Source: a virus
Lineage: Duplodnaviria; Heunggongvirae; Uroviricota; Caudoviricetes
Virus record (IMG/VR): IMGVR_UViG_3300042868_008486
Span: 44,810 to 108,809 of that record
Length of the DNA: 64,000 bases
Direction: 5' to 3' (one strand)
Part shown: piece after piece, positions 1 to 64,000 of the stretch
Position numbering within the stretch: the stretch's first letter is position 1
How the letters are laid out: the number at the start of each line of letters is the position of its first letter
The notes under the pieces: model-generated
Told to the model about the DNA's origin: nothing
What the model saw: only the letters and a program-made list of their open reading frames with translations
Databases searched by the model: none
Program-made: the position numbers and the translations under genes

Positions 1-1
1 C

Positions 2-160
2 TTCCAAAAATTCGCAAAAAGTTTAAATAACGCAGTTAAAGATGGTAAGTCTGATAAAGAATTATTAAAACAAGCAATTGAGGATAGAAAAGGAACTCGA
101 TTATTGAGACAGGAAAAAGTTGCAGCAGTATTAACTGACCCTAATTTAAATTTAGCATAA
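2..160 (+). CDS. 3' end of a gene truncated by the window edge
   Basis: Open frame from position 2 (FQKFAKSLNN...PNLNLA) ending in TAA 158-160, overlapping the next ATG (TAATG). Confidence 0.6.
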   Translation, partial: FQKFAKSLNNAVKDGKSDKELLKQAIEDRKGTRLLRQEKVAAVLTDPNLNLA

Positions 161-1302
161 TGAGAAAATTAATAGAAAGTGTACTCCACGAAGAATTGGG
201 GGTCCCATCAAACATTGTTGAAGCGGCAAAAAGTATTACTGAAAACGTATACTATGAACTAAAAAAAATATTTAGTGGTGATGGTTATCTAACTGAAGAT
301 AATTATCCATTATCATTCCGAATAAATACGAACATTAGTGATTTAACCATCAAAAATATTTCCTTTATGTTAGAAATTAAAGAGGCGGGTGTTGATGAGT
401 TAACTTTGGGAGGTGCAGGATTTAATCCAAGACAAAGTGTTGATTACAATAAATTTGTTTATGTTTCAAAAAAAGACCCAAGTGATTTACACATTATGTT
501 AAAATTCTACATACCTGATGATGAAGATGTTGATGTAACATTTGATGACTTTTTCACATACTATGAAGAAAATTTTAATGATGTTGTAAATAACATTTCA
601 CACGAAATAAAACACGCTTACGACCATTTTAAAAAACCTGAAGAATCTATCCCATCATCAGTTGAATATCAATCATCAATTAATTTTGGATTTGGTATTA
701 GACCATTACAAGAATTCTTTTTTGATGTTTACTACAGTCATCAAACTGAAAATTTGGTGAGAGCCACTGAGATTTATACAAGTGTTAAAACAGAAAAGAT
801 TAATGAAGACAGATTTCTTGAGTTTTTATTAAAGACCGAATCATACAAACGTTATAAGAACCTACAAAATTTTACGTTTGAGCAATTTTATAATTCATTA
901 TTAGATTCGGTTGACGTTATTAAAGAAAGACTTGAGTCAAACGAAATTGATATTCCTGAAACAGATGATGAGGTTGTTAAATTAATTTTACAATTAGCCT
1001 ACACTAACATTACCAATAAAAAAATTGACACTTTAAATAAACATTTAGCAAGTGGTTTTGCCGAAATGTTTATGGGTATTGACCCTGAAAGTGAAAAAGG
1101 TAAATTTTTCAATAAAAACGCATCTAAATTTGGTAGATATGAAAATAATTATTTAGGTTTTTATAAAGACCAAATAAAAAAATTCAATATAGTCGGAGAT
1201 AAAATGGTTAAAAAAATCTCAAAGTTATATGCAATTGCTAACAATGAAGATTCTAACCAAAGTGATATCATCAAAAAAATATATAACAAAGTAAACCCCT
1301 AA
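160..1302 (+). CDS. Leader-bearing protein with HExxH zinc-metallopeptidase-like motif
   Basis: 380 aa; SHEIKHAYD motif followed by downstream E (HQTENLVRATE); N-terminus MRKLIESVLHEE. Confidence 0.55.
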   Translation: MRKLIESVLHEELGVPSNIVEAAKSITENVYYELKKIFSGDGYLTEDNYPLSFRINTNISDLTIKNISFMLEIKEAGVDELTLGGAGFNPRQSVDYNKFVYVSKKDPSDLHIMLKFYIPDDEDVDVTFDDFFTYYEENFNDVVNNISHEIKHAYDHFKKPEESIPSSVEYQSSINFGFGIRPLQEFFFDVYYSHQTENLVRATEIYTSVKTEKINEDRFLEFLLKTESYKRYKNLQNFTFEQFYNSLLDSVDVIKERLESNEIDIPETDDEVVKLILQLAYTNITNKKIDTLNKHLASGFAEMFMGIDPESEKGKFFNKNASKFGRYENNYLGFYKDQIKKFNIVGDKMVKKISKLYAIANNEDSNQSDIIKKIYNKVNP

Positions 1303-1319
1303 TTAAATAGGGGTTTTTT
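1293..1319. terminator. Bidirectional intrinsic terminator between convergent genes
   Basis: AAACCCCT-aattaaat-AGGGGTTT followed by T-run. Confidence 0.8.
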
Positions 1320-1320
1320 A

Positions 1321-1623
1321 TTAATTAGATAAATCAGTGGGTTCAAAACCAAAGAACTCAGATAATTTACTAAACTCCGGTTTCATACCACTTGAGTAAT
1401 CACTATATTTTAAATCTCTACCTTCAGAATCAATTAGACTAAGCATACCACTAACATATTTGAATATGTTTTTATCGTTCAAGATTGCTATTAATTCACG
1501 ATGTTCATCAATCATCATATAACCTTCCATAGTTTTATATGCGGTTAATATGTTTCCCTCCGAATTTAACAATACAATACTTGGGAATTTCTTATTCAAC
1601 AAACTAATTTCTTTTTTCTTCAT
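1321..1623 (-). CDS. Hypothetical protein
   Basis: 100 aa ORF packed in operon with neighbours. Confidence 0.55.
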   Translation of the reverse strand: MKKKEISLLNKKFPSIVLLNSEGNILTAYKTMEGYMMIDEHRELIAILNDKNIFKYVSGMLSLIDSEGRDLKYSDYSSGMKPEFSKLSEFFGFEPTDLSN

Positions 1624-1626
1624 AAC

Positions 1627-1860
1627 TTAACTTATTATATTGATTTCACTTTCTGTTTCAATGACAACTCTCGCACCACAACTTAATATAGGTTTTTTAT
1701 CCCCACTACCACAATATATTATCTTACTTGGACCAAGTATCTCAACTTCATTACAATAAGTGTTCTTACGTCCTTGTTTTATCGTAATTACGGGTAAGTC
1801 AGTATCTTTTGTTTTGTTTGACCTGATATGATGTTGATTAACGTGTATCCGTGTCTTCAT
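1627..1860 (-). CDS. Small phage hypothetical protein (IHVNQH...LSCGARV type)
   Basis: 77 aa; upstream TATATTTG promoter (caaatata ~1866 on + strand). Confidence 0.6.
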   Translation of the reverse strand: MKTRIHVNQHHIRSNKTKDTDLPVITIKQGRKNTYCNEVEILGPSKIIYCGSGDKKPILSCGARVVIETESEINIIS

Positions 1861-1878
1861 TTCTTCAAATATAATAAA

Positions 1879-3207
1879 TTAATTTGATAATGGTGCTTTT
1901 ATTGTTGGATGTGATTGATATCCGATAATCTCAAAATCCGTAATTTCCATATTCTTAATAAGAACATCAATATCACTATGTAAAGGACCAACACCACATT
2001 CACCTGATTCAGTAGGCCAAAACTCAGTGTTAATGTTTAATGTTGGTAATTGAAATGGTGTCCTTGTTCTTGTCGGAATTTTAAATTCATCACAAACTTT
2101 TGTGAATTCTTCATCACTCATTCCTTCCTGTATCTTAGACAAATCTAATTTGGGGTTTTCATAACACATACAAACTCTTTCATCAACTCGTAATTCTCTA
2201 CCAATTTGTTCTTTTGCTTGTTCAATATGGTTTGAATATAAATGAGTATCTCCCAAGTTTCCAATTAATTGGTCAGGAACCATATTCACCTCTTTAGCAA
2301 TGATTTCCAATAACAATCCATAAGATGCAATATTGAATGGTAAACCTAAGAATGTATCTACTGAACGTTGATTCCACATTAATGAGATTGCTCTTCTTTG
2401 AGGAACTACATTAGTCCCTAAATTATCTAAAAATTCGTGTCTGTATACTAATTTTAATTCTTCAGTTTCATCAGGGTGATGTGTTTTAGTTAAACAATCT
2501 TCTCTTATTAACGGATTAAATTTATCTGCTATTGACAATCTCTCATCTAAACTCAACTCTCTTGTATAAACTTGAAATCCATAATGACAAGGTGGTAGTA
2601 CCATTGAATCCAATTCTCCAACATTCCAAGCATTTACCATCAAACGTCTTGAATCAGGATTTGTTTTAAGTTCGTTGATTAAACACGAGATTTGGTCAAT
2701 AACTGTTTGGTCAGCTTCTTCATAAATGTTTTCATATGAACCGTCAGTTGAAAAATACATTTTCTTTTTAGTCCATCTTCTCCATTGCTTACCATACACA
2801 GGACCTAAATCACCCCACTTCTTAGCAAACTCATCATCTGTTTTGATTTTGTTGATGAATTCTTCTTGCGTGTAGGAACGTTTGACTGTTTCATCCTCAT
2901 AAAATTCGTGACCATCTTTATAAGCGGTACAGTAATTCTTATAAGCATCACCATCCCAAATATGACAATCATTATCAACAAGGTATTTGATGTTTGTATC
3001 ACCACGTAAGAACCATAACAATTCGGTAATAACTCCTTTCATATACATTTTCTTTGTTGTAAGAAGAGGAAATCCGTCCTTCATATTATGACGAATGGTA
3101 TAACCAAAGATAGATTTAGTTCCCGTACCGGTTCTATCTTTCTTATCAACCCCATAATCTAATATGGTTTGAAGTAAATCTGTGTATTGTTTATCTAACG
3201 TGTTCAT
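1879..3207 (-). CDS. thyA: Thymidylate synthase with three large insertions
   Basis: DRTGTGT, FPLLTTKK, ELLWFLRG, LGPVYGKQWR, SRRLMVNAWN, LPPCH (catalytic Cys), QRSVDTFLGLPFNIASY, GDTHLYSNH, C-terminal IKAPLS. Confidence 0.97.
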   Translation of the reverse strand: MNTLDKQYTDLLQTILDYGVDKKDRTGTGTKSIFGYTIRHNMKDGFPLLTTKKMYMKGVITELLWFLRGDTNIKYLVDNDCHIWDGDAYKNYCTAYKDGHEFYEDETVKRSYTQEEFINKIKTDDEFAKKWGDLGPVYGKQWRRWTKKKMYFSTDGSYENIYEEADQTVIDQISCLINELKTNPDSRRLMVNAWNVGELDSMVLPPCHYGFQVYTRELSLDERLSIADKFNPLIREDCLTKTHHPDETEELKLVYRHEFLDNLGTNVVPQRRAISLMWNQRSVDTFLGLPFNIASYGLLLEIIAKEVNMVPDQLIGNLGDTHLYSNHIEQAKEQIGRELRVDERVCMCYENPKLDLSKIQEGMSDEEFTKVCDEFKIPTRTRTPFQLPTLNINTEFWPTESGECGVGPLHSDIDVLIKNMEITDFEIIGYQSHPTIKAPLSN

Positions 3208-3212
3208 ATAAT

Positions 3213-3854
3213 TTATTTTTTCTTTTTTTTGGTTTCAGGATAAACACCTAAAGAATACCCTAACATTAATTCAAGATTCCCTAAGTTTGTTTCAGTTCTC
3301 ACAGGGGTGTCATTATTATAGAATAACGAACAAAGAACTATTTTTTTCTGTGACAAACTATAAACTACTTTCCAACAAATTGAAGGTATCTTCATCCCAT
3401 TCACTTCGATATTTGGGGTTCCCCAATATCCACCTGTATAAATCATTAGTGAATCGGTTTGGGACATTTTCCTAATCTCGGTTTCCATCGCTTTCCAAAT
3501 CCCTCTATTAAGTTTTCTTGTTTGTGGTAATCTATTATAATCTCTAAAAGTTAAAGAATCAAGACGACAGTTATACGCAAAGTCTTCGGCGTTAGCCAAA
3601 TGTCCTTTATCGTATAAAGTCCCTTTATATTGATTCTCATTCACTAATTTTAATTTAGTATCGTTCACCCAATTGGTGGCTCTTTGACACTTACCACCAC
3701 CTTTATACAACTTGTATTTCACATATAATGGTTGTTCTAATTGTTTATTAACGTAAGCGGTGTAAGCTTCATTTATAATTGTCGTGTCAACTTTATATTG
3801 ACTCAATAATGGTAAACTTACCATTAAACATAACACTAAAAAAAATCCTTTCAT
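3213..3854 (-). CDS. DNA/RNA non-specific endonuclease (NucA/Serratia type) with signal peptide
   Basis: YDKGHLA catalytic motif, N..PQ..KLNRGIWKAME, KIPSICWKVVY; hydrophobic N-terminus. Confidence 0.87.
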   Translation of the reverse strand: MKGFFLVLCLMVSLPLLSQYKVDTTIINEAYTAYVNKQLEQPLYVKYKLYKGGGKCQRATNWVNDTKLKLVNENQYKGTLYDKGHLANAEDFAYNCRLDSLTFRDYNRLPQTRKLNRGIWKAMETEIRKMSQTDSLMIYTGGYWGTPNIEVNGMKIPSICWKVVYSLSQKKIVLCSLFYNNDTPVRTETNLGNLELMLGYSLGVYPETKKKKK

Positions 3855-4115
3855 TTATTTTGTTTCTTCAATTGTGTATTGTCCACAAATAATAACTCTT
3901 TTATGGTCTTCGTTAATCATACTAAGACAAGATTTATCAATTACCTTATACGTTATTGCGTGATATCGGTATTTATGTGAATCTATAATTAAATACTTAC
4001 ATTGGTTGTATTTGTTATCTTCACATTTTACGAATAACACTGAACTAACAATAATCATTACCATTACAATAATACCAACTATGGCATCAAATTTATTCAT
4101 ATAACCATCCGTCAT
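3855..4115 (-). CDS. Small membrane-anchored hypothetical protein
   Basis: N-terminal hydrophobic helix. Confidence 0.5.
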   Translation of the reverse strand: MTDGYMNKFDAIVGIIVMVMIIVSSVLFVKCEDNKYNQCKYLIIDSHKYRYHAITYKVIDKSCLSMINEDHKRVIICGQYTIEETK

Positions 4116-4408
4116 AACAATTCTGTTATTAATTTAACAACTTCACTCTTGTATCCACCGATAGTCCATTCAGTAATGGTTTCAATATTTGGATTACCAT
4201 ACTTAGCACCATTTTTATAGTTGTAGATATTAGCGACCTCACCGTTTTCAAATTCCACTTTCCATTCAGCATCAACTTTACCATCACCTGACGCCTTTCT
4301 TGGTTCTCCAAATAATTCAACCAACTTAGCGTAAGTTGTTGTGAAATCAGCTTTGTGCGATGTTCCAACCACGTTGATGTGTTCGTCGTTATGTGTTCTA
4401 TATTTCAT
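4112..4408 (-). CDS. Phage hypothetical protein
   Basis: 98 aa (GDGKVDAEW...IYNYK...W.IGG); TATATTTG promoter at ~4427. Confidence 0.6.
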   Translation of the reverse strand: MKYRTHNDEHINVVGTSHKADFTTTYAKLVELFGEPRKASGDGKVDAEWKVEFENGEVANIYNYKNGAKYGNPNIETITEWTIGGYKSEVVKLITELL

Positions 4409-4440
4409 ATTCTTTAGATTTTAAAACAAATATAAATAAA

Positions 4441-4468
4441 AAACCCCAAACTTTTTAGATTTGGGGTT
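4441..4468. terminator. Intrinsic terminator hairpin
   Basis: AACCCCAAA-ctttttaga-TTTGGGGTT with A-run on + strand (U-run on minus). Confidence 0.75.
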
Positions 4469-4477
4469 AAATTATTT

Positions 4478-5410
4478 TTAATAATCTGATATTTGATACG
4501 CTCTGAGTGGTTTGACATCATCTAAACCATAAACCTCACTAAGCCATACCTTTAATAGTGATTGGATTTCATCCCAATCATAACCTAAAACTTCACCAAA
4601 AAACGCCCATACTCTATCATTATCAATATTAACAATATGTCTACCATCATCGTTATAATACGCAAATAATGGTTTACCATTTTCATCACGATAAAACAAA
4701 ACCTCACCTTTCTTAACCGGATTTAAATTATTAAATTGGTTAAGGAATGATAATGGATTATCTTGATATGCTCGTTTGATTATATCTAAATTACCACCGA
4801 ACAATTTAATAGCGTTTTCATATCCCAAGTCTTCGACTGCGTGTCTTACCTTCTTATTTAATGGGTTATCACTTTCTTCTTTTAATACATTTTTGATTGT
4901 ATCTCTTAAAGATTCCCCTTCACGTATCATACCATCCCACAAACCTGTTTTATCAAGTAATCCAAAGGCTTCTTCATCACTAATCACATCTTCATAACCT
5001 GGCCAATTATATGGTCTACCATTGAATGATTTGATAAATAGATTTTGGTGTGATGGGATTTCCAAATCAATATCGTATATTTCAAATCCGTGGTCATCGG
5101 CAACCGCACCAATCCATTGTTTTAATAGATATATCTCTTCACCTGATAGATTTTTAAAATCAACAATCATATCAACAATTATCTCAACAAATTCTTCATC
5201 CATAATATCATAATCCAATATATTAAAATAAAAAAATGCGTCAGGAAAACGTCTTTGTGAAACACTACAACTACCTTTTAAATTGCCAAGATGATGACCT
5301 AATTCAGGGTTATCATCAACCACTTGTTTAAATTTGTAGAAACCACCCAACATTTTAATTGCTTGAGATAGTCCAAACTTTTCAATTAAGTTATTAATTT
5401 TCTCAACCAT
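4478..5410 (-). CDS. Two-module paralog-family protein (G..aIK..GG module twice; ends WLSEVYGL)
   Basis: 310 aa; FGLSQAIKMLGG and LGYENAIKLFGG; internal VLKEE; C-terminal domain similar to 12712, 13137, 24529, 25400. Confidence 0.7.
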   Translation of the reverse strand: MVEKINNLIEKFGLSQAIKMLGGFYKFKQVVDDNPELGHHLGNLKGSCSVSQRRFPDAFFYFNILDYDIMDEEFVEIIVDMIVDFKNLSGEEIYLLKQWIGAVADDHGFEIYDIDLEIPSHQNLFIKSFNGRPYNWPGYEDVISDEEAFGLLDKTGLWDGMIREGESLRDTIKNVLKEESDNPLNKKVRHAVEDLGYENAIKLFGGNLDIIKRAYQDNPLSFLNQFNNLNPVKKGEVLFYRDENGKPLFAYYNDDGRHIVNIDNDRVWAFFGEVLGYDWDEIQSLLKVWLSEVYGLDDVKPLRAYQISDY

Positions 5411-5414
5411 AATT

Positions 5415-5831
5415 TTAATCTTGAATACTAGGGATAACTTCCGAATCTAACCAATGTTCAAATTCATAATAACCACCCATTTCTTTTAATACATTTTGTA
5501 ATCGAACATCCTCATCAGATAATGTTGAATAGAAATCAAACTCAAGTAAATAACCACGTTTATCAGTAGCAATAACACCTAAGTATTCATCACCGTAAAA
5601 TCTAATCTCTCCGTAATATTCAATCTCACCATTTTCAATTTCCTTCATTTCAGAATAGGTAAATTTAATGGGTAAAGATTTAATCTCACCTTCAATTGTC
5701 ATACCTTCTTTAGTATCGTATTCCTCATTACCGTAACCGGTATTACTATCGTAATCCTCATCGTCATAAACACTTTGTTCAAACAAGTGTTTGTATTTTT
5801 TATACTGACTTTCTGTAATTATTATTTTCAT
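5415..5831 (-). CDS. MKIIITE-leader acidic protein
   Basis: MKIIITESQY; TATTTAT 5 nt upstream of ATG. Confidence 0.7.
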   Translation of the reverse strand: MKIIITESQYKKYKHLFEQSVYDDEDYDSNTGYGNEEYDTKEGMTIEGEIKSLPIKFTYSEMKEIENGEIEYYGEIRFYGDEYLGVIATDKRGYLLEFDFYSTLSDEDVRLQNVLKEMGGYYEFEHWLDSEVIPSIQD

Positions 5832-5858
5832 ATACTATAAATATGTTACATTTTTAAA

Positions 5859-6236
5859 ATGAAAGCAATAATCGCAGTTAACAATTTAGGGTTCATTGGA
5901 ATTGGGGATAAATTATTATGGAAATCAACCGATGACTTAAAACATTTTAAATCACTAACACTGAACCAAACTCTATTAGTTGGTTACAGAACCTTTACAG
6001 GTCTACCACCATTAAAAAATAGAACACTTATTGTTGATGAAAGAGATAAATTAATTACCGATGTTGATTGGTGTATTGGGGGTAAAAAAACGTATGAGAA
6101 ATATTGTCATCTATTTACCGAAATCCATATCTCACATATTGATAATGATGATATTGGTAACGTAACATTTCCTGACCTATCAAACTTGAATCCTGAATGT
6201 AAAGTTTTTAATTACCGGTTCGAATCCCAAAATTGA
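5859..6236 (+). CDS. folA: Dihydrofolate reductase (short form)
   Basis: IIAVNNLGFIG..DKLLW, DDLKHFK..T, VGYRTF..LPPLKNR, IGGKKTY; close to thyA. Confidence 0.9.
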   Translation: MKAIIAVNNLGFIGIGDKLLWKSTDDLKHFKSLTLNQTLLVGYRTFTGLPPLKNRTLIVDERDKLITDVDWCIGGKKTYEKYCHLFTEIHISHIDNDDIGNVTFPDLSNLNPECKVFNYRFESQN

Positions 6237-6628
6237 TAATCCATATTATAAATTGTTTGTAACTGAGGTTTTCTTTCACAATTTACCAATAATAAGATAT
6301 TCTCAAGTTTTTCATTAAAGTCGTGAACATCAAAACTTTTTCTCATTACAAAATTAATAATGATTAAACCATTATCAACATTAAACTCAATATTGTATTC
6401 TGATATATTTCTACGGTAGTTCTTATTTACAAATGAGTTAACCATATTGTGAAATAAATGGATGTCATATTGTTCAAAACAAGGACGACTACGATGAATA
6501 TGAATAGGGACTCTACCTATCATAGTATCAAGTCTCCTATCGTTATGTGTTATATTCAGTGTTCCCATAGTTGAAATTATAGTAAATAAAAAATCCCCAA
6601 TCAAGTTGGGGATTATATGTTTTACCAC
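6212..6628 (-). CDS. Hypothetical protein (true start probably downstream of the 6588-6614 hairpin)
   Basis: 138 aa ORF, convergent overlap with DHFR. Confidence 0.4.
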   Translation of the reverse strand: MVKHIIPNLIGDFLFTIISTMGTLNITHNDRRLDTMIGRVPIHIHRSRPCFEQYDIHLFHNMVNSFVNKNYRRNISEYNIEFNVDNGLIIINFVMRKSFDVHDFNEKLENILLLVNCERKPQLQTIYNMDYQFWDSNR

Positions 6629-7011
6629 TGAGGGTCTTTATCTTTTCGTTCAATATTATCTTCAATAATCTTAACCTGAATTTCTCTTGACTTACCAACA
6701 GAATTAACTTTGAGGTAATACTCAATATTGTGATATATTTGGAAACAATCAACGAATCTAATACCTCCCAATATTGTTGATACGTGCACTTTAAAAATAG
6801 TTAATGTAAATCCTGGATAAATCTCAGTCTCTTTCTCAACATTATTAACTGTGATTGAGTCAATACTTGTAACGTCATTTAAGATTTCAGGGTCAACCCA
6901 ATCAGGTGTTGCTTGATTTTCATCAGCAATGTCCCATAACAAATTCAAACAATCATCGGTTAATTTTTGATAGAGACCTACTAATTTATTTTCGCTGATT
7001 AAAACTTTCAT
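6622..7011 (-). CDS. MKVLISE-leader protein (start corrected to 7011)
   Basis: MKVLISENKL; TATTTAT-N4-ATG; similar to N-terminal domains of 13137 and 16352. Confidence 0.65.
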   Translation of the reverse strand: MKVLISENKLVGLYQKLTDDCLNLLWDIADENQATPDWVDPEILNDVTSIDSITVNNVEKETEIYPGFTLTIFKVHVSTILGGIRFVDCFQIYHNIEYYLKVNSVGKSREIQVKIIEDNIERKDKDPQW

Positions 7012-7034
7012 ACAAATAAATATGGTGTTAAACA

Positions 7035-7061
7035 AAAAACCCACCTGATGAGGTGGGTTTT
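7035..7061. terminator. Intrinsic terminator hairpin
   Basis: AAACCCAC-ctgatgag-GTGGGTTT; related copies at ~15345 and ~19772. Confidence 0.75.
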
Positions 7062-7063
7062 AA

Positions 7064-7249
7064 TTAACTCATTAATTTCTTAATGGATAACATAATTTGT
7101 ACTTGTTTATTTTCTAATACTTTAATACGTTTCATCTGTTCATCATTCATTTCAAAGTGTTCAGCTTTAATTTCCGATATTTGATTTCCGACTCTAGTAT
7201 GTTCGTTTAGTAATTGTCCGTACATCTGTGCTTTTTGAGAATTTTCCAT
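7064..7249 (-). CDS. Small coiled-coil hypothetical protein
   Basis: 61 aa, heptad-like. Confidence 0.5.
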   Translation of the reverse strand: MENSQKAQMYGQLLNEHTRVGNQISEIKAEHFEMNDEQMKRIKVLENKQVQIMLSIKKLMS

Positions 7250-7288
7250 AACTGTAATATAATAATGTTTGTTTTAATATCAAGGATT

Positions 7289-7843
7289 TTATGCAAATTC
7301 AATTTCACACAGATACCCCATTTTATCTGTGTAATTTTTTTGAAAGTGTTTTGCAGTTAACCATAAAAATTCATCACGATATTCATTAACAACTGCGAAA
7401 TAATCATCATCATCATTTTCAACAGGGTACAATTCATCAAATGGTCTACCACCATCAACGATTGTGCTGAAATCAATATCAATCCAAACCGTAACATCTT
7501 TATCTTTAGTGTTAACATCAATACGAGCGAACCTAACGTCACCACTTAAATCATCATCACTTAATGTTATTTGGATGTAATCTTTCGACATATATAAATG
7601 GGGACTTGATGTTGATTGGTTAAACTTATAACCATCTTCCTCAAAATACTTTAATGGGTTTATGTTATGTTCTTCATTCCATTCTAAAACCCAACCTTCA
7701 AGATGATGGTGAAAAGACATCGGCATACGCATTAACTTCATCAAATTTTCATCAATTGACGCATACCCCCGTTTATCCCAAATCTTTCTAAATGATTTTT
7801 TCCAAACATCCATTAATTGGTCCTCAGTTATTAATACTTTCAT
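7289..7843 (-). CDS. MKVLITE-leader protein, similar to 60576..61115
   Basis: MKVLITEDQL; F.K.WDK pattern shared with 60576 ORF. Confidence 0.65.
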   Translation of the reverse strand: MKVLITEDQLMDVWKKSFRKIWDKRGYASIDENLMKLMRMPMSFHHHLEGWVLEWNEEHNINPLKYFEEDGYKFNQSTSSPHLYMSKDYIQITLSDDDLSGDVRFARIDVNTKDKDVTVWIDIDFSTIVDGGRPFDELYPVENDDDDYFAVVNEYRDEFLWLTAKHFQKNYTDKMGYLCEIEFA

Positions 7844-7848
7844 AAATA

Positions 7849-8481
7849 TTATGCGTCTTTACGTTTACCTAAACCGGCCTTTGGTATGTAAACAATGGGT
7901 TCCCATAACCAACTAACATTAGGTATTACTTTTGTTAATTTTTCTATAACACGGAAATCACTACAAGACCAAGAATCCCAAATAGCATCTTTCGAATATT
8001 TGAAATTGAATCCAATACAGGACCCCCCAATTTTAGTTAATCTCATATCACCATAACTAAGAGGTAATGTTCTACCACTTGAAAATTTCATCCTCCAAGC
8101 AACTAAAGTATCATCATCAACGGTGTTGATTTTCTTGACCACTTTTTGAACTGAATTTTTATCAATAAATAAATCATCATCATCCAAATAAATTATCCAA
8201 CCATCAGTAACTTTTTCATTTAAAATGTTAAGATATAGGTTATGAACCATTTTACGACTTCTACGTGGTGGTTCAGTGTCCGATTGAATTACATTTTCTT
8301 TATCTATTAGGACATAATCTGTAATCCCCATTTCTTCAATATAAGGGATTGAATCTTTATCATCGGTACAAACAATATGTCGAATATTCTTATATGTTTG
8401 AGACCTAACAGATTCAACATTCCTTTTAAAACCTATTGGTCGTCCTGAAGTTCTTGTTAAAATATTAATTAATGGTTCCAT
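7849..8481 (-). CDS. Glycosyltransferase, GT-A fold (family 2-like)
   Basis: INILTRT...SVRSQTYKN..IVCTDD; WIIYLDDDDLF DxD motif. Confidence 0.85.
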   Translation of the reverse strand: MEPLINILTRTSGRPIGFKRNVESVRSQTYKNIRHIVCTDDKDSIPYIEEMGITDYVLIDKENVIQSDTEPPRRSRKMVHNLYLNILNEKVTDGWIIYLDDDDLFIDKNSVQKVVKKINTVDDDTLVAWRMKFSSGRTLPLSYGDMRLTKIGGSCIGFNFKYSKDAIWDSWSCSDFRVIEKLTKVIPNVSWLWEPIVYIPKAGLGKRKDA

Positions 8482-8496
8482 ATATTAATATAAATA

Positions 8497-8889
8497 TTAG
8501 AAAAAAAAGTTACGGGAATGGATTCTACAAACTTCATCATTCAAATGATTCAAATATCTCCCAAATGTTTGGTCAGACCTAATTCCCGACATTATTCCCT
8601 TATCTAAATTGGGGTGTAACATAACAGTATTCTTATCCCCACCATATATATAGATTTTATTATGAAATGGGAACCCATTCATACTATAATAAATTGCGTC
8701 AAAATCAAAAACTTTACCACCAATACGATATCTAACATCAAAACTATTAGGGTCGTACATTGTATAATAATTAGTATTAATCCTGACAAAATAATGGTCC
8801 TCAAAATAACTAATAGTATACTCGCAAGGACAAAAGAAATTCATAAATTTCTCAACTATCCTAAATTTTTTCAATTCAATCTCATCCAT
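8497..8889 (-). CDS. Hypothetical protein
   Basis: 130 aa ORF. Confidence 0.5.
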   Translation of the reverse strand: MDEIELKKFRIVEKFMNFFCPCEYTISYFEDHYFVRINTNYYTMYDPNSFDVRYRIGGKVFDFDAIYYSMNGFPFHNKIYIYGGDKNTVMLHPNLDKGIMSGIRSDQTFGRYLNHLNDEVCRIHSRNFFF

Positions 8890-8941
8890 ATTAGAATATT
8901 AAATAAAATTTCATTAATTTAGTAGTATCAAATATTGAATT

Positions 8942-9989
8942 ATGGAAAATTTTGACAAAATAAGAGAAGTCGTAATCAAATGTATCAAACGAAAATACGA
9001 CAATAGTAAAATAACCTTCACCAATGATAATAACATATATCAACTTGATATTCGAATTTTTAGTAATTCCCCAACAAAACAATTAGAATGTGTTTGTGAT
9101 GTTGAAGAGATATTAAAATTATGTCACATTAAAGAAGATATTAAAATTAGAGTTAATGACCGTAATCGGTTATTTATTCATATTGACGTAATAAGTGAAA
9201 ATTTAGTAAAATTTAGGAAAAAATTGGATTTACCAACACCAGTAATTACGGCAATACAGAATAGTTCTTATGGAATACATTGTAATACTGACCCAATATG
9301 ATAGATAATATTTTCAGAAAATTCTTTTGGAGTATAGACGCAATTGAATTACGTTCACAAGATAGAGTTATGACCGTTTACGGTAGACAAGTAGGGTATT
9401 TAACTCTAGGTATCGCACCTAAAAATAAATTAGTTCCTGACGAACTAAAAAGTTATAATGGTGTTGTTGATACCGTCAAAATAATTATTCGTGACCACGC
9501 CAACATTAATCAAGCCCCACTAAGAGAATGGGGTAAAATGTGTTGTATTAAAGAATGTGATTTTGACCATTACATTAAACAAGTTTATATTGAAACATTA
9601 CAACGTAAACGACGAGAAGAATTAATTAAGCCACATAAATTCATTTGGTGATGAAAGATATTGATATTAGATTATTGATTAAAAAAACAATATGTAAAAT
9701 GGAGTCCCCATTCTCTTCGGTTAATGTGAAGATTTCAAAATTAATGTACTTAGATAGTGAAGTTTCACAACTATCTTTCAGTGCATCAACATATTATCTT
9801 GTAACACAAAATAAAAATATTTATGAAATTGAAGTCATATACCACCCCCGTTCATTTCTGTCATCAACATTTGAACAAAGAAATAAATACGAGAATAGAG
9901 CAACCAATTCAATACAATTAATGTTAGGTGGGTTATTAAAAGTCGAACCTGAAGATATCAAACTCAAGTTCATTATTGGGGGATGTTAA
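8942..9989 (+). other. Three overlapping plus-strand hypothetical genes (8942-9301, 9298-9651, 9645-9989)
   Basis: Start/stop overlaps indicate a small operon. Confidence 0.55.
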
Positions 9990-10222
9990 TACTGTTTCAG
10001 TAGAATAGTTGTGTCACTATCGGATTTGAAATTTTCAACTGACTTGTAAGTGTTGTAAGTTACCTTCAACACTTTTTCATCATTGGGGATATTAACATAC
10101 CCGTCGAAATTAGAATAATAAATAGACTTGTCAGTGGTTACTTTAACTGCCGGTAATGTCTCTTTGGTCTCAACATCTAAGAACCAAACCTTAATCATCA
10201 ATGCTAATATTACTGTTTTCAT
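9986..10222 (-). CDS. Small protein resembling the carboxypeptidase-regulatory-like domain (SusC N-terminal extension type)
   Basis: V.D.ETKETLPAVKV......YSNFDGY..I...VLKVTY pattern after a hydrophobic start. Confidence 0.55.
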   Translation of the reverse strand: MKTVILALMIKVWFLDVETKETLPAVKVTTDKSIYYSNFDGYVNIPNDEKVLKVTYNTYKSVENFKSDSDTTILLKQY

Positions 10223-10309
10223 ACTAATACGTATATTAAATTTTACTCAAATGGCCCGAAAATTGATTTATTAACGTTTTATTAATATATTTAATAATAA
10301 AGTAACATT

Positions 10310-10654
10310 ATGAAAAAATTTCTAATCTCAGTAATGTTTCTTCTAATCAGTTACATATCATATGCACAAGAAGAAGAAATAACAATGGTTGTTTCAACAT
10401 ACAGTAACAACACCATTGAACAAACAGGTTTCCTTGACAAAAATGGGAAAAAAGATTCCGTATGGACTCAATATAATGAAGTAGGTAAGATAATCGGTGT
10501 GGGGTCATATTCCCACGGGGTTAAAGACGGGTATTGGTATTGTTATAACGATAACGGACGTAAAATCTTTGAAGTCCTATATGTTAACGGAGAAAAAAGA
10601 AAAGGTAAACAATGGGATGATAAGGGACATCTTATTGATAAAAGAAAGTGGTAA
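10310..10654 (+). CDS. Secreted MORN-variant repeat protein (YwqK-like)
   Basis: Signal peptide; GKKDSVWTQY, GVKDGYWYCY, GEKRKGKQW repeats. Confidence 0.75.
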   Translation: MKKFLISVMFLLISYISYAQEEEITMVVSTYSNNTIEQTGFLDKNGKKDSVWTQYNEVGKIIGVGSYSHGVKDGYWYCYNDNGRKIFEVLYVNGEKRKGKQWDDKGHLIDKRKW

Positions 10655-10668
10655 ACAAAAACCCCAAG

Positions 10669-11124
10669 TTAATCTTGGGGTTCATTAAAATATAATGACT
10701 TATCAACGTTTTTAATTTGAATACTAAAACTAGAACTTGTGAAATTAGGCCCTAACATACGTAAGTCCATTTTTAACATTGTTTGAATATTTGCGACCCA
10801 TATATAAGGATGACCATCTTTATAAATTTTTTCTACAGGATAATTGTATAAACCATTATAATTACCATCATCATTATTAATGAATACAACCCACGGGAAT
10901 GGTTTATCCGGAATTAATTCAAGTACGTAGTCGTAATGTCTTCTAAAATCATCCTCATAATCCCACTGTCTCTCACCCTCAAATAAATCAACAAGTTCAA
11001 CTTCAAATTTAAAATCAGTTTTAATACCTGCATATAATTTAAAATATCGGTTAATCATCACAGTTGCGAATTTTTGAATTGTTTTCAAAACACTCTCATC
11101 GGTAATATCTCTTTTTTTTTCCAT
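10669..11124 (-). CDS. Hypothetical late-type protein (start corrected to 11124)
   Basis: TATTTAT-N4-ATG at MEKKRDITDE. Confidence 0.55.
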   Translation of the reverse strand: MEKKRDITDESVLKTIQKFATVMINRYFKLYAGIKTDFKFEVELVDLFEGERQWDYEDDFRRHYDYVLELIPDKPFPWVVFINNDDGNYNGLYNYPVEKIYKDGHPYIWVANIQTMLKMDLRMLGPNFTSSSFSIQIKNVDKSLYFNEPQD

Positions 11125-11182
11125 ATCAATAAATATGTTATTGTTCAATAAACTAACCTAGTTTATCGTAGCAAATTTATGT

Positions 11183-11437
11183 TTATCGTTTCACTTCCAA
11201 ATCCTTAAATGAGTCGGGGTTAATGAATTCTGATTCAAGATAAGTAACAACAGACCTCATCACCTCACCCTCAGTCTGATTACTTTTCTCACCAGCAATA
11301 CGAATTACCATCGCTAACGCACCCGATAATACAGATAATGATTCACCGTATTCTATTGATTCCTTATTAGTCCCCAAATCCAAATACAATCTCCCGTCTT
11401 CACGAACTTCATATCCTATCTTAATGTAATTCTCCAT
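11183..11437 (-). CDS. Hypothetical protein
   Basis: 84 aa; TATCTTTG promoter ~11442 followed by hairpin 11451-11480. Confidence 0.6.
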   Translation of the reverse strand: MENYIKIGYEVREDGRLYLDLGTNKESIEYGESLSVLSGALAMVIRIAGEKSNQTEGEVMRSVVTYLESEFINPDSFKDLEVKR

Positions 11438-11487
11438 AAATCAAAGATACAAAAAAACCCCACTTAAAAAAAGAGGGGCTTCATATA

Positions 11488-12702
11488 TTATTTTACCGTA
11501 TCAATACTATTAATTTCCCAATCAATCTCATTGAACATTCGTTTTAATTTATATTCATATGTTCGATTAAACCAATCAACGATTAAATCAGGATTATTAC
11601 CAAAGACTTCAAATAATTTAGAGTATCTTGGTTCCAAATATAATCTCCTATCATCTGAACCATAATCATTATCAAAAAACCCAATTAACTTAGAATTAAG
11701 ATTAAATCTGTCTTTATCTATAACATAGATGTTAACACCATCTTCTGATGGGCTCATTACAAATTTAACATTCTCAGGTAATAACTGAGGGGCAACGTGT
11801 TTGATGTATTTATCAATCGTATTATCTTTTTTAGATTCGGTATTCTCATTAATAGATTTACCCTCATCTTCACTAAACTCTTCCGCATCAACAAGTATTT
11901 GAATTTTATTATGGTCAATTCTATCAAAAAAACTACCGGTGATTGGGATTGAGTTGTTTGTTATCTTATTCCACTTATCAACAATATCCATAGTTAAATG
12001 ACTACGATAATTGGGTTGCCAAGTGGCATAACCACCAGCATCACTCTCCGTATAATGAACTATAACTAATGGAATATCTTTAAATCTTGAGGGATGTAAA
12101 TAGGGGTCTTTTTTTCTTGTTACCTCCAAATGTGAAATATTGGGATATTCTTTATATAACCATTTCTTAAATAATTCAACCCTTTTATCAATTGGAATTG
12201 AAACCCCCTCATTAATTACTTCATCATCATCAACAAACTCTTCAGTATCAATAACAATTTTTGCATTATATCCACTAAATTTCCATCTAGGTATGACAGG
12301 TATTTGACCACCTGTAACTTTATTCCATTCGTCACTTATTTCACCCGCTAACCAAGAGTCGTGATTAACCGCATCACTATCGGTTGTATAATAAATTTTA
12401 ATTAACGGATGACCGTCATATGTTGAGGTTTCCAAAAACGAAATCTCGTCAAAATTATTATGTAACCATTTTTTAAATAAGTTAACACTTTTTTCGGTTG
12501 AAATCTCTTCTTTCAACAATCTAAATCTCAATAACGGTTTACCGTTAATTGTTATATCACCCTTGTCATTCTTACCAATGGTTTTAACAACAACCTTCTT
12601 ATTCTTAAATTTCCCACCCATTAATGTATCCCCAACTTTAATGTCGAGTTTAATCATTTCATTAATGGATTTATATTGTTCTTCAGTTATTATTATTTTC
12701 AT
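11488..12702 (-). CDS. MKIIITE-leader multi-module (polyprotein-like) protein
   Basis: 404 aa; modules bounded by SINE, LLKEE, VINE, SINE; internal duplicated domain (VNLFKKWL / VELFKKWL). Confidence 0.7.
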   Translation of the reverse strand: MKIIITEEQYKSINEMIKLDIKVGDTLMGGKFKNKKVVVKTIGKNDKGDITINGKPLLRFRLLKEEISTEKSVNLFKKWLHNNFDEISFLETSTYDGHPLIKIYYTTDSDAVNHDSWLAGEISDEWNKVTGGQIPVIPRWKFSGYNAKIVIDTEEFVDDDEVINEGVSIPIDKRVELFKKWLYKEYPNISHLEVTRKKDPYLHPSRFKDIPLVIVHYTESDAGGYATWQPNYRSHLTMDIVDKWNKITNNSIPITGSFFDRIDHNKIQILVDAEEFSEDEGKSINENTESKKDNTIDKYIKHVAPQLLPENVKFVMSPSEDGVNIYVIDKDRFNLNSKLIGFFDNDYGSDDRRLYLEPRYSKLFEVFGNNPDLIVDWFNRTYEYKLKRMFNEIDWEINSIDTVK

Positions 12703-12799
12703 AGTATCATTTTAAATTTTAGTCCTCATCCAACTGAACAAATTTGCGAAATTAGATTTTACTGTTTTGATTCCCCTTAAATTATAAACCTCACCCAAC
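12699..12799 (-). CRISPR. CRISPR-like mini-array (repeat-spacer-partial repeat) at the 3' end of the 12712 gene
   Basis: Minus strand GTTGGGTGAGGTTTATAATTTAAGGGGAATCAAAAC (36 nt, 12764-12799), 29-nt spacer (12735-12763), then GTTGGATGAGGACTAAAATTTAA (19/23 identical to the first copy). Confidence 0.5.
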
Positions 12800-13140
12800 C
12801 ACTTCTCTGTAACTTTTTGAATAACAAGGTTGGTCAAATCAAAATATTCATCCAAAACCCACCAAATATCAGAACTAATGTAAACTTCATCATTTCGTCT
12901 GTTGTAAACCATTAAGTTATAACCTTTTTTATAACGAAATAACGTCCAATCACCATCTGTTTCAGATTGAACAACTTCCAAATCATCAAACAGGTGTAAG
13001 AACTCCATAAAAGTATCAATATTCAATACTTTACAAAAAGTATCAAACCCACCCATTAAGTCAATAACCTGTTTAACCCCATTGGTTTTAATCAACTCTT
13101 TAAGTCTCTCAACTTTATTTTCGGTTATTATTATTTTCAT
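12712..13140 (-). CDS. MKIIITE-leader paralog-family protein ending in WLGEVYNLRGIKT
   Basis: GVKQVIDLMGG module + ~85-aa domain (LFRYKKG...VYIS..IW). Confidence 0.75.
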   Translation of the reverse strand: MKIIITENKVERLKELIKTNGVKQVIDLMGGFDTFCKVLNIDTFMEFLHLFDDLEVVQSETDGDWTLFRYKKGYNLMVYNRRNDEVYISSDIWWVLDEYFDLTNLVIQKVTEKWLGEVYNLRGIKTVKSNFANLFSWMRTKI

Positions 13141-13883
13141 ATCATTTTAATATAACTAGGACCCAGTAAAGGTTCTGTTCTCTTTAAGTTTAAGTGGAAA
13201 ACATCTTCAGCCCACTCCTTAGTGTATTCAATAATACTGTAGTATTCAATACCAAGTTTACCATTTAAAAAATCCCAAATTTCTTTTTCACTTATGTAAA
13301 GACACTTTAGGAATTTATCGTAAATCATCACATTATTACCTTCCTGATATCTAAATAAAATGTAATCATTTTTATCTTTTGATTGAACTGCCTCTAAATC
13401 ATCAAATAGATGTAAAAAGTCCATCGGACCACTAAGATTAAATATTTTACAAAATTTATCCCAACCACCCATTAATTTAATTGTGGTATTAGGTCCTTCA
13501 CGATTAAGTATATATTTAAGTTTATCAACTTTATTTTCAGTAATAATACCGTCTTCAAGTTTACCATTAATTAATATTGGGACAATCCAAGGTTTTCCTG
13601 TGTAGTATAATTTTTCACGTAAATATTGTGCAAATCCTTGAACATCATCTTCATCAAAGTAAGCGTCTGCATAAACATCAATATAAACACTTAATGATGG
13701 TTTATGTTTGATATTTATCACTTTAACTTTATCTATATGGCTAAACAATGTTAGATACCAATTACTAGCACTAATCTCTTCATTACGATAACGTTCCTTT
13801 AGTACGGATAATTCTTCATCAATCAATCGTTGGAATAACCCAAAAACCTTTTTATTTACTTCCTCGTTAATTAATATCTTCAT
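13137..13883 (-). CDS. Fused two-module leader protein; C-terminal half paralogous to 12712
   Basis: MKILINE; internal IITENKVDKLK; FLHLFDDLE shared with 12712. Confidence 0.75.
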   Translation of the reverse strand: MKILINEEVNKKVFGLFQRLIDEELSVLKERYRNEEISASNWYLTLFSHIDKVKVINIKHKPSLSVYIDVYADAYFDEDDVQGFAQYLREKLYYTGKPWIVPILINGKLEDGIITENKVDKLKYILNREGPNTTIKLMGGWDKFCKIFNLSGPMDFLHLFDDLEAVQSKDKNDYILFRYQEGNNVMIYDKFLKCLYISEKEIWDFLNGKLGIEYYSIIEYTKEWAEDVFHLNLKRTEPLLGPSYIKMI

Positions 13884-14373
13884 TGATATAACTGTTTAAT
13901 TTATATTTCTCTATAATTTGTTTGAATATCTGAGTTCTACCTCGTTTACCAATTGTATTTCTTTTTGATATAAATGAATATCCAAATCCTGAGTCACCAC
14001 AAGTACCAAGAACTCTCCTATACTCTTGACCACTATGTCCATTAAATGGTGTAGACGCGTATGCAGTGAACTTATAATTCATACCACCACTAGTCCATTT
14101 AAAATCACCAAGTTTCTTTTCTTTCTTATTCCAACTATCTTCTAAATTAAGTGACTCAATTAATAAATTGTCGATATACATATTCTCACCTGTCGAATCG
14201 AATTTATATGGGACAAAACCTGTTGATTTATAAAATTCCTTTAAATCATCGTTAAATGCTACTTTCAACAAAGTTTTAATACCACCAACCAATTTAACCA
14301 CCTCATTAACACCTTTAGTATTAATTAACTCACGTAATTTTTCACCGGCTGATTCTTTAATCAAAATTCTCAT
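13867..14373 (-). CDS. MRILIKE-leader protein with GG module (start corrected to 14373)
   Basis: TATTTAT-N4-ATG; GVNEVVKLVGG. Confidence 0.65.
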   Translation of the reverse strand: MRILIKESAGEKLRELINTKGVNEVVKLVGGIKTLLKVAFNDDLKEFYKSTGFVPYKFDSTGENMYIDNLLIESLNLEDSWNKKEKKLGDFKWTSGGMNYKFTAYASTPFNGHSGQEYRRVLGTCGDSGFGYSFISKRNTIGKRGRTQIFKQIIEKYKLNSYINEDIN

Positions 14374-14409
14374 ACCAATAAATATAATAGAAAACAAAAA
14401 ACCCCCAAC

Positions 14410-15312
14410 TTAAAGAAGGGGGGTTTTAGTTAACATTAAACATATCACAGGACAACTATACTCTTTAATACCGGTACTACTGTGATTATATGTGTAAGTC
14501 ACATTTTGGGGGTCCTCAAATGAAATCCCCCTCACTTTTTCTTCAATACCTTCCAAATCATAAGAACCATCAACATCAATGATGAAAAACCTTGGAACAT
14601 TCGAAAATCTTGACTCATCACCTAATTCCATCAAATACTTGGAAACAATATGTGGCTCAGATAACGCAACATCCCTCCAAGATTCCCCATAATAATCCAT
14701 AAATTGATTAGTAACACTTCGAGAAACTTTTTGGTCAAACCCAATTCCGTGAATATAATAATCAATACCACCTCTATGTGAAAATGTTGGAATGATATCT
14801 TCGTCAGCATTAAAAATTAAATACTCCAAATAATCATTACGTAATGTATTGAAGATTTTTAGATATGAGAATTTCTCAATATCCTTTTGCATCTTCTTCA
14901 AACTACCATCAAAATTAGTTTCATCGTAAGCGGAGGGGTAAACAATGGTCTTAACCGCATATGAATCGAACTGAGCGGAAACAAATGGCCACTTATAATC
15001 AACGTAACCCAATTTAAAATACTCGGACTTATAATGATTGAACAATTTAATGGCATTCATACCATTCCTATATTTTTCAGTCGTTCTAAACATTTCACGT
15101 AAAATAACTCTCGCCTCATTGTAATTCCAATGTTCAACAATGAAATCGGTAACGTCAATTAATTTTGTATCAACAACCACATCACCTTTACGATTGACTT
15201 TAACAGGAACGTTCCAAACGTCCTTCATTATTTTTAAAAATAAATGTTGGGTATCCTTTGAGCCAAGAATTAATCCAACTTGTTCTTTTGTGATTCCGTC
15301 CTTAATATTCAT
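14410..15312 (-). CDS. Possible PD-(D/E)xK restriction-endonuclease-like protein
   Basis: GGIDYYIHGIGFDQKVS resembles a D...D-x-K catalytic core; TATATTTG promoter ~15317. Confidence 0.4.
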   Translation of the reverse strand: MNIKDGITKEQVGLILGSKDTQHLFLKIMKDVWNVPVKVNRKGDVVVDTKLIDVTDFIVEHWNYNEARVILREMFRTTEKYRNGMNAIKLFNHYKSEYFKLGYVDYKWPFVSAQFDSYAVKTIVYPSAYDETNFDGSLKKMQKDIEKFSYLKIFNTLRNDYLEYLIFNADEDIIPTFSHRGGIDYYIHGIGFDQKVSRSVTNQFMDYYGESWRDVALSEPHIVSKYLMELGDESRFSNVPRFFIIDVDGSYDLEGIEEKVRGISFEDPQNVTYTYNHSSTGIKEYSCPVICLMLTKTPLL

Positions 15313-15379
15313 AATTCAAATATAAGAAAAATAAATCGCATAAAAAAACCCCACGGATGAGGTGGGGTAATAAAAATTG

Positions 15380-15883
15380 TTAGGCCGTTTGTTGTTTTAA
15401 TGTTTTACAAGCCGTAATATTAAACCCTTTTCCAAATTTCTGAGATAGTTTCCATATCGTATCCCAAGACACTGTGGCCTCACCACTCAAATCTTCATAT
15501 AATGGTTTACCAAATTTTTTATTATATGCGTTTAACACTGAACCCATTTGTTGTTGTGTTTTAATCTCACTAAACACTTTATTTAAATCACCTGAAGTTC
15601 CAATACCTTTAATCGAATTATTTAATCTTAGTATCCAAGACTGAATTGTTTTATCCGCAGGATTTGGTTGACCTGACACTCCTCGTAATTTACTAAATAA
15701 CTCTAAGACTAATTCTGAAGTTTTTTTGGTTTGTTGACATATAGTTTGAGGTGAGGAGTCAACCGCGTCATAACCGGTATCGGGCATTGATTCAAGACCC
15801 CCAAGAGAAAACGCCTGTTCTTTTATAACTCTCTTGACTATTCTAACTAAATCTGATTCAGATAATCTTATTACTTTTTTCAT
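15380..15883 (-). CDS. MKKVIRLSESDLVRIVKRVIKE-leader protein
   Basis: Leader near-identical in DNA and protein to 19797 gene. Confidence 0.7.
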   Translation of the reverse strand: MKKVIRLSESDLVRIVKRVIKEQAFSLGGLESMPDTGYDAVDSSPQTICQQTKKTSELVLELFSKLRGVSGQPNPADKTIQSWILRLNNSIKGIGTSGDLNKVFSEIKTQQQMGSVLNAYNKKFGKPLYEDLSGEATVSWDTIWKLSQKFGKGFNITACKTLKQQTA

Positions 15884-15895
15884 AATAATTTTTAA

Positions 15896-16303
15896 TTAAA
15901 ATTCATCCTCTTCCTCAGAGTCATATCCATTTAATTTGTCTTCACAAAACTCAATAATATCTTTTAAATAATCAATAGCTTCATCATCAGACATTTCCAT
16001 TAGTTCATCTTCAATATCTTGATGAATACTTGGTAGGTCATACATTCTGTAATCACTATCATCTTCCTCCAATTCATTTTCTTCAGAACCCAAAACTTCC
16101 TCATCGTTAACTAATGAGTCAAAATCATCCTCATCTATTTCACTAAACGATTCTAATTGTTCACTAACCAATGGTTTAGCATTACCCAATTTATTTTCTA
16201 CCAAGGCTTTAAACCTTTCAGTCTGTACTTGCAAACTACCGGTATGTTGTGAACGAATACTATTTCTTTCTTCTTCACTCATTTCATTTAAAATGTGTTT
16301 CAT
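15896..16303 (-). CDS. MKHILNE-leader highly acidic protein
   Basis: MKHILNEMSEEERNSIRSQH; D/E-rich; TATTTAT upstream. Confidence 0.7.
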   Translation of the reverse strand: MKHILNEMSEEERNSIRSQHTGSLQVQTERFKALVENKLGNAKPLVSEQLESFSEIDEDDFDSLVNDEEVLGSEENELEEDDSDYRMYDLPSIHQDIEDELMEMSDDEAIDYLKDIIEFCEDKLNGYDSEEEDEF

Positions 16304-16351
16304 AATATCTTTTTTAATATAAATAGTTACTAGACATAAAAAAACTCAACA

Positions 16352-17680
16352 TTATTTAGAGAGTTCAATCAAATCGGACTCTTTAAACTTATATGTTTTA
16401 CCAACAGTCCCAATTGGGGAATTATTGAAAACATAAACATCCGAACCTTTAATGAATGCCATTCTATCAATAGGTTTATTACTGTAATTAACCGCATTTG
16501 AGAACCCAATATTTGCTGAATAAATACCATCTTTTAATTCAATATTGGATAATGGTTTAATTTGATACGTTACACCATCAATTGTGGCATCAATACCATC
16601 AATTATGTCTTTTTTTGTGCCAAAACCTGAGATTTTAATATCAGAACCCGGATGAAATTGGTCCCTTATTTTTTCAGCATCAAGTTTTTCTTGTCTAAAA
16701 TTGTTAACTATTGATTTAAGTTGGATGTCAAGAAGTTGTTTCATATCATCACTATCAACATCCCTGAATAAATCGGCCATCCAATTAATCATTGACGACT
16801 CAATATTACCCTCATCATATGTAAATTTGTTATCTTTGATGTCTCTAGCCAAAAATAACTTCATTCTTTCGTGAATTGGTAGTTTAGTGTTAAAGAAATT
16901 GACAATTGACCAACCCCTCTTATCAAATGGAATAGGTTTTACACCGACAACACCCGCAACATACTCATTAGTCGATGGTGTCCAATAATCTTTAAAGGCA
17001 ATCTCAAGGGCTTTCTTAATATTTGTTGACTTAATGTAAGACTCAAACTTCACAATATCGGGGAAATATGGAAATACTTTAGAATCAAACACATTTTTCC
17101 ATATATAAATTTTCTTATTCTTAGTTAAAAAGATATCTTTAGACGATAATTCGAAGGTTTCATTAGTAATTGTGTTATGTAATAGTACTTTACAACCCGG
17201 TGTCTCTTTAATTTCATTAAAAACACGTTCAAGTTCAGATGGAGTGTCAGCAATACCATTAATGTATACTAATTCATATTGAAATCCAAAATTAGTGTAA
17301 TCAATTTCAATTACACATTCATCAATTGGTTCATCAGGAACCAAATCCAACTCCTGTTCATTCAAACTATCTTGTAATATCACCTCATTTGTGAATATCT
17401 TTAAATGGGGGAAACTTTTTCTAAGTCTATATTGTATTTCACTTGTTAAAAAATCAAAATCAAAGGTATCATCATAACCATAAATGTCAATCCAAACTTT
17501 AATTCCATCATTATATGTCATATGATTAATCTCAACACCATCAATTGATGCTATTGCGTCCTGTGCATCCCAAGAAAACCCCTCACTATTAGATAGTATA
17601 TCCTCAACTTGAACATTAATTAAATATTCAAGGATTTCTTTCAGTTTAGTTTCCTTACTCTCAGTAATTATTACTTTCAT
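16352..17680 (-). CDS. MKVIITE-leader multi-module protein with C-terminal PD-(D/E)xK nuclease-like domain
   Basis: KDIIDGIDATIDGVTYQIKP; internal SLNE boundary; TATTTAT-N4-ATG. Confidence 0.55.
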   Translation of the reverse strand: MKVIITESKETKLKEILEYLINVQVEDILSNSEGFSWDAQDAIASIDGVEINHMTYNDGIKVWIDIYGYDDTFDFDFLTSEIQYRLRKSFPHLKIFTNEVILQDSLNEQELDLVPDEPIDECVIEIDYTNFGFQYELVYINGIADTPSELERVFNEIKETPGCKVLLHNTITNETFELSSKDIFLTKNKKIYIWKNVFDSKVFPYFPDIVKFESYIKSTNIKKALEIAFKDYWTPSTNEYVAGVVGVKPIPFDKRGWSIVNFFNTKLPIHERMKLFLARDIKDNKFTYDEGNIESSMINWMADLFRDVDSDDMKQLLDIQLKSIVNNFRQEKLDAEKIRDQFHPGSDIKISGFGTKKDIIDGIDATIDGVTYQIKPLSNIELKDGIYSANIGFSNAVNYSNKPIDRMAFIKGSDVYVFNNSPIGTVGKTYKFKESDLIELSK

Positions 17681-17699
17681 ATTGATAAATACTTACATA

Positions 17700-18029
17700 T
17701 TATGATTTGGATTCATACCAGGCTCGACTATTTGGATATTTTTCCCTATGTATACCAATTAACTCAACGGCCCTATCGTAATCATAGACTAGTTCTTTCT
17801 CAAAAATATCAAGTGTCTCACCACCTAATCCTCTTTCTACAAATAAAACGTGGGGAGATTCAAAACACTCATCAACAATATAACCCATTTCATTCGCATA
17901 TTCCCTCACATAAGAGTAAGATTTATCTAATAGCACTGAAAACTTCTTTAAACTATTAGTTAGACATACCACATTAACCTCAACACCGTTGATTTTTGTG
18001 GTTAACATATATTGTTTCAATTTTCCCAT
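17700..18029 (-). CDS. Hypothetical protein (start corrected to 18029)
   Basis: MGKLKQY start just after TATATTTG promoter. Confidence 0.55.
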   Translation of the reverse strand: MGKLKQYMLTTKINGVEVNVVCLTNSLKKFSVLLDKSYSYVREYANEMGYIVDECFESPHVLFVERGLGGETLDIFEKELVYDYDRAVELIGIHREKYPNSRAWYESKS

Positions 18030-18109
18030 ACAACAAATATAATAAAAAAAAGAAACCCCACCTAATAAAAGATGGGGTCGGACCATAAATACTATCTATG
18101 GTGGAGTAA

Positions 18110-18385
18110 CTATTTATTCATTTTATATATTTCAATCAACTCGTCACCAAACATACTCATAATCTCATTATGAATATCTTCATCAAACGATTGTGAGAAA
18201 TCTCTAGCACAATAACCTCTAAGAGTTGCCGTAATAACGTACTTATACGTGCTCCATTCAAACGAACTTGGGGGAACAGTTAATTTCTCCTCGCCACTTT
18301 TTAATTGGTCAACATAATCTCTCATACAATGATATCGTCGTTTCAGATAAATACTATACTGTCGTTCAGTTATAATGATTTTCAT
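18110..18385 (-). CDS. MKIIITE-leader small protein, similar to 50399 and 40143
   Basis: MKIIITERQY..YLKRR; TATTTAT-N4-ATG. Confidence 0.7.
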   Translation of the reverse strand: MKIIITERQYSIYLKRRYHCMRDYVDQLKSGEEKLTVPPSSFEWSTYKYVITATLRGYCARDFSQSFDEDIHNEIMSMFGDELIEIYKMNK

Positions 18386-18454
18386 ATCAATAAATACCTA
18401 CAAATCATAAAAAACCCCACCTGTTATAGATGGGGAAATTTAGTATTATTATGT

Positions 18455-19285
18455 TTAGTTTTTCACTTGAATACTCTTCTTAAAGGTTAACGTAATATAT
18501 GTATCATCATTACCGTATAAGTATAATTTACCAAATAAATCATAACCTAAAAATTTACTTCTCATTCTCAAAGGTCCGGCAACATCTAACTCAGCATTAA
18601 CTGATTGATTTGGTGTCCGTCCGTCACCGTTTTTATTTAAATCCTCAACTTTAATAAATACTTGAAAAGGACCTGTAGATTGTTTAGGTTGTAATGTCAT
18701 AGGTACTTTTAAATCTGAAGTAACTAAATCAGTATCACCATTGAATACTTTAATAGTGATTGGGGTTGTTGAGTTATTAGTAAAACCTTCAAATTTAAAT
18801 GGTACTAACGTACCAACAGTTGTTGTTGTTGGTTTTTCCGATTTTGTTAAATCAAGATTTCTATTACCTACCAACTCTTCAACCTTACCTTCGCCAACTT
18901 GAGGTTTACCATCAGCACCAACTGTACCAACTTGAGGTTTACCATCAGCACCAACTGTACCAACTTGAGGTTTACCATCAGCACCAACTGTACCAACTTG
19001 AGGTTTACCATCAGCACCAACTTGAGGGTTATTTACAGGTGCTTTTCCACCCGGAAATTGAGTCTCCAATTTTTGAATGGTGGTGGGGTATTTTGATATA
19101 TCTAAAATCTTACCTGATTTATTCTTTGCAACCCACTTATTATTCTGTTTCTGATATGTATAATTTTTATCACCAGGAACTGTTAACCAAGTATTATCAA
19201 CAACCTGTTCTTTTAACAACCTTCTTTCTTCAAGTAATCTATTTGATTCCTGAATATGTCGTATCTTACTATAACTTCGATTCAT
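18455..19285 (-). CDS. MNRSYSKIRHIQE-leader protein with tandem 11-aa repeats
   Basis: PQVGTVGADGK repeats; WLTVPGDKNYTYQK...W domain shared with C-terminus of 39344. Confidence 0.7.
   Translation of the reverse strand: MNRSYSKIRHIQESNRLLEERRLLKEQVVDNTWLTVPGDKNYTYQKQNNKWVAKNKSGKILDISKYPTTIQKLETQFPGGKAPVNNPQVGADGKPQVGTVGADGKPQVGTVGADGKPQVGTVGADGKPQVGEGKVEELVGNRNLDLTKSEKPTTTTVGTLVPFKFEGFTNNSTTPITIKVFNGDTDLVTSDLKVPMTLQPKQSTGPFQVFIKVEDLNKNGDGRTPNQSVNAELDVAGPLRMRSKFLGYDLFGKLYLYGNDDTYITLTFKKSIQVKN
18894..19027. repeat. Perfect 33-bp tandem repeat (3 full copies plus partials), coding
   Basis: ccaacttgaggtttaccatcagcaccaactgta at 18894, 18927, 18960; partials at 18993 and 19017. Confidence 0.95.
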
Positions 19286-19404
19286 AATTAATTTTAATAA
19301 TAAATATAAACCAAAATAATAAATCGCGGCGGGGAAGAAACAAAAGGACGACCGAAGGTCGGAAACGGTTACCGGTAAATAAGAGAATTTCTTACTTTTT
19401 TATC

Positions 19405-19737
19405 CTATTTTTTAGGACTTGTATCAACTAATTGTTCTAATGTTGGTAAAGTTACCCCACTGATTTTTTTTGCAACCAAATCGTCCTGAACAAGTTTAAT
19501 TACTTGTGGGTATAATTGTGTAACATCAGCACCTTCTGAACCTTGACTAGTAATGATTTGACTTGTCGTTTTATCAACCACTTTAATATCTAATCGACAA
19601 CTACCAAAAAAACAAAACTTAGTTCCCGCGGCAACGTATTGTGTATTAGGGGTTTGTCCTGATGGGGCAGGTGCTGCCTGTTCATATAATCCCTTTATAT
19701 GTTTCTTATCGGCTTCAGTAATTATAAACTTTTTCAT
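19405..19737 (-). CDS. MKKFIITE-leader protein
   Basis: MKKFIITEADKKHIKGLYEQ; TATTTAT 14 nt upstream. Confidence 0.7.
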   Translation of the reverse strand: MKKFIITEADKKHIKGLYEQAAPAPSGQTPNTQYVAAGTKFCFFGSCRLDIKVVDKTTSQIITSQGSEGADVTQLYPQVIKLVQDDLVAKKISGVTLPTLEQLVDTSPKK

Positions 19738-19796
19738 ATATACTTTTTATCATAAATATTGTATAAAACAAAAAACCCCACGGATGAGGTGGGGGG

Positions 19797-20201
19797 TTAA
19801 TCAATCTCTTTTCTTGATTTCTTATTTAATACATTGTCTATGTGGTCACTTAACCTTTGACAAATAGGGGTTAAATCTTCAATATCTTCCTCATTATCAC
19901 CAACAATAAAAAATGCAGATTCAATGTATGATTTTAAATATACACTCCACTCTTCTTTTTCTTCTTGTGTTAAATCGTCTGCCACATCGTAAGTCAACTG
20001 AAGTATTGGGATTTGAAGTTGTTGTTTAGCTCTTTCAAGACGAGTTTGCACTTTAGGTTTCTCACCACTAAAAAAAGAACTACCCCCAAGAAAATAATCT
20101 CCATTATTAAATTGAACAACATCTAAATCATCTGACTCATTAATAACCCTTTTAACAATTCTAACTAAATCAGATTCTGTTAGTCTTATAACTTTTTTCA
20201 T
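19797..20201 (-). CDS. MKKVIRLTESDLVRIVKRVINE-leader protein
   Basis: Leader as 15380 gene; upstream DNA near-identical to that of 19405 gene. Confidence 0.7.
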   Translation of the reverse strand: MKKVIRLTESDLVRIVKRVINESDDLDVVQFNNGDYFLGGSSFFSGEKPKVQTRLERAKQQLQIPILQLTYDVADDLTQEEKEEWSVYLKSYIESAFFIVGDNEEDIEDLTPICQRLSDHIDNVLNKKSRKEID

Positions 20202-20265
20202 ATATACTTTTTATCATAAATATTATATAAAACAAAAAACCCCACCTAAATAAGTGGGGGTAATA

Positions 20266-20580
20266 TTATTCTTCTTCTTCACTTTCAAATAGTTCTCTCC
20301 ATTTCTTACTTTCCTCATATGGATTGTTAACATAATCATTAACACATTCCATAGCCTCTTTAACACTTCTAAAAGGAATGTCCTTACATCCTACACTAAC
20401 AACACAACCAACACTTAAAAATTTAATACGAAGCTCGTATTCCCTAAGTATTTCCTGTTTGTTAGGTTTATACATAAGTTTTTGACCCAATTCAGGACCT
20501 CTATCATAACCTCTCGGTGCCCCCTCCATCATTCCCATATCTTGAACTGGAACAGGTTCATTTACATCGTAATCTCTCAT
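20266..20580 (-). CDS. Hypothetical protein
   Basis: 104 aa between two terminator hairpins (~20233, ~20626). Confidence 0.6.
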   Translation of the reverse strand: MRDYDVNEPVPVQDMGMMEGAPRGYDRGPELGQKLMYKPNKQEILREYELRIKFLSVGCVVSVGCKDIPFRSVKEAMECVNDYVNNPYEESKKWRELFESEEEE

Positions 20581-20660
20581 AATCTTTTTTATTTAATAAT
20601 ACAGAATATATTTGATGAGGTCAAATAAAAAACCCCTCCGTTGAAGAGGGGGTGGTAAGA

Positions 20661-21530
20661 TTAATTTGTAATCTCTAATTTATATTTATTACCCAATCTA
20701 TCCAATGATGTAACACCAATTAAATTCTTTCTAAGGTTATGATTATATAAATCCAATACCAAGTGATTAAGTGAGTGTCTAACACTACCTGAGTATAACA
20801 AATAATCAGTTGCGGTACTATTAACTCTCTTGAAGATAACCTCATCCAAACGTTTTAGATTAACCCCATTCAAGTAATATAAATCTAACAACGCTTTCAA
20901 GTAATATCTCTTACCATACTTCTCAACAATCGGTAAGTATTTCTCCAACCATTTGAATGTGTTGGAAATCTCTTCAAACATATCATTAGTAAGAGTTAAC
21001 AAACCATCCTTAAACTTTGAATGGTTCATTGATAACCCATTCTTTTTCATCACATAGAAGAATAACTCGTGTTCAAAATCAAATCTCTCATATAATGATT
21101 TGTATTTGGTATAGTTAATATCCCCAACTTCACTCTTTGAACCCATAAAGTTTGTAACATCCCATTCCAAACCTGATGTGTTTATTAACTCAATGATTCT
21201 TAATATCTCTTCTTCAGGAATGTCAGCAATAACAAAACTAATCGGAATGTTTTCCTCAGATATAGCACTGTGTCTGTGTTGTCCATCTATAATTAAAAAT
21301 GGACAACCATCAGTTAAAAAGTTGGGATTCCTTACAACAATGATTGGAACCTCCTTCACATACTTCTTTCTAATTGATTGTCTAAGTTTCTTGATGTGGG
21401 AATTACTGATATTCCTGTTCCCCTTGATTTTACCAAATAACTTGTAGTTAGTTGTTTGATAAATTTTTGTTAATTCATAACACTCTGTTCTTAATACTTC
21501 ATTGATTAAGTCATTCATTAAATTTTCCAT
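20661..21530 (-). CDS. ParB/sulfiredoxin-like N-terminal domain protein
   Basis: GNRNIS..HIKKL..SI, PIIVV, FLIIDGQHR motif; TATCTTTG promoter ~21585. Confidence 0.8.
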   Translation of the reverse strand: MENLMNDLINEVLRTECYELTKIYQTTNYKLFGKIKGNRNISNSHIKKLRQSIRKKYVKEVPIIVVRNPNFLTDGCPFLIIDGQHRHSAISEENIPISFVIADIPEEEILRIIELINTSGLEWDVTNFMGSKSEVGDINYTKYKSLYERFDFEHELFFYVMKKNGLSMNHSKFKDGLLTLTNDMFEEISNTFKWLEKYLPIVEKYGKRYYLKALLDLYYLNGVNLKRLDEVIFKRVNSTATDYLLYSGSVRHSLNHLVLDLYNHNLRKNLIGVTSLDRLGNKYKLEITN

Positions 21531-21775
21531 AATACTTTTTTTTGTCGGGTCTAATTACCCATTGTTTTGTGGTCTATTACCAAATCAAAGATATATATAA
21601 TCCCCTAATTTATCAAAATTTTTTCCAGAAATTTTTTTTCACTATTAGACCCCTTTTTAGAATATGTCGATTTTTTCAGGAAATTTAAACATATCACCCC
21701 AATATGTACATTCAATAAACATATAACAAAAAACCCCTCCGTTGAAGGAAGGGTTCTAATTAATTATATTGGGGA

Positions 21776-22144
21776 TTATACAATGTTAGCCCCCACAACA
21801 CTCTTAATGTTATAATCAGGAAAATATTTGTTGAAGACATATTCCACAAAATATTTCTCATTACTCATCCACATCAGGTTAGGTAATAACTCCTCAATCT
21901 CCCCAATAAACTTATGGTCATAATATAAACACTCATTAACTTTCTTATACCTCATAATAACATTCATATCCTTGTCATATAATTCCACCTTATCATCATT
22001 CTCCCCATACCCTTTTAGTTTCCTAACCATCATTTTAGATACCACCCCTTTGTAAGTGTCAAATAACTTCTCAGCCTCCTTATTCTCATATTGAGAAAAT
22101 CTTCTAATCTCCCCCAATTGTTTCTCTGTAACTATAATCTTCAT
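21776..22144 (-). CDS. MKIIVTE-leader protein (start corrected to 22144)
   Basis: TATTTAT-N4-ATG. Confidence 0.65.
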   Translation of the reverse strand: MKIIVTEKQLGEIRRFSQYENKEAEKLFDTYKGVVSKMMVRKLKGYGENDDKVELYDKDMNVIMRYKKVNECLYYDHKFIGEIEELLPNLMWMSNEKYFVEYVFNKYFPDYNIKSVVGANIV

Positions 22145-22280
22145 ATCAATAAATATATACCTGTTCAAATAGGGGGACCCTTTTTCCCCCAAAATTTTTC
22201 TAGAATTTTTTTTGGTATTTTTAGTTGTACGCTTTCACGAAAGTATTATCCCCCCTTTTTGACCCCCAAAATAGACGGAA

Positions 22281-22337
22281 GGGGAGGGGGGATACGTAGG
22301 GGGGAGGGGTGTATAGGGGGTACAGGGGGGTGTAGGG
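22281..22337 (+). other. G-quadruplex-competent tract
   Basis: GGGG-a-GGGGGG-atacgta-GGGGGG-a-GGGG-tgtata-GGGGG-taca-GGGGGG-tgta-GGG: seven runs of 3 or more G. Confidence 0.8.
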
Positions 22338-22447
22338 AGGAGTTCTCCCCCCGTCTGAGTGTTCAAACCAAATTACCCCTCCCTCTCTGTATGGTCTTAT
22401 ATGGGGGTGATGTCAGAACAGTGACATATCCAAATAAAGTTATGAAC

Positions 22448-22541
22448 CTGACAGGGTGTCAGTGTGGGGGTTATTAACAATGGGGGTGTTGATAACTTCT
22501 TGGGGGTGACAGTGTGTCAGTTAATAAGATGTTAATAACTT
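22448..22541. promoter_or_regulatory. Left motif cluster: TGACA-N3-TGTCA palindromes and DnaA-box-like sites
   Basis: CTGACAgggTGTCAG 22448-22462, TGACAgtgTGTCA 22507-22519; GTTATTAACA 22470, TGTTGATAACTT 22487, TGTTAATAACTT 22530. Confidence 0.6.
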
Positions 22542-22578
22542 AGTGGGTGATTATAGTTGGGGGTGTCATAATAATTTG

Positions 22579-22586
22579 TATCTTTG
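22579..22586 (+). promoter_or_regulatory. Bacteroidota-type -7 promoter element
   Basis: TATCTTTG matches TAnnTTTG; GTTG ~19 nt upstream. Confidence 0.55.
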
Positions 22587-22813
22587 TATGACAGGTATTG
22601 GGGGTTACACCTCAGACGACTACTCTTAAAGGTGAGAAGCAAGTAGACTCCAACCTGCCTTATACTTTCGTTTATCTTGGGGGTTGATAGCAGGTTCCCT
22701 TAGAACACCCCACACTAAGTTTATAGTCCGCCCGTCTTAACTACTCTCGTAAGTGACATAGCTAAGATACAACTTTTATTTGATTTTCCCCATATATAAA
22801 TGTATAATTAATT

Positions 22814-22981
22814 ATGATTATACTATTTTTTATTTGGTTGGTCCTGACTTGTATAGTTGGGGTCTTCTTTATCTTGGAGACAGTCATCAGGAGTCTACCT
22901 GAAGGTAATAGAGTTCGTGTATGGTGGAACGATAATGTGATTACTGAGTTACACCCTGATGATACGAGAGAAGACTATTAA
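22814..22981 (+). CDS. 55-aa single-pass membrane protein (below ORF-track cutoff)
   Basis: MIILFFIWLVLTCIVGVFFILETVIRSLPEGNRVRVWWNDNVITELHPDDTREDY. Confidence 0.5.
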   Translation: MIILFFIWLVLTCIVGVFFILETVIRSLPEGNRVRVWWNDNVITELHPDDTREDY

Positions 22982-23240
22982 GAGAGTGTTCTCTTATCCC
23001 CATTTGAACCTCATTGAAATCATCTGATGACAGTGGGGTTTTCTTATGTATATACTCTATCACATCCCCCATTTCTGAATGGGTTAGTAAGTATATTGTT
23101 CCTGATTGGAATTTAGATTGTGGTCTTGTCTCTACATATGTACAGGACCCTGAGTAGTTCCCATTAGAATATTCCACTCTATATATTGGGGACTCATTTA
23201 TTATCTCTGTGTTGAAGTCATTTAATATTTCCATAGTCAT
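22941..23240 (-). CDS. Hypothetical protein (start corrected to ~23240)
   Basis: MTMEILNDF...; upstream extension in the ORF track runs through the motif cluster. Confidence 0.45.
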   Translation of the reverse strand: MTMEILNDFNTEIINESPIYRVEYSNGNYSGSCTYVETRPQSKFQSGTIYLLTHSEMGDVIEYIHKKTPLSSDDFNEVQMGIREHSLNSLLSYHQGVTQ

Positions 23241-23276
23241 AAATATAATCCCCCACCATAGTATGTCAAGTTGTCG

Positions 23277-23391
23277 TGTTGATAACTTTCTTGTGGTACA
23301 GTAAAATATAGTTATGAACACCATTATTGTTGATAACTTTATTGGGGGAAGTGGACCTGACACTATGTCAGGGGGAAATTGTTAATAACTT
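23277..23391. promoter_or_regulatory. Right motif cluster: DnaA-box-like sites and TGACA-N3-TGTCA palindrome
   Basis: TGTTGATAACTT 23277 and 23328, TGTTAATAACTT 23380, CCTGACActaTGTCAGG 23356-23372. Confidence 0.6.
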
Positions 23392-24139
23392 TTTATGTTA
23401 AAAAACTTGATTTTGTCAGAATGTCAGTCACGTTTGACGATGGGGATAATCGCTACACGGGTTTTCAGTCCCCACTTATAGTAATAACGTTACCACATTT
23501 TACCACCGAATATGGTCTTGTTGATAGTGTAGTGACCAAAAAATCCCCTCTGTAGGGGTCTACAGGTCTAGTTTTTTAGGTATAGGTAAAACCCAGCTAA
23601 TTACGATAGTTATGGTACATAGGCGGTTGACAGTCCTTTAGGACGTTATAATATTACTTCAACGGTCCGTCAGGATGGAATTATATATACCCCCGACATA
23701 TAAAGATTACTAAAAAACATATAAAGAAAGTGGTAATTAGTGGGATAAAATAATGATTTAAAAGGGTTGGGGATTTCATCCCCCAATAATAAATCACTAA
23801 TAAATCCCATTCATATACTTTACTAAGATGATTCAGGAATAAAGGGAGTTCTTATGTTCACAATATGTGAACGTTCACAATAAAATGAACATTTATATAT
23901 AGGGAAAAGATGAATCACCCTATAGGTTTGTCATTATAATCTTCTTAGATATTAGGGGGTTTAATATAATGGGGGGGAATGTTCAGTAATCTATAGTGTT
24001 CATTGTCACTGAACGGGTTAATATAATGAACAGGAGGGAAAATATCTATATGATTATAGTATGAATGGATAACGTAGTGGAGTGATAACGGAACGGGAGT
24101 TAGGAATGAATAGTGTAATCGTATATATATTTTTATCTA

Positions 24140-24511
24140 TTACTCAAGTAAATTGATTTCTGAAAGATTGGTCTCAAATCTATTGTTTAGTATTGGTAGT
24201 AATTCATCTTCTATTTCTTCATCCGTATATTCTAATAAGTTGAAGTACATCCATAACTTTGAGGTTATATGGAAATTGTCTTTACTTTGAAGTACAAAAT
24301 ATATACCATCATCATTACTTAATACTTTATAATTGTCCCCAAATCTTGTAATTGGTTTTACTTTTAGGTTATCAATAAACTCGTATATAAATGTATTATT
24401 ATTCTTTAGGAAATTGGTAATAGGTTTGCCATACCCTCCGAAAAGTTTTAGAGTTTTATCTAACCCGTCGGATATAAGTAAATTACGAATGATGTTATCT
24501 TTATTGGTCAT
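24140..24511 (-). CDS. GG-module paralog (tandem copy 4; start corrected to 24511)
   Basis: DGLDKTLKLFGG. Confidence 0.65.
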   Translation of the reverse strand: MTNKDNIIRNLLISDGLDKTLKLFGGYGKPITNFLKNNNTFIYEFIDNLKVKPITRFGDNYKVLSNDDGIYFVLQSKDNFHITSKLWMYFNLLEYTDEEIEDELLPILNNRFETNLSEINLLE

Positions 24512-24528
24512 AATTGTTTGTATAGTAA

Positions 24529-24996
24529 TTAACTTCCACACTCGTATAATGATTCCCCTATACCATCTAACAGACCTGCGTCTTTCCATTTTCTTTTAAT
24601 GTCATCAATCTCGGAATATACTGTTGGTATTCTTCCCGATAGTGATGGAATGTGTTTATATAACCACTCGGATATTATACATCTTATTTTGGTATCATCG
24701 AATTGCATAATGGATTTATAGAAATGGTTCCATATAAAATCATCCACATAAACTACCCCATCGTTATCGTAAGTGGTAAAAATGGTTCGTTTAAAGTTAT
24801 ATGACCACGCTGTTTTAGTATAACTATTACCTTTAGTTATCATTAGGTTACCGATTAAATAATCTAAATAAGATTCGGGGTTATCTGTATATACTTTTTG
24901 TATAATATCTTTATTCCCCCCTAATAGTTTTATTGCATTGGATAGACCATCGTCTGCGACCATTTTTTTGATTCTATCTATATGTTGTTGGTTCAT
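24529..24996 (-). CDS. GG-module paralog (tandem copy 3)
   Basis: DGLSNAIKLLGGNKDIIQKVYTDNPESYL...VDDFIWN. Confidence 0.75.
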   Translation of the reverse strand: MNQQHIDRIKKMVADDGLSNAIKLLGGNKDIIQKVYTDNPESYLDYLIGNLMITKGNSYTKTAWSYNFKRTIFTTYDNDGVVYVDDFIWNHFYKSIMQFDDTKIRCIISEWLYKHIPSLSGRIPTVYSEIDDIKRKWKDAGLLDGIGESLYECGS

Positions 24997-25001
24997 AACA
25001 A

Positions 25002-25403
25002 TTATACGCTATTTGGTATTGGTTTTAGGTTTTTAATAATAACAATAAGGTCATAGTGTTTAACTAACCAACCTTTGATTAAATCACACGTTTGACGTGT
25101 ATCTAATTCCATAATGGATTTGTAGAACTTATATTCAGTTGTATGATTATTAATAATAAGATGGTTACTCCCCAGGTCAACCCAAGCGAAATTGTAGTTT
25201 CTATCACCTCTCACTTTAAACAGTATTCTGTCGGCTGCTTTATATACATAGGGTTTATGTTTTAGATTCTCAAGATAAGATATTGGGTTATCCGTATATA
25301 CTTTTTGTATAATATCTTTATTCCCCCCTAATAGTTTTAGTGTGTCTCGAATTCCGACATCAGTCACCATTTTTTTGATTCTATCTATATGTTCTTGTTT
25401 CAT
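25002..25403 (-). CDS. GG-module paralog (tandem copy 2; start corrected to 25403)
   Basis: MKQEHIDRIKKMV..GIRDTLKLLGGNKDIIQKVYTDNP. Confidence 0.75.
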   Translation of the reverse strand: MKQEHIDRIKKMVTDVGIRDTLKLLGGNKDIIQKVYTDNPISYLENLKHKPYVYKAADRILFKVRGDRNYNFAWVDLGSNHLIINNHTTEYKFYKSIMELDTRQTCDLIKGWLVKHYDLIVIIKNLKPIPNSV

Positions 25404-25846
25404 ATCACATAATTTGATTTTCTCACTGTTATATTTTCTTGATAAAATTCCTGTGATTTGGATATTGGTGTTAAGTGTTTTGTTGATGGGATATGTTTTT
25501 CTAACCACGACTTGAGTATCGCTCTTGTTTCAGTATTATTATAATCCATAATATGTAGGAAGAAGTAGTTCCATATGAAATCATCTACGATTATTTTCCC
25601 CTCGTTTTTTAGTTCATATTCATATTTTTTACATAGGAATATAGTTGTATTACCATACATAAAATAGATATTATCTGTGAAGTTTATTCCATACCTTGTG
25701 ATAATATTACCTATTAGATAATCTAAGTATGATTCAGGATTATCACTATATGCTTGTTTTATGATATCTTTATTCCCCCCGAATAGTTTTAGTGCGGTTA
25801 TGAGACCGAATTTATTTACGGCTTCTTTTATTTTATCGTGTTTCAT
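25400..25846 (-). CDS. GG-module paralog (tandem copy 1)
   Basis: FGLITALKLFGGNKDIIKQAYSDNPESYLDYLIGN. Confidence 0.75.
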   Translation of the reverse strand: MKHDKIKEAVNKFGLITALKLFGGNKDIIKQAYSDNPESYLDYLIGNIITRYGINFTDNIYFMYGNTTIFLCKKYEYELKNEGKIIVDDFIWNYFFLHIMDYNNTETRAILKSWLEKHIPSTKHLTPISKSQEFYQENITVRKSNYVI

Positions 25847-26079
25847 AATCTTTTTCTTACGAATGAATCTACATAATACACAACTGTTGACTTGCTATAA
25901 GTTGTTTCATCTGACAAACCTTTTTCCATCACCCCTTTTTTAACAAGTTGGTTTGCTTGTTTAATTTCGGTTGATGTCATTAGTTTTCTTAATACTGAAT
26001 CATCCCCGAAGTTAATTAGGAATTCTCTTTCTTTTGGTGATAGAGTGTTGATTACTGATATTATCGTTTCGTTTGTCAT
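25843..26079 (-). CDS. Small protein, possibly winged-helix-like
   Basis: LSPKEREFL...QLVKKGVMEK; directly after cassette promoter. Confidence 0.55.
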   Translation of the reverse strand: MTNETIISVINTLSPKEREFLINFGDDSVLRKLMTSTEIKQANQLVKKGVMEKGLSDETTYSKSTVVYYVDSFVRKRL

Positions 26080-26083
26080 AGAA

Positions 26084-26120
26084 CAAATATAATAAAAAAA
26101 GGGATAACTTTGATTATCCC
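26084..26120 (-). promoter_or_regulatory. Hairpin + TAnnTTTG promoter cassette, copy 1
   Basis: + strand caaatataataaaaaaagggataactttgattatccc. Confidence 0.85.
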
Positions 26121-26596
26121 CTCGTTTTTATTTTATACGATTTTGCGTATGGTTGGTGGTGGTAATCTATTGGTGTAACAATTCTCCCCAATCTTATTTT
26201 GTTTCTCACCTCATCTTTCTTCTCTCTTAACTTTTGATATGTGTTGTGGATTTCCTCTATTGGATTTTGTTTAAGTCTCGTTAAATCGAAGTATTCGGGT
26301 ATTAAAAGATGGTCTATACCAACGCTATAAGTTTCTTTCTTTTGGAATCTACCATCAGGTAGTATATCATAGTCATTAGGGTTAGAGTTAGGACCTAGAC
26401 TATCGTATGGGTCATATTTGATATGATGATATATATTGGGGTATTTATCTTCTAATTCTGAGTAGATTAGTACATCTTTAAATACTTCAGCGATATGAGT
26501 ATTTGGTACGTACTCATTTATTTGAGTATCGGTCTTTAGAGTTTGTTTTATATACTCTCTTATTGTTTTGTCTATTGTCTTGAAGGTTTCTAAGTT
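26114..26596 (-). pseudogene. 160-codon ATG-less open frame continuing the upstream gene in frame after one TAA
   Basis: ...SYHN-TAA-NLETFKTIDKTIREYIK...SYKIKTRG-TAA; absent from ORF track because it has no Met. Confidence 0.5.
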
Positions 26597-26797
26597 TTAG
26601 TTATGGTATGAATTACATTTATAACAGAAGAAAGTATCTATATCACCATTAAGATATTTTTCTTTATTAACTCTGCCACCAATAATATATCCAGCTTCAC
26701 TTATTGTCAAAACTTGACCTTTATTTGGATTACAAATTTCAAAAGATTTGAATCTTCTAAGGTGCTCTTCTTTAGTTATCTTTCTTTTAGTTGTCAT
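26597..26797 (-). CDS. Hypothetical protein (start corrected to 26797), C-terminal CxxC
   Basis: MTTKRKITKEEH...FCYKCNSYHN. Confidence 0.55.
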   Translation of the reverse strand: MTTKRKITKEEHLRRFKSFEICNPNKGQVLTISEAGYIIGGRVNKEKYLNGDIDTFFCYKCNSYHN

Positions 26798-26817
26798 AGT
26801 GTCTATGTTTGTTCGGA

Positions 26818-26854
26818 CAAATATAATAAAAAAAGGGATAACTTTCATTATCCC
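26818..26854 (-). promoter_or_regulatory. Hairpin + promoter cassette, copy 2
   Basis: caaatataataaaaaaagggataactttcattatccc. Confidence 0.85.
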
Positions 26855-26959
26855 CCAATATTATTTAATACGTTATTTATTTTTGAATTTTGTAATAATC
26901 TGTGTTTTGGTGGTATTATTTGGTTGGTTTATAACAAAAGATATAAATAATGTGGCTGT

Positions 26960-27023
26960 TTGCTTACACACTTAACAACGGTGGCTTACATTTGGGATTG
27001 CTTACACACTTAACAACGGTGGC
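26960..27023. repeat. 26-bp perfect direct repeat x2 in an apparently non-coding gap
   Basis: ttgcttacacacttaacaacggtggc at 26960 and 26998 (period 38). Confidence 0.9.
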
Positions 27024-27066
27024 GGTCCTTCACCACACTACTTATATCTTCAACCGTTATATTCAA

Positions 27067-28743
27067 TTAAAAATGGTCAGGGTCATAAAATTCTCTATCC
27101 ACAAAAATAAGTTCACCACCAAATATAGAATCATAACCTTCCATAAAAGTATCCAAATCTCTAATACCACAACGATAAAACAGAAGTGGTCTTAAATCTG
27201 AATTATATAGATGAATTACTTTATAGAGTTTATCTCCTTTCCCATCTACTTTTACCGTATCACCTTCCATTATCTCAATGAGATTTGATTTATTTCCATT
27301 AATACTTGGTTTATAATATAATTTATGTATCATCGGACGTTAGTATTAATTTATTTATCCCCATCAATCTTTATCTCTCTATACAAGGAAGGATTTACAG
27401 GTTTATTTTTGTAGATATGTGTGTTCTTCAAATACTTTGGTTTAATGAAGAAATGTTTTATCTTCAAAAGTAAATTCTTCCATTTATTTGCATACCACAC
27501 TGTTTCACCGTTTATTGATGTACTTACAGTTTTGATTGTATAAGGCACCCAAACAATTCCTTTATCTTTATTATCTTCCATTTTTATATTATTTAACTAA
27601 CATAGCACCATTTAATGCTTGAATGATTGCGTCTCTAACTGAATGACAATCTTGGTATGTTTGAACATCATACATACCTGTTTTAATGTCAATCACATCA
27701 ATTAAAAATCTTTTTAATTGTCTGTATTTAGGTTCCCCAAAGCCGTGGTCAGTGGTGATGTAAATACGTTTCCCTTTATAAACGGCTTCAAATTCATTTT
27801 CCGTGTTTATTGTTATATTACGGTTTTGAAAAACACATCCAGCAACTTTCATATTAATTTTGTTTTGATAGTTTTTGTATAATTTGAATTAATTCCCATT
27901 TAGTTTTATCTTCTAAATTATATGGATGATATTCACCGAATTCTTTACTATCAACACATATCCCTAAACTCTTTTTACCCTTGCAACCTTTGTGAGTTGT
28001 AACTGTAGGATTTGAGTCGTGAAAAAACTCATCACATCCATAACAAAAATGTCCCACACTTTCCATATTATTTAGAATTATTACTTATTAACCACTCCGT
28101 AAACGTTTTCGTTGTTTTTTGATTTTCTTTAATCCAATCATCATAAAGTTTCTGTGGATTGTTATTGTATATTCTCCATAAAGCAAGTCTCATTAGAACA
28201 CTTTGTCTTAAACATTCAGGATGTTTTTTAACAATTAAATCAACCTTTTGGTCGTCGGTTAAACAATGTCTCCACCATAATTCCGCATCTTTTGATGCTT
28301 CAACTCCTTTAGCTATGTGTGATGTGTTGGATTTATATCCATATCCTAATTGGGGGAATGCTGCCATATTATTTAGATTTTAAGTTATCAATTTCAGCTT
28401 GTAGTTGTGCGATTCTTGCTTGTTTTTTAGCGTCCTCTAATATTCTAACAGTTTCCAAATGTTCATCAATTTCTTCTTGTGTTGAAGGTTTATAATTAAC
28501 ACCCTCAATTTCAACTTCATTATGGTCACAATGATACCCAACTCTCACATAATTAGCACCATCTTTTTCCAACTGATTAAGAATTTCTCTCATATCATTA
28601 ATACTAATCATACCACCATCAACTCTTTCTCTATCACCGATTTCGTCATATCTACCGTCATTATCCCAATCATAACCATTTTCACCTGCTGGGTCACAAT
28701 AGTGTTGCTCAATACCAATATTTTTTTGTGTGAAGTATTTCAT
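27067..28743 (-). other. Block of six small hypothetical genes (27067, 27351, 27589, 27854, 28068, 28369)
   Basis: Tightly packed 70-124 aa minus-strand ORFs downstream of cassette copy 3. Confidence 0.65.
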
Positions 28744-28766
28744 AGTCCTTATCTTTTAATGTTCAA

Positions 28767-28803
28767 CAAATATAATAAAAAAAGGGATAACTTTCATTAT
28801 CCC
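28767..28803 (-). promoter_or_regulatory. Hairpin + promoter cassette, copy 3
   Basis: Identical to copy 2. Confidence 0.85.
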
Positions 28804-28816
28804 CCAATTTTATTAT

Positions 28817-30321
28817 TTAACTAATCCCACTGTCATATTCATAACCACATTGGAAACACTCAACCCACATTGTATCAGTACCATCATTTCGGTAAGCCCC
28901 TAAATTGTGATTTTGTTCTCCACAATCTTTACAAGGTTCATCCAATAAGTCGTCTATTAAATCAAAATCTTCCTGTTTCATCTTCCATATTCTTGAATTA
29001 AACCAATTTCTTGTTTTCGGAACAGTATTCTCAATGTAAAACCCCCGCATTTAAAGATTCTTGACCCTATTGGAGACACTTCAAGATATACCTTACCCTT
29101 TATACCATCTTGTCGGAATTTGTTCGTTACGGCGTATTTTAAGAACTTTTTTCTTTTACGTGGTATTCTACGTTTTGAATCATCAAAAAATCCCCCACTG
29201 TTTGGGTCTTTAGGTTTAACTCTATTGTGTTTTTTACAGTAATGGTTTCCTTTATAATCCACAGAATATCTTGTTGGTATTCCACACTTACAACACTTAT
29301 CTAACGGTTCAAACACCATAGATGAGTATGAACAATATTTACAATATCCATAACCGTCTCTACGGTCTCTTCGTTCCATTTCGTGGTTACAGGTGGTAAC
29401 TTTAAGATACTTTTCCCAACATTGTTCTTCGGCTTCTTGAATTGAACTACCTTCACCTCTCAAGAAACAACTCGGATTCTTGGGGAATGCCTCAAAGAAT
29501 GCGGTATTATAACTTCCCTTTTTTGAAAGTACTAAACCTCTATCACCACATTGGACACCACAGTCTTCAGGCCATTCTTTTTGGCAATCATAATCTTCAC
29601 CAAAACTTTTTCTTGCTTTTTTCATTATCACCAATATTATTTATTATCTGTAAATAACTCCATTGTATTTTCCATATGAAGATTTATATGTTTGTCGTTC
29701 CCATCTACGTTTACCACCATTGTTATGGATGTTCCTTCATAATCCATATGATATCCTGATACGGATACTATTGTTCCTACGTGTTTCTTTATCTGTAAAT
29801 CATCCCAATGGGTCTTGAGTTGATATGCTTCTTTGTTTTCTTCATTGTTATTGATGTACCAATGAGATATTCTTCTGTTGTTTGTAACCCAATTGTCACT
29901 ATAAACAAATAAAGCATCGTATTCATATACAACCACGGACCTACCTTTAAGGGTTTCGGTTATTATGTCATTTAGTGTTGTATTCATATTATATTAAACC
30001 GTTAGGTGACCCTTTTCTCAATTCATCAGCCAATATGTTGAATGTTTCCTTAATTATCGGATGATTTTTATAAGGTTTACCAAATACTAGTAGAGTTCTT
30101 AATATCCCCCGATTTGTTTCGTTGGTATATTTCATCAGGTATTCGTTGTATTTTGTCATTACCTCATCGGATGGTGGACCTGATTTCTTACCTGTGAATG
30201 GTTCAAGATATTTTTCGGCTCCTAATATTTCAGCACAATCTTCTCTGATTTCGTGGAAAATCTTAAAGTTATCGTTAGTTCCCTCAGAAAACATTGGGTT
30301 GTATTTAAATTCTCGTCTCAT
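28817..30321 (-). other. Block of four hypothetical genes (28817 CxxC zinc-ribbon-like, 28978 Cys-rich 218 aa, 29637, 29989)
   Basis: CKDC/CFQC in 28817; CxH, CxxC, CxxC in 28978. Confidence 0.65.
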
Positions 30322-30337
30322 ATTATTATCGTTTCAA

Positions 30338-30374
30338 CAAATATAATAAAAAAAGGGATAACTTTCATTACCCC
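30338..30374 (-). promoter_or_regulatory. Hairpin + promoter cassette, copy 4
   Basis: caaatataataaaaaaagggataactttcattacccc. Confidence 0.85.
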
Positions 30375-30384
30375 CCAATATTAT

Positions 30385-32386
30385 TCATTTCTTTAAATTT
30401 AATATTGTTTGTAAAAATGGTTTAATTAAATCATTCATTGTAACTTCTTCTAAACCTACGTTGTGATAATCAGTATGATTGGCAATTTTAACCATCCAAT
30501 CACATTCACTTCTATTAACTCTAATACCATCAATCTCAATTTCAAATGGACCAATATCTTTTATCATAAAGGTGTGGTCAAAATCAGGATGTTTATATTC
30601 TCTCATCTTTTAAGTTTTCTTTTTTGTAAACAAGTAATGCACTTCCTTGACCGTGAATTATTTCAAACACCCAATTATCTAAATAATACATTGAACCTGT
30701 AAACATTCCACAATACTTATTGAATTCTTCCTCGGTGAACTCTGTTCCGTATTTATTAGCATAAGTTGACATAACCCAAAGAAGTGTTTCCCTTGGTTCA
30801 TATCCTAAACTATGTTCGCGACTAATATACTCACTTGAATCATATTTATCTATCAACTTTTGAATTATTTCATCTAACCTATCTCGATAATTGTCGTGAA
30901 TATACTGAATGTATCTTTCCTTTCTTTCTTCATCGGCTTTAAGTTTTTCGGAAAATCTTTTCATACTTTCTTCACCTTCAGGTGAGTTAAGAAAATCTTT
31001 TAATGCCAGTAAATTTTTATTATAATCCATTTTAATTTTTTAAATCATCAATAATCTCACGAAACTTAATCATATAATCATAGTTCTCGTTTTCGTTATG
31101 AACGTTCTTCATTCTATCGTATATCCATTCTAAATGAATAATATTCTCCTGTTTCTTTTTTAGTCTTTCGGCTAGTTCTCGGAGAAGTTGTATTTGGTAT
31201 TGGTGGGTCATAAACTATTAATTACGATATAATTTAAACAATCATCTGCGGCTTCATCCATTGTTTCAAAACCCCACCATTCACAAGATTTAATAACATT
31301 GTTACCTGGTAATCCTACGTGTGTCCAAGTAATTCTTGTGTACCATTCACCGTCTTTGCGTCTAATTTTATTTTGGAATACGACAGACATACTTGAATTG
31401 AAGATTGCGTTCATTTTTTGACTTAATGTAATTTCTTCCATTGTTTTTTATAATTAAGGTAAGTATTTTACTATTAATACGATTCCCATTATACTAGAAT
31501 ATATGATTGACATTGCTAATAGAAAGGTCCACGCTTTCATATCTTCATCAAATATGGTATAATGTCCATATAATTTTTTAAACTTCATCAATCCGAAGAT
31601 TGAATATAATATAGTGATAGTTGTTAGTGTAATCATTTTATTCTCTTATTAATTTATATTCTACAGTATCTACTACTGTTACTTTATTTTCTTTATGGAT
31701 TGGGTTATTACAGGTTCCTTTATGTGTTCCCCAATCAGTATTAAAACCACCAAACTGACCAATATATTGGCAACCATCAATAACAATTTCTTCTAATTCA
31801 TCACCATCACCATATCTAATCCCCGTATATTTTCTATCTACATTAGGTTCAGTACAACTACCGATTGTGAGACCTATAACCAAAGTTAATAATAATTTTC
31901 TCATTTCTATATATTAATATAATTTATTGACAACATATTCTCCTAATATGTAGATGAGAAGTAATCCGACTAAACAAACAGCGACAACCGCAAAACCTAA
32001 AAGTCCGTGAAGTATTATCTCAATAAATTCAGGATTATCATCTTCATCAAAATCTTGAGATAATCTAATCATTAACTTACCCATACCATATAATATACCC
32101 ACGAATGAAGCCGCTATTGCCAACCCTATTATAAAATTCACTACAATCATTGTTTTTTATTTAATTCAATTAATAATAATTCGGTTGCTTGAACGGCTTT
32201 AATTGCTGCGGATGATAACGTGTCATTTTCAGCAATTAATTGTGTCATCAATTGTGTTGCAATATATTCTCTTTTGGTTAATCCTGTATTAGGAAATCCT
32301 GAACCTGTATATAATGGGAATGCTAGTTGTCTTCCTGATTCCATCGCTTGTTCTCTGTTTAATTTGTTTGCGTCGTCCTGTGTCAT
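30385..32386 (-). other. Block of small hypothetical and membrane genes (30385, 30593, 31032-31211, 31208, 31454, 31638, 31914, 32147)
   Basis: Packed ORFs incl. an unlisted 59-aa ORF 31032-31211 (MTHQYQIQLL...) and two TM-rich proteins. Confidence 0.65.
31638..31904 (-). CDS. Predicted lipoprotein
   Basis: MRKLLLTLVIGLTIGSC lipobox. Confidence 0.65.
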   Translation of the reverse strand: MRKLLLTLVIGLTIGSCTEPNVDRKYTGIRYGDGDELEEIVIDGCQYIGQFGGFNTDWGTHKGTCNNPIHKENKVTVVDTVEYKLIRE

Positions 32387-32429
32387 AATTTCAGATGTAT
32401 TTATTACTCTCGTTTATATTATAGGGGTA

Positions 32430-32990
32430 AGATTTACCCTCGTTTAATTTAATGTATCTTCCACCTCATCTTCGCAGTCATCTAATAGGGACCACGTTGA
32501 ATCTACCTTAATATTTAAGGTCTCTTCCACCGAAAACGGTTGAATTTTATTTGAATGGTTTGTTGAGAGTACCTTACAATTTAGGGTGTCTTCCACCACA
32601 CCACGATTCTCATTTTCATCAAAATAAGTTGAATCTACCTTAATATTTAGGGTCTCTTCCACATTTAAGTGTTGTGATAACCCAAAATCAACTGATTCTA
32701 CCTTACAATTTAGGGTGTCTTCCACCACCTCTACCAATCGTTGACCATAATTCTTTGTTGTGAGTACCTTACAATTTAGGGTGTCTTCCACCTTTGAAAT
32801 AAGAATTAATTCATTCGGATTAGTTGAGAGTACCTTACAATTTAGGGTGTCTTGCACCAGCTTGCGTTGTGAAGACAATCGTTCCGGTGTTGAGAGTACC
32901 TTACAATTTAGGGTGTCTTGCACCGCGGTATTTTCATCTAAGTTGTGTAATTCAGTTCTACCTACCTTAGCATTTAGTTTATTTTCCACC
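32430..32990 (-). CRISPR. CRISPR-like array embedded in frame in a CDS: 8 full 36-nt repeats + terminal partial repeat, 8 unique spacers (7 x 30 nt, 1 x 27 nt)
   Basis: + strand repeats at 32496, 32562, 32628, 32691, 32757, 32823, 32889, 32955 (degenerate), partial ending 32465; consensus GTTGAGAGTACCTTACAATTTAGGGTGTCTTCCACC (minus: GGTGGAAGACACCCTAAATTGTAAGGTACTCTCAAC); internal hairpin; spacers unrelated to each other; no cas gene in window. Confidence 0.65.
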
Positions 32991-33235
32991 CATTCAGAGA
33001 TTAATTCCTGAAAGACCTCACTAGACATAGAAAATAACGTCATATAAGATTTGAAGAAATCATATCTCCACCACAGGTAATTGGTTTCAACTTTATATTC
33101 TAAGTACCAATATTTTTCTTCTCGGTTAACAAACCAAATACCTTTTGTGTTTGGGTTATAAATAATCTCACATTTATTGAGTTCTGTCTCAATCTGTTTA
33201 ATAAACCCTTGTTTAAATTTCTCAGGATAATTCAT
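32444..33235 (-). CDS. ~85-aa family domain followed by translated repeat-spacer units (VEDTLNCKVLST + 10 variable aa)
   Basis: 263 aa, no internal stop; N-terminal domain ends ISEWVENKLNAKV like the 12712/13137/4478 family. Confidence 0.75.
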   Translation of the reverse strand: MNYPEKFKQGFIKQIETELNKCEIIYNPNTKGIWFVNREEKYWYLEYKVETNYLWWRYDFFKSYMTLFSMSSEVFQELISEWVENKLNAKVGRTELHNLDENTAVQDTLNCKVLSTPERLSSQRKLVQDTLNCKVLSTNPNELILISKVEDTLNCKVLTTKNYGQRLVEVVEDTLNCKVESVDFGLSQHLNVEETLNIKVDSTYFDENENRGVVEDTLNCKVLSTNHSNKIQPFSVEETLNIKVDSTWSLLDDCEDEVEDTLN

Positions 33236-34846
33236 AATGGTTTATTATTAATTGCCTCATTGTGGTATTGTTTTAATTTAGAGATTCTATTCTTCATTTT
33301 AACTGACATAAATTTCTCTAAAGTAACTTTATTATATTCAAATTTAAGTGCTGGGTTAGTCATTTTCCCTGCGTATTTATGATATCCCATACCCCAATTC
33401 ATTCCGTTATCCACAACATCATAAACATTTATGATAACATTTTTATCTGTAACACTTTGAACTATAGCAAGGACCTCCTGAGTTGGGTGGTATAATGAAT
33501 TTGTAAACTCAGGTTGTCTTGGGTTGCTAACATATCCGTATACGTTTTTTAACTCGTCAATAACGTTTTTCATCATTTGGTCCTTGTTCATAGTATCAGT
33601 GTTTTAGTGGTTTGTCTTACAAATATAATAAAAAAACCCCAACTTATCATTGGGGGTTGAATTATATTTCTTTAATTACTTTAAGTTTTTTTTCTTCTTC
33701 TTTTTGGAACTTATTTTGGAGTATTTTAGTTTCTCTTCTGCTCAATGCACCGTTAACCCAATCCTTAATATATTCAGATTTGAAATAGAAATTATCATTA
33801 AGAAGTCTATATTGTTCCATACGAAGATTTGGGGAATCCTCACATTCAAATTCTTCAATTTTCAATTTAAAGAACCACCACTTTTTTGTTACGTATTTCC
33901 TAACCGTTACACTCACCCAAGGTTTACTTAGGTGTCTACTAGAACTATACTCAAAATAACAATCATATGTTATTTCATCAATGGTACATTTAACCCAATC
34001 TTTCTCTTTAACATATTCTTGTTCCATACTATTTCTTTTTATTTTCTTCAAACCAAACATTGAAGTTTGCCGTTCTTATTTCTTTTTGAACTGTAACCAA
34101 TGACCCACAAAGTTTATCATCATTATGTGTTAAACCTTTAATAAGTAATTCTCTAACCTCATCTTCAGTATATTTAACTTGTTTAGGTCTTTCCATAGTA
34201 ATAATCACGTCAGCATTATCCGCAAAATATTTCCCTGTTTCATCTTGTTTAGGTTCATCTTGTGGTATGATGATTTTGTATTCTCTAATATCATTGTGTG
34301 CTATAAAGCCAATATGAGCATATTCACAAGTAGGATTCTTAACAAACCACTCTAAGAACTCATCATCAATATCTTGAATGCCATCAGCAATTAGTTTTTG
34401 GTCTGTTGTTAAGATGATTTTTTTAACATAGGGATTATTTAACATTTTTCCCTTAGATATCATTACTTCACCGTTTACTATATCTAATATATGGTCACCA
34501 ACTTTAATCTCTTCTGAAGATGTGATGTAGATGTTTTGATTAGATAAATGTACTGATTCTTTTTCTGATTGGATATTATCAAATAAGATTAGTTTTCCAG
34601 TATTAACATTCAATTGTAACCTACTTGGTTGGTCTGTTGGGATTATAAATATATTTTTCATACTATTTCTTTTTAAAAATTATACTTATCTGACCTACTC
34701 TTTAAAAACTTTGTAATTTTCCTTGAACAGAATAATCGTTCAAACCAATTAAGGCCCATAATAAACTTTTCAGCATCAATATATCTTTCCGTCAGTTGTT
34801 CCATTTTTTCTAATGAGAATTCAGTAACATTCTTAGTTTTATCCAT
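33232..34846 (-). other. Block of hypothetical genes (33232-33591, 33662-34027, 34029-34661, 34673-34846)
   Basis: 34029 carries KKIILTTDQ.LI.DG+Q.IDDEFLEWFVKNP.CE, a pattern I recall from Bacteroidota phages; hairpin+promoter variant at ~33620-33659. Confidence 0.65.
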
Positions 34847-34863
34847 ATCTCTTATTGTTTCAA

Positions 34864-34900
34864 CAAATATAATAAAAAAAGGGATAATTTTCATTATCCC
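34864..34900 (-). promoter_or_regulatory. Hairpin + promoter cassette, copy 5
   Basis: caaatataataaaaaaagggataattttcattatccc. Confidence 0.85.
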
Positions 34901-34925
34901 CCAATATTAAATTTTCTTTCCGAAA

Positions 34926-35408
34926 TCATTGGTAATTTACAATTTTAACACACCCTTGTGTTGACTTAATGTAGTCATCAATTTGTTCTTGAGTACAATC
35001 ATTAATGAATTTAAATTCAATCATACCCCAATCACTATCTGTTACTTCAGTTATAATTGGGATGGTTAATACATCATCACTATGGTAAATATAGATAGTA
35101 TCGTGTTCAACCTCATCATTAACAATTACATTAAATCGACCCCCAATCTTATTATCATCTTTGTTATAGTATTCCAATGTTTCAATTAACGGCATTAATG
35201 ATGGGTGTAATTTAACTGTATTTGGTCCACCTCTACGTGAACTTTGGTATATGTGAGCACCAATATAATTAATACGAGTCATTAATGTTTGGTTCCAATC
35301 TTTTTGTGAGTAACTGATTGTTTCAACCAATTCTTTAGCACCTTGGTAATCCCAATCTTTGCTATGTGCACAATTTTCTTTTGTTAATTCTCTATAATTC
35401 TTCTTCAT
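34926..35408 (-). CDS. Truncated paralog of a T4-gp23-type major capsid protein (A-domain segment); start corrected to 35408
   Basis: WDYQG.K.L...SYSQKDWNQTLMTRINYIGAHIYQSSRRGGPN...LEY...GRFNV resembles the WDY.G...QKDWNQTL...RGGAN...GRY.V segment I recall from jumbo-phage capsids. Confidence 0.55.
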   Translation of the reverse strand: MKKNYRELTKENCAHSKDWDYQGAKELVETISYSQKDWNQTLMTRINYIGAHIYQSSRRGGPNTVKLHPSLMPLIETLEYYNKDDNKIGGRFNVIVNDEVEHDTIYIYHSDDVLTIPIITEVTDSDWGMIEFKFINDCTQEQIDDYIKSTQGCVKIVNYQ

Positions 35409-38400
35409 AATTAAATGTTGTCCAATTATTAACATATTTTTGTTTATCCCACCCTTGTAGGTTCATAAAGATTGGTTCACCTTCATCAGTTCTAATAACA
35501 ACCCAATCTTCACCTTCGGCTTCAATAATACTACCTGTTAAGTCATATCTTCTACCTGCGAAACCATTACAGAAGAAGTCCTTAATTTCTTTTCCGATGT
35601 TACTCATTCGTCCAATTCTTTAATTCTTCAACAACGTTATTATTTATATCCGTACAGAAATCTCGTTCTAAGATATTCAACAATGCTTGTTCAGCATCAA
35701 GACCATACTCATTGGTTGCCAAGTCAATACACTCATCATCAGTTTTATTATGCCAGAATGATAAATGTTTTAATAAATCATTCCCATCTATATTAATCTT
35801 CATAATTTTGATTTAATGTATTTGTTAATTTCTTTTCTAACTCTAATGTAAATTTTATCACGAACATCATCACTAAGAATGTTATTCACCTTAATACCTT
35901 TGAGTAATATAATAACATCACCAATATTAACTGCGTGATTCCAATATATTTCATCAGTTAAATTTGGAACATCCTGATATAAACTTCTATCGTATATCTT
36001 CAATTCTAAATTAATATCAAATTGAAATTCTTTGTTATACTTAACAGTAAAGTTTTTTTTAACGATTTCCATATTATCTTTCCGTTTCAGCAATCAAAGA
36101 CATTATCTCATCCTTTAAGGTCTCACAAGTATTTGCTAATCGGTTTATAATATCAACAACATCATCATTTGTCTTATCAAATTTCTCATCCGAGATAATT
36201 GAAGATAATGTCCAAAATGGTGTTAATTTGTTCCTAAGTTTGGCTTGGGGTGTTTCATCAACCCAAACCCCATTAATATCTCTGTGTCCCGTTTTCTCAC
36301 TCATATTCTTATTCGTTATCGTATTTGAAATCCATAAATTTAGGTTCTAATATATCACCTAATGGTTCAAGTTTATCCAAACTTGTTGATACTTCTCCGT
36401 GAATAACTTTCAATAAACCAGGTATTATTAATCCAAACGTAACTTCATATAAATCACCGAAAAAACAAGTATCACTATTCCAAATTGTATGCGTAACTTC
36501 TACAACATATTCTCTAGTCGTAATAAACGATTGTTGTAAATTAACAAACCAAAGTTGTGTTCCGATTGGGACAATATATCTATCCCCAATTTTAACCTTT
36601 CCCATATTTCTCACTAGCTTTTAAAGCACTTGAAAGGTAATCCCAAGCACCATCATTAACTTCTTTACCATTAACTTGCATTACCGTGTATGCCCATTCA
36701 TTATAGTGGTTTTGTTCGAAAATAACAACCACATCGTCATTTGAATTACGGGTTGTTATTTTTCTATGTGATACGTATTTATTTTTACCCATTAATTTAA
36801 TTCTAATTCTGACGCTTCTTTACAACTATTACAATCAGGTTCGGCTTGTATTTTATAGTAAGGTTTTCCGTTTTTAGTTAAAGTATCCAATATCAATACT
36901 CGGTTACTATATAACTTATAAGTTGTTACATCCCCAATATCGTGTTTGAATCCATCATCGCAGGATAGTAATAACCCAAACAATCCGATTAATAATAATT
37001 TTCTCATATTAATGAATTTCACTAAGTTCAACTTTATATAACTTGTACTCTTCAATAACTCGGTGTTTACCAGTACCACTAATTAATTTATAACATTGTT
37101 CATTATTTTTAGTTATTGTATCTTGAACAACTAATAACCCTTTAACAAGTTTTTGTTCTACCAAATCCCCTTTTTTAAATCTCCATTCTTTTTGGTCGCA
37201 ATTACAGGATAGTAATACACCGACTAAAACTATTAATATTATTTTTTTCATTTTATCACTTTAAAACATTTTACACAACAAATATTCCCTGTTGTACTAA
37301 TATAGGTATTTTCATTAGGATGTTCACCACATATTTTGTTATTGTAGAGGTTTTTAGTTATATCACTAATAAAATCATACATTTCAATATGACCATTAGT
37401 ACAATGAACTTCAAAACCTCTGTGATGTTTAATAGGATTACCTATCTCCCACCCATCCTTATCAACTTTAAAATTGGTTTCAATAAGTTCGTTAATATAC
37501 TCAACTTCTAATTCAACAAACGTTTCTTTTGTTGGTATTTTAATACCTAACCCACCAAATCCTGATATTCTTTCTTGTTGTACCATTTTTTAAAAAATTA
37601 ATTAAATTTTTCAATTATTTCCATAGCTTTTTCCAAACCGTCAATTTGACCGTTAACATATGTGTTGATAAACATATTATCATCATCACGTTCATTTTTT
37701 AATGATGTAATTTTATCCTGAATCTCCACCAATATTTCACTTAGATAATTCATATTATTTCTCCCCTTTCAATTTCTAATTTTCTATCCAACAATTCAAC
37801 CTTTCTTCGAATCTTATCTCTAATATCTTGTTTAGTATATGTTTCATCCTCAATATCCAAATAGAGTTTAAAGATTAACTTTGGTTGTTCAACCGTAATT
37901 TTAGGGCCGAATAACCAATGTTTTCGTTTAGTAACCATTTCAGTTCCTTCATAAAACTCCGTCTCGTATGTTAGCCCGTCATATTCATTACAATCCGAAA
38001 AAATTTCGTATTGGAACTCTCTACCGTGATAATTAATCGTTTTCATTCTTCATCAATTTTTTCAATACTTGAAATTATTGTTTTGTCAATTGGGTAACAA
38101 GCTACAAGTATGTTCTCATCATAAAATGAGTAAAACCCTGAACTTGTACTGCTATTTGTTGTAGTATGAAATTTGGTCGCAAATACTGAGACGGTCCAAT
38201 GTGTATGACCTGCAAGAACTATTAAATTGTATTTATTCATATCTAATATTGTTTAACTATTTGGTCACTTAAATATACATTACTAACTTCCATCCCGATA
38301 ATATTAGTACCAACACCAAGATGAACTTGTCTTCCATCTATTTTGGTAATCTTACCTGAATCCTCAACTGAACCTGTAATTCGGTTAATAACCTTAACAT

Positions 38401-39286
38401 AATCACCTACTTTGATGTATCTTCCGTTTTTATCTGTCGTTTCCATAAATCAAATATAATAAAAAAAACTTAACAAACACCCAACTACAACAATAAAAAA
38501 TATTGTTAGATAAAAAAATGACTGATAAAAAAAATATCGTTGTTCAAACTTTGATAATTCGTTAGAGACATCCCTCCAAGTCTTATCAGGTATCGGTCTA
38601 CCTCTCTTTGATTCCCAATTACTTTTTTGATAATCCAATAATATCTCTCTAGTTTTATTTAACTTAACCATCCCGTGTATTTTTACCAAATATAATAAAA
38701 AAAAACCATCTATTATTTAGTTTTCCCAATCAATTTTAGGACAATACTTATGGTACTTCGCTTTGATGAATTCAATTAGTATACTTGGTTTAGATTCAAC
38801 GTAATGTGGGTTTGGAACATAATCACCAACATTATCATCCCATATAGTCCGTTTAGTTCGTCTGTCTCGGATTCTACGTTTAAGTTCCAATACACCCCAA
38901 GTAATTGAACCTATCAACCCAATAAAAGTTACAACACCACCTGTAAGATATAATGAATAACCTAATGTTTTTTGATAATATATTATCCAATAAGAAGATA
39001 TGAAAACACCGACTCCGATTACTGCTAAGATAGCCGCATATATTAAAAGTCCCATAACCGCATAAGGTCCTATTGGAACATTTTCATCAATATCATTTGT
39101 CACTTTTCTAACAATCCAAGTTGGTAACAACAATGGTGAAAGTATAATTGTTAATACCCAAGCAAAAACAAGTTTCCAAAAATAAGGACAAAGTGTTTCA
39201 GGCATTCGGTGTGTGTCATAAAACCATCTATATAGTTTTGACGATGTTGAGTTGTAATTAATTTTCATAGGTTCTTTTTTTAACAA
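35392..39286 (-). other. Block of ~15 small hypothetical genes incl. tandem lipoprotein paralogs (36792, 37009) and membrane protein 38717
   Basis: LLLSC and VLLSC lipoboxes; unlisted 51-aa ORF 37598-37753; TATATTTG promoters ~38451, ~38687. Confidence 0.65.
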
Positions 39287-39320
39287 ATATAATAAAAAAA
39301 GGGATAACTTTCATTATCCC
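39284..39320 (-). promoter_or_regulatory. Hairpin + promoter cassette, copy 6
   Basis: Identical to copy 2. Confidence 0.85.
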
Positions 39321-39343
39321 TCACATATTATTTTATTCGTTTT

Positions 39344-40153
39344 TTAAAGTTTTTTTGCGAGTTTTAAAAACCCTAAAGCTATTTCGTAATTTGAATCACT
39401 GAGTGCTGATTTTAGTGAGGTATAGCTACCATTATTTAGTTTTGCCTCCCATTCTTTATCCTTGGTTAGTTTATAGGTCCATTGTTCGTCACCTTTTATT
39501 TTATATTCACCAGGTTCCCAACTTTTAAATTCTTTTTCTTTAGATGAGCTCGCACCATTACCACTACTACTTCCACTACCACCAACTTTAATGTCGTTAG
39601 GTAATTCCTTTGGGTTACACATTGTGTATTTTAAGAAGTATTGTCTAATTTTAATTGGTTTGGATATGTTTAAATCAAGAACAGGGGTCCAATTACAGAA
39701 TTTTGGGTTCTTAGATTTTAATCCTGACAATTGACCTTGAGCTCGACTATCAGCACCACCACCTGCGGAACCTCTACTAGCCACACCGACGTAAGCTTTA
39801 CCATCAGTACTTTCATCAATTACGGCTTCCCATTCAACGGTATAATCACTATTAACTCTAATTGAAATACTTTTAACGTCAGGTTTAATCCCTTTCTTTG
39901 CTAATTCCACCAATACTTGGTTAATACCTTTTCCTTGGTCTAATTTAACTTTTGATGAGAAGTTTGATGGTATCGGTCCACCTGTTAACATATAACCTCC
40001 GAAATGGTCTGATTTTCGTCTATCAAACGAGTGTAAGGCATCACCATCACCTTTTGGTGCTTGGTAACTACCACTTAATTTTATTGGTAAACTAACCGAT
40101 TCAGTTAGTAATTCCTCCTTTAATATTCTTTTTATATTTTCTTTAATATTCAT
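39344..40153 (-). CDS. MNIKE..ILKEE-leader protein (start corrected to 40153)
   Basis: Gly/Ser linker, then YKIKGDEQWTYKL...W domain shared with 18455. Confidence 0.65.
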   Translation of the reverse strand: MNIKENIKRILKEELLTESVSLPIKLSGSYQAPKGDGDALHSFDRRKSDHFGGYMLTGGPIPSNFSSKVKLDQGKGINQVLVELAKKGIKPDVKSISIRVNSDYTVEWEAVIDESTDGKAYVGVASRGSAGGGADSRAQGQLSGLKSKNPKFCNWTPVLDLNISKPIKIRQYFLKYTMCNPKELPNDIKVGGSGSSSGNGASSSKEKEFKSWEPGEYKIKGDEQWTYKLTKDKEWEAKLNNGSYTSLKSALSDSNYEIALGFLKLAKKL

Positions 40154-40457
40154 CACATTCTTCATTATAGAATTGTTTTAAGTCATTTAACATATATTTT
40201 TTAATATATTCAACACCTTCTTCATATGTTAACCAATTAGACACAGGACCATCCATACCATCACCAACCTCAATAAGGTCCACAATTTCAGCATTAATAC
40301 CTCTAATAAATCTTTCAAAACTTTCAAATTCACAAGGGTTTTGGGTAACATAACAATCCCATATAAACGCATCAAATCCACCGACTCTTCGTTTAAATTC
40401 GTTTGAGAATTGTATATCTTCCCTTAACACTCTTCTTATAGTTTCTTGTAAGTTCAT
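40143..40457 (-). CDS. MNLQE-leader protein (start corrected to 40457)
   Basis: MNLQETIRRVLRE; NPCEFESFE shared with NPCRFETYE of 50399. Confidence 0.65.
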   Translation of the reverse strand: MNLQETIRRVLREDIQFSNEFKRRVGGFDAFIWDCYVTQNPCEFESFERFIRGINAEIVDLIEVGDGMDGPVSNWLTYEEGVEYIKKYMLNDLKQFYNEECDEY

Positions 40458-40458
40458 A

Positions 40459-40938
40459 TCACATACTTTGTTTAATTTTATCACCAACCTTTTGGAAGAA
40501 TTCTAATAGACCCTCTTCAAGTTCGTCATCAAACTCTTCATAATCATCACCATTATGTAAATCAAATGAATGAACGTCGTAGTTCTCATCGGCATACATA
40601 GTAGCATAATATTCTTCACCATCAATAAAGAATTCACCCGTATGTTTATATTCCATAGGGTCTTCGTCCCATTCTTCGGTTTCTTCGTAAATGAATTTAA
40701 CATCATAATCATCAACAGTATCGTTAAACTCATAACCTGAATCAATACTCACGATATCTTCCAATTCATCATCAACAACATCTTGTGATTTATTATCTAA
40801 GTATTGTTTTTCGGCATTGGATAATGATTCCATTCCGAATTGATTAATTTTATCTAAAATACGATTGGTTAATTCATCATTTTCACTGATGATACCCATC
40901 ATTTCTTTAATCCTATTTATATTTTCGTGTAGGTTCAT
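40459..40938 (-). CDS. MNLHE-leader acidic protein
   Basis: RILDKINQFGMESLSNAEKQYLD motif; C-terminal half similar to 5415. Confidence 0.7.
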   Translation of the reverse strand: MNLHENINRIKEMMGIISENDELTNRILDKINQFGMESLSNAEKQYLDNKSQDVVDDELEDIVSIDSGYEFNDTVDDYDVKFIYEETEEWDEDPMEYKHTGEFFIDGEEYYATMYADENYDVHSFDLHNGDDYEEFDDELEEGLLEFFQKVGDKIKQSM

Positions 40939-41714
40939 TACTTTTTTATCTCTGGAAGTTTAGTGTCTTTAATAAATTTACCGTGGGACTTTTTATAAGA
41001 ATTTTTAGTCTCATCATTAGCATCTTTAGTGTATTGCCAATTCCAATAAAACTTATCATTTGGCTTGAATCCGTAAAACTCGTGAACTTTCTTCTGTACT
41101 TCAGTAACATTCTCACCATTCCAATTTTGACCAACACAGATAAATCCCGATTCAATATCTTTAACAAGATTAGATTCCCCTAATGTTGAATGTATATTTT
41201 CAATCCAAGTTAGTCGTTCAATTAAATTTTGGTAATACATATTTGTTTGTCCCCATCTTACGGAACTAAAGAATATCACGGCATCAGATTCAAATAGTTC
41301 TTTAGAAATTTTCCATAACTCATCTGATTTATTGTTAAGACTAGCCCAACATCTATGATTACCTGATGGGTTCTTATCTTTATCTTTAAGCATCGCTTTC
41401 ATTAGTCCACAAGAATTACCATCCTTTCTTGATACATTACCTTCACAAGGGAATATTTTAAGTTCGGGAACATCTATTAGAACTGACTTATCCCCCAACT
41501 CATCGTGGAGGTACATCGCAATCATTTTTGATTTTGGGATATCAACATCTTTATCATCCCAATTATATCTATTGGAACAACTAAGTAGTAGGACTTTTTT
41601 CTTATCTTTAAGACTATCTAAAGTATTCTTTAAGGCTTTCCAAGCATCTGATTGGACCATTTCCTCAGAGACCATCATTTGTCTAATCCTTATTATGTTT
41701 TCTTGTAGATTCAT
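40938..41714 (-). CDS. MNLQE-leader flavodoxin-fold protein (NADPH-dependent FMN reductase / iron-sulfur flavoprotein-like)
   Basis: VLLLSCSNR, KIFPCEG...C...C, ESDAVIFFSSVRWG...LIERL; TATTTAT-N4-ATG. Confidence 0.75.
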   Translation of the reverse strand: MNLQENIIRIRQMMVSEEMVQSDAWKALKNTLDSLKDKKKVLLLSCSNRYNWDDKDVDIPKSKMIAMYLHDELGDKSVLIDVPELKIFPCEGNVSRKDGNSCGLMKAMLKDKDKNPSGNHRCWASLNNKSDELWKISKELFESDAVIFFSSVRWGQTNMYYQNLIERLTWIENIHSTLGESNLVKDIESGFICVGQNWNGENVTEVQKKVHEFYGFKPNDKFYWNWQYTKDANDETKNSYKKSHGKFIKDTKLPEIKK

Positions 41715-41754
41715 AACAATAAATATTGTCCAATAACAAATAATTTCGGACTAA

Positions 41755-44700
41755 TTACTTATTCAAGTAATAACCAACTAAGAACGACAATGTGACCGCA
41801 ACCCAATAGAAGAGGGATTTAATTTTAAACGCTGATTTATTAGTCTCACCATTCACTACAACTGATGTTGCGAATATCCAACAGAATGCCAACATCAATA
41901 CCATCACTAAAAATAAAACTATCTTCATATCATATATTTTTATCAAATATAGTAAAAATTATCCTTGTTCATATGAAGCATCAACAATTATAAAATCATC
42001 ATCAACAACAAACCTATAATCTCGTGACCAACCTTGTGTATCACTTTCATTTTGACCTCCCGTTTCACTGAAACAGAATATTAAGAAAGGGTTTTGATAG
42101 TAACATTCGTCAGGTAATAATTCAACCTCACTATCTTTAATAAATGATTTTATCACCTCAATTGAATTGACTTTATTATCATCTTCCATACAATCCATTG
42201 AAGTTTCTAAACAAACCTCATTCTCCCAAATCTCACCCCAATCTATATACTTATTGATATTCATATACCTCAAAGGTTTTACCTGACATTCCCTTTAATT
42301 TTTGAATCCAATCTTTAGCCTCTTGGTCAGTGTCAAAACTTCTACTGAAGGTTGATTTATAACCTAAATTAACCTCAACGTAGGATTTAACCCAAACTTC
42401 TTTAGATTCAGATATACCACCAATAATACCAACATCTTTAATGATATAACCACACTTAATTAAATAATCTTCAGAAATAAATAACCAAAACACATCACCG
42501 TCACCATAATCGTAATAACTATGTCTACGTTCATAGAATCCTTCAGGTTTAATATCTAAACCACTCTCCCATTTAAACCATAGAAACTTTTTGTACTTTC
42601 GAGTTATCGTTTCGTTTCTCCACTTATAAGTGTCATTATGATATGACGGTCTAAAACTAATCTTACCAATAAGATTAACATCAAAATTTATTTCCATATT
42701 ACAACTTTTCTATTTTAACATCAATTGTCACTTTCACTTCTTCATTAACGTGGTGTCTCAACATACTATCTATGAAATCACTTGGTGCCGATAAACTAAC
42801 AGAGTTTTCACCTGTTCTTGTTTCAATCACCATATTGTCTTTGGCTTCAAATACTCTACCTGAGTATACACCCCACGTTTCTCTTAAAACTTGTCCCATA
42901 ATTCATATTATTTTTATGACCACGCAGCTAAAAGTTCTTCAAGATATTTTACCCTATCTTCTTTACCTTCCACACCTCGTATTTCGTTTAGTTCTTTGTT
43001 TATTGTATCTAAAGCGTGGTTATGTACTGATTGATACATTTCCGCCATTCTTCTTGGCATATCCTCCGTCGGTATTCCTTCTATTGAATCCGCAAGACTT
43101 CTTGCTTGTATGTTTTTAACTATAGGAAATCTAATATCCTCCCATTTTGTTTTATCTTCCATTATATCTTATATTTTTGAATATCCACTCATCATCTTCA
43201 TCGAAGTAATAACTCATAGTACTTTTGTTATCAGTTACTGATACGAAACATTCATACTCGTGACATATCTCTTCACATAGTAATGTATCAATCATTTTGA
43301 TATCATCACCCTCAACATTTATATTTATACTAAACAACTCATCATCTTCGTTATAATTAACCTCTGAGGTTGCGTCAGGATAATCCTGTTTGAATCGGTC
43401 AACAATGTTATTACCAAGTTCACCTAAAACACTTGTATCGTCGGTGTAGATGTAAAATTCAACTATTACCATATTATTTCATTTTATTAAATCGTCTTTC
43501 AACTATCTCTTCTAATTTGTCAGTGATTTCTTTTTCAATCTCATCATCAAGGTTATACCACCAATCATCGAATCCATTTCTATCACATAATTCATCAATG
43601 ATTTCACCAACACATTTTTTAATCTCTCGTTTTTCCATCATTCCACCATTTTGAATGTTGTTGATTTAACACTATTATTTAATCTTTGGGATTCAAACTC
43701 TTTTTCTCTATTAATAGCACTCAACGCACTTTCTTCAGTTGTGTGTATAATACCATTAACATTTTCCCAAACAATTCTTGGTCTTTTAATCCAACCACCA
43801 TTAATTTCCATTTTCATAACTTGAGCAACATATCGTTTCTCACCGTTATTTAATTCATCAATTTTAATTCTATATCTACTCATCATTAAAATGTTTCTCA
43901 AAATAAAATATAACTTTATTTTCTGTTACATTCAATAAACCATAATCTTTTGCTAATCTAAAGTTAGGTGTGTCACGTTCCAATCTGTTTATGGAATTTT
44001 GAACCACTTCTCTAAACATTCCTAAAGAAAAGGTTGATTTCCATTTATTACATCTAACACAAGATGGATTTAAATTATCCATATCGTCAGTTCCTCGCTC
44101 AACACCCCAAACAACAAGTGTTTCATCTTTATCATTACGATATAGCGGTTTGATATGGTCTATCTGCATTTGTTTCATAGTTATTTCAGTTCCACAATAT
44201 GCACACTTTTTATCACATTTTAACCAAACTTCTTCCCTGTTAATTTTCATACCAATTCTCATTTGGATTATCGTGTGCGATTACTACGAAAGCAACACCA
44301 TTACCTGGGTCTTTACTTGAGAAAGAATAAAAACCATTACAATATTTCGTCGGGTCTTTAGTCGCCAAACATATTTCACCATTTTTACCAGGCCGTCTTT
44401 CATAGACATAACAATAACCTTTATAATCTATGTGGTCAAGCACTCTTGTTCCGTCATTCATTTTTGTCTAAAATAATTAATACTCCGTTTTGAAATTGGA
44501 TGTTCTTTACCTTTAGTATCTTTAACCATATACAAACCCGCTTTAGTTTTTTTGGTTATAATAAAAACCTCATCAGATTTATAACTTCTCCAAGGTTGTG
44601 ACATTCTCAAATCCCCACCAAAATCAATTGTAGTTTCTTTCCCTATGTAATCTTCTTCAGTCATAATATCCTCAATTGTTTCTTTTTGCCCATAAGCTAA

Positions 44701-45639
44701 TGGTGACGGCATACCACTGTAATGACACCATAAATCATCATCCAAATTTTCTTCTTTCATTTTATATCTTTAAAAAATTGTTGAACAATATAATCAGGTG
44801 CGGGTAAAATATCAAGACGGTGAGCAATCTCAGTTAAACCAAATTCTTCATCACTCATTAATTCCTTTCTTAAATTAGTCGCATCAACTATTGTTGGTTC
44901 TTCCCAATATCCAACAAAGTGTAAGATATCCATCATTTCACCTTCTTGAGTTGGGTCAATAACCATCAACCCATATTTAATATCTTTTATATTATGTTCT
45001 TTACTCATCTTTATTTAACTTTTCCAATAGATTATTCATAGTGTCCATAATAGTTTCACCAACAGAATAAGGACACGGACTAACATTTTCTTCTAACCAT
45101 TCTTCAAGTCGGTATGAAACCTCTTCATTATTTACCTCTTGTACAAAACTAGCATCTTCCTCAGCCATAAATGCAACATAACCCTTAAACCTTAAATTAA
45201 TTAATGTTAGTGGATAGATATCTTCCCACGTTTTATAAACTCGTTTACTCATCTTTGTTTTGTTTTTAATAATCTACTCCAAATTTTTATTACCATATCT
45301 CTTTTAGGTGATGGTTTTAAAGTTTTCCATCTATCAATCCAATGTTGTATTTCTTCTTTACTCATAATATTAATTTAACGTCATTGTTCCTTGGAATTCG
45401 TGACTTGTTTTTAACTTAACCTCAGCCAATGTTTCAAATTCTGATATTTTACTTTCTTTAATACCAATAACCACATCAACCATATTACCACTATTTTGTT
45501 TTCTATCGTACTTCTCAAGACCCAAATGGTCAATAGTATTTATTTGACCCTTAACCATAAAGAGAGCGTATAAAAACTTACTCATCTTTTTATCACTGAC
45601 AGGTATTTTAACATACCTATAAACTAATTCTTCATTCAT
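41755..45639 (-). other. Block of ~14 small hypothetical genes
   Basis: Packed ORFs with ATGA overlaps; includes unlisted 38-aa ORF 45249-45365. Confidence 0.6.
43876..44250 (-). CDS. HNH endonuclease (start corrected to 44250)
   Basis: CAYCG...MQIDHIKPL...NLNPSCVRCNKWK. Confidence 0.9.
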   Translation of the reverse strand: MKINREEVWLKCDKKCAYCGTEITMKQMQIDHIKPLYRNDKDETLVVWGVERGTDDMDNLNPSCVRCNKWKSTFSLGMFREVVQNSINRLERDTPNFRLAKDYGLLNVTENKVIFYFEKHFNDE

Positions 45640-46063
45640 AATAACTAACAGTTTCGTTTTTATACTCTAATTTTATTTCATTAGATGGTACGGGATATAA
45701 CTCATCAATCTCTTTGTGAGAAACTTCATAAAAATCAAATGGGTCAAATACCGAATATGTTTTAGATGCTAGGTCCAACCTTTCTTCAATACTCAACTCA
45801 CGTTCAACAATCTTTAATCCCCACCTTTCTGAGAACACACTATTGATTTTACATTTGTTAATGAATTCTTCATTAGTGTGTGGTCTATAACCATATTGAA
45901 ATGTAGGATTTGAAAAGTGTTCGTAATAACCATCAAATTCAACTAAACAATCATCTAAATAACCTTTTATTTTATCAAAACCATTGTTCACCCCTTCAAT
46001 AATATAAACATTATACTCATTATATACTTCATTAATTATCTCGTCGTATCTTTCTTTACTCAT
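45632..46063 (-). CDS. Stand-alone protein built from ThyA-insertion-like segments (start corrected to 46063)
   Basis: TNEEFINKCKINSVFSERWG and RELSIEERL match ThyA insert segments. Confidence 0.65.
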   Translation of the reverse strand: MSKERYDEIINEVYNEYNVYIIEGVNNGFDKIKGYLDDCLVEFDGYYEHFSNPTFQYGYRPHTNEEFINKCKINSVFSERWGLKIVERELSIEERLDLASKTYSVFDPFDFYEVSHKEIDELYPVPSNEIKLEYKNETVSYYE

Positions 46064-46454
46064 AATAACTAACAGTTTCGTTTTTATATTTAAGTCTATA
46101 TTGTTTGGTGGGGATGTTAAATTTATCACAATGATAGATTTGTTGTTCAACTAATGCAGGATATTTTTCTTGTATTTTACCACCCATCAATTCAATCCTG
46201 TCTTTATCACTCAACTCTAATTCCCAAATCTTAACATCCAATTGAAACTCTTTAAGAACACTACCACCATTCTTTATTTCCTCAATCAATTCTTCTTTGG
46301 TTAATCTTTTTGGATATGGAGCACTAAATGGGGGATAATACGAATCAAATAGTTTATCGTATTTTTTGTATACCACATCAATAATCTCGTTGAATCTATT
46401 TTTCCAAACTAAATTATGTGCAGGTCCTTCGAACATTTCAGCAATACTTTTCAT
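46056..46454 (-). CDS. Tandem paralog of 45632 gene
   Basis: CDKFNIPTK; identical C-terminus YKNETVSYYE (29-bp DNA repeat 45636-45664 / 46060-46088). Confidence 0.65.
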   Translation of the reverse strand: MKSIAEMFEGPAHNLVWKNRFNEIIDVVYKKYDKLFDSYYPPFSAPYPKRLTKEELIEEIKNGGSVLKEFQLDVKIWELELSDKDRIELMGGKIQEKYPALVEQQIYHCDKFNIPTKQYRLKYKNETVSYYE

Positions 46455-46699
46455 TGTCTTTCTCTTGGATGTAACAAAATACCATTAGGTGTTAGTTGTG
46501 AATCACTTAAAACATTAAATTCACCATCCCACCAATTAGCTCTAGGTTTTTTCATAACGAGTGTTGATGTGACATACCCTGTTAAGTTAAAACCGTTTTC
46601 ATAACCCGGTATTAATACCAACATATCATCGTCATACTGACTTAATATCTCAACCAATTCTTTTTTTGTCATACCATTTATTTTTGTAAATATAATCAA
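46451..46699 (-). CDS. Small hypothetical protein
   Basis: MTKKELVEILSQYDDDMLV..GYE.G pattern. Confidence 0.55.
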   Translation of the reverse strand: MIIFTKINGMTKKELVEILSQYDDDMLVLIPGYENGFNLTGYVTSTLVMKKPRANWWDGEFNVLSDSQLTPNGILLHPRERQ

Positions 46700-46713
46700 A
46701 ATTATTCAATAAT

Positions 46714-47289
46714 TTACCCCCTTAACTTATTATAATATGAAATTGGTTGATTCCAAAGGGTACATTTTTTACCATAGTAGTTATAAACCGATTCCCAAAA
46801 CAAAAAATCTTTTTGATTAACACCCTTAATATGTGTTTTTGGCCATCTACATTCAGTTAAAGATGAGTGATGTGAAATAACGTTACCGGTATCAATTCTA
46901 CCATATTTTGGATAATTAGCTTTTAATCTTATCCCACCGACCTTTTTTGTCTGTTCACCAACCAACATACCAATAAAGTTATGCTCAAGACATTCACGAT
47001 ATTTGAGATACATATTTTCGTGAAAAATAGTATCATCATCTAAAAAACAAAAGTAACCATCATTTATAGTTTCAAGAACCGCATTTCGTTTAGATGTTGT
47101 ATCAGTATCTTCACAATCAACATTATATAACCTGATTCTTTTATCAGTTTTAATAAAATCATTAGTTAAATCTTCTCTTTTGTTTGACTTGGAAATATGC
47201 CAAATTAAATCTTCATTAAGATTAATTGAATTATATATTTTCTCAAGATATTCAAACCTATATAAAGCCGTTATAATATGTAATGTCAT
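46714..47289 (-). CDS. Glycosyltransferase, GT-A fold
   Basis: LHIITALYR; SKRNAVL; YFCFLDDDTIFH; IDTGN. Confidence 0.8.
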   Translation of the reverse strand: MTLHIITALYRFEYLEKIYNSINLNEDLIWHISKSNKREDLTNDFIKTDKRIRLYNVDCEDTDTTSKRNAVLETINDGYFCFLDDDTIFHENMYLKYRECLEHNFIGMLVGEQTKKVGGIRLKANYPKYGRIDTGNVISHHSSLTECRWPKTHIKGVNQKDFLFWESVYNYYGKKCTLWNQPISYYNKLRG

Positions 47290-47915
47290 TGGGTGTATAT
47301 TTTAAATTTGGACAAATCAGGATATGGTAATTCTACATCCTCATTTATTATTTTATTACCTTTATTATCATAAAATTGATTCATCATTAATAAACCTCTC
47401 ACAGATATTTCAGGCATCATATAAAAATTCCAACCCAACATATCAAATTCATCGTCGTGATAAGAACATTCATTACGACCACTAAATCTTGCACGTTTAA
47501 ACCATTCATACGCTTTAACATCATCAGTCAGTATTGCACCACCTTTTGATAATTTTAAATGTTTATACGCACCTGTAAATGACAAACACATATGTGTATT
47601 AGGTTTATACATATCCGCAGTAAACCTTAATGCCGAATCCCAAACTTTAGTTGGTTTTAATTGGTAAGCCCCCTTCAATTTGTCACTCCCAATTTCATAA
47701 AATTTAACCTTACCACCTGCGTGTATTATTTCACAAGGTACTGATGGATAAGTTCTATTAGGGATTTCAATTTCTTTTCCTTTTATACCTTCATAATATA
47801 ACGATAAAAACAACGCATTACTTTGATTATCCACTGTTACCACATATGGAGCACCTGTGTAATCAGAAATCTTTTTTTCAAATTCTTCAGTAATTTTATA
47901 TATACCTTCAGCCAT
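47286..47915 (-). CDS. Short DegT/DnrJ/EryC1/StrS PLP-dependent sugar aminotransferase
   Basis: FEKKISDYTGAPYVVTV.N.SNALFLSL; WDSA; SFTGAYKHL..SKGGAILTDD; GWNFYM. Confidence 0.85.
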   Translation of the reverse strand: MAEGIYKITEEFEKKISDYTGAPYVVTVDNQSNALFLSLYYEGIKGKEIEIPNRTYPSVPCEIIHAGGKVKFYEIGSDKLKGAYQLKPTKVWDSALRFTADMYKPNTHMCLSFTGAYKHLKLSKGGAILTDDVKAYEWFKRARFSGRNECSYHDDEFDMLGWNFYMMPEISVRGLLMMNQFYDNKGNKIINEDVELPYPDLSKFKIYTQ

Positions 47916-48552
47916 TTTCTCTAATTATTTTACAAGGGTTTCCATACGCAACAACATTATCGGGAATGTCTTTAGTAACTAATGAACCAGCACCAATTAT
48001 GGTATTATCACCTATCTTAACACCATCAATTATGTTAACACCAATACCTATTTGACAACACTCACCAATTGTTACATTACCTGCAATATTAACGCCAGGG
48101 TTTATTGTACTATATTCACCAATTACGGTATGATGACCAATACTAACATTTCTATTAATAAAAACAAAATCACCAATTTTAGTGTGTCCTGCAATACAAG
48201 ACATAGTATTAATAACAACGCCTTTACCAATATCAATAGTGTCAGAGACATCGCTATTCTTTGAAATTAAACTCACATAAGAATTATCATCTAAATCTTT
48301 GAAGGTCTCTCGGACTTTCTTTCTCAAATGTGGTTTTACAACCCCTAAAGTTATTAGTTCATTTTTTATTGTTGCAGCATTATCAACAATTTTTATTAAA
48401 AATTTGGGATGTTCGTATTCTTTAATTGGTTCCAACCCCAAATTATTTACCACATTAATCTCAGGATAATTATCTTGTGAGTCTAAAATATCCAATAACA
48501 TTGTTATTGTTGCCTCACTAAACCCTAGTATTATTAATTTTTCTATTACCAT
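47908..48552 (-). CDS. Sugar N/O-acyltransferase, NeuD/PglD hexapeptide-repeat family
   Basis: Left-handed beta-helix repeats, catalytic SIGHH, C-terminal VTKDIPDNVVAYGNPCK. Confidence 0.92.
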   Translation of the reverse strand: MVIEKLIILGFSEATITMLLDILDSQDNYPEINVVNNLGLEPIKEYEHPKFLIKIVDNAATIKNELITLGVVKPHLRKKVRETFKDLDDNSYVSLISKNSDVSDTIDIGKGVVINTMSCIAGHTKIGDFVFINRNVSIGHHTVIGEYSTINPGVNIAGNVTIGECCQIGIGVNIIDGVKIGDNTIIGAGSLVTKDIPDNVVAYGNPCKIIRENG

Positions 48553-49351
48553 ACCCCAATTCTCTAAATTCTTTAGGTGTCATTATAATAACCCCCAATT
48601 CTTCTTTGATTTTATTAATTCGATTTAATAGCCACATATTTGTTGTTTTATTTTTACCAACAGAATATAAGTTATCCTCAAGACCAATTCTAATACCATC
48701 AGCATATAATAAACCCATTATATTTGATTTCAATTGTTCTTTACCTATACCACCTAAACAAAGTATACTATTTTTAGGTTTATTAGTCAATATTGACGAA
48801 ATTGTCGGTAAATCAGATTGAGCATTGTATATATTACCCAAAATAACATTGATATAATGAGGTCCGTCAAGTATACCTTTATTAATTAAATAATTAGTGT
48901 AGTTTAACATACCACTATCAAAACATTCGATTTCAGGTATAACACCATATGTTTTCATTTTATCAATTAACTTTAAAATCATATCGGGAGAATTAACCGA
49001 CTCACCCGTTGGAAAATTGATTGATGACATAGTTAGAGAACCCATATCAGGTAATAATTCCAAAACTTCTGACCTTAAATTAAAGTCAGGTTCCAATCTA
49101 CCCGTAAGTGAGGTACAAATAACCAAATCAGGACAGTGTTGTCTAATACCTTCAATTATTGGTCTATAATGGTTTTTATCATTACTATTTTTTAGTGTCT
49201 CAGGATGTCTTGAATGGATATGTGTCATTGTTATCCCATATTCATATGCCTCGTGAACCTCCTCAATAATTTGATTTGGTTCAAGTGGTGCGTATGAATT
49301 CTCTCTAGTAGGTTGTGTACCTGTTGGTGCAAAATTAATTATTTTTTTCAT
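48518..49351 (-). CDS. kce: Beta-keto acid cleavage enzyme (BKACE / 3-keto-5-aminohexanoate cleavage family, DUF849)
   Basis: APTG, PLEP..I..E...A...G....HIH.R, PE.E.FDSG, RIGLEDNLY. Confidence 0.9.
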   Translation of the reverse strand: MKKIINFAPTGTQPTRENSYAPLEPNQIIEEVHEAYEYGITMTHIHSRHPETLKNSNDKNHYRPIIEGIRQHCPDLVICTSLTGRLEPDFNLRSEVLELLPDMGSLTMSSINFPTGESVNSPDMILKLIDKMKTYGVIPEIECFDSGMLNYTNYLINKGILDGPHYINVILGNIYNAQSDLPTISSILTNKPKNSILCLGGIGKEQLKSNIMGLLYADGIRIGLEDNLYSVGKNKTTNMWLLNRINKIKEELGVIIMTPKEFRELGYGNRKINNTRV

Positions 49352-49622
49352 CTATTTTCTTTAGAATTATACAATAGTTCTCATCTAATTTATTTCTAAC
49401 ACCACCTGTAGGATAAATTGTTTCAAGTGATTTTGGGACATATTTCACATAACGTTCAGTAACAATTTCCACCTCACCTTTACCATAAACCTCATCACAG
49501 TTTTCTTTGGATAGTTTATCTATTGACCCATCAACTTTAAGCATTATTTTATCTGTTGTTGCAATTGTGTTATCATTTTCATCAACCAAATAATAATCAC
49601 CAAAATCTAATTGTAGTTCCAT
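49335..49622 (-). CDS. Hypothetical protein, first gene of the sugar operon (start corrected to 49622)
   Basis: Stop overlaps the BKACE start region. Confidence 0.55.
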   Translation of the reverse strand: MELQLDFGDYYLVDENDNTIATTDKIMLKVDGSIDKLSKENCDEVYGKGEVEIVTERYVKYVPKSLETIYPTGGVRNKLDENYCIILKKIDEKNN

Positions 49623-49702
49623 ATATATTAATTTACATAAAAATAGTAATTTCGATTTTAATAGTCTATTTATATCTAAATAAACATTTAACAAATTAGG
49701 AA

Positions 49703-49867
49703 ATGAATAAAGAACAAACTTTAGGAATTGTTAGACACGTATTAACCTTTTTAGGTGGTATTGTAGTTATGAAAGGATTAGCATCCGATTCAATGATTCA
49801 AGAAATTATTGGAACAACATTAACATTAGTTGGTAGTATTTGGTCGGTAGTTGCTAAACAAAATTAA
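49703..49867 (+). CDS. Putative two-TM holin (Pam3-gp28-like), below ORF-track cutoff
   Basis: MNKEQTLGIVRHVLTFLGGIVVMKGLASDSMIQEIIGTTLTLVGSIWSVVAKQN. Confidence 0.7.
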   Translation: MNKEQTLGIVRHVLTFLGGIVVMKGLASDSMIQEIIGTTLTLVGSIWSVVAKQN

Positions 49868-49930
49868 GATTATTATATAAGAATCATTTTAAATTATATA
49901 TCTTAGTAAAAACATTTAAAGACTCACACT

Positions 49931-50275
49931 ATGAAAAACGTAATAACAATTTTAATTGGAGGATTATTAATCACTTCTTGTTCTATCTCTAAAAATGTAT
50001 CTACAAATGTTGTTGACCCAACAGTTAGTACATCTATCACTGATTCAACAAATATGAGTGTTAGTGTAATATTACCTGGCGATGTTGATGTTCCAACTAA
50101 TTATGATTCTGACACAACACACTATAACGTGTATAATGTTACATACAAAAAAACAGGTATCACTCAAGTATTTGTTTTAGGTCAAAAACTTAATCTTACT
50201 GATATGGTATCTATAGGTGAGGTTGAAAAAATTGACACTCTTCAAACTAATGTATTATTAGTCGATGTTGAATAA
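49931..50275 (+). CDS. Predicted lipoprotein (spanin-like candidate)
   Basis: LLITSC lipobox; follows the holin; ends at perfect hairpin 50281-50299. Confidence 0.55.
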   Translation: MKNVITILIGGLLITSCSISKNVSTNVVDPTVSTSITDSTNMSVSVILPGDVDVPTNYDSDTTHYNVYNVTYKKTGITQVFVLGQKLNLTDMVSIGEVEKIDTLQTNVLLVDVE

Positions 50276-50280
50276 TTAAT

Positions 50281-50306
50281 GGGGTTATTTAATAACCCCC
50301 TTTTTC
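50281..50306 (+). terminator. Intrinsic terminator
   Basis: GGGGTTATT-t-AATAACCCC then T-run. Confidence 0.8.
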
Positions 50307-50398
50307 TCGTAATACATTTGGGTAATTCTTTTTTTACCATTCCAATATTTTTTTAAGATAAAGATTGTGATTTTGATTTGAACAGTCTATTTATGTAT

Positions 50399-50707
50399 AT
50401 GAAAATAATAATTACTGAAGAACAATACGATAGAGTCGCAAAGAACTCTAACCGAATTTGGTTACTAAGAAATTTCCCAATAGTTAAGGCAGGTTTAATT
50501 GAAACTTTAGATTTCGTCAACCCTTGTAGATTTGAAACCTATGAAAAATATGAATCACATTTTTTTAATGTTTTTATGGACGAATTACACCCACATTATT
50601 ATTTGATTGATAACTTTGACTATGATGGGGTTAAGTCAGAATTGTCCGATATGTTCTATGTTGATACTACTGAAACGTATTACGAAGCTAAAGAGAAATG
50701 TGAATAA
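50399..50707 (+). CDS. MKIIITE-leader protein on plus strand (start corrected to 50399)
   Basis: TATTTAT 50388-50394, N4, ATG. Confidence 0.7.
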   Translation: MKIIITEEQYDRVAKNSNRIWLLRNFPIVKAGLIETLDFVNPCRFETYEKYESHFFNVFMDELHPHYYLIDNFDYDGVKSELSDMFYVDTTETYYEAKEKCE

Positions 50708-50709
50708 AT

Positions 50710-51198
50710 TTACCTATATAAAAACTTATCATAATTAGTGTAATTATCAATAACCGCATCAAATATTTCGTATAAATGAATGGTATCTAATACATAATTA
50801 CCATTGCGGAATTTTGAATCATAGTTGAATGATAACCAATCAGAAGGTTCTTCATCATAATTACCATCATCATCTTTTTCATAGGTGACTATTTCAATAC
50901 CATTTTTGTCAATAAAACTTAAATTACTTAATAAACCGTTACTTTCATTAAGTTTAATTTCTTCCAACCCTAATTCTTGCATTGAGAATCCTCCTTTTTC
51001 TTTACAAACATCAATAATAGTATTAACCATAATATCTCTATTCAACCAATTAATACCCTTTAATTGACGTTTTAAATTGTCAAGACCACCAAGTAATTTA
51101 ATTGTCGTTAACACACCATTCTGATTGATGTATTCCAATAATTTCGATTGTTTACTACTAACCTCTTCCTTCAAGATTTTTCTTATGATATCTTTCAT
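50710..51198 (-). CDS. ILKEE-leader GG-module protein
   Basis: MKDIIRKILKEE; GVLTTIKLLGG; TATTTAT-N4-ATG. Confidence 0.7.
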   Translation of the reverse strand: MKDIIRKILKEEVSSKQSKLLEYINQNGVLTTIKLLGGLDNLKRQLKGINWLNRDIMVNTIIDVCKEKGGFSMQELGLEEIKLNESNGLLSNLSFIDKNGIEIVTYEKDDDGNYDEEPSDWLSFNYDSKFRNGNYVLDTIHLYEIFDAVIDNYTNYDKFLYR

Positions 51199-51210
51199 AC
51201 CAATAAATAC

Positions 51211-52219
51211 TCAAATAACCCCATTTGATTCTTTAACTTTCAATAATTCAATATTAAATTCATTAATCATTCGTTGTAAACCCTCATCAGTTTTACCCAA
51301 TTTATTAAGTTTACCCCAAGTTGTTTTTGAAAAGTCGTGACCCGCTCTACCCAAAATATTGTTAGGAGTACCGTAAGACTTATCAGGATAATTAAGTCTA
51401 ACATATAACTCAATTTTGTCTTCAATACCCCCAAGTTTCATTGCTTGTCCGTAATTTAATATCATTCCTTTAGTCATACTCATATCTCAGATTTTTATCA
51501 AATATAATAAAAAAAGGGATAACTATTGATTATCCCTTTATTTTTTTAGTAATTAATTACTTTATCAACAAACTCTTTTGTTTCTTCCGCGTGCCAAGAA
51601 TACTCAAGGTCCCAATCTTTATCTTTGAAGTATTGTTTAAGTTCGTCAATCGTGTCATACCATTTGATGCTAGTCTCAAGGTTTTCCATTAAATCTTGAA
51701 TCTCCCATATATTACCACAGGCCTGCAATGAGTCACAACCTGAACAACTACCCCAACCAAAGATTAGGAAACCATACTTACCATCTTTTTCATATAGAAT
51801 TCTACTATCCCCTTGGTAATCATTATCATCCACTTGTACCAACACGTTACCCAATTCATCTATGATTGGTTGGTAATTACCAGGTCCATAGAAACTTCCA
51901 TTTTTTTGTTCTTCTTCCCAATAAGATGGGTATATTTCTTTCGCACTTCTCATATCTTTATATTTAACGAATTAAAATCAATATTAAACCAAAATTTACA
52001 AACAATCAAATTAACCCCAAACATATATGATGGAACTAAGTTATCGGAATCAAACATTGCTTTACCTTTCTTCCTTCTACCGACAACCATATCTTTTCTC
52101 CAAAATAAACCCAACTGTTTGGTGTTAAATTCAGAATATATTCTTTGTTGTTCTTTTTCCCATTTATGTCTGAACACAAATAATAAATTTAATTTACCTA
52201 TATTAAAATCTTTAGTCAT
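51211..52219 (-). other. Three hypothetical genes (51211, 51546, 51950)
   Basis: 51546 has GWGSCSGCD motif; TATATTTG promoters ~51499 and ~52238. Confidence 0.6.
51499..51536 (-). promoter_or_regulatory. Hairpin + promoter cassette, copy 7 (loop variant)
   Basis: caaatataataaaaaaagggataactattgattatccc. Confidence 0.8.
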
Positions 52220-52373
52220 ATAATTTTGTTATTAACACAAATATAGGTAAAATAAAAAAACCCCCAAGGTTATTGGAGGTTTTATTTTCATCTATTTGAT
52301 TGGGGAATTTAACCCGAATCGACTCACCCGATTCTTAATGGTCAGATTATAAGTTAGGAGTTCTGACATCCTT

Positions 52374-52832
52374 CTATAAATAATAGTCAACTAATATTTC
52401 AAATATTTTGTTTAACCACACTTCTTTTAACTGAGTTAATTTAATGTGATAACCATCAACCTCTTCATCATACATTTCACCTTCCTCATCATATTCATAA
52501 ACAGAAACACCTACGGTTTCATCACCAACAAATGTTATATAATCTTCTTGAGTGTGACCGTCTTCAATTTCTTCCTCCCAAATTTTAATATCCGCACCAT
52601 TTATTTCATACATATAGATATAACCTTCATCTTTATCATTATCAACAATACCATTAATCAAATCAACTTTATGGTCTCTGTTACTAAAATAATCAGGTAA
52701 TAATTTTTGAAATCTTTCATACCCACCAAACATTTTGATTGTTGTGAATATTCCATTTTTTTCAATGACACTATTAACTTTAGACTCCATTGAACTTTCT
52801 TCTTTTAATATTTTTCTAATTAACTTTTTCAT
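52374..52832 (-). CDS. ILKEE-leader GG-module protein, tandem paralog
   Basis: MKKLIRKILKEESS; IKMFGGYE..KLLPDYF. Confidence 0.75.
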   Translation of the reverse strand: MKKLIRKILKEESSMESKVNSVIEKNGIFTTIKMFGGYERFQKLLPDYFSNRDHKVDLINGIVDNDKDEGYIYMYEINGADIKIWEEEIEDGHTQEDYITFVGDETVGVSVYEYDEEGEMYDEEVDGYHIKLTQLKEVWLNKIFEILVDYYL

Positions 52833-52835
52833 TAT

Positions 52836-53300
52836 CTATAAATATTCATCAACTATTATTTCAAAAATATCATTAAGAGCCGAATTTTCCAAATAACTTA
52901 ATTGAAGGTAACCACTATCAATTGGGTCGTCATACATAGTCCCATCCTCACCGTCATACATATAAACGTAATATCCCGCACTATCAGTGTCAATTGACGA
53001 TATATAAGTAACCACATCATTACCCTCATCGTCAACACTTGAATCTAAAGTATAATCTTGTCCAATTAATTCATATAAATAAATTGGCCCTTCTTCCACT
53101 TGTTGATTTTTTTCAACAAGTTCATTAATTAATTCAATTTTATTATTCTTGTCAAAATAGTCAGGTAAAAGTTTAACAAACATTTCATATCCACCAACCA
53201 TTTTAATGGTCTGTTGAATACCCAACTTTTCAATTGCATTTAATAATTTAGTCTGAATCGAACTCTCTTCTTTTAGTATTTGTTTAATTAGTTTTTTCAT
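52836..53300 (-). CDS. ILKEE-leader GG-module protein, tandem paralog
   Basis: MKKLIKQILKEESS; IKMVGGYE..KLLPDYF. Confidence 0.75.
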   Translation of the reverse strand: MKKLIKQILKEESSIQTKLLNAIEKLGIQQTIKMVGGYEMFVKLLPDYFDKNNKIELINELVEKNQQVEEGPIYLYELIGQDYTLDSSVDDEGNDVVTYISSIDTDSAGYYVYMYDGEDGTMYDDPIDSGYLQLSYLENSALNDIFEIIVDEYL

Positions 53301-53838
53301 TCTCTTTAATCAACTCATACATCAATGTTGAAATTCCTTCAGGTGTTGTCACATTATTTTTAACAAACTCCGCCTTAAATTCTTCAATCACTGACCTTAT
53401 TTTCTCATCCGAGATATCTTTATAAATACGAGGTGGATTGAAACCTGGTATTAAATACCCATAGTTTACAAACTCCCTAATTTTTCGAATGGCAAATTCA
53501 TCGGCAGTTATCTCAATATTTCTAACGAAATTAATTGACTCCTTAATTGTCATATCACCTAAGTAACATTCGTACATTTGGTCAACCCCGTACTTTTTGA
53601 ATTGATACTGATGACCCAACTCGTGAAAGATAACAAACAATACCATAGGTAATGTTCCATCTAATAAATCACGATTAATCATTACACCATTATGGACCGC
53701 ACATCCTAACGCCCGATGCTTGAATTTCGCAAACTCAATACTTTGACATCCCGACTTAACTATTACTTCAATAATCTTATCTTGATATTCTTTAACTTGG
53801 GGGAAATGACTTATTAATTCATCAATGAATTTATCCAT
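53284..53838 (-). CDS. HExxH metallopeptidase-like protein (IrrE/ImmA-like)
   Basis: FVIFHELGHQYQ ... IEITADEFA; TATTTAT-N4-ATG. Confidence 0.7.
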   Translation of the reverse strand: MDKFIDELISHFPQVKEYQDKIIEVIVKSGCQSIEFAKFKHRALGCAVHNGVMINRDLLDGTLPMVLFVIFHELGHQYQFKKYGVDQMYECYLGDMTIKESINFVRNIEITADEFAIRKIREFVNYGYLIPGFNPPRIYKDISDEKIRSVIEEFKAEFVKNNVTTPEGISTLMYELIKENEKTN

Positions 53839-54068
53839 ACTAATAAATATTAATCATTGGTAATATGTCCAATGAATCCCACGATGATAGTGAAAACAAT
53901 TGTTAGAATAGATAAGGTTAGATTAATCTCCCACAAAGAAATTGTTAAAATTGCGGGGAACAATAGGTTGACATCTATTTTACCTTTACTCGAATGGTCA
54001 ATGAAACTTAATATCATACCAATTGTACTTAGAATTGCGATTGTAATTAACATAATTAGTTTTTTCCA

Positions 54069-54105
54069 CAAATATAAATAAAAAAAGGATAACTTTCGTT
54101 ATCCC
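54069..54105 (-). promoter_or_regulatory. Hairpin + promoter cassette, copy 8 (variant)
   Basis: caaatataaataaaaaaaggataactttcgttatccc; drives membrane gene 53850-54071. Confidence 0.75.
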
Positions 54106-54129
54106 ACCACAATTCAGTTATGAAATATA

Positions 54130-54675
54130 TCATACAAATAATTTCATCAATTTTGTTATACATTGATACGTTTTTGGTAGATAAACATTATAAAACCATT
54201 CAACCACTTTATCAACACTATCTAATTGTTTATAATCAACCTTGAAAAAATCGTAATATTCGTCAAAATTTTCAATTTCATCCGTAATGTCCATAGCCTC
54301 GTCACCATCAATATTATCAACCCAAACATTTGATAAATTAATCGGAACTTTAGGTTCTGCATTATAAAATGGTGTTGCGTAAAATTCAAAAGACACACCA
54401 CCACCATTATTTTCAACATATAAACCATTATTCCAAGTCAACAATCCATCAAATTTATCATAACTTATCGAAAATTCTTTATAATGTATATAACCACCAG
54501 GTTTGTTATCTATGTCTAGAAATACATCCAACATAATCTCAAATATTATTTCAGGATTATCCACAGGATAATCACTATATTTAACTAGCTGGCTAGTTGA
54601 CATATGTAAAATCTCACCAACTTGTTCTAAACCAAATTCATCAATTTTACTCCTTAACAATTCTTTTTTATCCAT
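54130..54675 (-). CDS. Late-type protein with HTH-like N-terminus
   Basis: FGLEQVGEILHMSTSQLVKY; TATTTAT-N4-ATG. Confidence 0.6.
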   Translation of the reverse strand: MDKKELLRSKIDEFGLEQVGEILHMSTSQLVKYSDYPVDNPEIIFEIMLDVFLDIDNKPGGYIHYKEFSISYDKFDGLLTWNNGLYVENNGGGVSFEFYATPFYNAEPKVPINLSNVWVDNIDGDEAMDITDEIENFDEYYDFFKVDYKQLDSVDKVVEWFYNVYLPKTYQCITKLMKLFV

Positions 54676-54691
54676 ACTAATAAATATGGCG

Positions 54692-55360
54692 TTAGTTAAT
54701 TAATTTCTCAGGGAATTCGGACCCATTAATTCTATTAAAGTTACGTGAGACACCAACTAAATCATATTCATCAAGACACCTCCAAGGATTTGAAAATAAA
54801 ATACGATTATATCCAATTTCATCAACTCTTTTGTAATACTCTAATGATTCGTCATCTATAACGAGAAAACGTCTGTAACCCTCTGATTTCATCTTTAAAA
54901 CATATCCCGCTCTATCATCACAGTCACCGATAGTAAGACCATTAACTATAATCCCCCGACTAATTAAAAAATCTTTAAATTCATCAGGTTTATCACGGTA
55001 ACTTCTACCCCAAGTTGAAACAACACATATGTGGGCATCAAACATTGAAATGATTGAGTTTAAGGTCTCGACGGCTTTGGGTACGAATGAATGTTTACCA
55101 TCATCGTCAAAATCTCTTAACTTTAAATAGGACACCAACACACCGTCAATGTCCAAATAAACTATAAAAGGTTTTTCATCATTCATATCCTCGTTCTTAT
55201 ATTTTTCTTGTAGTTCGTCGAAGTAGTCTTTTAATTCCTGAGTATGTTCTGTCTTGAGTTGTCTTCTCATTATATTCATAAGTTCAATCTCAACCTGTTT
55301 GTCAATCTCAGGGTCACCGTGTTTGTCCAACCAATCAGATATGATATTGTTTTTTTTCAT
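54692..55360 (-). CDS. HAD-superfamily (Swiss-Army-Knife RNA-repair-like) phosphatase with N-terminal extension
   Basis: YLDIDGVL motif I, VVSTW, LVIDDE motif IV. Confidence 0.8.
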   Translation of the reverse strand: MKKNNIISDWLDKHGDPEIDKQVEIELMNIMRRQLKTEHTQELKDYFDELQEKYKNEDMNDEKPFIVYLDIDGVLVSYLKLRDFDDDGKHSFVPKAVETLNSIISMFDAHICVVSTWGRSYRDKPDEFKDFLISRGIIVNGLTIGDCDDRAGYVLKMKSEGYRRFLVIDDESLEYYKRVDEIGYNRILFSNPWRCLDEYDLVGVSRNFNRINGSEFPEKLIN

Positions 55361-55830
55361 TATCTATATTTATTCAATTGTTCTCTAATTTTTGCAGCTG
55401 TTTCAAAGTCCTCAGATTCAAGTGCTTGTTTAAGATAAACTTGACATTCAATTTCCGACATTAGTTCAATAACTTTACCATCACAAACTGTTGATTTATC
55501 ACTTATCGGTTGTAACCCAGGTTTAAAACCAGGTTCAGTTTTCATAAGTGTTTTACATTCATTATAATTACGTCTCCATATTGCGGATTTATTATGACCT
55601 ACATTATCCATATCAATTTTATGTGTGATACCATCAACTTGAACATAAACGTGATTAAGTGTCCAACCCAATAATTTAAATAACTTATCTTCTTTTCTCA
55701 AAAAAACAGAGTCACCAACTTGCCAATCTTTAATTTCTTTTTTGGTTTTTGAAACTGAATATAAATGTCCTAAAATTAAACCCCCAATAAAACAACCAAC
55801 AACCCCTAAAATTATCGCTAATACTATCAT
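55360..55830 (-). CDS. Membrane-anchored protein with C-terminal UvrB/C (UVR) motif
   Basis: N-terminal TM; LKQALESEDFETAAKIREQL. Confidence 0.7.
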   Translation of the reverse strand: MIVLAIILGVVGCFIGGLILGHLYSVSKTKKEIKDWQVGDSVFLRKEDKLFKLLGWTLNHVYVQVDGITHKIDMDNVGHNKSAIWRRNYNECKTLMKTEPGFKPGLQPISDKSTVCDGKVIELMSEIECQVYLKQALESEDFETAAKIREQLNKYR

Positions 55831-56216
55831 AACTTATCAGTAATTTCTGTGAAATAATTCTCTACATTGTAACCTTCTTCATTCAATCGGTCATACTCAT
55901 CTTTAGTGAAAGGTTTAACTTCATAATCCAACCAATCATCCATTTCTTGTTCGTAGATTTCGTAAGCTTCATCCTCATCCACCTCATCTTCATCAATAAT
56001 GTCTTGGATTTCTCTAAGACCATTGGAACCTGCGTAACTTTCATATTCTTCAACGGCCATTAGTCTTGCTTGGTCCTCAGCGTTACTCTCAGATGATGCT
56101 TCAATTACAACATAATTTTGGATGCCACCGAAACCACCTGATAAACCATAACCAACTATAAATAAATTTTCTGTTCCCATAATTTCTTTTTTTACGAATA
56201 TACTAATTTTCTTCAA
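55827..56216 (-). CDS. Acidic hypothetical protein
   Basis: YGLSGGFGG motif. Confidence 0.6.
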   Translation of the reverse strand: MKKISIFVKKEIMGTENLFIVGYGLSGGFGGIQNYVVIEASSESNAEDQARLMAVEEYESYAGSNGLREIQDIIDEDEVDEDEAYEIYEQEMDDWLDYEVKPFTKDEYDRLNEEGYNVENYFTEITDKL

Positions 56217-56745
56217 ATAACTTGATTAAATATTGAAACATTTCTTCAAGTGGATGTTCGTTATTAGTATACCCCAAATGTTCCATAAACCCCTCGTTCT
56301 CTTTTTTGTACATTTGAAACATACGAGATTGTGTCATTTTTGAATACTGAACATTAGCAATTCTATCACATAACTTAACAAAGACCGCGTTTTCAGTTGT
56401 TCTAATACCTTCATAGTATTTATCGTTCCCACGTTCTTTTCTATTCTTACCTTTCTCATTAGTAAGTGCATAGACAGTCTCTGCAACATCAAACCCTAAA
56501 TTCTCACCGACATCATTATATGATGTTCTTGTATCTTCAATTAAATCGTGACCCCAAGCACTCAAAATAATATTTTCATAATTAGGATTTGCAGGATGAA
56601 TGTATGATTTGGGGATAATTAAATCCATAAATTTATTAGCCACATTAACCACCATTCTTAAATGGAATTCATATGGTAAATACTTATCATACATATGATT
56701 CGTATTCCAATGTTGTTCTTTTATCCAATTAATCTTTTCTTTCAT
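56203..56745 (-). CDS. HD-domain phosphohydrolase, RelA/SpoT hydrolase (Mesh1/SAH)-like
   Basis: PYEFHL..V, AWGHDLIEDT, VYALTN.KG..RKER, VKLCDRIAN. Confidence 0.82.
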   Translation of the reverse strand: MKEKINWIKEQHWNTNHMYDKYLPYEFHLRMVVNVANKFMDLIIPKSYIHPANPNYENIILSAWGHDLIEDTRTSYNDVGENLGFDVAETVYALTNEKGKNRKERGNDKYYEGIRTTENAVFVKLCDRIANVQYSKMTQSRMFQMYKKENEGFMEHLGYTNNEHPLEEMFQYLIKLFEEN

Positions 56746-56775
56746 AACTTCTTTTTTTACAAATATAATAAAAAA

Positions 56776-57836
56776 TTACGGATGAGTACCATCAGATAAA
56801 GAAATTCCGTGTCTTAATCCTGCTAAAAAATCATCAAGTTCGTCTTTAGTCATAGTTTTACCTAATACAATACCAACCTCATTACCAATATCAGAATAAT
56901 CACCATATTCGTAAGTGACTTTATCCAAACTAACACTAAGGTCTTTTAATATTTCTTTAAAGTTTTCCATAATTAATCCTCTTCAAAAAAATCAGGTTTA
57001 TTTGCCAAACCATCAGCATAAGCACTAATTTGTCCTTGTCGGTATGGTCCTCTAAATTTCATATCATAACTATCAGTTCCCCAAACTGTATCAAGTAATG
57101 GGAATTCCATACATTGGTCGTGATATCCCATTTCATACCATTTCTTGTTTTCTAAATCTTCAGTATTCATATCATAAATTTTTATTTTAAATGTATACAA
57201 ACGTGCCACCAAATAAACATAAATCTCACACCCCAACTATGAATTTGGATACCTAAATCATAGTGTTTATATCCGAGGTGAAGGATAAAGACATCATTAT
57301 GTTTTTCAACATATCTCGATTTAATTATTGCAACACTACTCATAATTCCCATACACTTTTTCGTTTACGTTTTGGTAATTTGTAATATAACCACAACGCT
57401 ACTTTCAAAATCAATTTTTTAACCATCAATTATTTTAGTGAATATAATAATTAAAATAATAATTAACTTTACCCATTGGGAATGAATCTTCAACCTCAGC
57501 AAAAATGTAAAACCTAACTTTATACACATCCATTTTCACCATTTCACTCAACACCGCACGATATAATTTAATTGATTCAAACGCCCCATTCAAATATGAT
57601 TCACCATACTGTGTTGTTTTAATTTGAAACTGATACGGTAATGAATATCTATCAGTTTTAACTGAAGAATTAATCCCCATTTTAGATAAAACCCCAATCA
57701 TATCTTTCTCAATCTTCTTCTCAAGATTAATCATAGATTCTTCATATTTTTCAGGAGTTCGGTCTTCCCTTTTACCATTTTTACCATCCATAAAGAACAG
57801 TAATTGGTTTTCCATATTTGGTATGTTTCTTATCAT
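56776..57836 (-). other. Block of small hypothetical genes (56776, 56973-57170, two unlisted ORFs of 53 and 28 aa at ~57183-57426, 57435)
   Basis: Packed ORFs with ATGA overlaps. Confidence 0.55.
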
Positions 57837-58246
57837 CGTGTTAAAAAATAATAGGTCAAAAATAATTGGAAGTAATGTAGTACTTGGTCAAATCCAATAA
57901 CTGTAAATCCACCTGTGTTTGGAATTGGGGAACCATATTCTTTTCTTTCAAACTTTCGACTCACCCATTTACTTGTAAAGAAATCAGTTATCGTATGACA
58001 AATAAATGTTATAAAAACAAACACCATCGTATCATTAACCAAGTCCTTCACTTCTTGGTGGGGATTGTTAAATCCGAATAATAAACACATCGGAATAACC
58101 CATAACCCTGAATAAGTTATAGTATGACTTAACAACGCTCCGATGTTCTTACTTTTGTTGTTCGCCCATTCCTCAGCTTGGAATATGAAATCAAAAACCC
58201 AATGACTTAATACGATGGTTAACACCGCAACTAAACTAATACTCAT
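57833..58246 (-). CDS. DUF3307-like membrane protein
   Basis: SHWVFDFIFQ...K....LLSH...HTITDF...GFDQVLH. Confidence 0.8.
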   Translation of the reverse strand: MSISLVAVLTIVLSHWVFDFIFQAEEWANNKSKNIGALLSHTITYSGLWVIPMCLLFGFNNPHQEVKDLVNDTMVFVFITFICHTITDFFTSKWVSRKFERKEYGSPIPNTGGFTVIGFDQVLHYFQLFLTYYFLTR

Positions 58247-58968
58247 AACAATTCATTTAAAATTAATTCAACACCTTCTGTTGCAGGTTTCTCAATGTAT
58301 GTAATATCTTTACCACTGTGGTCCAAATATCTACTAGGTTGGGGGTCTATATAATAAACCTTACAAGTATCACTAACACTTGATAATAAATTCAGAGTGT
58401 AACCAATCATCAAACTAGTTCCGATTATAATTAAGACATCAGCTTCAATCATTGCGTCGTAACTTTCCTCAACATTGAAAGGGTATTCCTCAAACCATAC
58501 AATGTGGGGTCTTAATTGTGAATCACTAAGAGGACATTTATCACCAATGTTAATATCATTGTATCCGATGTTGATTAGACTATCAAATGAAGTTGTATTA
58601 TGTCGGAACATAGACCCACGAGCTTTTGTCAACTCACCGTGTAAATGTAATATCTTAGATGAACCCGCTCTTTCGTGTAGGTCATCAACATTTTGTGTCA
58701 CGATAGTTACATCATATTTATCTTCTAACTTAACCAAACCTGTGTGGGCTGAGTTAGGTTCAACAGTTGGTAATTGTCTTCGTCTATCATTATAAAAGTT
58801 CAATACTTTCTCACGGTCTTTCTTCCAACCATCAGGTGTACAGACATCATCAATGTTATGGTTCTCCCATAATCCGTCAACCGAATCTCTAAACGTCAAG
58901 ACACCACTCTCTTTAGAAACACCAGCACCTGTGAATACTACAATCTTTTTCTTCATACTAATCTCCAA
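58243..58968 (-). CDS. cobB: Sir2/CobB NAD-dependent protein deacylase
   Basis: TGAGVS.ESG..TFR..DGLW, TQNVDDLHERAG, HLHGEL, RPHIVWFEE, IGTSL. Confidence 0.93.
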   Translation of the reverse strand: MEISMKKKIVVFTGAGVSKESGVLTFRDSVDGLWENHNIDDVCTPDGWKKDREKVLNFYNDRRRQLPTVEPNSAHTGLVKLEDKYDVTIVTQNVDDLHERAGSSKILHLHGELTKARGSMFRHNTTSFDSLINIGYNDINIGDKCPLSDSQLRPHIVWFEEYPFNVEESYDAMIEADVLIIIGTSLMIGYTLNLLSSVSDTCKVYYIDPQPSRYLDHSGKDITYIEKPATEGVELILNELL

Positions 58969-59542
58969 TATAATAACTTAATGTAAATAACCTTTTTACT
59001 TGTACATAAGTGTAGAATGTATTTGTCTTTTTATCAATAAGAATACAAACATTTATCACTTTATTTCGTTTAGATAATACTCGTTTCATAATATCTTTAT
59101 GTGAGGTTATTTCGGAAATAACTTGGTCAACACAAGAACAATCACCCATATCGTAATAGAAGTCAGTTACCATCAAAGGTATTTGTCGTCTCCCATAAAA
59201 ATCAAAGATACTTTCTTCCGCATAACCGTATTCATCTTCAGCATACGTCTCATCATTAGTTATTTTATTTAACCCTTTACTAACTCTAAGTTTATTTAAT
59301 GAGTCAACAACTTGTCTCGCCATATAAGATAAAACACCCATAGTGTCCCGTTTAGTAATATTTTCCCTTTTAAGGTAACTATCACTTGGGTCCGACTCAA
59401 TAATCCTAACTTTCTCAGTAGTATTATCTTTAAAGGTTACGGTCTTAATCCAATACAATTCATAATAAACAACACTATCCTCAGATTGTCCAAACACTAC
59501 TGACGATAACATCAAACAAATACCTAACAATAATTTTCTCAT
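58958..59542 (-). CDS. Secreted protein, possibly CAP/SCP-like
   Basis: Signal peptide; LNKLRVSKGLNKI. Confidence 0.4.
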   Translation of the reverse strand: MRKLLLGICLMLSSVVFGQSEDSVVYYELYWIKTVTFKDNTTEKVRIIESDPSDSYLKRENITKRDTMGVLSYMARQVVDSLNKLRVSKGLNKITNDETYAEDEYGYAEESIFDFYGRRQIPLMVTDFYYDMGDCSCVDQVISEITSHKDIMKRVLSKRNKVINVCILIDKKTNTFYTYVQVKRLFTLSYYIGD

Positions 59543-59555
59543 ACACTCACTTTTT

Positions 59556-59942
59556 TTAATTAATATTTAACCATCGACCATCAGTTTGTAACTGATATGA
59601 ACCAATTAATTGGTATTTATAATTCCATTCACTTGGTGATATTATTGATAAAAATTCATCATTAACATCTTTTTTGTAAAGATAATAAGTTTTCCCGACT
59701 ATTGGTTGAAAATTGTATTTAGACTCATAAATTCTTTCATTCATTGAAATGTCCTCCATTAGTTTCTGATATTCGTTTTTCAATTCTTCGAACTTCGAAA
59801 CATAATGGTGTTTCAATTTATTTGACTTATCAATTTTAAATAATTGAATCTCATCAGGCTTAAATGGTTGCGAACCTATCTCAGTCGGATATGATTTTAT
59901 TGACCTATCAAAAACATAACTATCGGGTTTTTTTTCTTCCAT
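59556..59942 (-). CDS. DUF2452-like protein
   Basis: YPTEIGSQPF.P; SKYNFQPIVGKTYYLY; FLSIISP.EW. Confidence 0.7.
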   Translation of the reverse strand: MEEKKPDSYVFDRSIKSYPTEIGSQPFKPDEIQLFKIDKSNKLKHHYVSKFEELKNEYQKLMEDISMNERIYESKYNFQPIVGKTYYLYKKDVNDEFLSIISPSEWNYKYQLIGSYQLQTDGRWLNIN

Positions 59943-60037
59943 ATTTTAAAATATACGAATAAGTTTCAACATTAACCACACTTGAAGTTTAGATTTATTA
60001 ACTATCTTCGTATCCATAACCAATTAAAACAGACATT

Positions 60038-60541
60038 ATGAATCTTAAAGAATTGAGAAATGCCACGTTTATTTTTGTTTTAGGTATGTTCTACCACAAG
60101 TACGTAACATATATGATGGACCTAGCAAAAACAATGAATGAAAAACCATTGGTCTGTGAAGTGAAGAAACCTGTTGAAGTGAAAGTGGATGTTAAACCTA
60201 AAAAACGTAAGATTGTCAAACTTCACGTTACCGCAACAATGTATTACCCTGTTGTTAATCAATGTGATAAGGACCCATTAGTTACCGCGGGAATGTTCAA
60301 AATCAATCCTCGTAAAGCAAGTGAACACAAATGGATTGCTATGAGTAGAAACCTACTTAAAAGATGGAAGGGTGATTTTGATTACGGGGATATTGTTGAG
60401 ATAAAAGGTGCGGGAAAAAAGAGTGGTGTTTATAAAGTTGTCGACACAATGAACAAAAGATATAAAGACCGAATTGATATTCTTGAGACAGAAGGAACTT
60501 CATTCTACAAATTCGAAGATATACAAATCGCCAAACTATAA
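60038..60541 (+). CDS. 3D-domain (MltA/RlpA-like double-psi barrel) cell-wall-active protein
   Basis: VTATMYYP...D.DPLVTA, WIAMSR, YKVVDTMNKR...RIDIL. Confidence 0.8.
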   Translation: MNLKELRNATFIFVLGMFYHKYVTYMMDLAKTMNEKPLVCEVKKPVEVKVDVKPKKRKIVKLHVTATMYYPVVNQCDKDPLVTAGMFKINPRKASEHKWIAMSRNLLKRWKGDFDYGDIVEIKGAGKKSGVYKVVDTMNKRYKDRIDILETEGTSFYKFEDIQIAKL

Positions 60542-60575
60542 AAAGAAAACCCCCAATGTAATGTTGGGGGTTTCA

Positions 60576-61115
60576 TTATTCTATCACATTAAACTCGTCA
60601 ATTTCAACTTGAATACCCGTGTATTTTGTTATATTATCCTTTAGATAATCTTTAATATCGTTAACTATCATATCCCGAATATCCGACCCTTCAGACATAT
60701 CTAACTCCGAATAAAATTCAGATAGTGATGAATCTCTATATGTATATTCTTCTAAGTCATCATCCCAAAACTGAGCATTATATAACTCACCTTCAACATC
60801 CACAGACAATTCAAGTTCGTTCCAATCATTCATTTTACTATCCCAAATCCCAAAAAATAACTCACCATCTAATTGAGATTTGAATGGAATGTTGTTTGGT
60901 AATTTAGAAATTAATTCCTTAGTTTTTTCAATGGCAATTTCCATACCACCATTGTACTCAATTAGATATTCATATAATGATTCATCTAAAAATGGTAATC
61001 TAAACAATTTAAATAAGTCAGGTTCAACGGTAATTTCTTTACCACTTGATTTAAGTTTATCCCAATATCTAAAAATCCCTTTTTTAATATGGTTTTCTGT
61101 TATTATTATTTTCAT
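60576..61115 (-). CDS. MKIIITE-leader protein (start corrected to 61115)
   Basis: MKIIITENHI; similar to 7289. Confidence 0.7.
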   Translation of the reverse strand: MKIIITENHIKKGIFRYWDKLKSSGKEITVEPDLFKLFRLPFLDESLYEYLIEYNGGMEIAIEKTKELISKLPNNIPFKSQLDGELFFGIWDSKMNDWNELELSVDVEGELYNAQFWDDDLEEYTYRDSSLSEFYSELDMSEGSDIRDMIVNDIKDYLKDNITKYTGIQVEIDEFNVIE

Positions 61116-61534
61116 TCTACCCAACCAACTTTAAGACCTGTTTTATCTTGAAACCATTTTTTAAATGTATCTTTCCATTCATAACCATCAAATAATTCAT
61201 CCAAGTCATTATACACCCAACCAGCAATATCCAATTTACTACTCTCAGTATCATCATATGTGAAATAGTCATAAGCATTTCGGTCATTTACAACAAATGA
61301 GAATGAGCCATATCTTTCAACCTCATCTTGATAATAATCTTTATGTTCCCAATTATAATCAGGATAATACTTCTCACTTAAATACTGATAGATATAACCA
61401 GGAACACTATCGTACCCTAATACGGTCGCTAAGGTTTTAAATCCGCCCATTAATTGAGCGGCTTGTTTAACACCTAAATCTTTTATTAATTGATTTAGTT
61501 TTTCGATTTTATTTTCTGTGATTATTATCTTCAT
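61112..61534 (-). CDS. MKIIITE-leader GG-module protein
   Basis: GVKQAAQLMGG. Confidence 0.7.
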   Translation of the reverse strand: MKIIITENKIEKLNQLIKDLGVKQAAQLMGGFKTLATVLGYDSVPGYIYQYLSEKYYPDYNWEHKDYYQDEVERYGSFSFVVNDRNAYDYFTYDDTESSKLDIAGWVYNDLDELFDGYEWKDTFKKWFQDKTGLKVGWVE

Positions 61535-61986
61535 TATAAATAGTATTTTACCATTAAATCAAATATTTGGTTAAATATCTTAGTATTCAATTCATCAAAT
61601 TCTATGTCATAAGCATCATACCCATCTTCATCCACCAACTCATCATTTTCATCAAACTCCCACACCTGAATTGTCGCCCAACCTTGTTTGACACAATCAA
61701 CATAATATTTAAGGTCAGTACCATTATTTGTTTTGTGAGTACCAACTAAAATAAGTTTTTCAGTTAAATCGGACATATAAATCCGTCCATTAACTTTTAA
61801 GTCATCATCAGATTCAATTAACTGATTAAGTAATTCAATTTTATGTTCCTTACTGTCAAAATAATCAGGCAATATACGTTTAAAATTAACATACCCACTC
61901 ATTGACTTAACAACGGTTAACACACTCGTTGTTTGAATCAATCGTTTAAGTTTCTCAATTTTATTTTCATTGATTATTATTTTCAT
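61534..61986 (-). CDS. MKIIINE-leader protein, paralog of 52374/52836
   Basis: RILPDYFDSKEHKIELLN; TATTTAT-N4-ATG. Confidence 0.7.
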   Translation of the reverse strand: MKIIINENKIEKLKRLIQTTSVLTVVKSMSGYVNFKRILPDYFDSKEHKIELLNQLIESDDDLKVNGRIYMSDLTEKLILVGTHKTNNGTDLKYYVDCVKQGWATIQVWEFDENDELVDEDGYDAYDIEFDELNTKIFNQIFDLMVKYYL

Positions 61987-62049
61987 ACCAATAAATATAA
62001 CAAAACCCCAACATTTTTATGCTGAGGTCTTTATTTTGTTAATTATAAT

Positions 62050-62498
62050 TTATTCTTCTGTACTTATATATGATTTAAACTCCAATAAACTTACCACCAT
62101 CCATATTACTGCGGGTATTGGTAAATAATGAATGAATAATGATATTGAAATAACTGCCGATATTAACATTAAACAGAATGAGAATACCTTCCATTCCAAA
62201 TCAAAAAAGATATCAATAAATAGTAAACCAAAGTACAATACAATTAGTTGAAGTATTAGCATCTCAATAACTCTTTGTCAGGATTTAAACTTGGGTAAAG
62301 TATATTACCACCTGATGGTGAATGTATTTCATTTAAAACTTGTTGATGTTTCTCATCACCCATACTTGGGTCAATCTCGTGTTTGAATACAAGATTCAAA
62401 TGTTTTTTAATTAATTGTGTTTCTTTTTCACCAATTTTAATTGGGTTAGCCATTTCAAAAAACCCTTGTAACCAAAACGCAAAATCTCTACTTGTCAT
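62050..62498 (-). other. Two small genes (62050 membrane; 62256 with RDFAFWLQGFFE start)
   Basis: Two TM segments; recurrent phage N-terminal motif. Confidence 0.6.
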
Positions 62499-63210
62499 AT
62501 CTAATAATTTTTATTAAATTATCGGTTAAATCTTTGATATTGTCAAACACCCTGACATTATATTTCTCACAAACAATATCAACATTACCCTTTCTCCAAA
62601 ACCCTTCAGGACAACATACCAACATCTTACCACTTGACGCATATAATCCCAACTCCAATAAAGATATCGGTGATTTAGTGTCAGGTAAAAAATTCATAAC
62701 GATAATATCACTCTTATCTAAACCGTTTAATTCCCAATTAACTTGTTGGTAAAATTGGGGATTCTCAATTGATTGTTCCCAACTTGAATCCCAAGATTCT
62801 CGTCTTGGATTAATAAATGTTACCTTCCAATTATCAACAACCTCATTAACTCTTTCCGATAATTCTGTTTGCCAATCTTCAGCAACACCCATTTCAATTG
62901 AACCACCCAAAAATACTCTAACAGTATCTTTAAATTGGTTTATTGATTGTGGTGGTTTAATTACATTTGTAGACATATTATTATTAAATTTTGTTTGAGT
63001 TATAAATGGTTGATATGGTGTATTGATTTTAGGCATACCATATTTCTTTGGATTAGGGACCATTGTGTTTGCCATTACACAACCACAAATACCTGAACCC
63101 CCATTTATTGGATTACAGGAACACGTAGTACTATATGGAACCATATCATCATTAAGGTAACACATACAAGTCCCATACATATTACATTTATCACATCTAC
63201 TTGCTATCAT
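62488..63210 (-). CDS. Nucleoside 2-deoxyribosyltransferase-like protein with Cys-rich N-terminal extension
   Basis: VFLGGSI....DWQ, NPRR..WD, QVNWEL..L...D, SPISLLELG, FWRKGNV. Confidence 0.85.
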   Translation of the reverse strand: MIASRCDKCNMYGTCMCYLNDDMVPYSTTCSCNPINGGSGICGCVMANTMVPNPKKYGMPKINTPYQPFITQTKFNNNMSTNVIKPPQSINQFKDTVRVFLGGSIEMGVAEDWQTELSERVNEVVDNWKVTFINPRRESWDSSWEQSIENPQFYQQVNWELNGLDKSDIIVMNFLPDTKSPISLLELGLYASSGKMLVCCPEGFWRKGNVDIVCEKYNVRVFDNIKDLTDNLIKIIRYDK

Positions 63211-63217
63211 AATTCAA

Positions 63218-63837
63218 TCACATATCAGTTACTTCAATGGTTAATGGCTCACCGTTAATAATACCGTTAATTTCGTTATCTAACACACCTAAAGGAATAA
63301 ACCTATTAAGTTCACTGACACTCCATCTTAGGTGTCTTAGAATGAGTATTATATTTTTACCAACAATTTGTTGGATATTTTCAATAGATTGTAATGTTTC
63401 ATCTATCGTGTTGGGATTTTCATCATTTGTAACTGATTTTTTGAATGTCCCTTTTGTGTCAACTATATTAACTATCATATATTTTCTAAATCACCTGTTT
63501 TATTTATTGTTATATTAACTTCAATGTGTTGAAGACATTTCTTAGGTACAAAATTAACAAACCCGTTTTCGGATATAACAAATTCACCAATGTCGTGTTT
63601 AAAACTAATTGGAAAATCTCTTTTATACATTGGAACATTCGATAAATATTCATTTAACGCAACATCCAAATCAGATTGTATCTTCATCAATAACGTCTCT
63701 TCAAGTTCCGAACCAACATAACTATCCAATACTTTTATTGCTTCAGTTTTAAACCCCTCTTCACCGGTAATTTTATCCATAAACTTTGAATACTCATCGT
63801 CGGATGGTAACTCAATTTCATCTTTCCAATCATTCAT
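63218..63837 (-). other. Two hypothetical genes (63218-63478, 63475-63837)
   Basis: ATGA-type overlap. Confidence 0.55.
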
Positions 63838-64000
63838 AATTGTTACTTAGGTTTAAGATTTTCCTAATCTTATTATCGTTTATTTTTGTGGGTAAACCAC
63901 TCAAGTATTTAATACATTGGGGTCTAGTTAAATTAGAAAATGTGGACTCAGGCCATTCACCCGATGTCTCATCCCATTTATCATAATCAACATTTTTCCA
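63830..64000 (-). CDS. 3' end of a gene truncated by the window edge
   Basis: Open frame WKNVDYDKW...SNNYE-TGA overlapping the 63837 start. Confidence 0.55.
   Translation of the reverse strand, partial: WKNVDYDKWDETSGEWPESTFSNLTRPQCIKYLSGLPTKINDNKIRKILNLSNNYE

Follow-up and report, generated by a model that had tools for sequence, protein, structure and literature searches.

A one-spacer array of CRISPR geometry that begins inside the coding end of a lake phage gene

The mini-array and the gene that carries it

The window analyzed here is a stretch of 64,000 nucleotides taken from a 186,832-nt IMG/VR virus record, for which the completeness estimate is 64%. The window is AT-rich, its minus strand carries almost all of the genes, and the stretch is present in approximately 19 lake-water DNA runs from 2020-2024. 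The gene of interest, a 142-aa ORF at 12712..13140 (minus strand), belongs to a family that we refer to as family a. Immediately upstream lies a tandem paralogue (13137..13883, minus strand), residues 113-231 of which are 44.5% identical to the 142-aa gene; downstream is a gene at 11488..12702 (minus strand) with the MKIIITE.. start that is common to the family.

A repeat-spacer array begins within the last structured element encoded by the 142-aa ORF. The first repeat (copy 1; 12764..12799, minus strand) is complete at 36 nt, starts at codon position 3 and runs from the last base of W114 to T126 (WLGEVYNLRGIKT), thereby encoding (W)LGEVYNLRGIK(T). It is followed by a single insert, or spacer, of 29 nt (12735..12763, minus strand), which is translated as VKSNFANLF(S) in a disordered tail, and by a truncated terminal repeat of 23 nt (copy 2; 12712..12734, minus strand), which is translated as SWMRTKI and includes the stop codon at 12714..12712, so that the C-terminal end of the protein reads ...TEKWLGEVYNLRGIKTVKSNFANLFSWMRTKI. 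Copy 2 is identical to copy 1 at 19/23 positions and then at 4/13 over the next positions. An earlier note on this DNA had described a 36-nt unit, a 29-nt insert and a second copy of ~23 nt, and this arrangement was confirmed at 12712..12799 (minus strand). The copies start 65 nt apart; therefore, copy 2, which lies at codon position 2, is read in a different frame from copy 1, and no repeat is visible between them at the protein level. Nine nucleotides separate the stop inside the truncated repeat from the start codon of the gene at 12702. The mini-array is identical in contigs from two other lake runs. In the upstream paralogue the equivalent W..T motif is present and a second copy is not recognizable.

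The expectation by chance was estimated from 100 Markov and 100 codon-block shuffles each. Pairs of at least 19/23 identity are expected 0.32-0.38 times per 64 kb at distances of 40-100 and 0.00-0.04 times per 64 kb at distances of 64-67. The window holds three isolated pairs of this strength, at 12712, 23274 and 60927; therefore, the pair at 12712 is by itself only suggestive. A profile, R1, was trained on 63 repeat variants, 62 from other contigs plus copy 1 of the window, with copy 2 excluded, and was used to search 81 kb on both strands with filters off. R1 matched copy 1 at 37.1 bits, but copy 1 belonged to the training set; its second-best match fell exactly at 12712-12734 (minus strand), with 18.1 bits (E = 2.1e-4) over model positions 1-23. 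We regard this independent match, and not the pair, as decisive for the membership of copy 2 in the repeat family.

The AlphaFold2 model of the protein, built from a 39-row alignment (mean pLDDT, 84.5), predicts four helices, a four-stranded sheet and two further helices. The segment encoded by the repeat makes up the last part of helix 104-119 together with strand 125-128 (block pLDDT, 96 and 88); the first repeat is thus real coding sequence. The tail encoded by the insert is predicted to be disordered (block pLDDT, 45 and 39; ~40-45 at residues 131-142). In the alignment of 39 homologs, the motif WLGEVYNLRGITT hardly varies, and the ~10 residues that follow are unrelated. In family a, the sequence after the first repeat is without protein-level constraint. 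A synonymous-site comparison gave same-codon fractions of 0.6-1.0 for the first repeat, within the wide range seen elsewhere. Comparison of the model with the PDB by use of Foldseek gave no fold match at E <= 0.001, Pfam and PHROGs searches with ten neighboring proteins gave nothing for the array genes, and tblastn of the gene against cultured phages gave no match.

Recurrence of the arrays in family a and in a sister family

The 142-aa protein has 458 database homologs at E <= 0.01. Three kinds of ending occur in the alignment of 39 of them: additional LGEVYNL.. units in frame (four units at most), '..SWVRSTI' followed by a stop, and '..VG' or '..LG' followed by a stop. These are the three reading frames of one DNA copy. 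When counted by a strict pattern among the best 120 of the 458 homologs, at least 61 end in a recognizable second copy, which is in frame in 15, in frame -1 ('..SWVRSTI') in 19 and in frame +1 ('..VG' or '..LG') in 27. The rest of the best 120 comprise 43 with other tails, many of them eroded-looking, 11 that terminate within 6 residues and 5 that lack the first motif.

At the DNA level, the set consisted of 48 loci encoding relatives and 74 viral contigs with the repeat pattern. On the 74 contigs, 93/94 clusters of at least two repeats start no more than 40 nt from the end of the match to the N-terminal-domain HMM; the sole exception begins 78 nt from the end of its contig and is cut by it. 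The arrays of family a begin inside the last 12 codons of the gene. Removal of identical copies left 65 distinct arrays, which stem from metagenome contigs that are related to one another and do not count as independent events. Two repeats are present in 28 of these arrays, three in 22, four in 6, five in 1, six in 7 and eight in 1, and the repeats within an array are identical or differ at few positions. There are 136 inserts (one to seven per array), of which 125 are unique, and their length is 28-33 nt, mostly 29-32 nt. Start-to-start spacing is 59-69 nt and falls into all three mod-3 classes (50/45/41); therefore, what is conserved in the further copies is the DNA and not the protein sequence. 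The ORF terminates in repeat 2 in 40/65 arrays.

The first 23 nt of the terminal repeat are preserved (at least 19/23) in 58/65 arrays, the last 13 nt are lost (no more than 6/13 kept) in 50/65, and copy 2 of the window is such a stump; stumps at 19/23 or more eroded account for 16/65. The window mini-array, with one insert, a 19/23 stump and an unchanged sequence elsewhere, is an inactive fossil that is no longer turning over. The modules of family a are tandem and multicopy, and a related genome, G001, contains 17 repeat matches.

The earlier note had proposed that repeat-spacer tails are a recurring property of this gene family rather than a one-off duplication, and had called for homologs to be collected and their 3' ends compared. 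The proposal is strongly supported: tails are enriched at gene ends (93/94 clusters; at least 61 of the best 120 homologs), and the stretch between the copies, far from being conserved as protein, is hypervariable (125/136 inserts unique), so that neither of the two outcomes named in the note as contrary to it was seen.

A second family, family b, is represented in the window by the large array at 32444..33235 (minus strand), an ORF with one degenerate and seven good 36-nt units and 30-nt inserts (one of 27 nt), all in frame. The seven good units all start at codon position 3, like copy 1 of the family-a gene, and the ORF ends with a partial unit, VEDTLN and then a stop; the two arrays thus do agree in unit length, phase (7/7 units) and truncated last unit, as had been pointed out before. 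Relatives were found at seven loci (L177-L183). Throughout family b, the insert length is 30 nt with a single exception (27 nt), no stop interrupts the ORF over as many as 16 units (440 aa at L177), and the repeats diverge among themselves within an array. Both ends of the arrays are conserved, the middle is variable and one unit is duplicated.

Families a and b are alike in unit length, codon phase, the start in the W..N..T motif and the partial last unit; however, family b is strictly in frame and its repeats diverge within an array, whereas family a is frame-blind and its repeats are uniform. A protein-coding tandem repeat has a period that is a multiple of three and an open ORF, and these properties were found in family b and not in family a, the window period of 65 nt being no multiple of three. 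In behavior, too, the families are unlike each other, since the arrays of family b are translated and those of family a ignore the frame. Profile-profile comparison aligned 36 columns of the two families at a probability of 30.5% (E = 5e-4), with the W..N..T motif in register. The two genes had been described as paralogous in the earlier note; the register of the motif speaks for this view, but the link is weak at that probability, and paralogy is best described as plausible.

Searches for host repeats, Cas genes and insert sources

G001 is 296,330 nt long and 100% complete, with a T4-like portal and tail sheath. Its other proteins include some that bear SprB repeats and a sorting domain for type-9 secretion, features that indicate a Bacteroidota host. 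In addition, a phage-like 1.8-kb contig with a family-a gene and array was found in a Flavobacterium metagenome bin. The carriers of family a are uncultured large lake phages whose hosts are probably Flavobacterium or other Bacteroidota.

Genuine type VI-B arrays were sought with a two-unit pattern over 401 Flavobacterium genomes, and true arrays were found in two. The array at L164 flanks a 1137-aa ORF that scored 673 bits on the PADLOC Cas13b model. Genuine Flavobacterium Cas13b repeats are 36 nt long, with 30-nt spacers, a GTTG start, a CAAC end and a clear hairpin core. On direct reading of the repeats and in profile searches, the phage units agree with these arrays only in the 36+~30 geometry and in the four-letter ends, GTTG and CA(A/C)C. 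R1 had no match at E <= 10 on the Cas13b repeats of L164 and L167, which represent two repeat types, and over 151 Flavobacterium genomes it found only the phage-like 1.8-kb contig and one marginal single site, with no array. An exact skeleton scan of one genome per species for 185,579 species gave seven single matches and no bacterial array; the sole true match was the phage-like 1.8-kb contig. These results, within their reach, do not support the suggestion in the earlier note that the repeats are possibly matched to host Cas13b repeat types. Within the genomes searched, no host CRISPR repeat identical or closely similar to the family-a repeat was found. Of the properties of a type VI-B system, the 36-nt repeat and the ~30-nt inserts were found, and the repeat sequence and structure and a cas13b gene in the locus or genome were not.

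Cas1 and Cas13b are absent from five phage records, three of which are 96-100% complete. The Cas13b model (PDLC02153) matched 0/5 of these records; control genomes likewise gave no match, and L164 gave the 673 bits reported above. There is no ORF of more than 788 aa in genome G000, and Cas models had no match among 137 ORFs of at least 230 aa from G001, a set that leaves out three ORFs crossing stretch borders. One DEDDh match, which looks subthreshold, was to the DNA polymerase of G001. The 23 spacers of the two genuine Flavobacterium Cas13b loci had no match in G000 or G001.

At the RNA level, Rfam searches of three array loci and the large array returned noise only. As RNA, the family-a repeat does not outdo its shuffled versions in folding (z = +1.75, +0.49 and -0.45), and the plus strand of the large-array unit forms a modest hairpin in RNA folding. 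A search for anti-repeats (tracrRNA-like) in G000 and G001 found nothing above the shuffle maxima except the opposite strand of the arrays themselves. A 185-nt contig from RNA run X20 consists of a repeat-like piece, 59 other letters and the start of a family gene; it derives from a related module, and DNA carry-over is possible.

The inserts are dissimilar from one another, with a median best match of 11 letters and 5/7750 pairs that reach at least 22, and orthologs ~70% identical to the 142-aa gene have unrelated sequence at the insert position. An exact copy of the window insert is absent from viral_contigs, and G000 does not contain it a second time. When 135 inserts were compared with G000, G001 and all loci outside arrays, there were 0 matches, and none of the inserts of G000 and G001 matches its own genome. 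Exact scans with the L076 and L100 inserts, and of L086 insert 7 against metagenome_contigs, found only the arrays from which the inserts came; the L086 array had no match among cultured phages. Matches of the window mini-array in 301 Flavobacterium genomes were scattered and AT-rich, and the best of them (E = 2.4e-5 per genome) was intergenic and needed a gap; all were taken as chance. The search for a target of the spacer, as recommended in the earlier note, came back empty for viral_contigs (exact) and G000 and at chance level for the 301 genomes. In both the exact scans and the set of 135 inserts, the family-a inserts fail to match related viruses or other targets as the spacers of viral mini-arrays do.

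Two partial similarities are recorded here. L134 insert 3 matches G001 at 19913 over 20/31 positions and diverges completely afterwards, probably by chance. When the L086 array was compared with the 301 Flavobacterium genomes, insert 7 gave a recurrent 24-25/31 match, antisense to a conserved KGPNVM-type motif, which is a hint only.

Only four pairs of arrays are informative, in that some but not all of their inserts are common to both. In 3/4 of these pairs, the distal inserts are common and the gene-proximal inserts differ; the remaining pair differs distally. The differences fit addition next to the gene, as judged from this small number of cases. Stop codons occur in 31/125 unique inserts in the frame set by the preceding repeat, compared to 112/250 in the other two frames (58 and 54 of 125 each; p = 1.9e-4), and the depletion is also seen in inserts that are currently untranslated (15/58 versus 52/116; p = 0.02). 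Codon-position composition bias is absent from the inserts (chi-square p = 0.12). The simplest reading is that each insert would once have lain directly behind the in-frame first repeat, where read-through was mildly favored; the favored feature may be either the peptide or termination near the start of the next gene.

Origin and significance of the arrays

The window feature is a genuine but eroded representative, with a single spacer, of a family of arrays of CRISPR geometry that are fused to the 3' end of a multicopy gene, and we consider it probable that these arrays reflect CRISPR-type insertion into the end of a coding gene. The first 36-nt repeat also encodes the last structured element of the protein. 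Pieces of ~30 nt would enter one at a time beside this repeat, and the 36-nt unit would be duplicated each time, which is what CRISPR-type (Cas1-Cas2-like) integration does; the oldest, terminal copy would be a 23-nt stump inherited with the module. The array may then have been carried along as the gene duplicated. In the window, the ORF reads through the insert as a disordered tail and stops in the stump, 9 nt before the next gene. To our knowledge, the only maker of uniform repeats with unrelated, length-controlled inserts, added at one end, is CRISPR-type integration.

We infer an integrase that would be supplied in trans, most simply by the adaptation complex of the host, and the same caution applies to any present function of the arrays. 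This complex would act on a gene end that resembles Bacteroidota 36-nt repeats in length and terminal letters. A study of Flavobacterium columnare describes a Cas13b array without its own Cas1 that is filled in trans by the type II-C Cas1; the likeness between the two repeat types is confined mostly to one end of the repeat, and the captured DNA includes that of the host (PMC8092290). Such filling in trans, despite partial likeness of the repeats, favors integration in trans into the phage gene end. Against this explanation, neither an integrase nor a matching host repeat was found in the searches described above, the sources of the inserts were not found either, and the polarity is based on four pairs of arrays, one of which differs distally. 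In particular, none of the inserts of G000 and G001 matches the genome that carries it, although capture while the phage itself infects might yield such matches. Furthermore, the depletion of stops shows that translation matters, and a role at the level of the protein accounts for it no worse, or even better, than a passive by-product would.

Off-target ("neo-CRISPR") spacer integration was reportedly described by Nivala, Shipman and Church in 2018 as rare laboratory events in E. coli. Integration of that kind would make a repeat-insert-repeat from any repeat-length sequence, which is the array origin proposed here; however, family a is a conserved, multicopy and evolving feature of a phage gene, unlike rare events in the laboratory. 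The type VI-B arrays of Flavobacterium (PMC8092290), of which L164 is a genuine locus, resemble family a in their 36-nt repeats, ~30-nt inserts, GTTG/CA(A/C)C ends and lack of adaptation genes of their own; they grow in a polarized manner, as the arrays of family a may do in view of 3/4 informative pairs. In contrast, family a has no cas13b nearby or in the genome, an unrelated repeat core, no stable hairpin and a terminal repeat of 23 nt, and its "leader" is a protein gene.

It is unlikely, albeit in keeping with several of our data, that the arrays are a peptide-writing cassette, in which each insertion would give a new C-terminal peptide and older tails would be pushed downstream as untranslated debris. 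Such a cassette would account for the depletion of stop codons in the repeat frame of all inserts and for a first repeat that is a structured part of the predicted fold, and the 30-nt inserts (one of 27) of family b, its ORF that is open through up to 16 units and its repeats that diverge like coding sequence agree with it. However, the spacing in family a is frame-blind (50/45/41), so most later units are untranslated; the inserts lack a compositional bias by codon position (p = 0.12), the tail that they encode is predicted to be disordered, and the depletion is partial (25% versus 45%), for which coupling of translation to the next gene, whose start lies after the stump, is an equally good explanation.

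We think it improbable that family a provides guide or decoy RNAs for a host Cas13b, such that the tail would be transcribed and processed into crRNA-like RNAs, which would load the host Cas13b and either attack rival phages or swamp the guides of the host. The guide of Cas13b consists of a spacer and then the whole downstream repeat; therefore, the 23-nt stump would leave the last insert, and every array with one insert, such as that of the window, without a guide. The geometry and the GTTG/CA(A/C)C ends shared with Flavobacterium Cas13b arrays, and the many copies per genome without Cas genes (17 repeat matches in G001), would suit such a role, but R1 has no match on the Cas13b repeats of two Flavobacterium genomes and none on any array in the 151 genomes, the skeleton array occurs in 0/185,579 species representatives, the repeat RNA folds no better than shuffles and belongs to no Rfam family, and matches of inserts to related phages were not found. 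That viruses, huge phages among them, can carry mini-arrays and repeat decoys is known (PMC11656645, PMC7162821), and this also speaks for guides or decoys. The known mini-arrays without cas genes are short, compact viral repeat-spacer arrays of few units, and in this respect the family-a arrays are similar, with repeat-spacer-repeat of CRISPR geometry in a viral genome (36 + 29 + 23(36) nt in the window; 65 distinct arrays). The repeats of known viral mini-arrays are identical or similar to those of the host, and the spacers mostly match related viruses (PMC11656645, PMC7162821); for family a, by comparison, no host repeat or target was found, the first repeat is coding sequence of a conserved gene and every array is fused to one of the gene copies. 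RNA anti-CRISPRs and solitary phage repeats are likewise phage-borne, repeat-like units without cas genes (PMC11656645). These units mimic the host repeat (PMC11656645), whereas mimicry was tested for family a and not found.

Recombination within the phage, in which units would be shuffled among paralogous arrays by exchange at the repeats, without a CRISPR-type integrase, and novelty would be the sampling of a large pool of cassettes, is very unlikely to be the source of the inserts. The modules are indeed tandem and multicopy, one family-a pair differs distally, and family b has arrays with conserved ends, a variable middle and one duplicated unit. Nevertheless, recombination moves units and cannot create 125 unrelated inserts of tightly controlled length; the inserts match one another poorly (median best match, 11 letters; 5/7750 pairs of at least 22), and the repeats within an array of family a differ little or not at all, as if duplicated recently. 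Finally, chance similarity, or one local duplication with a 1-nt deletion, can hardly be credited for the window pair: this pair is merely 19/23 in AT-rich DNA and two more isolated pairs in the window are equally strong, but the independent R1 match lies at the exact site with the truncation point of the family, and the same architecture recurs among homologs.

CRISPR-type insertion into the gene end remains our preferred explanation, and a bolder version of it may be put forward tentatively. Large lake phages might possess a means of DNA capture with phage-specific repeats and no cas genes of its own, in which ~30-nt pieces of foreign or unknown DNA enter the coding 3' end of a multicopy gene and either rewrite its C-terminal peptide or soak up integration by the host; family b would then keep each capture in frame, and family a would push old ones downstream.

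CRISPR-geometry arrays are usually taken as noncoding loci for guide RNAs that go with cas genes or with a host system using the same repeat. In family a, the first repeat is a structured and conserved part of a protein, and the arrays appear to be still turning over, with neither cas genes nor a host repeat match found; we found no paper that describes arrays that start inside a phage gene. Annotators should be warned that CRISPR finders and gene callers will each misdescribe such loci. The frame-blind family a beside the in-frame family b is a natural experiment on captured DNA as RNA or as peptide. Filling by host integrases would make phages substrates of CRISPR adaptation, which they might also exploit or for which they might act as a sink; filling by an enzyme of the phage would amount to new machinery for spacer capture. 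Should phages capture DNA in the manner envisioned above, the object of CRISPR-type adaptation, and possibly its beneficiary, would be a protein gene of the phage rather than a guide-RNA locus.

Gene-plus-array modules and truncated repeats

The family a genes that carry at their 3' end a repeat-insert array of CRISPR geometry, usually closing in a 23-nt stump, also occur with their arrays as head-to-tail series of up to three consecutive modules (L008:1836-2360; also L066, L071, L110 and L131); in these series, the stump of each module and the start codon of the family gene after it lie within approximately 10 to 20 nt of each other. At the genuine Flavobacterium Cas13b locus (L164), each of the two arrays flanking cas13b contains one degenerate unit (4757-4803 and 9172-9218), which follows a 118-nt gap and in which the repeat is reduced to approximately its final 20 letters. 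These units retain the last part of the repeat, whereas the phage stumps retain the opposite end.

Shared gene starts and other features of the phage genomes

On the minus strand of the window, a series of otherwise unlike genes (11488-17680) begins with MK(I/V)(I/L)I(T/N)E, and the surroundings of the start codon are also kept at the DNA level. These genes appear to have a gene-start module in common, perhaps a recombination or translation-initiation element. Loose contig ends from other lake runs accumulate at 12660-12710.

A 310-amino-acid ORF (4478-5410, minus strand) contains two weak copies of the family a domain (BLASTP E values of 1e-6 and 1e-3) and has no recognizable array. ORF 18455..19285 (minus strand) includes a perfect tandem repeat (18894-19022; 33 nt, 3.9 copies, 100% identical). 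In the complete relative G001, at least six ORFs resemble DNA methyltransferases (L138:4348-6943, L150:11168-12355 and others); three of these are cytosine-methylase-like genes in tandem.

Insert 7 of the L086 array

The last insert of the seven-insert L086 array (1638-1668) agrees with Flavobacterium genomes in 24 to 25 of 31 letters: 25 at three of the four places examined and 24 at the fourth. One and the same match, 28 letters long and 89% identical, recurs in approximately 15 Flavobacterium genomes. Antisense to this match lies a conserved KGPNVM-type motif, which may be that of an AMP-binding enzyme. Insert 7 may be a gene fragment captured from an unsampled genome.

Follow-up and report, generated by a model that had tools for sequence, protein, structure and literature searches.

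A translated CRISPR-like repeat-spacer array forms the 3' end of a gene family in uncultured lake jumbo phages

The locus described here lies in a stretch of 64,000 nt (hereafter, the window; positions 44,810 to 108,809 of IMG/VR virus record IMGVR_UViG_3300042868_008486) of a 186.8-kb phage record, 64% complete and with a G+C content of ≈32%, which occurs in many lake-water metagenomes. An array with a period of 66 nt was found on the minus strand at positions 32430–32990, hosted by a single ORF (32444–33235, minus strand) of 263 aa that codes for a folded N-terminal domain (N-domain) followed by the translated repeat-spacer array. The N-domain coding part (32991–33235, minus strand; residues 1–82) ends in ..ISEW, carries the residues W43, W56, R57 and W82, invariant in the alignments, and stands where the leader of a CRISPR array would be. 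The array was identical across the lake DNA runs examined.

Read on the minus strand, the 36-nt repeat unit (GGTGGAAGACACCCTAAATTGTAAGGTACTCTCAAC) is present in seven good copies, plus one degenerate copy at the 5' end and one truncated copy at the 3' end, starting (plus-strand coordinates) at 32955 (degenerate), 32889, 32823, 32757, 32691, 32628, 32562, 32496 and 32430 (truncated). The first copy (32955–32990, minus strand) is degenerate at nucleotide level (VENKLNAKVGRT) and an identical one is present in the related locus L008. The seven well-kept copies (32496–32924, minus strand) alternate with spacers and each codes for the peptide V-E-[DE]-T-L-N-[CI]-K-V-x-S-[TV], while the terminal copy (32430–32465, minus strand) matches over ≈19–22 nt and has the stop TAA (32444–32446) as its seventh codon, an ending also found in the related loci L008, L011 and L012. 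The eight spacers, spanning 32466–32954 on the minus strand (32925–32954, 32859–32888, 32793–32822, 32727–32756, 32664–32690, 32598–32627, 32532–32561 and 32466–32495), are mutually unrelated and, with the exception of the 27-nt spacer at 32664–32690, are all 30 nt long, thus coding for seven cassettes of 10 residues and one of 9 residues. The full repeat with up to three mismatches occurred four times, versus none in 100 shuffles. The first-pass annotation of this DNA had described a repeat-spacer array of this kind, all inside one ORF, and this was confirmed.

The first base of the repeat is the third base of the preceding codon and is a G in eight of the nine units and a T in the remaining one. 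The codons preceding the repeats that start with G are TGG, GCG, CTG, AAG, GTG, GTG, TCG and GAG, the same ones that had been reported as evidence of a G retained in spite of differing amino acids. A random 30-mer of the phage genome is stop-free in the gene frame with p = 0.505, giving p ≈ 0.004 for the eight spacers together, in line with the earlier rough estimate that such an outcome is unlikely by chance.

The upstream gene (33232–33591, minus strand) codes for a protein of 119 aa without family match; its stop codon and the ATG of the array gene overlap (ATGA), and the two genes are translationally coupled. A terminator-like hairpin lies further upstream of the 119-aa gene (33637–33655), and a small hairpin is located just 3' of the array gene stop (32424–32440, minus strand), its stem being found on the plus strand; it is conserved in close relatives, the same sequence being present in L008, L011 and L012, and is duplicated in L011. 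No match was retrieved for the array protein and the tested neighbours in Pfam and PHROGs, nor by ESM Atlas feature search; the array had no match in Rfam, including the CRISPR-DR families, and no DNA or protein relative of the array gene was found among GenBank phages. Paralogues at 12712–13883 of the window were considered as homologues of the N-domain and discarded, the similarity being weak (hhalign probability 6%). Homologues of BKACE were found on phage contigs only. Lake metatranscriptome contigs contain parts of the array gene, as well as repeats joined to other spacers; being assembled contigs, they are uninformative on RNA ends and on processing at the ends of the repeats.

AlphaFold2 modelling from a 77-sequence alignment predicted residues 1–100 as a confident alpha/beta domain (pLDDT ≈90), in which the first repeat contributes the end of helix 3 and the approach to the last strand, which is placed inside the first cassette (residues 93–97). 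Units 2–4 were modelled at pLDDT ≈30, a value that predicts disorder without proving it, and the tail beyond the folded head is thus probably disordered. Comparison of the predicted N-domain fold with the PDB did not retrieve any meaningful match (best Z 5.2); the fold does match clusters of ≈110-aa viral proteins (TM 0.75–0.79) and two unnamed AlphaFold DB entries. As judged from the models, the ≈110-aa proteins look like stand-alone versions of the fold without the array.

The translated array is a family and not an accident. Metagenomic homologues of the array protein (n = 120) have lengths that step by 22 aa, and 379 of their ≈410 unit intervals are exactly 22 aa. From 42 related loci of IMG/VR, all from uncultured jumbo phages, 45 arrays were parsed, with 220 units and 162 distinct spacers. 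All 45 share the same design, namely a folded domain of ≈85 aa, followed by 22-codon units and by a truncated repeat that carries the stop at the end, and two to four tandem genes of this design are found on single contigs (L010, L027 and L037). As in a CRISPR array, where near-identical direct repeats of 23–47 bp separate unique spacers of constant length, the 36-nt repeats alternate with unrelated spacers, 155 out of 162 distinct ones being 30 nt long and the remainder 27, 36 or 39 nt; at least one of the 36-nt "spacers" (72-nt spacing) is in fact due to a 6-nt insertion within the repeat. Spacing between units was 66 nt in 207 cases and otherwise 63, 72 or 75 nt, with one 39-nt interval in an irregular unit of L010, so that every spacer length is a multiple of 3. 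By a strict repeat-gap-repeat pattern, no unit with a 29- or 31-nt spacer was found in the whole IMG/VR, apart from two unrelated chance matches, compared with 203 normal units in the fetched loci.

Whereas a CRISPR array is expected to be non-coding and preceded by an AT-rich non-coding leader, array and upstream flank form one ORF in 45 out of 45 cases. All arrays are stop-free in the frame of the N-domain except for a single TAG in L051, where the last two bases of a spacer (TA) meet the first G of the repeat, and beyond which the array continues. One stop over 45 arrays and 162 spacers, with the stop-free probability of 0.505 given above, excludes chance and extends to the relatives what had been argued for this array.

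The repeat is also constrained at nucleotide level. Across 33 distinct array consensus sequences its synonymous positions are nearly invariant: Lys is coded by AAG in 97% of cases within the repeat versus 30% in the N-domains of the same genes, Val by GTG in 90% versus 28% (codon 1) and by GTA in 82% versus 19% (codon 9), and Glu by GAA in 98% versus 65%. Immediately before the GTG, at the third position of a variable codon, 212 of the 220 units have a G, compared with 18.5% of NNG codons elsewhere. The conserved block thus begins one base ahead of the codon boundary and leaves the third position of the final Thr codon free. These frozen synonymous sites, together with the one-base offset, indicate that the conserved unit is a 36-nt nucleic acid and not a 12-residue peptide, in agreement with the dual constraint, as nucleotide sequence and as coding sequence, originally put forward for this array. 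The repeat is ≈90% identical between phages whose N-domains share 35–48% of residues. The conserved positions are the two ends (1–9 and 33–36) and the AAGGT at 23–27, a pattern that would suit a factor recognising DNA ends more than one recognising a folded RNA.

Comparison of spacers between arrays gave a bimodal distribution, with pairs either identical in at least 24 out of 30 positions (orthologues) or random-like, and a single pair in between (21/30). The near-absence of intermediates indicates that new inserts are not diverged duplicates, and an origin of the spacers by duplication followed by divergence was rejected on this ground. In related arrays (L017–L026, L047–L049, and the array of the window versus L008) shared spacers are collinear, differences consist of whole units, and the last spacers, at the trailer end, are the most widely shared. 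In the L017–L026 group, three out of six singleton spacers occupy the first position, while spacers 1, 6 and 8 of the array described here recur in L008 in the same order, the remaining spacers of the two being different. Turnover is therefore polarised as in CRISPR arrays, with novelty at the end adjoining the domain, in the position of the leader, and a conserved, collinear trailer; the comparison of orthologous loci that had been proposed as a check for polarised spacer gain thus gave a positive answer. In some relatives the units are in a different order (P0001 versus P0008).

The first-pass annotation had noted a resemblance of the repeat to those of type VI-B systems. We compared the 135 distinct phage repeat copies with published VI-B repeats of Flavobacterium, namely F. 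columnare CRISPR-2 (GTTGGGAAAGCCCTTATTTTGAAGGGTATCTACAAC, with 30-nt spacers) and F. branchiophilum CRISPR-5/6/7 (PMC5395568, Table 4). Matches averaged 22 and 21 out of 36 positions against the two Flavobacterium VI-B repeats, with a maximum of 26 (best identity 72%), and were ungapped, in the same register and in gene (mRNA) sense, whereas II-C and V-A-like repeats from the same source gave means of 10–15. None of 20,000 shuffles matched as well, and only 1–4 out of 20,000 did so when the GTTG/CAAC ends were kept fixed. The resemblance thus holds, and together with the 36-nt repeat and 30-nt spacer it reproduces the combination typical of VI-B arrays. Even variants of the 3' tail find their counterpart, GGTATCTACAAC of L037 being as in F. 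columnare and GGTAAACACAAC of L010 as in F. branchiophilum. Judging by the description of Figure 1 in PMC8092290, it is the GTTGGG... strand of the F. columnare VI-B repeat that has crRNA sense; the phage mRNA thus has the repeat in that same sense, with the domain in the place of the leader.

No protospacer was found in the phage genome and the 45 loci (448 kb), nor in GenBank phages, and for two spacers searched in IMG/VR and in JGI metagenome contigs none was retrieved beyond the arrays themselves; the searches thus lend no support to capture of foreign DNA, as would be assumed for a CRISPR array. A scan of bacterial genomes with the repeat core of the LNCKV-coding variant (GGAAGA, five free bases, TAAATTGTAAGGTA), an over-specific pattern, did not retrieve any array and gave one chance match, in a metallo-beta-lactamase-like gene of a Spirochaete. 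As for cas genes in the same genome, Cas1 (PF01867) had no match in the phage record or in five relatives, and Cas12f-TNB (PF07282) had none in the phage record or in four relatives, two of the relatives searched being 100% complete (293 and 326 kb). The 64%-complete phage record contains no ORF of at least 800 aa, hence no ORF of cas13b size. The lack of a cas gene near the array, as previously stated, was thus borne out at the level of these two models and of ORF size.

Taken together, these data are best explained, with a probability that we put at roughly one half, by a repeat-spacer array of CRISPR type that now serves a small phage gene as its coding 3' end, is extended in steps of 66 bp and is selected as a protein tail. 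The generation of a hypervariable protein tail by spacer acquisition was indeed the part of the earlier interpretation that fits best. The ancestral gene would have coded for a phage-specific alpha/beta domain of ≈110 aa, the last 36 coding bases of which would act as the "repeat". Growth would occur in 66-bp steps, each made of the duplication of the 36-bp repeat and of a new 30-bp insert (22 codons in total), mostly at the end adjoining the domain, and units would be lost by recombination between repeats. Selection would then keep those units that leave the frame intact, lack stops and avoid excessive hydrophobicity. Coding selection of this kind is supported by the stop-free frame of the arrays (save for the TAG of L051), by the absence of 29- and 31-nt spacers, by the excess of synonymous columns in shared spacers detailed below, and by the frequency of T at codon position 2 (0.25, versus 0.36 in stop-filtered random fragments). 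In the resulting protein, a folded head would be followed by a long and probably disordered tail, in which constant 12-residue motifs stand between variable 10-residue cassettes; its role might be, as a guess, that of a fast-changing or multivalent early protein in the conflict between phage and host.

As to what writes the inserts, the lack of a Cas1 match in the phage records, together with repeat ends resembling those of VI-B repeats, points to a host CRISPR integrase as the most likely candidate. VI-B arrays of Flavobacterium are known to be filled in trans by the type II-C Cas1-Cas2 (Hoikkala et al. 2021, PMC8092290). We tentatively suggest, with less assurance than for the array reading as such, that a host integrase, most likely of this II-C type, inserts DNA pieces of 30 bp into a phage gene that imitates a leader-repeat junction at its 3' end, spacer acquisition thereby adding new cassettes of 10 residues to a phage protein.

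It appears rather unlikely that the array gene simply codes for an ordinary phage repeat protein that rearranges fast, with no CRISPR machinery involved and with units of 22 residues, 12 of them constant and 10 free. Cassettes would in this case be shuffled, lost or exchanged between co-infecting phages as their constant parts recombine homologously, and the resemblance to VI-B repeats would be convergence or coincidence. Evidence at protein level is compatible with such an explanation. Among the variable columns of shared spacers, 16 are synonymous and 12 nonsynonymous, whereas a synonymous share of 0.234 would be expected (P = 1.2e-4). Purifying selection therefore acts on the cassettes, meaning that the tail functions as a protein, as would equally be the case for an ordinary repeat protein. 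In codon-position make-up, the spacers (G1 0.27, T2 0.25) resemble real phage genes and are far from stop-filtered random fragments of the genome (G1 0.19, T2 0.36), meaning either that hydrophobic cassettes are selected against or that inserts derive from coding DNA in frame; as it needs strong extra selection or another source, this make-up counts against a CRISPR-type array. GC3 as a sign of foreign origin was not significantly different between spacers and N-domains (0.327 versus 0.302; z = 1.7). Also in favour of a repeat protein are the first repeat, which in the model belongs to the folded domain, the spacer lengths in multiples of 3 with no out-of-frame unit found, the reordered units of P0001 versus P0008, and the lack of protospacers and of Cas1/Cas12f-TNB matches in the searches reported above. 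On the contrary, a repeat protein has no source for new cassettes, given the missing intermediates between identical and random spacer pairs, and leaves unexplained the frozen synonymous sites, the invariant G of the preceding variable codon, the exact 36+30 geometry and the 22–26 out of 36 positions shared with VI-B repeats. Moreover, the tail is predicted as disordered, unlike solenoid repeat proteins: instead of the regular fold and patterned variable positions of a structured tandem repeat, units were modelled at pLDDT ≈30, and the ten variable positions of the cassettes carry 0.3–0.7 bits each, with no positional preference and no hydrophobic pattern.

A counter-defence at RNA level, in which repeat mimics in the mRNA are bound or processed by a host Cas13b, either flooding it with harmless guides (RNA anti-CRISPR) or arming it against competitors, is in our opinion improbable. 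In its favour, the repeat is VI-B-like in crRNA sense and has the 36+30 geometry, and over-expression of extra non-targeting crRNA cut Cas13b defence ≈1000-fold (PMC13187072); moreover, searches for repeat mimics with masked ORFs found none for type VI (PMC10651486), so that a class of this kind could have been missed. The gene parts and repeats in metatranscriptome contigs lend it weak additional support. Cas13b, however, requires a hairpin of the whole repeat (PMC13187072), made of a terminal GUUG/CAAC stem and an internal one, and phage repeats do not keep it. Their mean MFE is -4.0 kcal/mol, versus -3.4 for shuffles and -10.9 and -12.2 for real VI-B repeats; stem pair 13–25 is standard in 51% of copies (broken in 49%) and pair 14–24 in 66% (broken in 34%), all six stem pairs being kept in 29 out of 135 distinct copies, and the G at position 2 breaks the terminal stem. 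The hairpin ACCTTA/TAGGGT described in the first-pass annotation does form in the antisense orientation (-8.4 kcal/mol), but not in the sense strand of the main variant. Identity to known repeats not exceeding 72%, the absence of targets in the DNA searched, and the unexplained in-frame requirement of every array with purifying selection on the cassettes likewise speak against this explanation. A supply of guides or decoy crRNA to Cas13b, as proposed earlier, is therefore disfavoured by the hairpin not being kept, by folding energies near those of shuffles and by the failure to find protospacers.

In cyanobactin precursors PatE/TruE, constant flanks conserved at nucleotide level surround short hypervariable cassettes behind a conserved leader. 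A RiPP-like multi-core precursor peptide of this kind, whose constant recognition sequences would flank hypervariable cores to be cut out or modified, shares with the phage protein the conserved leader-like head, the constant, nucleotide-identical motifs and the short hypervariable cassettes, but is very improbable, as the tested neighbour genes gave no match to a protease, cyclase or other maturation enzyme (Pfam, PHROGs), other lineages have H, S, Y, F, N or I in place of the motif Cys, the cores show no positional preference, and the geometry is exactly that of a CRISPR array.

Returning to a CRISPR-type array turned coding, the closest known systems are the VI-B arrays of Flavobacterium, which have the same 36-nt repeat and 30-nt spacer lengths and agree with the phage repeat at 22–26 out of 36 positions in the same register and orientation, notably in G.TGGAA (5' end) and GGTA..(A/T)CAAC (3' end); they likewise lack an adaptation gene in cis and have the variable end adjoining the upstream "leader". 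Unlike them, the phage array is phage-borne, has a protein-coding domain as its "leader" and is translated throughout, under selection on frame and peptide; the internal hairpin is not conserved, the record has no cas13b-sized ORF and no protospacers were found. Cas-less CRISPR arrays or mini-arrays carried by viruses have been described (Medvedeva et al. 2019; Al-Shayeb et al. 2020, PMC7162821; reviewed in PMC11656645), and the phage array resembles them in being a virus-borne repeat-spacer array without Cas1/Cas12f-TNB match, for which host machinery is presumed. Viral mini-arrays are non-coding, however, with spacers matching competing viruses or host genes, whereas the array described here is the tail of an ORF with no targets found, and its repeats are only ≈60–70% like known host repeats. 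Racr candidates, or solitary repeat units, are likewise phage-borne mimics of CRISPR repeats, acting as small RNAs, and were called in non-coding DNA by an identity of at least 90% to a known CRISPR repeat (Camara-Wilpert et al. 2023, PMC10651486). By the SRUFinder definition (non-coding, at least 90% identity; PMC10651486) the phage repeats are not Racrs, since they lie inside an ORF and have a best identity of 72% with known VI-B repeats, which may not be the repeat of the actual host.

CRISPR arrays are usually treated as non-coding RNA genes, and our literature search found no paper on translated CRISPR-type arrays. The Racr survey masked ORFs and reported no candidate for type VI (PMC10651486), while a survey of repeat proteins removed "translated CRISPRs" as artefacts (PMC10392669): a family like the present one would thus be filtered out by design. 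Should in-frame extension by spacer integration not be the explanation, the abundant jumbo phages of lakes would still have a large gene family that evolves fast and has not been described, and whose synonymous sites are under a constraint in need of an explanation. If true, the extension of a protein in frame by spacer integration would represent both a new way of protein diversification and a new kind of traffic between host CRISPR systems and phage genomes.

In related uncultured phages, the gene joining the N-terminal domain to the array was present in two to four tandem copies, with four arrays at locus L010, three at L027 and two at L037, each copy having a separate spacer set and slightly differing repeat variants. 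At a further related locus (L051, nt 492–560), an in-frame TAG was formed by the terminal TA of a spacer and the first G of the repeat, and the array carries on past this codon.

Directly 3' of the stop codon of the array gene (window 32400–32443), a conserved segment, AACGAGGGTAAATCTTACCCC, able to form a 6-bp hairpin, was detected, and two copies of it were found in the related locus L011 (nt 4380–4450). This segment includes the motif GGGTAAA, which is nearer to real type VI-B repeats than the internal repeat copies are; the segment may represent the leftover of the oldest repeat or, alternatively, a terminator. The two-gene unit is preceded on the minus strand (window 33637–33655) by a hairpin resembling a terminator, after which come a T run and an AT-rich box; in relatives the box reads TTATTATATTTGT.

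A second mini-array, unlike the main one, was identified at window 12699–12799, in a gene of the minus strand (12712–13140) that closes with a GTTGGG...AAAAC unit of 36 nt. The unit shares its codon phase with the main repeat and matches it at 23 of 36 positions. It is followed by a 29-nt spacer and by a second copy, preserved over about 23 nt. Both this repeat and the truncated second copy were retrieved in four related loci (L071–L074), where the spacer, of about 30 nt, differs from lineage to lineage and, in L073, contains an in-frame stop.

Elsewhere in the window, a thymidylate synthase gene (1879–3207, minus strand) is unusually long, encoding 442 aa, and its Pfam match is split into two stretches. 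At 46714–49351, and at loci L067–L070, genes for BKACE and a hexapeptide acyltransferase form an operon together with a split DegT-like gene; this operon is kept at 70–89% identity across many related phage contigs, in which a DnaJ gene adjoins it.

When window 31900–33700 was compared with public sequencing runs, contigs from lake metatranscriptomes (X19 and X20) were found in which the repeat is linked to different, unseen spacers; in one contig of 405 nt the downstream gene is fused to a far shorter array. Therefore, with DNA carry-over being possible, relatives with differing arrays occur in these RNA libraries.
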